A stretch of 63,179 bases of DNA, filler included, from Octopus bimaculoides (GCF_001194135.2; 9 parts of 8 records of this genome joined end to end with filler, not necessarily neighbours in it); one strand, 5' to 3'; shown: positions 1 through 63,179, numbered from the whole stretch's first letter. Program-made: numbers and translations. Notes: a model not told the origin generated them from the sequence alone.

Positions 1-13487: not shown

Positions 13488-13524
13488 CACTGGAATAAAA
13501 TACATTGCAATATTTTAATTCCTG

Positions 13525-13746
13525 ATTAAAAGGCGGTGAGCTGGGAGAAATGTTAGCATGCCAGGCGAAATGCTTAGTGCTATTTTGTCTGTCTTTACGT
13601 TCTGAGTTCAAATTCTGCCAAGATAGACTTTGTCTTTCATCCTTTTGGGGTTGATAAATTAAGTACCAGTTGTGTACTGGGATCGATCTAATCGACTGCC
13701 CCCCACCCAAAAAAAAATTTTAGGTCTTGTACCTAGAATAGAAAAG
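13525..13746 (+). mobile_element. SINE family B, full length with 16-bp TSD
   Basis: GGCGGTGAGCTGGGAGAAATGTTAGC head; AATATTTTAATTCCTG at 13509-13524 and 13747-13762. Confidence 0.9.
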
Positions 13747-13859
13747 AATATTTTAATTCCTGGTAGGTCACCATATTTTGTTATGCATCCATAATAAGAT
13801 ACCAAGAATATTAAAGGCTCATAATCCAATATTGTGCCCCACCTGTGTTAGCAGTGCTA

Positions 13860-14073
13860 TTAACCCTTTAACATTTAAACCAGCCATATCCAGCCAAAAT
13901 ATTCTACCTGTTTTTACTTCCAAACCAGCAAGATCTGACTTCTCACACATAATGTCATTTAAAAATAATCACATCATTGAAATCTCAAAGCTATGAGATA
14001 GTTTATGGTCAATTCAAAACAATGCAAAGAAATAAGCATTACATTTGACAGACTAATCTGAATGCTGAAGTTA
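13860..14073. mobile_element. piggyBac-like MITE, second family, right end decayed
   Basis: TTAACCCTTTAACATTTAAAC ... CTGAATGCTGAAGTTA degenerate inverted terminus. Confidence 0.6.
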
Positions 14074-14106
14074 TCCTTTTAAAGTTATCTCTACAAATTT
14101 TCTAGT

Positions 14107-14158
14107 GGACGTATATGCATATTTCAGGAGATCTTACTCCTTCTTCAGCACCGCATCC
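14107..14158 (-). ncRNA. Minimal type I hammerhead ribozyme motif, core intact
   Basis: GGAUGCGGUG-CUGAAGA-AGGAG UAAGAU CUCCU-GAAA-UAUGCA-UA-UACGUCC: both core boxes, perfect 5-bp stem II, palindromic stem III region (AUAUGCAUAU), UH site. Confidence 0.7.
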
Positions 14159-14459
14159 AACTTATTAATCATCCATGAACACATTGCTTAGGCAATATTT
14201 GTTTCAGCTCTTTATATTCTGAATAAATACATTGAATAAATAGAGTCAAGAATGAGTGTGTTTAGACAGCTATTTAAATAAACACTATAAATGTTTCGAT
14301 ACAACATAAATCCACATATACACAGGATTTAAATTAAGCAACGGTTTACCTGTATAAAGGGATCCAGTTGTACCTCCTCAGATGGTATATAATCACTGTC
14401 CCTGTTAGTAAATCTTTGACTTTGATGCTAACACACATACATATGTAGATATCTTTTCC

Positions 14460-14960
14460 TCTCCCCTTCACAGCTCTCTGTCTGTCTTCCTCCCTTGCTC
14501 ACGTGGCTCCAACGTGACCATCGGCCATTTTTCTTTCTTCACCTAACTTGTGTCTCATTCTTTCTTCCTCTTGCAGCTGGACAAGGAAGACGTATTCTTG
14601 TCTGTCACCTGTCCAAGCTTGTTACTTCGCATTCGCCACCACAGCCTTGTTTAGGCTTAGCAGCCCTTCCTGTTTGTTTTCACTGTCCTGTTTTCATCAC
14701 CAATTTTGACCCTCTGCAAAATCCCAAATTTTATTTAATTTGCTTTGTGGGAGTAACTGTTTTACTGAAGGCATATCTTGTCGTGAAATGCTCGAAATAC
14801 GGATTAGAAAAACAGCCGACAACTAGTGAAGGGTCGTTCTTTGTGCTGTTTGTCTTGTTTTCCATTTGTTTCTTTCATTGTTCGCAAAAAAGTGTATATT
14901 CCATATCCTCGTATTTTGTATTTTTTGTCGTTTACGTTTTGTGATGTCCTGTGCCCACAT
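14460..14960. mobile_element. Repeat family E, opposite orientation to 9330; HHR-like motif 14757-14815(+)
   Basis: Homologous to 9330-9870; CTGTTTTTA-CTGAAG-GCAT...ATGC-TC-GAAA-TACGGAT-TAGAAAAACAG. Confidence 0.75.
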
Positions 14961-15351
14961 ATGCATATGTAATGTGTATACATGCAAGTATGTATGTATA
15001 CATATGTATATATGCATATATATACATATATTATTACTATTATTATTATTATCATTCATATATATATATATATATATATANNNNNNNNNNNNNNNNNNNN
15101 NNNNNNNNNNNNNNNNNNNNNNNNNNNNNNNNNNNNNNNNNNNNNNNNNNNNNNNNNNNNNNNNNNNNNNNNNNNNNNNNNNNNNNNNNNNNNNNNNNNN
15201 NNNNNNNNNNNNNNNNNNNNNNNNNNNNNNNNNNNNNNNNNNNNNNNNNNNNNNNNNNNNNNNNNNNNNNNNNNNNNNNNNNNNNNNNNNNNNNNNNNNN
15301 NNNNNNNNNNNNNNNNNNNNNNNNNNNNNNNNNNNNNNNNNNNNNNNNNNN

Positions 15352-15572
15352 NGTTGGGGGGACAAACACAGACATACAAACACATACACACATACATATA
15401 TATATATACATATATACGACAGGCTTCTTTCAGTTTCCGTCTACCAAATCCACTCACAAGGCATTGGTCGGCCCGAGGCTATAGTAGAAGGCACTTGCCC
15501 AAGATGCCACGCAGTGGGACTGAACCCGGGACCATGTGGTTTGTAAGCAAGCTACTTACCACACAGCCACTC
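15352..15572 (-). mobile_element. SINE family A, 3' end in gap
   Basis: Reverse complement of family A head and body. Confidence 0.9.
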
Positions 15573-15727
15573 ATATATATTGTTAAATTAGGGGACAATA
15601 AAATAAGTACCAGTTATTAGCCCTCATCCGAAATTTATGGCCTTGTGCTAAAATTTGAAACTGATATTAACCCCATCCTCCAGTACTTATTTTTTCTTAA
15701 GTCCATACTTTCTTTAGTATAACAAAA

Positions 15728-15885
15728 GAAGTACTTCATCTAGTGGTTAAGGTGATACATTGCTCATGATTGCAAGATTGTGGTTTCAATCCCCAGACGG
15801 GGCAGTTTGTTGTGTTCTTGAGCAGATCACTTCATTTCATGTTGCTTTGCAATCACTTTAATATCAGACATGTGGCACGCCATGT
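15728..15885 (+). mobile_element. tRNA-derived SINE family G, 5' part
   Basis: CTAGTGGTTAAGG...GGTTTCAATCCCCAGAC...GTGTTCTTGAGCAGATCACTTCATTTCATG, as at 30031. Confidence 0.65.
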
Positions 15886-16514
15886 ACCCACACGGGCAAT
15901 ATCATTATTAACAAACTACCTCCACCACAACTACCTTCAATATACTACTACCACCATCACCACACCACCACCAACAACAACATACAATTACTGCCCCCAC
16001 CACCACTAATACCACTGCAGGCCCTTGTCACTGCCACTAACACCACTATCATCACTGCCATGGCATCAACAACAACAGCAATGATGACCCACAACACCCC
16101 ACCCAAAACCCACCACCACCACCATCACCATCTACAAACTACAGCCATGGCCATCACTACCGCCATCGACATCCAGTAATTATGATGATATTTTGGGTTA
16201 ATTGCTACAGGTCTAATGGCATGCATAAACTACTATACAAAGTCCCCCATTACAATTCTCTTTCCTCTCTCTTTCTCTCTCTCTATCTTTCTCTCCACCC
16301 TCTTCTACCTTCCCACCTTCTCAGGCACTTTTCCCTCCCACTCTGTTAGTTTACATTTCTTTCTATCGCTATCTTTCCTTTCTTTTATCAGTCACATATA
16401 ATATATACATACATTCACACACACACACAAACACACACACATAACACTCCTACATACGTTCACACATATGTACATATATGTCTGTGTGTATGTGTGCATG
16501 TGTGTATGTGTGCA

Positions 16515-16545
<31 letters not shown>

Positions 16546-16847
16546 GTATATAAAATTTTGACTCAGCTCCATATACATGAGTGTGTGCGTGTTTAATGTT
16601 AAATTGTTTTTATATACAATTTCACAAAAAAACCTAACATTAATATAACACTCACTTTTATATATATATGAGATGTACGTATATACAAATATGCGCCTAT
16701 ATGTATGAATACACACACACATATATATTCATATTTGGGTGTGCAAATCAAAGGAAAGAACATTACATTGTGCAAAGTTTTTATTTTAAATATAAATAAT
16801 ATATATACACATATACATATGTAATACTTACATACATACATTCATGT

Positions 16848-16885
<38 letters not shown>

Positions 16886-16934
16886 GAGTGAGCTCAATCA
16901 GATGATGATCATGTATATATGTTAACAATTGTGT

Positions 16935-17960
16935 CTCAACTTGTAGTTTCACACACTCAAAATTATATGAGATCACTCTGACAATTTCATGAATAGAAAG
17001 CTAGGTTGCGGATGTAGGTATACCTTCTGAACTTGATTATTGTTGGCCAAAACCAGTCATGTGATGGTAGCTGTTGCAGATAAGATGGAAAAAAATAGAT
17101 TGAAAAACTACTGTAATGTAAGGTGGAGTAGCCAGTCCTTGCATATGGCCATTGAAACAAGGGAAATTACTCAGTGTAGCTCATAGCATCTGATTTCAAC
17201 TAGTTTATTTTGTATAAGCTGGAAATTTTCTAGGAAGAAAGTCTTACAATGACAGCTGTTAAATAATACTTAGACTCTCATATTGAGAGATAGCAATAGC
17301 TGCTTCAACATCTTGAGATTCTCATTTAAACAAAATTTACAACTTCATGAAGCATGAAAATATGGAGTTGCTTTACTGACAATGTTCCATGTTATTGAAG
17401 ATGTTCAAGTCCTTGGTCCTTAAGTTCTCAAATCAGCTGGGACAGGGGAGTGGAATTTTCCCTTTTCCTTGACTTAAAAGAGTTGAGTGTTGATGAGAGT
17501 GATATTTGAAAGTATTCACAGTAAGTCCCCTGCAATTTTTTTATGACACATTCCAGGGGTGTTATGAATTTTTGGTATGACTTCTTTGAAAAGACAGTGT
17601 GCCCTGAGTGGGTAGGCATATGAATTTTACAATTGCAAGTTGATTGTTGTGGTAGCATCAGTATAAGTACATGTTTATGATTGTAGCACATTATCTGGGG
17701 ATTGATATTCTCCAAGCAAGAATAGTTCACTTTAACATTAGGTGCATTGAAAAGTCTTAAGAAATGTTGCCTAGATAGGATTCAGAAATTCATAGGTATG
17801 ATCATGTCATGGAGGGGATTAATTCGGATTATGTCTCTCTTTTTTTTTCTCAGATGTGGAATCAGTAGGCTATTGTCTATGTAAATTGACTTCTCAATAA
17901 AACCACTTCTAAGCACCACCTTGTTATGTAGGGGGTGGTCTTGTTGATGAAGTCACTCTT
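16935..17960 (-). mobile_element. Degenerate Penelope-like element, linker + GIY-YIG end + 3' region
   Basis: Frameshifted VKVNYSCLENI, TCNCK...RAHCLFKEVI, and LNMR.*VLFNSCHCKTFFLENF (cf. PLE VKISYSCMPN, CNCR..CPL.G.CL, LLNKRSE.F.KCRH..KF.L). Confidence 0.7.
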
Positions 17961-18064
17961 TGAGAATATATAGACTTTATCCAAAATTTCGAATTTTTAC
18001 AAGCTTTATTTTGTCGACTTAAAAAATAATATTAAATAATATAGAATAAGTAGTTATTTCAAAG

Positions 18065-18270
18065 TTTTGCCACGAGTGCTGTTTGGGGGAGGTGGGGATG
18101 AGTTGATTACATCGTCCCCCCCAGTGTTCAACTGGTACTTATTTCATCGACCCCAAAAGGTTGAAAGGCAAAATGGACTTCAGCGGAATTTGAACTCAGA
18201 ACGTAGTGATGGGCAAAATACTGCTAAGTATTTCGTCCAGCATGCTAACAATTCTGCCAGCTTGCTGCCT
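18065..18270 (-). mobile_element. SINE family B
   Basis: CAACTGGTACTTATTTCATCGACCCC...GGAATTTGAACTCAGAACG...TCTGCCAGCTTGCTGCC. Confidence 0.85.
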
Positions 18271-18288
18271 TAATATATAATAAATAAT

Positions 18289-18750
18289 CCTTTCTATTAT
18301 AGGCACAAGGTCTGAAATTTGGGGAGAGGGGTTAAGTTGGTATGACTTCTTTGAAAAGACAGTGTGCCCTGAGTGGGTAGGCATATGAATTTTACAATTG
18401 CAAGTTGATTGTTGTGGTAGCATCAGTATAAGTACATGTTTATGATTGTAGCACATTATCTGGGGATTGATATTCTCCAAGCAAGAATAGTTCACTTTAA
18501 CATTAGGTGCATTGAAAAGTCTTAAGAAATGTTGCCTAGATAGGATTCAGAAATTCATAGGTATGATCATGTCATGGAGGGGATTAATTCGGATTATGGT
18601 ACTGGTACTCAACTGGTACTTAATTTATTGACCTCAAAAGGATAAAAGCAAAGTTGACCTTGGCGGAATTTGAACTCAGAACATAGCGACAGGTGAAATA
18701 TTGCTAAGCATTTCAGCCAATGTGCTAACGATTCTGCCAGCTCACCGCCT
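18289..18750 (-). mobile_element. SINE family B carrying a 262-bp foreign insert (18337-18598)
   Basis: Tail 18289-18336 and body/head 18599-18750 join into one SINE; TAATATAT(A/G)ATAAATAAT on both flanks as probable TSD. Confidence 0.8.
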
Positions 18751-19348
18751 TAATATATGATAAATAATATAAAGCAACAATGTGCTTAATTAGTTTTTTT
18801 TTAATCAATTTCATACTCCAGTTATTTCCCTTCTCTCTGTCTCTCTCTTTTCATCTGAATTCAGGCAATAATGAGAACCACCACATCATTGTTAAATCTG
18901 TTAGAAATAACATTGTTTTTCAAAAGAAAAAAATACATATAAAAAAAACAGCCAAATCTCTTTCAACAACATCTTGATTATGTATATAACATGTATTTCA
19001 TCTTTTTATTATGCTAAATATTCTTGGCCAAAATATACTAAGTACTTTCTGCCTGTTAATTTGTCCCCATTTTGTGGACAACAAGGAGGAATAGTCTACA
19101 CTGCTGTGGTAAAATTATGACCAAAATGTGTCCATAGTTATCCAACATTTCTGAAACGACCATCAAATTCACCAGTTTTGCTAAGTATATTAATTAATTC
19201 AGCTATGAATTAATTTTTAGTATCCTGAAATTACCTCCCCTCCCTCAATTAGAGTTGCTAACAATTAACTAGATGTGTTTTGTTTCTCTATCAGCAACAG
19301 AAATTTCAATAAAATTTAGTATATATTATGTATGCTTACATACTTATA

Positions 19349-19723
19349 GTGGAGGCGCAATGGCCCAATGGTTAGGGTAGTGGACTCGTGGTCATAGGAT
19401 CGCGGTTTCGATTCCCAAGCCAGGCATTGTGAGTGTTTATTGAGCGAAAACACCTAAAGCTCCATGAGGCTCCGGCAGGGGATGGTGGCAAACCCTGCTG
19501 TATTCTTTCTCTCACTCTTTCTTCCTGTTTCTGTTGTGCCTGTAATTCAAAGGGTCAGCCTTGTCACACTGTGTCACGCTGAATATCCCCGACAACTACG
19601 TTAAGGGTACACGTGTCTGTGGAGTGCTCAGCCACTTGCACGTTAATTTCATGAGCAGGCTGTTCCGTTGATCAGATCAACTGGAACCCTTGTCGTCGTA
19701 AGCGACGGAGTGCCAACAACAAC
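19349..19723 (+). mobile_element. SINE family C, full length
   Basis: GTGGAGGCGCAATGGCCC head to GGAGTGCCAACAACAAC tail; CAT(A/G)CTTATA on both flanks. Confidence 0.9.
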
Positions 19724-20229
19724 ATGCTTATAAATTCACTTTCGCACAATGCAGTGAGAATGAATTTGAGTAATTGTTAACCAGATTAATAACCATAATT
19801 TACCTTATGGTATGGATGAATTAACTGTAACCTCCCTATTCTTATAAACACAAAGTATCTATTTAATTCGCTGTGTCAGCGTATGTGTGCCAAATCACAT
19901 GTGTGTATGCTTATATCTTTGTGTAAGTTTGTACAAGCAAGAGTACATGTACCATACAACCTAAGCAAGGGTGTTTAAATATCCATATCTGCTAACAGTT
20001 GCACTTAATACTTTTTTCACTGTATTGTATATTTGTCAGTTTTTGTATCTAATTTTTATTGATCTTCTATGATAATGAAGCTGTGTCTCTTGCTTTGCTG
20101 CTTTTGTATACGCATACTGAGATGAAAACTTGCAGAACAGACGTCATCTTAATGAGATACATCTTGTAATCACCTAAAGAGATACATCTACACTGAAAGA
20201 TACTACTAAACCAGTATCCTACCTGTGAG

Positions 20230-20266
<37 letters not shown>

Positions 20267-20293
20267 AATTCAAATAAATGGATAAAATTTTAA

Positions 20294-20530
20294 AGTATAT
20301 AATTATAATTAAAGGCTCTGGAATACCAGGCCTATACACTAGAAGTAAAATACCCACAATCCACTCCAAATCAGTTCTCTTTTTCTAACCCTAGGTCGGA
20401 TGCGAGGAAATAGGCAAGAAGATTTACAAAATTTCAGATAATTCTATATCTTAAGATTTCGTGCTCTTAAGCATATAGGCGCTGGCACTCCAGAGCCCTT
20501 AATTATAATTATATTTTATAATTATATACT
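20294..20530. mobile_element. MITE-like element with ~43-bp AT-rich inverted ends
   Basis: ATAATTATAATTAAAGGCTCTGGAATACCAGGCCTATA vs TATAGGCGCTGGCACTCCAGAGCCCTTAATTATAATTAT. Confidence 0.7.
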
Positions 20531-20621
20531 TAGAATATATATATGTATATATATGTGTTCGTTCCCTTAGTGCTAAGTATTAGACTTAAAAACCTTTTAA
20601 GACGCACATATATACTAATCA

Positions 20622-21445
20622 AGTGGCTGTGTGGTAAGTAGTTTGCTTACCAACCACATGGTTCCAGGTTCATTCCCACTGCGTGGCACCTTGGGCAAGT
20701 GTCTTCTACTATAGCCTTGGGCCGACCAAAGCCTTGCGAGTGGATTTGGTAGATGGAAACTGAAAGAAGCCCGTTGTATATATGTATATATATGTGTTCG
20801 TTCCCTTAGTGCTAAGTATTAGACTTAAAAACCTTTTAAGACGCACATATATACTAATCAAGTGGCNNNNNNNNNNNNNNNNNNNNNNNNNNNNNNNNNN
20901 NNNNNNNNNNNNNNNNNNNNNNNNNNNNNNNNNNNNNNNNNNNNNNNNNNNNNNNNNNNNNNNNNNNNNNNNNNNNNNNNNNNNNNNNNNNNNNNNNNNN
21001 NNNNNNNNNNNNNNNNNNNNNNNNNNNNNNNNNNNNNNNNNNNNNNNNNNNNNNNNNNNNNNNNNNNNNNNNNNNNNNNNNNNNNNNNNNNNNNNNNNNN
21101 NNNNNNNNNNNNNNNNNNNNNNNNNNNNNNNNNNNNNNNNNNNNNNNNNNNNNNNNNNNNNNNNNNNNNNNNNNNNNNNNNNNNNNNNNNNNNNNNNNNN
21201 NNNNNNNNNNNNNNNTATGTATGTGTGTGTATATGTTTGTGTGTCTGTATTTGTTTCCCCAACATCGCTTGACAACCGATGCTGGTGTGTTTAAGTCCCC
21301 GTAACTTAGTGGTTCAGCAAAAGATACCGATAGAATAAGTACTAGGCTTCCAAAGAATAAGACCTGGGGTCGATTTGCTCGACTAAAGGCGGTGCTCCAG
21401 CATGGCCACAGTCAAATGACTGAAACAAGTAAAAGAGTAAGAGTA
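20622..21445 (+). mobile_element. SINE family A split by gap
   Basis: Head 20622-20780, tail 21215-21445. Confidence 0.8.
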
Positions 21446-21489
21446 TACATTTACGACAAGAGATCTGATTCACAGTTCAGTGGAAGCCA

Positions 21490-21770
21490 TACTAACGCTT
21501 GAACAGTGCTTTTTACATGCTACCAGCTCAGGTCCTGGTCAGACGGCACTAGCATCGCCCACGACTATGATTTCACTCAGTTTGACAGGTCTTCACAAGC
21601 ACAGCATATCACCCATCAGTTGAAGGGTGCTTTAATGGGCCACCTACATGACACAGGCATTGGCCACGACTACAATCTCACTTGGCTTGATGGGTCTTCA
21701 CAAGCACAGCATATCTCCAAAGTTTTCGGTCATTGCCTCTGTGAGGTAATCTACCTCAATAAACTCTGCC
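21490..21770 (-). mobile_element. RTE LINE ORF end/3' UTR fragment with internal duplication
   Basis: ATCTCACTTGGCTTGATGGGTCTTCACAAGCACAGCATATCTCCAAAG matches 52545-52620; motif present twice. Confidence 0.65.
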
Positions 21771-22191
21771 TGTCTGAAAATTAATGATGATGATTATGAT
21801 GAAGATGGTAGGGGTGGTGGTGGTGTTATTTGTCATGAGATCTACATCCTGTGTATTTCAGTTTCCAGTTCATTGTCCTACCCTTCTTCTCTATGATGTT
21901 TTGGTTTAGTTTAGAAGAGATTATTGAGATGTCTGCCAGTCAGAGTACAGTTATTTTCGTCACAGTCCTTCTTATAATTATAAATGGGTAGTTAGTTAGC
22001 CTTGATCTTCTAATCAGTCTGTACAGACATACCCTAGATAATTACAGCCATGTCATTGTCCTTCACCTCGTTTGTTATTTGCTTATATCACTTCCTAAGC
22101 GTCAGCAAATTGCTTGGATGACGAGCTTGTCATTTCATTCCGCCGTCATCACTGTTCAACATCCACTTTTCTACACTTGCATGGGTTAGGT

Positions 22192-22966
22192 CAGTGGTTC
22201 TCAGCCAGGGTCTATATAGCCCCTGAGAGTCCATAGAAGATTTTGGGGCGGTCCACACTGCAAAATGGTAAATTGGGTATCCACAATAGTATTTTAAGGG
22301 CCCCTGCAAAAAAAATTTGGTTTCTGATGTATCTATTGGTATGTATTGCAAGAATTTGTAAGCCTAGTACTAAACCAGTGGAGGCGCAATGGCCCAGTGG
22401 TTAGGGCAGCGGACTCGTGGTCATAGGATCGCGGTTTCGATTCCCAGACCGGGTGTTGTGAGTGTTTATTGAGCGAAAACACCTAAAGCTCCACGAGGCT
22501 CCGGCAGGGGATGGTGGCGAACCCTGCTGTACTCTTTCACCACAACTTTCTCTCACTCTTACTTCCTGTTTCTATTGTACCTGTAATTCAAAGGACCAGC
22601 CTTGTCACACTGTGTCACGCTGAATATCCCCGAGAATTACGTTAAGGGACAACGTGTCTGTGGAGCACTCAGCCACTTGCACGTTAATTTCACGAGCAGG
22701 CTGTTCCGTTGATCGGCTCAACTGGAACCCTCGACGTCGTAAGCGACGGAGTGCCAACAACAACAACATTGCAAGAAACAACTAGGTTTGTTTCTCTTAT
22801 AATTTACATAGTTCAACCAATACAAGTTAATGTGTGAAAAACAAAATAAGAATTTTCAAAGAACCTTCTACAAAACTAGTTTTTAAACATTGAATGGTTA
22901 TGGGGGTTCACTAGAATGAAATAATAATCGAAGGGGTCTATAGCTAAAAAATTGCTGAGAACCCCT
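22192..22966. mobile_element. hAT (Charlie-like) non-autonomous element
   Basis: CAGTGGTTCTCAGC ... GCTGAGAACCCCTG termini; 8-bp flanks GGTTAGGT / GGGTAGAT (decayed TSD). Confidence 0.8.
22378..22767 (+). mobile_element. SINE family C inserted in the hAT element
   Basis: Full-length near-consensus copy. Confidence 0.9.
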
Positions 22967-23196
22967 GGGGTAGATGGAATTTGTCATGGCAAGATTTCCA
23001 CAGCCGGACGCCCATCCTGTTGCCTACCCTCACCTGTTTCCAAGCAAGGTAATATTCCTCAAGGTCAGACATGTTTGCATGGAAGTTTAGAAACAAATGA
23101 CACTGCATGAATAACAGTGACACTCATTTACAACCATCACATGAAGTCAAGGCAAGGAGATAGTAGCACACATACACACACACACACACACACACA

Positions 23197-23273
23197 GTGG
23201 AGGTGCATGGCTTATTGATGAGGGTGTTGAACTCATAGTCATAAGATTTTGGTTTCAATTCTGGACCAGGTAA
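23197..23273 (+). mobile_element. SINE family G head only
   Basis: GTGGAGGTGCATGGCTTATTG...GGTTTCAATTCTGGACCAGG. Confidence 0.55.
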
Positions 23274-23744
23274 TGCCACCACCACCATGACCACCACCAC
23301 CATGACTACCACTGCTACAACCAGCAGCTTCACCACCAGTGCAATGACCACTACCCCTACAACCAGCAATGCCAATACTACTGGTCCAATCACCACGTCT
23401 AACACCAGAACTGCTAGCAGCGAAACCACTACCATTGCCATTGTCAAAACCACCATCATCCACCTCTACTTCTATCGCTAACATCACTTGTACCACGAAC
23501 CCCATCACACCACCATCAGTACTACCACCATCACCACCACCACCACTACCAACAACACCCTGACTAGTAGCAACATACCATCATTGCTACCAGCTCCATG
23601 GAGACCTCCATGTAGTGGCTGAACCTTTTATTTTCCCAGGGTAGATGAAATAGAGTACCAATCAAGTACGAGGGTTGATTTAATTAATTGTTCTCTCCCT
23701 TCATTTCCTGCATTTCTGACATTGTGCTTGGGTTTACATTAGAA

Positions 23745-23975
23745 ATTATTATTATTGTTCAGTAGTTTTATTTTTATAACGTGCTTTCACTTCACTACCG
23801 AGCGCAGCTCTGTGCGCCTTGGCTATGTGCTGTGGTTTGCTGTGATACTCTTATGGTTCCTGTATTGAAAGTGTTTTGCGTAGGATGTATGCAGTGCCCA
23901 GTAGTGCAATTTTCTGTATGTTATATATATTTGTAAGTCCTGGTGTTTTTGTTATGTATTTGTCTGAATATTTAT
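23745..23975 (-). mobile_element. R4/Dong-like LINE 3' end
   Basis: YITKTPGLTNIYNIQKIALLGTAYILRKTLSIQEP* followed by ~100-nt UTR and (AAT)n tail. Confidence 0.75.
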
Positions 23976-24158
23976 TATTATTATTATTATTATTATCATC
24001 ATCATCATTATGTAAATGTAATTATTCCTTCTAGACATTTCTTTAATTGCAATTAAAATTCTCAGTGGAGAAAACAAACAAACAAAAAACATGTATTATT
24101 AAATTTTTTTATCTTGTATTTTGTATTTTACTGATGAAAAATATCAACTGTCAATACA

Positions 24159-24196
<38 letters not shown>

Positions 24197-24280
24197 GAAT
24201 AAAATATGACCTATAATATAAATAAAATATATATATATGCATATATATATAACATAAATAAAATATATATATATATATAT

Positions 24281-24358
24281 CATCATCATCGTTTAACGTC
24301 CGCTTTCCATGCTAGCATGGGTTGGACGATTTGACTGAGGACTGGTGAAATCGTCCAA
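24281..24358 (-). mobile_element. RTE tail fragment
   Basis: (CAT)n CGTTTAACGTCCGCTTTCCATGCTAGCATGGGTTGGACG. Confidence 0.85.
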
Positions 24359-24400
24359 GCCATATATACATACATATATGTACATACTTACATTTATATG

Positions 24401-24451
<51 letters not shown>

Positions 24452-24619
24452 GCATATATGGGTACAGGACATCACAAAACGTAAACAACATGAAATACGA
24501 TAACGACATATATATACGTATATATGTATATGTAATATATGAAGTAATAAATCTCTCTTAGTTTGAATTTTATTTGTAGGGGATGGTATGGGTACCCCAG
24601 CCATCGAGGAATCTTTAAA

Positions 24620-25440
24620 CTCATCTCTGACATCATCGGGGCATGTTTGACGGTATATATTTTTCCTCATTGCACAACTGAAGTAACATTTCACTATGAC
24701 AGTGGAGAGGATGGAATCTGAGTATAGTGAGGCAATCTTAATAATCAAATTCTGTCTTGCTATTTATTTTTTAATAATTCTTCTCTGAGGTACCTCAATT
24801 CTCAGAATATGTTATTTGGTATAGAAAGAACATAGAAGGCAAAAAGTACTGTGCAGAGGTAGAAAATAGAAAGATAATATCTAGGTCTTTGAACTGGCAA
24901 GTTCTGAGAATCCAACAGCTCATCCTGGAAACTACTTTTTGATGGAGACTCTCAGATTATTTCTAAGTGTTTGACACTGTAAACCTACGAGAGGTCCTTC
25001 AGAGGAAACAGATTATGGTTATTTAAGTACTTCCTATATTCCAAAGCGGATGAACTCAACTTTTCCAACAATTTATTTGGTCACCATTGCTGAAACTTAG
25101 AATCTGTTGTGAAAACTTTTATGACACTTGTTATGCTGTTGATGTCATCTGTAAAGAGGTGTGGTCCCAAGAGAGCCCTTTGAGGTCAGTACTACTTGAT
25201 AGGAAATACTAAATCTAGGGCAACAATTTTCCATGCATTTCTATGTTAGGTATTTTTTCTCAAAAGAATGCTTCAACTTGTTGGAGTTCAGGTATATGAA
25301 TTCCGTTTTTGAGCCATCTCTCAAAATTGAAGATTTTGTCAAAGTGGTGTAGAAACTGTGTGAACCCCTGTGATACCATACCATACCATACCATACACCT
25401 GCTGGCTCTAAGATATAAAGTTTTTGTTTTAAAGTGGTCT
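24620..25440 (-). mobile_element. Highly decayed CR1/L2-group LINE RT remnant
   Basis: HFDKI...NGIHIPELQQVEAFF, PQRALLGPHLFTDDIN (cf. PQGSVLGPLLF..YIND), SVKHLEII (cf. VKDLG) in order, with stops and frameshifts. Confidence 0.55.
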
Positions 25441-25482
25441 AAATTAAAACCTTCCATCGAAATTTCATGTTGACTTAGGGTA

Positions 25483-51610: not shown

Positions 51611-51864
51611 TCTGTAGTAATAATAAGGATAATAACTGTTCGATGGAATTTATAAATATCTTAATGCATCGCTACGCGCGTTTCCACAAATCACATGTTA
51701 CTTAAGATCATAGTCCGTACTCCTGAGATGATTCGAGCGAAATAGCTGATAGAATAGCTGTACAAATAGCTGGTATCGCCAGTTGGCAACATTAGGTTAT
51801 ATACCGGCATAATAGAATAGATTTTATGTACATATTCAAGACGTTTCCCGTAAACAAACTTCAA

Positions 51865-51955
51865 GGATATGTGGCACCTCGGGTAAGTGTCTTCTACTAT
51901 AACCAAAACCTTTTGACTGGATTTAGTAGCTGGAAAGTGAAAGAAGCCCATCGTT
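51865..51955 (+). mobile_element. SINE family A fragment
   Basis: GGCACCTCGGGTAAGTGTCTTCTACTAT...AAAGAAGCCCATCG. Confidence 0.65.
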
Positions 51956-51965
51956 TATATATATA

Positions 51966-52977
51966 TCATCATCATCATCATCGTTTAACGTCCGCTTTCC
52001 ATGCTAGCATGGGTTGGACGATTTTGACTGACGACTGGTGAAACCAGAAGGCTACACCAGGCTCCAATCTGATTTGGCAGAGTTTCCACAGCTGGATGCC
52101 CTTCCTAACGCCAACCACTCTGAGAGTGTAGTGGGTGCTTTTACGTGCCACCGGCACGAAGGCCAGTCATGAGGTACTGGCAACGGCCACGCTCGAAATG
52201 ATGTATCTTACGTGCCACCTGCACAGGAGCCAGTCCAGCGGTACTGGCAACGAACTCGCTCGAATGTCTTTTCACGTGCCACTGGCACAAGTGCCAGGAA
52301 AGTGACGTTGGTAACGATCACGCTCAAATGGTGCTATTTACGTGCCCCCGACACGGAAACCAGACAGCTGGTGCTCTGGCAACGATCATGCTCGGATGGT
52401 GCTCTTAGTGATCTACTGGTACAGGTGCCATCACGATTTCGCTTTGGCTCGCCCCAACAGGTCTTCGCAAGCGGTTTTAGTGTCCAAAGATGGAATGTTA
52501 CGCGTAAGTGTGCTGGCTACATCCCACGCAGAGGCCTTGGATTTTGATCTCACTTGGCTTGCCGGGTCTTCTCACGCACAGCATATTTCCAAAGGTCTCG
52601 GTCAGAAGTCATTGCCTCGGTGAGGCCTAATGTTCGGAGGTCGTGCTCCACCACTTCATCCCAGGTCTTCCTGGGTTCCCTCAACCGCTAGGATGTGGCA
52701 CTTTTTCACAAAGATATCCTCATCCATTCTCGCCACATGTCCATACCAGCGCAATCGTCTCTCTTGCACACCACAGCTGACGCTTCTTAGGTTCAACTTT
52801 TCTCTCAAGATACTTACACTCTGTCGGGTATGCACACTGACATTACACATCCATCAGAGCATACTGGCTTCATTCCTTGCAAGCTTACACATGTCCTCAG
52901 CAGTCATGGCCCATGTTTCACTGCCATGTAGCATGGCTGTTCGTACACATGCGTCATACTGTCTGCCTTTTACTCTG
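51966..52977 (-). mobile_element. RTE LINE 3' part: ORF end, ~580-nt structured 3' UTR, (GAT)n tail
   Basis: VQERRLRWYGHVARMDED, ...DRDLWKYAVREKTRQAK* (stop ~52550); parent of the many tail-only copies. Confidence 0.9.
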
Positions 52978-53360
52978 NNNNNNNNNNNNNNNNNNNNNNN
53001 NNNNNNNNNNNNNNNNNNNNNNNNNNNNNNNNNNNNNNNNNNNNNNNNNNNNNNNNNNNNNNNNNNNNNNNNNNNNNNNNNNNNNNNNNNNNNNNNNNNN
53101 NNNNNNNNNNNNNNNNNNNNNNNNNNNNNNNNNNNNNNNNNNNNNNNNNNNNNNNNNNNNNNNNNNNNNNNNNNNNNNNNNNNNNNNNNNNNNNNNNNNN
53201 NNNNNNNNNNNNNNNNNNNNNNNNNNNNNNNNNNNNNNNNNNNNNNNNNNNNNNNNNNNNNNNNNNNNNNNNNNNNNNNNNNNNNNNNNNNNNNNNNNNN
53301 NNNNNNNNNNNNNNNNNNNNNNNNNNNNNNNNNNNNNNNNNNNNNNNNNNNNNNNNNNNN

Positions 53361-56014
53361 TGTATTGCTCTTGACACGCAGAGTAGGTTAGTGCGTATAT
53401 CAGGTTCTCCGAAGTACATGTGAAGCTGCTTTTCACTGTGAAACGTTGTCCCTGTTTGAAGGAGAACTCTAATCCCTCGATTATATTGATGCATATCCCT
53501 CAGTTGGGTCTACCGCATTTTTTACTGACGGCTTCGGTGTTGTTGTTGAGCGTATTCGGGCTTATGTTAGGAGACTTTTCATAGATTTGGGCTGTCTCTT
53601 GCTTTTTATGATGATGTGTGTTTGGAGGATTAAGTTCATTCTGTGGTCCTTTTTTAGCAGGGGAATGTTTTGAAGGATGGTGTCGAAGGCTTCATTGTTA
53701 AGAGGGTTGTGTGTGGAGATGTATGGTACGGCTTTTGTTTGTAAATCCTTCTTTTATTTGGGATGTTTGAGTTCGTGGATGTTGAGTTGTAGGGCACGTT
53801 GAAAGCATATGTCAATTAGTGAAGGTGGGTAGTTCCTGGTGATGAGTGTATCCTTTAGCTCATGTTGTCGTGTGTCCCTGGTGCTTGCATTAGAAACTAT
53901 AGTACAGATCCTTTTTACTAGGTTGAAGGAGATATTCATTCTGGTGTGTCTGCGGGGGCATGATTTGAACGGTAGATATTGCTGAGTATATATCTGTTTC
54001 TATTACGTTGTTAGATTTCTTAATGAAGATGTCGGGGAAGGGAAGTTGTTGATGGCTATATTCCATCGTGAATTGAATGTTTACGTCAGGTCCATTTGTA
54101 AGTGCTTGGGATTCTTAAAGTCTCTCTATACTTTCATGCCAAAGAATGAAACAGTCATCCAGGTATCTCTTCCAGTTATTTTCTATGTAGAGTGAGAATG
54201 GGCTGCCGTATTTTTCTCGATAAAGACTAATTTCTAGATATCCCATGACTAAGTTAGCAAAGGAGGGGGCCATTCTCGCACCCATCGCAGTCACCGATTT
54301 TTGTCGACAGAAGTTGTCTTTGAAGACGAAGTAGTTATTCTTCAAGATGAATTTTAGCCCTTCTATCACGAATTCTTTTTTTGATGCGATGTGGGAGTTC
54401 GTTGGTGTAATTCTCTAGCCAGAATTGAATTGCCTCTATTCCTAGGTTGTGGAGGATGTTGGAATAGAGGTTGACTACATCGAAGGATACTAGTAGGGTG
54501 TTTTTGTTTATCGTTTCAGGAAGGTGATTGAGCATATCCAGGTCGTCCCTTATGTAGCTTTTGACATGCTTGAGGAATGGTTTTAAGAGGATATCTAAAA
54601 AGTTACTGAGGTGGTGGGTTTTGCATGCGGGACCTGCTATTATAGGTCTCAATTTGAGGTCATTAGGAGTGGGAACTTTGATTATTATGTCTGTTGCTTT
54701 GCTGCATGTGTTATTTATTTTCTCACTTTTGTGTATCTTGGAAATACCGTAGAATTGACTGGTTTTACTTTTGAAATTGGTCATATAGTCATATTCTTCG
54801 TCGATGAGCACTTCTCTGTATAGGTTTAATATGGATTTTAGGTATCTCGGGCCTTTTCATAATATTTTGTGTTTTCTAATATGGATAGTACTAGAGTTAT
54901 ATAGTATACCGTGTCCATTAAGACAACTGCACTCCCTTTATCAGCCTCTTTGATTGTTATTGTTTTATCATCTTTTAATTTCTTCAGCTCAGCCCATTCT
55001 TTTTTGCTGAAGTTTGGTTTGTGTTTTTGTTTGTGTATCTGTTAGAATGGATAATTTGAGATGTATTTACAGAAATGATCAAGAGTTTTGTTCTTGCCTT
55101 TTGAGGGAGTGTAGTTACTTCTATTTCGGACCAACGATTCGTTTTCGTTGTATTCGTCGTATAGCTCCTCAGCGAGTCGTAATTTTCTACAGAATTCCGC
55201 GATGACTTCTTTCATTTCGTTGTAGTTGGGGCGTTGTGGGGTGGGTCTAAACTTGAGCCCTTTGGAGAGTATATTGATTTGGTTTGCTGTTAGTTCTTTG
55301 TAAGTTAGATTGATAATTTTTTATCACTTTTGGTTCCTCCTCTCTGTTTGGTGCTGTCCCGTGTCTCTGTGTTTGCGTATTGGGTCTAAAAAATGAGGTG
55401 GTTGGGACGGCAGCTATTATGTAGCTGTTCCTTGTTGTTGCGGGATGCTGTGCTGTGATTTATGGTGCGGGTTCTTGGAACGGTATTGAAAGGTATGTCC
55501 TTATATCCCATGTTCGGATGTGGTGTTTTAGGGGGCCGTCGATGGTAATTATTGCGTGTGGTACGGGTTTGTTGTGCGTGGTTGTTTAGTAGATTGTTGG
55601 AACGAAAATTTTGTTGGTAACTCCTTATGGGGGGGAGGAAGTTGCAATGTCTATCCTGCGGGTAGTGATTTTTCCTTTCTCTGTTTGAAGTTGGGGTACT
55701 CCCGATATTGTATTGCTGGTGGCTTACAAAGTTAGGGTTAGGTCTTGTATTCTTTTCTTTGGTAGCGGTGATGGTTCCGATTTTTAGACAGGTGTGAATC
55801 AGTGTTTGAGTGTTGTTTTGATTTTCTTAATTTCAGGAAAGGGTTTTTGGAAGCGTGCTCTGTTTGAAATATGGTTTCATAGTTTGAGAACAAAGAGACG
55901 CTTTTCTCCCAGCGTTGGAGGGATTTCAGTTCTTCTTTATCAAAATCCTCTTTAAATAGTTTGGAGATATTCTCTTGGGTCATTTTGTTAATTTCTTGGT
56001 TGATCTCGGGGCTC
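53361..56014 (-). mobile_element. Penelope-like element, Neptune-type, near-complete RT + GIY-YIG ORF with few lesions; 3' end in gap
   Basis: LSKGLKFRPTP, IKEADKG, SKIHK, LRPIIAGP, SFDVVNLYSNI, TAMGARMAP, WKRYLDD, linker KCGRPN*GICINI, NLIYALTYSACQEQY. Confidence 0.92.
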
Positions 56015-56039
56015 AATCGTACACCGTTTATTCTCCCAC

Positions 56040-56385
56040 GTAAAACTCTAGATCAAAGCCATTACAGATGAAACTGAAACACAAAGACGCTTCAGGGAAA
56101 GAATGGCACTGGAAAAAATGAAAATGGAAATAGAGCTTCTAAAATTGAGAGCTCAGACGAATGAAGATAAAGTAAAATCCGTCGATGAAGAGATCAACCA
56201 AGAAATTAACAAAATGACACAAGGCCCCGACCTAGAGAAGTTCTCCAAACTATGGAAAAAGGATTGTGATAAAGAAGAACCGAAACCCCTCCAACGCTGG
56301 GAGAAAAGCGCCTCTTGGTTCTCAAACTATGAAACCATCTTTCAAACAGAGTACGCTTCCATATATGCGTTCGATTCTGGCTAGG
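56040..56385 (+). mobile_element. Inverted (head-to-head) partial copy of the PLE N-terminal region
   Basis: EINQEINKMTQ...DKEE.K.LQRWEKS.S.FSNYETIFQTE.AS in both 56103-56384(+) and 55738-56016(-). Confidence 0.85.
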
Positions 56386-56452
56386 ATTAGCTCATCATTT
56401 TTCAGTCAATTTGCTTATATATAAATATTACTTTCAATCGGAGAATATATAC

Positions 56453-56520
<68 letters not shown>

Positions 56521-56570
56521 CATTATTATTATTATTATATATTATCATAGTTATTATTATTATTTATATA

Positions 56571-57109
56571 TATAGGGTTAATTAAAAAGAATGAACCGAT
56601 TTCATCACGCAATATTTTTATAAGGAAAAGCAGTAGAAAACTCCAGCTAAGTCACAAGTACTTACTCGCAATCAACTTTTATTTCCTGTCTTACAAGTGT
56701 TCAATGTGGCCACCACCTGCAGTACATGCAGCATCAATGCAATAAGAGAATACCTCCCAGACGCGTATCAGCATATCACGACCCACTGAGTACTTCTTTG
56801 GCTGTCTGGTTGAATGCTTTATCGAAGTTTTTCCATCTCCCTTCTATGTCAATATCTTCTGGAATCGCCTCAAGCAAAACAAATTCATTCTTTAGTTTCA
56901 TAATGAACTTGCTTTTGATATGCTGATACGCGTCTGGGAGGAATTCTCTTATCGCATTGATGTTTCCCGTGCTGCAGGTGGTGGCCACATTGAACACTCA
57001 TAAGACAGGAAATAAAAGTTGATTGTGAGTAAATACTTGTGACTTGGCTGGAGTTTTCTATTGTTTTTCCTTATTAAAATATTACGTAATGAAATCGGTT
57101 CGTTCTTTT
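56571..57109. mobile_element. Foldback of two Tc1/mariner 3' ends around an RTE-derived spacer
   Basis: Arms 56571-56777 and 56917-57109; right arm DMLIRVWEEFSYRIDVSRAAGGGHIEH; spacer (-) FIMKLKNEFVLLEAIPEDIDIEGRWKNFDKAFNQTAKEVL. Confidence 0.8.
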
Positions 57110-58342
57110 GAATGGATTAAGTTACANNNNNNNNNNNNNNNNNNNNNNNNNNNNNNNNNNNNNNNNNNNNNNNNNNNNNNNNNNNNNNNNNNNNNNNNNN
57201 NNNNNNNNNNNNNNNNNNNNNNNNNNNNNNNNNNNNNNNNNNNNNNNNNNNNNNNNNNNNNNNNNNNNNNNNNNNNNNNNNNNNNNNNNNNNNNNNNNNN
57301 NNNNNNNNNNNNNNNNNNNNNNNNNNNNNNNNNNNNNNNNNNNNNNNNNNNNNNNNNNNNNNNNNNNNNNNNNNNNNNNNNNNNNNNNNNNNNNNNNNNN
57401 NNNNNNNNNNNNNNNNNNNNNNNNNNNNNNNNNNNNNNNNNNNNNNNNNNNNNNNNNNNNNNNNNNNNNNNNNNNNNNNNNNNNNNNNNNNNNNNNNNNN
57501 NNNNNNNNNNNNNNNNNNNNNNNNNNNNNNNNNNNNNNNNNNNNNNNNNNNNNNNNNNNNNNNNNNNNNNNNNNNNNNNNNNNNNNNNNNNNNNNNNNNN
57601 NNNNNNNNNNNNNNNNNNNNNNNNNNNNNNNNNNNNNNNNNNNNNNNNNNNNNNNNNNNNNNNNNNNNNNNNNNNNNNNNNNNNNNNNNNNNNNNNNNNN
57701 NNNNNNNNNNNNNNNNNNNNNNNNNNNNNNNNNNNNNNNNNNNNNNNNNNNNNNNNNNNNNNNNNNNNNNNNNNNNNNNNNNNNNNNNNNNNNNNNNNNN
57801 NNNNNNNNNNNNNNNNNNNNNNNNNNNNNNNNNNNNNNNNNNNNNNNNNNNNNNNNNNNNNNNNNNNNNNNNNNNNNNNNNNNNNNNNNNNNNNNNNNNN
57901 NNNNNNNNNNNNNNNNNNNNNNNNNNNNNNNNNNNNNNNNNNNNNNNNNNNNNNNNNNNNNNNNNNNNNNNNNNNNNNNNNNNNNNNNNNNNNNNNNNNN
58001 NNNNTCCATTAAGCCATACCATCAAACATATCCACCAAGCCGCAAAACAAGCCTGCCTCCAACACCTCCAACACCTCCAAGCTGCCAACGTTACATCTTT
58101 TCCATCAACCACCACCACCACCACCACCCTATCGCCGCCAGTCAAACATTTTATGCTCAAGTGTTGAGAATGTCTGCAAGCAGCTTTCATCAACCAAATT
58201 TGTGGATGTATTTCGGTTTCAAACCAGCCTTAGCTGCCATTCTCGCTAAAAATATAAACTAACAATCGTTAGCTTCCGAATTCCATGACTCACTAAATTT
58301 TACTTTACCTATATCAACCTACCTATCTTTGTATCTATCTAC

Positions 58343-58423
<81 letters not shown>

Positions 58424-58631
58424 CATGCATACATACATATGTGTGTGCGTAATTGTATATATACACACACACACCTATGTGTCTTTATTTCTATTTTTAT
58501 ATCTATCTTCCTTCCTATCTACCTACCTGCCTATCTATCGTTGTATCTATTTCCTTATTCATCTAAATATCTATCTTCTCTCGCTTATATACCTACTGAC
58601 GCTTACACCCATACGCACACACACACATATG

Positions 58632-58717
<86 letters not shown>

Positions 58718-59399
58718 NNNNNNNNNNNNNNNNNNNNNNNNNNNNNNNNNNNNNNNNNNNNTTAATTAATTAANNNNNNNNNNNNNNNNNNNNNNNNNNN
58801 NNNNNNNNNNNNNNNNNGAGGAGGAGGGGGAGGAGGAGGGGGAGAGGAGTAGGAGGAGAAGAAGAAGAAGAAGTTGGTATTTATTTCTTAGAATATAAAA
58901 TAAATCTCTAAAAATGGAATTTTTCTACACGCACGTCTGAATGAACTTGATCCAAATATTGCCATAAACTTAGGTCTGTTGAAAATATATTAATATCTGA
59001 ATAAAAGTTTTAAAAATCGATTTAATTTGCAACCTTTTTTTTTTTAGTGGAAGGATCATCATTCCAGTGCATCTTAGTCATCAATCTTTGGTTAGTAGAA
59101 AACAATATTAGCTAGGCTGCATATGAAGGTGAGACTGATCAAACTAATCTTTTTATAAGTTTCCATATTTTTACTACCCGGATCATTTACCTTTAGATAA
59201 ATATAACAATTATTTGAAATAACAGCATACACGCGATGGTGAATACGATAGTTGAAGGCCTTCATTGCATAAAATATTTGAGTTATTTTTTATGAAAATT
59301 ATCCATGGGTTATTGAAGTCAGAATAAGTAGGAAAAGTAAGAACACTTTATCATAAAACTGACCTCAGATTTCTGTGCACTACCTGAGTTGAGAGTTCA

Positions 59400-59830
59400 G
59401 TATTTCAACTTTTATAACATTCTGTCAAACTTCCAGAAATTTTCGTCCGAACTATTTGGCGAGAAAATTCACTAAACTTACTTTTAAGTCTGCTGCTATT
59501 TGGTTAATCCAGTGAAGTCTCATTGGTTGAACTATGTCTACGTACGCACTCTCACTTTTTATGGCAACAGTTAATTTCTCGTAGCGGTCGTTCGGCTTTT
59601 ATGGCAATATAGTTGGGCTGATGTCCTAAACTAGAGATCTGAACGAGATGGTTCGAAAATCAGCAGAAACCTCGCTACAATTTCATATATACTCCTGGTA
59701 ACCGCTGCATTTAAACAGCAAATACTTTTCGAAGACAAATACATCACAGCATCTTCTCTCAGTTCCTCTAGAAATTTGGACCAGCAACACAATTAGAGTT
59801 TGTAATGCCTGGAATAGTCCTTCAGTTTCT
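59400..59830 (+). mobile_element. Very old CR1/L2-like LINE C-terminal remnant
   Basis: YVYVRTLTFYGNS (cf. YVRP.LEY) and IRVCNAWNSP (cf. RVVNAWNSLP). Confidence 0.35.
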
Positions 59831-60573
59831 CCTCACTCTCACAGAAAAAACAAAACACAAGACATAATATCTATATAAAAATACTACATAAGCTGGACCG
59901 TCTCTCGCCTCTTTTAATAACTACGCTAATGGGATCGACTAGCCAACGACGGAACCAGTATTTGACCGTACAGCAAGAGTATTTCAGAAAACAGATACAC
60001 AGTTTTGTGACAAAACTCTGTCACACTTCCTTCTGTGTTTGCATTTGCTACATGTCGAAAACCTCTCTTTGGCTTGTGGCATTAGCAAAACAATTTGCTA
60101 TTGAGCTGTTATTACTACTGTTAATATAATACAAATTTGTGTTGTTGCTCTGGATACTTGCCTGTATTATTTATGAGACTTAATTTCTCTTTTAAATTCG
60201 GTTCCATTTAATTTAATATTATTCCATTATTCGGGATTCTTCTAATGCGACTTCCTTTCTTTCGTACCTCTTACTGCCCCTCCAGAAGAAGATATTTAAA
60301 GGAAGGTAAAAACAAGAACATTTTCATCTAATAAAACTTGAAAATAATCCAGTTCACTTTGAAATGTTTCACATCGCATCTGCTCACGCCAAAAGGCAAC
60401 AACAACATTANNNNNNNNNNNNNNNNNNNNNNNNNNNNNNNNNNNNNNNNNNNNNNNNNNNNNNNNNNNNNNNNNNNNNNNNNNNNNNNNNNNNNNNNNN
60501 NNNNNNNNNNNNNNNNNNNNNNNNNNNNNNNNNNNNNNNNNNNNNNNNNNNNNNNNNNNNNNNNNNNNNNNNN

Positions 60574-60982
60574 GTGACATTTTATAGCAGACGACTGTTA
60601 TATGTTCAATGTCCGGAGTTTTATCCACGCATGCGCAGGGACTAGTTCCGGAAGGAATACAGGAAGAGTCTCATGCGCATGCGTAGAGTTCGACACCAAG
60701 CTTTGGCGCCTTTTCTCAGTCTCTTCGTTGACTGATCTCCGTCGAGCCAAGACGTCCAACAGAGCTCTCTCACATGTCAGCACCAGAGCTTCACAAGTAA
60801 CCACGGAAATCATTCAGAAGGCGTCTCAGTAACCGAGGGCGACGAGCTACCGAATTCCCTCCAAGCGTGAACTGAATTCCACTGTAAATAAATATTGTTA
60901 TGTTGTTCAGAATCTGCGTTCCGTTGTTTCTTCTAGAAATTTAATGTACGGTAGCGGTGTACACCTAATGGTGTATAACCAC
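60574..60982 (+). mobile_element. Possible solo LTR
   Basis: CpG-rich 400-bp island starting (T)GTGACA at gap edge, AATAAA ~60886, ending TATAACCA; no PBS/PPT or second copy seen. Confidence 0.3.
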
Positions 60983-61170
60983 TTCCCTACATACACATGA
61001 CTTTATATTTATGTATACACACATGCAGGTATACATACATACATATGTGCGCGCGTGTATTTGTGTGTGTTTGTACGTATGTACATATAATCAGCTAATT
61101 GTCCATAAGCCAATAAAATGCACTTTCAGTACAAGAAAAGCGAAAACGAGTAGATTTTTTCAAAGTTGAC

Positions 61171-61281
61171 ATGCTTTAAAGGAGATAAGAAAAAAGTCAT
61201 TGTGCGTGTTTAAAGGAGATAAAACGACAGTCATTAGTGCGTGTTTAAAGGAGATAAGAGGACAGTCATTGGTGCGTGTTT
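61171..61281. repeat. Minisatellite, ~3 copies of 33-35 bp
   Basis: GTCATT(A/G)GTGCGTGTTTAAAGGAGATAA repeated. Confidence 0.8.
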
Positions 61282-61582
61282 CTACTTCAATAGACGTCAT
61301 CAGCACGACGATCATCCTAACTTACCTCTGGCACATGTCAGGGAGGTCTTGATTCTTGAGTTTATCTCCACTTCTCATGTGGAGATAATATTAATTGCCA
61401 TTTATAATTATGGCATACGCTCTAGAGGCAGAGATAATTTAAATATATCAAGAATTTATGTTGTATGGTATTTTTAATGTACTTGTATTTGTCTATGTTG
61501 TTGAAATCCACATCACTGGATACTCTGAGTTGCTTCCCTTCGCTCATTTTTCAAATTATATGTGTGTGTGTGTGTGTGTGTA

Positions 61583-61828
61583 TACGAGGGGTTACCCCCC
61601 AAAAAACGGAATTTCGCAATATTATTTTATTCACTTAGTTTTACATGTTTACACTTTTATCGCCTTCAAAGTAGTCTCCATTTGAAGCAATGCATCGGTC
61701 CAGACGCATTTTTCACTGTTCGAAGCAGTCCTGGAATTCTTGTGAAGTGATGCTTTTAATGCCTCCGCCGTTTTTCTCTTCGTCTCTTCCACATCTGCAA
61801 AACGTTTTCCTTTAAGGACTTTTTTCAT
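61583..61828 (-). mobile_element. mariner transposon 3' end, rest in gap
   Basis: TA-CGAGGGG terminus; MKKVLKGKRFADVEETKRKTAEALK followed, after a frameshift, by ...SNGDYFEGDKSVNM*. Confidence 0.85.
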
Positions 61829-62144
61829 NNNNNNNNNNNNNNNNNNNNNNNNNNNNNNNNNNNNNNNNNNNNTTAATTAATTAANNNNNNNNNNNNNNNN
61901 NNNNNNNNNNNNNNNNNNNNNNNNNNNNTACATTTAATACACACTAGAGATACCCATAAAAGGACATCTAACCCACTAGAAAGAGCAGCCAAAGCTCTAC
62001 ACCACAAAATTAGGGATAACTTCGAAAAGGAATGAAAAATAAAAACATTTACCATCTATATTCTGAACCAGGTTTCAAGTTATTTTAGCAAAACAAACTA
62101 TTTTGCGAGGCCAACTATCATCAGCAGAATATCCTAGACAGGCA

Positions 62145-62334
62145 TGTTTGCATGGTTTCAAATTTTGGCATAAGGCCAACATATTTGGCGGGGGGGAAGT
62201 CAATTACGACGGCCCCAGTGTTCCAGTTCTACTTATTTTATTAATCTCGAAAGGCAAAGCAAACCTCGGTGGAATTTGAACTCAGGCCGTAAACACGGAC
62301 GAAACACTGCTAGCGATTCTGCTAGCTCACTGCC
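62145..62334 (-). mobile_element. SINE family B
   Basis: CCTCGGTGGAATTTGAACTCAGG...TTCTGCTAGCTCACTGCC. Confidence 0.75.
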
Positions 62335-62377
62335 ACAAAGTTATTTATATACTGACATTTAAAAAGAAAATGTTGAT

Positions 62378-63000
62378 AATTGACGTTTCGGCTTGGTCGC
62401 TTTCATGAGACTGTTTTATGTGGGTTCTTTTTGGCTTGTTGTTTCTTCTGGATAGGTGGAACTATACCGGGAGCAATCAAGTGTATTATAGATAAATTGG
62501 GGAAGTAGTTGCGTAGAAAGGGGATAAGGGTATAAGAGGGAAGTATGCATTTGTACGGCGTGAATTAATATAATATTATGGTGAGGCGATTTCTTCTTGT
62601 TCAATGAAGGATTATTGTTATTGTTTAGATTTCAGTCATGCTTGGAATCTAGCGATAAAAACAGATTTACCAAATTCACTTCATGATATTCTTTGCAGAG
62701 AAAGTTGGTATTTGCTGTGTTCTATAGTTTACAAAAAAGTATTTGGAGAAAAAGTCAGTTAGTGACACATAGGTCAGACTGGAGTTGGTTGCTGTGCATG
62801 TATTTATATATCTAGTAAGAAATTTTCGAACTGGATAATTTAAAAATGTAATGCTTGAGGACGCCTTGTTACTATAAACAAATACTTGAGATTTCTAGAT
62901 TGTTTCTAGCGTGATTATTTGAATATATATTAAATTATTGTTGACAAGTGCTACACGTAAATTGTTGACATCGATATACAGGAAAAGTATGAAGAAATAT
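62378..63000 (-). mobile_element. Probable decayed PLE 3' end with terminal HHR-like motif (62378-62414)
   Basis: YINTCTATNSSLTYVSLT (GIY-YIG-like), NPSLN ending, then CTCATGA-AAGCGACCAAGCC-GAAA-CG-TC. Confidence 0.4.
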
Positions 63001-63179
63001 TCAATAATATTGCGAATATCCGCTCTGGTGAATAAAAATTTCGTTTACGTTTGTGGTTGGTTGTGAGTACACCTTACTGAGAAATCCTAACGACTTATCT
63101 GCCATACTCACTACGCCACACTGCTGAAACGATTTTCATTTCCATCCGAGATATATATATCCATATATATATATATATA

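Follow-up and report, generated by a model that had tools for sequence, protein, structure and literature searches.

The window analysed here is a stretch of 63,179 nucleotides from the genome of Octopus bimaculoides (GCF_001194135.2), nine parts of eight records joined end to end with filler. It holds, as an earlier note made from the sequence had claimed, three local inverted repeats, hereafter the foldbacks FB1 (35965-36233), FB2 and FB3 (47927-48098; Table 1). The two arms match at 88% over 120 nt in FB1, 89% over 196 nt in FB2 and 85% over 66 nt in FB3, and they are oriented outward from the centre (5'-to-5'). The three foldbacks are also mutually unrelated, as the note had it, no significant similarity being found between them. 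An outward-reading hammerhead ribozyme (HHR) had been assigned to every foldback; type I motifs are present in FB1 and FB3, but FB2 contains neither a type I nor a type II HHR. The FB1 arm is present and longer than first described, its long arm starting at 35829 and overrunning the common 3' end of its repeat family (35964) by ~135 nt into a (TA)n tract. Such a one-sided extension amounts to perhaps 10 nt in FB3 and is absent from FB2. On either side, FB1 and FB2 run out into (TA)/(CA) tracts, (GATA)n adjoins one side of FB3, and no target-site duplication was discernible at FB1, FB2 or FB3. The arms derive by truncation from dispersed 3'-end repeats, which lie in DNA that is AT-rich or consists of microsatellites. 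Given three HHR-free local inverted repeats in the same window (56581-57113, 26253-26643 and 7595-7715), the foldback pattern could be partly generic. One of these HHR-free repeats is apparently built of DNA-transposon ends.

Table 1. Features of the window, with positions counted from its first letter
Feature	Position	Strand	Details
Family 2 solo copy	9330..9865	-	10-N gap inside
Candidate SGC-order motif in the 9330..9865 copy	9540-9594	-	core exact; helix I 6/6, II 4/4, III 3/4
Solo type I HHR	14112..14148	-	exact core, palindromic helix III, score 12
Family 2 solo copy	14481..14960	+	candidate SGC-order motif 14776-14829, two core mismatches
Decayed Hydra-type PLE nuclease region	17240..17780	-	tblastx E 4.5e-7
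Family 2 3'-terminal stub, solo	24450..24510	-	~60 nt, without ribozyme motif
FB1 long arm	35829..36101	-	5'-truncated copy of abundant HHR-bearing 3'-end repeat
FB1 left type I HHR motif	36036..36075	-	CTGGTGA (one core mismatch), GAAA, CAGCTG, TA
FB1 short inverted arm	36115..36233	+	(CA)-rich tract at its end
FB1 right type I HHR	36123..36162	+	CTGATGA, 6-bp helix II, GAAG (one core mismatch), TA, 6-bp helix I
FB2 long arm (repeat family 2)	45315..45742	-	internal deletion of ~65 nt relative to solo copies
SGC-order HHR-like motif, FB2 long arm	45459..45516	-	exact core boxes; helix I 6/6, helix II 4/4
FB2 short inverted arm	45748..45943	+	begins just before GAAA, cleavage-site block absent; core CTGATGG
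FB3 left arm	47927..47990	-	type I HHR 47947-47980, exact core, helix II broken
FB3 right arm	48034..48098	+	type I HHR 48045-48078, exact core, 5-bp helix II, 3-bp helix I
Second window family with candidate SGC motif (48-kb family)	48171-48341, 49335-49497		
Decayed PLE (best in window)	53361..56007	-	part of ORF1, RT, thumb, Cys-rich linker, nuclease-region start
Inverted arm of the 53361..56007 PLE	56052..56385	+	ORF1 coding sequence

The type I order of CUGANGA, GAAA and UH is exact in both FB3 arms and in the solo motif, and each FB1 arm departs from it by one mismatch. Most copies of the FB1 family carry CTGATGA at the left-arm CTGGTGA site, and GAAA and CAGCTG at the right-arm site. 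In FB1 and FB3 alike, the right motif folds with helices I and II while the left arm is partly broken. The solo HHR, claimed to be core-intact, does have an exact core, to be read against a null of 0.08 exact-core matches per shuffled window; helices I and II form in its fold (z-score -3.5), and no second copy exists within the window. The "four or more" decayed HHRs of the note could not be pinned down: apart from the foldbacks and the solo motif, three type I candidates (55172, 44079 and 59449) had no more than a single core mismatch, close to the null of ~1.9 per window. Scanning four sub-regions of the window with Rfam gave no hammerhead or twister call, and none was among the matches listed (150 of 304) for the whole window; the Rfam matches were microRNA-like hairpins only, below gathering scores. 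An alignment of 27 HHRs of Penelope-like elements (PLEs) left helix II out of register.

Three PLE bodies had been proposed, of which two were confirmed, at 53-56 kb and at 17240-17780 (Hydra-type), and the third was not found. The 3' end of the better one is hidden by an N gap (52978-53360). The head-to-head inversion proposed at its 5' end was located, with the inverted arm at 56052-56381 (+) overlapping the minus copy by ~170 nt at 85%; this arm is ORF1 coding sequence and contains no HHR. The Hydra-type remnant is partly duplicated near 18300-18550, and no recognisable HHR lies downstream of it. A protein search with the 17.4-kb ORF gave no match. The proposed relation between the foldback arms and PLE 3' ends did not emerge from BLASTN against 132 PLE loci, which produced no convincing match. 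The source organism yielded no full-length parent PLE for any of the three foldback families, so the direct link of FB1, FB2 and FB3 to PLEs rests on their motif signature and on analogy.

The HHRs in the foldbacks look like passengers, because the arms show no core conservation and the hairpin is predicted to bury the HHRs (~50 kcal/mol). Better conservation of the cores than of the flanks, as envisaged in the note, was not seen between arms, with mismatches at 2 of 22 core sites and 21 of 157 sites elsewhere (p 0.44). The folding penalty for the HHR is 50-59 kcal/mol in the whole foldback versus 2-10 kcal/mol in the arm alone. Transcription through a foldback was claimed to meet a ribozyme and to form a long hairpin; the hairpin is indeed predicted, but the sole sense HHR is predicted to be locked in the duplex rather than to act as a free ribozyme. 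In two RNA runs, neither read starts nor read ends piled up in the FB1 region (466 nt), although fragmented cDNA libraries would largely mask such a pile-up.

The copies of FB1 were surveyed at 80% likeness in 2390 contigs (set X1) and 1861 contigs (set X13), FB1 being the only foldback covered. Its family is abundant, and the majority of copies have intact HHR cores. The FB1 centre (36102-36114) was crossed by at most one of the 2390 and about three of the 1861 contigs, counts that underestimate foldbacks because unitigs collapse young perfect palindromes and some records were dropped. The sequence exits at 36101 into more family sequence in 46 (X1) and 33 (X13) contigs and stops at 35964 in a (TG)n tract in 36 (X1) and 41 (X13); the four leading contig records cover 35835-36102. 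At least five other head-to-head joints occur in the family (36008/36060, 36031/36100, 36047/36100, 36064>36116 and 35985>36186), most of which cut off or miss one HHR. The family has a common 3' end (35964) with variable junctions, and many copies with one shared internal centre were not found for FB1 among these unitigs, in which palindromes are under-represented. It is hardly credible that mis-assembly created the foldbacks. The assembly does contain 35 gaps and no contig covers FB1 end to end, but the arms differ at 11-15% of sites, which is impossible from one mis-joined read, and head-to-head joints within the FB1 family occur in independent runs of two organisms.

The same geometry recurs in the DNA of other animals, where it ranges from a 261-bp ORF-less palindrome up to 870-bp coding arms. 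In locus L038, the plus arm of a two-HHR palindrome continues directly into a PLE ORF. The ORF-less palindrome of 261 bp, in L135, has two HHRs; a duplication of 15 bp flanks it, and one of its arms has a tail of 28 nt. Over 134 nt it matches L139 at 99% identity. L139 in turn holds a GIY-YIG remnant scoring above the Pfam cut-off, and the arms of L135 and L139 correspond to the 3' end of a PLE. The cores of outward pairs lie 47 and 64 nt apart in the window and 68, 159, 180, 263, 554, ~820 and 1892 nt in the other animals. Across five bins of animal DNA, same-family outward pairs within 2 kb account for ten of the 150 HHR-core matches listed, with all spacings different. Of the same-family close pairs seen, every one is outward and none inward.

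These observations bear on the two readings offered by the note, a distinct non-autonomous class and the minimal scar of PLE integration. Amplification of the palindromes as whole inverted-HHR units is very unlikely, even though palindromes with two HHRs and no ORF turn up in unrelated animals (L040, L133 and L135), most FB1-family copies keep intact cores, and young perfect palindromes are under-represented in unitigs. The centre of FB1 is not common to the family copies, the other joints differ and some are without an HHR, no spacing is repeated among the ten outward pairs, and members of the L133 and L135 families are arranged differently at other places. Since the FB1 centre is unshared, the joints vary and the lengths form a continuum to PLE ends, the reading as a distinct class is not supported. 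The variable junctions and the continuum to ORF-bearing PLE ends support the scar reading instead, and FB1, FB2 and FB3 are most probably one-off scars of three unrelated PLE families, each consisting of two 5'-truncated 3' ends joined head to head.

Generic template switching during replication or repair could in principle have produced the foldbacks from solo repeats after insertion, independently of PLEs, and the HHR-free inverted repeats of the window, including the one with apparent DNA-transposon ends, fit such an origin. We consider it unlikely, because the same-family close pairs are all outward, both arms end at the element's own 3' termini, and the target duplication of L135 encloses the whole unit and is accompanied by a one-sided tail.

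A different question is what was inserted. The donor of FB1 might, with a probability we regard as real though clearly the lesser, have been a ~295-nt retrozyme-like unit moved by PLE proteins, which is compatible with the scar reading and changes the donor alone; FB1 would then be a nearly complete, circularly permuted monomer with an inverted stub. Animal non-LTR retrozymes (review PMC7761336; preprint 10.64898/2026.07.22.740005) are 150-300-nt HHR repeats tied to PLEs, and they resemble the present elements in being ORF-less, HHR-bearing and PLE-dependent; the FB1 family may be a ~295-nt unit. In favour of such a donor, the long arm of FB1 lacks an ORF, the family's upstream loose-end consensus is similar at its outer end to window positions 35825-35836 (by eye, about 11 of 13 letters), and the distal segment is linked to the HHR 5' flank in one X13 contig. 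Against such a donor, the overlap is short and AT-rich, and no monomer-length joint going back into the unit appears among the joints listed (15 of 35). Retrozymes are direct tandems with two sense HHRs per transcript, whereas a foldback offers one sense HHR inside a duplex; no tandem HHR array exists in the window, and only partial tandems were found among the FB1-family contigs.

Scars of PLE integration could arise as follows. From published PLE biochemistry, the GIY-YIG nuclease would nick both target strands and the RT would extend both. Two short cDNAs might be synthesised and then joined, which fits the asymmetric FB1 and FB2, or a single cDNA might snap back and copy itself, which fits the near-symmetric FB3. 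With the HHR within ~150 nt of the 3' end, each arm would receive an HHR copy as a passenger. Since the predicted cut site lies within every complete arm, uncut or re-ligated RNA probably served as the template. The inserted stubs then appear to decay neutrally, and transcription reading through one would give a long hairpin in which the single sense HHR is predicted not to fold. Such stubs would provide a record of the PLE integration mode, two-strand priming versus snap-back, and would show that uncut RNA is copied.

The sole fresh lead is a predicted hammerhead of scrambled order in the repeat family of FB2. FB2 joins 5'-truncated copies of 428 and 196 nt of family 2, which is solo at three of its four window loci and whose copies share the 3' end with lengths of ~60-500 nt. 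Its HHR blocks follow the non-circular order site-GAAA-CUGAUGA, which is the type SGC order, and family 2 is predicted to carry a type SGC hammerhead. Helix I pairs at 6/6 in all three long copies, with one double change that is possibly CpG decay; helix III pairs at 3/4 in two copies, its strand having been lost from the FB2 long arm with the internal deletion. A candidate helix II after CUGANGA pairs at 4/4, two being G-U pairs, and a 5-bp candidate helix bridging stems I and II was recognised by eye in FB2. The score of 13 was attained by one of 3000 shuffles with a planted core. The family 2 motif had no matches (0) in metagenome contigs. Other assignments were rejected: a type II HHR in FB2 fails at helix I, a type I HHR upstream of the FB2 GAAA would need a full CUGANGA beside both helices that neither long solo copy has, and family 2 as a twister had no match to the Rfam twister model.

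Type SGC and type CSG non-circularly permuted hammerheads were described from searches of metatranscriptomes, metagenomes and RefSeq (Eckert et al. 2023, PMC10085705), and a term search of that text and supplement found no link to PLEs, Naiad or octopus. Family 2 resembles type SGC in its order of site, GAAA and CUGAUGA, in its short helix I-II linker and in the longer linker after helix III. It differs in helix II, which in family 2 comprises 4 bp, two of them G-U pairs, and which is weak or displaced in the related motifs, or missing from them: 1/4 pairs in both copies of the 48-kb family, one pair in locus L148 and, by eye, two in Naiad_Obim and none in Naiad_Esco. Helices I and III stay paired across the SGC-motif families though their sequences differ. 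Naiad PLEs have been published as lacking canonical HHRs. By eye, the cephalopod Naiad ends Obim, Ovul and Esco have SGC-like forms, and the nematode and spider Naiads Parc, Nbra-3, Hcon, Hpol and Smim have complete CSG forms that include a helix bridging stems I and II. We give roughly even chances that Naiad-type PLEs carry non-circularly permuted hammerheads, of type SGC in cephalopods, with family 2 and the second window family, and of type CSG in nematodes and the spider. No convincing SGC motif was found in the 132 PLE loci. The SGC scan, covering 30 of 35 pattern matches, yielded L148 (score 12) as its single candidate, of which L153 is a weaker sister copy; the two are part of a ~500-nt non-coding repeat, and no PLE ORF lies close to them. 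The CSG scan of the five bins yielded none that convinced among 30 of 62 pattern matches (best score 8). If true, scrambled hammerheads would be common cargo of animal retrotransposons, type CSG would expand from two known sequences to entire element families, and a rare RNA topology would find a biological home in animal genomes. Naiad "half-core" motifs, if they are permuted hammerheads, would offer a simple reason for the reported lack of canonical ribozymes in an abundant clade.

The foldbacks as originally posed carry little weight, as they stand at the extreme short end of the known spectrum of PLE insertions. FB3 fits the pattern of HHRs in the Hydra clade (atgg / ctga(a,t)gat / gaa actc-n-gagt / cca; File S2 of Craig et al. 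2021, PMC8557442), sharing helix I ATGG/CCA, CTGAAGA followed by one base, helix III ACTC-G-GAGT (in its left arm) and an HHR tens of bases from the 3' end; it is distinct from the listed Hydra-1_Obim HHR, and its parent family was not found. In Schistosoma mansoni, opposite-strand pairs of minimal type I HHRs ~100-700 bp apart have been read as truncated PLEs (Cervera and De la Pena 2014, PMC4209133). Those dual HHRs share with ours the long helix II, the extra base after CUGANGA and the palindromic helix III, but belong to another phylum, and the spacings of 47 and 64 nt in the window fall under the quoted range. The geometry is most likely that of the inverted, 5'-truncated insertions already published for endonuclease-positive PLEs (Arkhipova et al. 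2013, PMC3846280; Craig et al. 2021, PMC8557442), at the shortest end of the described spectrum. Those insertions likewise have a head-to-head junction, unequal arms, an extension at one end and (TA)n targets, and Penelope-13_HM (Craig et al. 2021, PMC8557442, Files S1/S2) has outward HHRs on both strands. The present foldbacks differ in that both copies are only 65-430 nt long with no ORF left, and in that the one-sided extension of FB1 measures ~135 nt rather than 30-40 nt.

Self-BLAST of the window, which is animal DNA with many microsatellites, SINE-like repeats and gaps, recovered three foldbacks (FB1, FB2 and FB3) where the earlier note had placed them, with arms 85–89% identical. It also recovered the inversion at the 5' end of the best Penelope-like element (PLE) and three further local inverted repeats without a hammerhead ribozyme (HHR). 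Sequence comparison bore out that FB1, FB2 and FB3 are mutually unrelated. A pair of HHRs had been assigned to each foldback: a descriptor scan with shuffled controls, together with alignments that located the matching motifs of the left arms, supports this for FB1 and FB3. FB2 has neither a type I nor a type II HHR and consists of a 428-nt copy of a repeat family (family 2) head to head with a 196-nt copy; family 2 is solo at all three of its other loci in the window. Two of the three PLE bodies claimed were confirmed, one being a Hydra-type remnant. The inverted arm of the other is ORF1 sequence without an HHR, and ORF1-derived inverted arms also occur in relatives (L001, L003, L004, L007, L008 and L082). 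The nearest named relative, by identity, of the best PLE protein piece is an Octopus sinensis protein (70%).

Features of the window with hammerhead-like motifs, foldbacks and Penelope-like elements
Feature	Position	Core	Helices, null or method
FB1	35965-36233		
Type I HHR motif	FB1 right arm	one mismatch	descriptor scan
FB2	45315-45943		
FB3	47927-48098		
Type I HHR motif	FB3 right arm	boxes exact	descriptor scan
Solo type I HHR	14112-14148	exact	descriptor scan with shuffles; null 0.08 per window
SGC-order motif (family 2)	9540-9594	exact	I 6/6, II 4/4 (two G-U), III 3/4
Second family with site-GAAA-CUGAUGA order	48171-48341 and 49335-49497 (-)		I 5/6 in both, III 4/4 and 3/4
PLE	53361-56007		
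Hydra-type PLE remnant	17240-17780		

Several other repeats were noted. The HHR-free foldback at 56581-57113 has 198-nt arms at 90% identity, ending an ORF that resembles a Tc1/mariner transposase C-terminus, and a 137-nt spacer that resembles a LINE coding piece. A MITE-like element (26120-26750) with long imperfect inverted ends contains a mid-element run of telomere-like GGGTTA repeats, and an imperfect palindrome of 121 nt without an HHR (7595-7715) is present once in the window. Exact or near-exact local duplications at 17572-17833/18337-18598 and at 9330-9467/9478-9530, the latter adjoining a 10-N gap, are probably assembly overlaps.

The palindromes are real, partly as first described, and most probably represent ordinary head-to-head PLE stubs. 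The earlier note had offered two options, a distinct non-autonomous class or the minimal scar of PLE integration. Contigs of public sequencing runs from two organisms were placed on the reference 35835-36300 at 80% likeness; the FB1 family is abundant, since 2390 and 1861 contigs were placed, and its majority letters restore the HHR motif (CTGATGA, GAAA, CAGCTG), so that the note's refuting outcome of a consensus without cores does not apply. Its other refuting outcome, mostly solo copies with an inversion unique to the locus, does hold for FB1, whose centre (36102-36114) was crossed by at most 1 and about 3 of these contigs; 46 and 33 contigs departed at 36101 into more family sequence. Foldbacks are undercounted here because unitigs collapse young perfect palindromes and some records were dropped in placement. 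A separate class amplifying as a unit is given very little probability. In many family copies the repeat stops at 35964, where a (TG)n tract follows; the FB1 left arm extends ~135 nt beyond this position. Among the joints listed (15 of 35, with 24 of 431 loose ends, excluding several "opposite strand" joints that were mere contig switches between the two reference arms), further head-to-head joints lie at 36008/36060, 36031/36100, 36047/36100, 36064>36116 and 35985>36186, most of which truncate or lack one HHR, and partial tandems are present. A splice-acceptor-like pyrimidine tract plus AG lies ~20 nt upstream of the HHR in the FB1 family (36095-36101; upstream loose end), and both FB1 arms start near such a tract.

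The same geometry is found in other animal DNA. The 132 PLE loci compared (808 kb) are mostly animal DNA from contigs and bins of metagenomes. Their HHRs are mostly in sense orientation, and 3 of 52 local inverted repeats (L026, L038, L040) have an arm that faces outward and contains an exact HHR core; L038 has two exact cores, and its plus arm leads straight into the PLE ORF. An HHR-core pattern gave 222 matches in five bins versus 76 for a control pattern. Among the 150 matches listed, ten form five outward same-family pairs, spaced 68 to 1892 nt apart, and none forms an inward same-family pair. Locus L135 is an ORF-less palindrome of 261 bp with arms 99.6% identical, a flanking duplication of 15 bp and a tail of 28 nt at only one of the arms. 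L139, of the same family at 99%, has a GIY-YIG remnant between its arms, L136 joins a short arm of 82 bp to a nuclease-coding long arm, and L137 has coding arms of 870 bp. This series places palindromes with HHRs but no ORF at the shortest extreme of ordinary PLE insertions. Elsewhere, an array of 16 same-strand HHR cores ~400-2300 nt apart with variable helix II loops (G005:C61:5086-18352) is retrozyme- or Terminon-like. Animal PLE DNA also occurs in many bacterial MAG records (L081-L132), some of them megabase contigs, which reflects host contamination of bins.

HHR cores showed no better conservation than their flanks when arms were compared (mismatches 2/22 in cores versus 21/157 in flanks, p = 0.44, a comparison of low power). 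A transcript across a foldback contains one sense HHR with its complement upstream, and forcing the HHR helices costs 50–59 kcal/mol in whole FB1 or FB3 RNA versus 2–10 in a lone arm. The foldback transcript is predicted to be a long duplex and not a working ribozyme, and production of small RNAs from this duplex is possible. In ~6% of each of two RNA runs, 229 and 264 reads on both strands matched the FB1 region, with 1 and 0 reads reaching ≥99% identity, and 96–98% continued into unrelated sequence, which points to other family copies within host transcripts. The reads showed no pile-up of starts or ends on this region in these samples, a result with little bearing on cleavage.

In family 2, the HHR blocks are ordered cleavage site, GAAA, CUGAUGA, which is type SGC as described by Eckert et al. 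2023 (PMC10085705). For exact cores scoring at least 10, the null per window is 0.1; among 3000 shuffles into which a core was planted, one reached a score of 13. The FB2 long arm has lost a helix III strand and the short arm misses the site block. The second family with this order has helix sequences unlike family 2, little helix II and a GT-rich tail; its first copy starts ~70 nt from FB3 and ends in (TA)n. Alternatively, the family 2 motif might not be a true type-SGC hammerhead: helix II is weak or displaced, a CpG caveat applies, and no Naiad (PLE clade) ORF is tied to family 2 here. For 14 Naiad consensus sequences from the Craig supplement (PMC8557442), the final few hundred bases were inspected by eye, with identity taken from file order. 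Three cephalopod Naiads (Obim, Ovul, Esco) show SGC order with helix I of 6 bp, helix III of four pairs past the core A-U, and helix II of 2, 2 and 0 pairs. Five others (Parc, Nbra-3, Hcon, Hpol, Smim) read as complete hammerheads of type CSG, another non-circularly permuted order, with helices I of 5–6, II of 4–5 and III of 5–10 bp and a bridging I-II helix of 9–16 bp; neither form was seen in Ppac, Ptep, Sdum, Dst-3, Adux and Omin. The permuted-hammerhead reading, SGC in family 2 and cephalopod Naiads and CSG in other Naiads, has about an even chance of being correct, its CSG half being more secure than the SGC half concerning the window. No title or abstract in the literature covered, which mostly excludes subscription papers, links permuted (SGC/CSG) hammerheads to Naiads or PLEs. 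The paper flags four of Naiad_Parc, Naiad-3_Nbra, Naiad_Hcon, Naiad_Hpol and Naiad_Smim as 'HHR_half_core' (File S5, Craig 2021). A non-coding repeat of ~500 nt with an A-rich tail end (L148, L153; G003:C16) bears an SGC-order motif resembling that of Naiad_Obim, its helix II partner lying 5–6 nt off CUGAUGA.

Precedents come from the following sources. On retrozymes, the words 'inverted' and 'Octopus' are absent from the searched text of PMC7229834; further sources are PMC7761336 and 10.64898/2026.07.22.740005, whose supplements could include inverted cases. Frangieh et al. 2024 (PMC11167929) show that both strands are nicked and extended, that RT has two start sites and that uncut RNA gives rise to insertions. 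Arkhipova et al. 2013 (PMC3846280) describe inverted pLTRs, head-to-head junction palindromes and a one-sided tail, for which self-priming was proposed, and Cervera and De la Pena 2014 (PMC4209133) describe dual minimal HHRs on opposite strands ~100-700 bp apart and link motifs of this kind to truncated PLEs. In Craig et al. 2021 (PMC8557442), an inverted 5'-truncated copy is a general PLE feature, Penelope-13_HM has HHRs on both strands (supplement), and FB3 fits the Hydra pattern of the HHR table.
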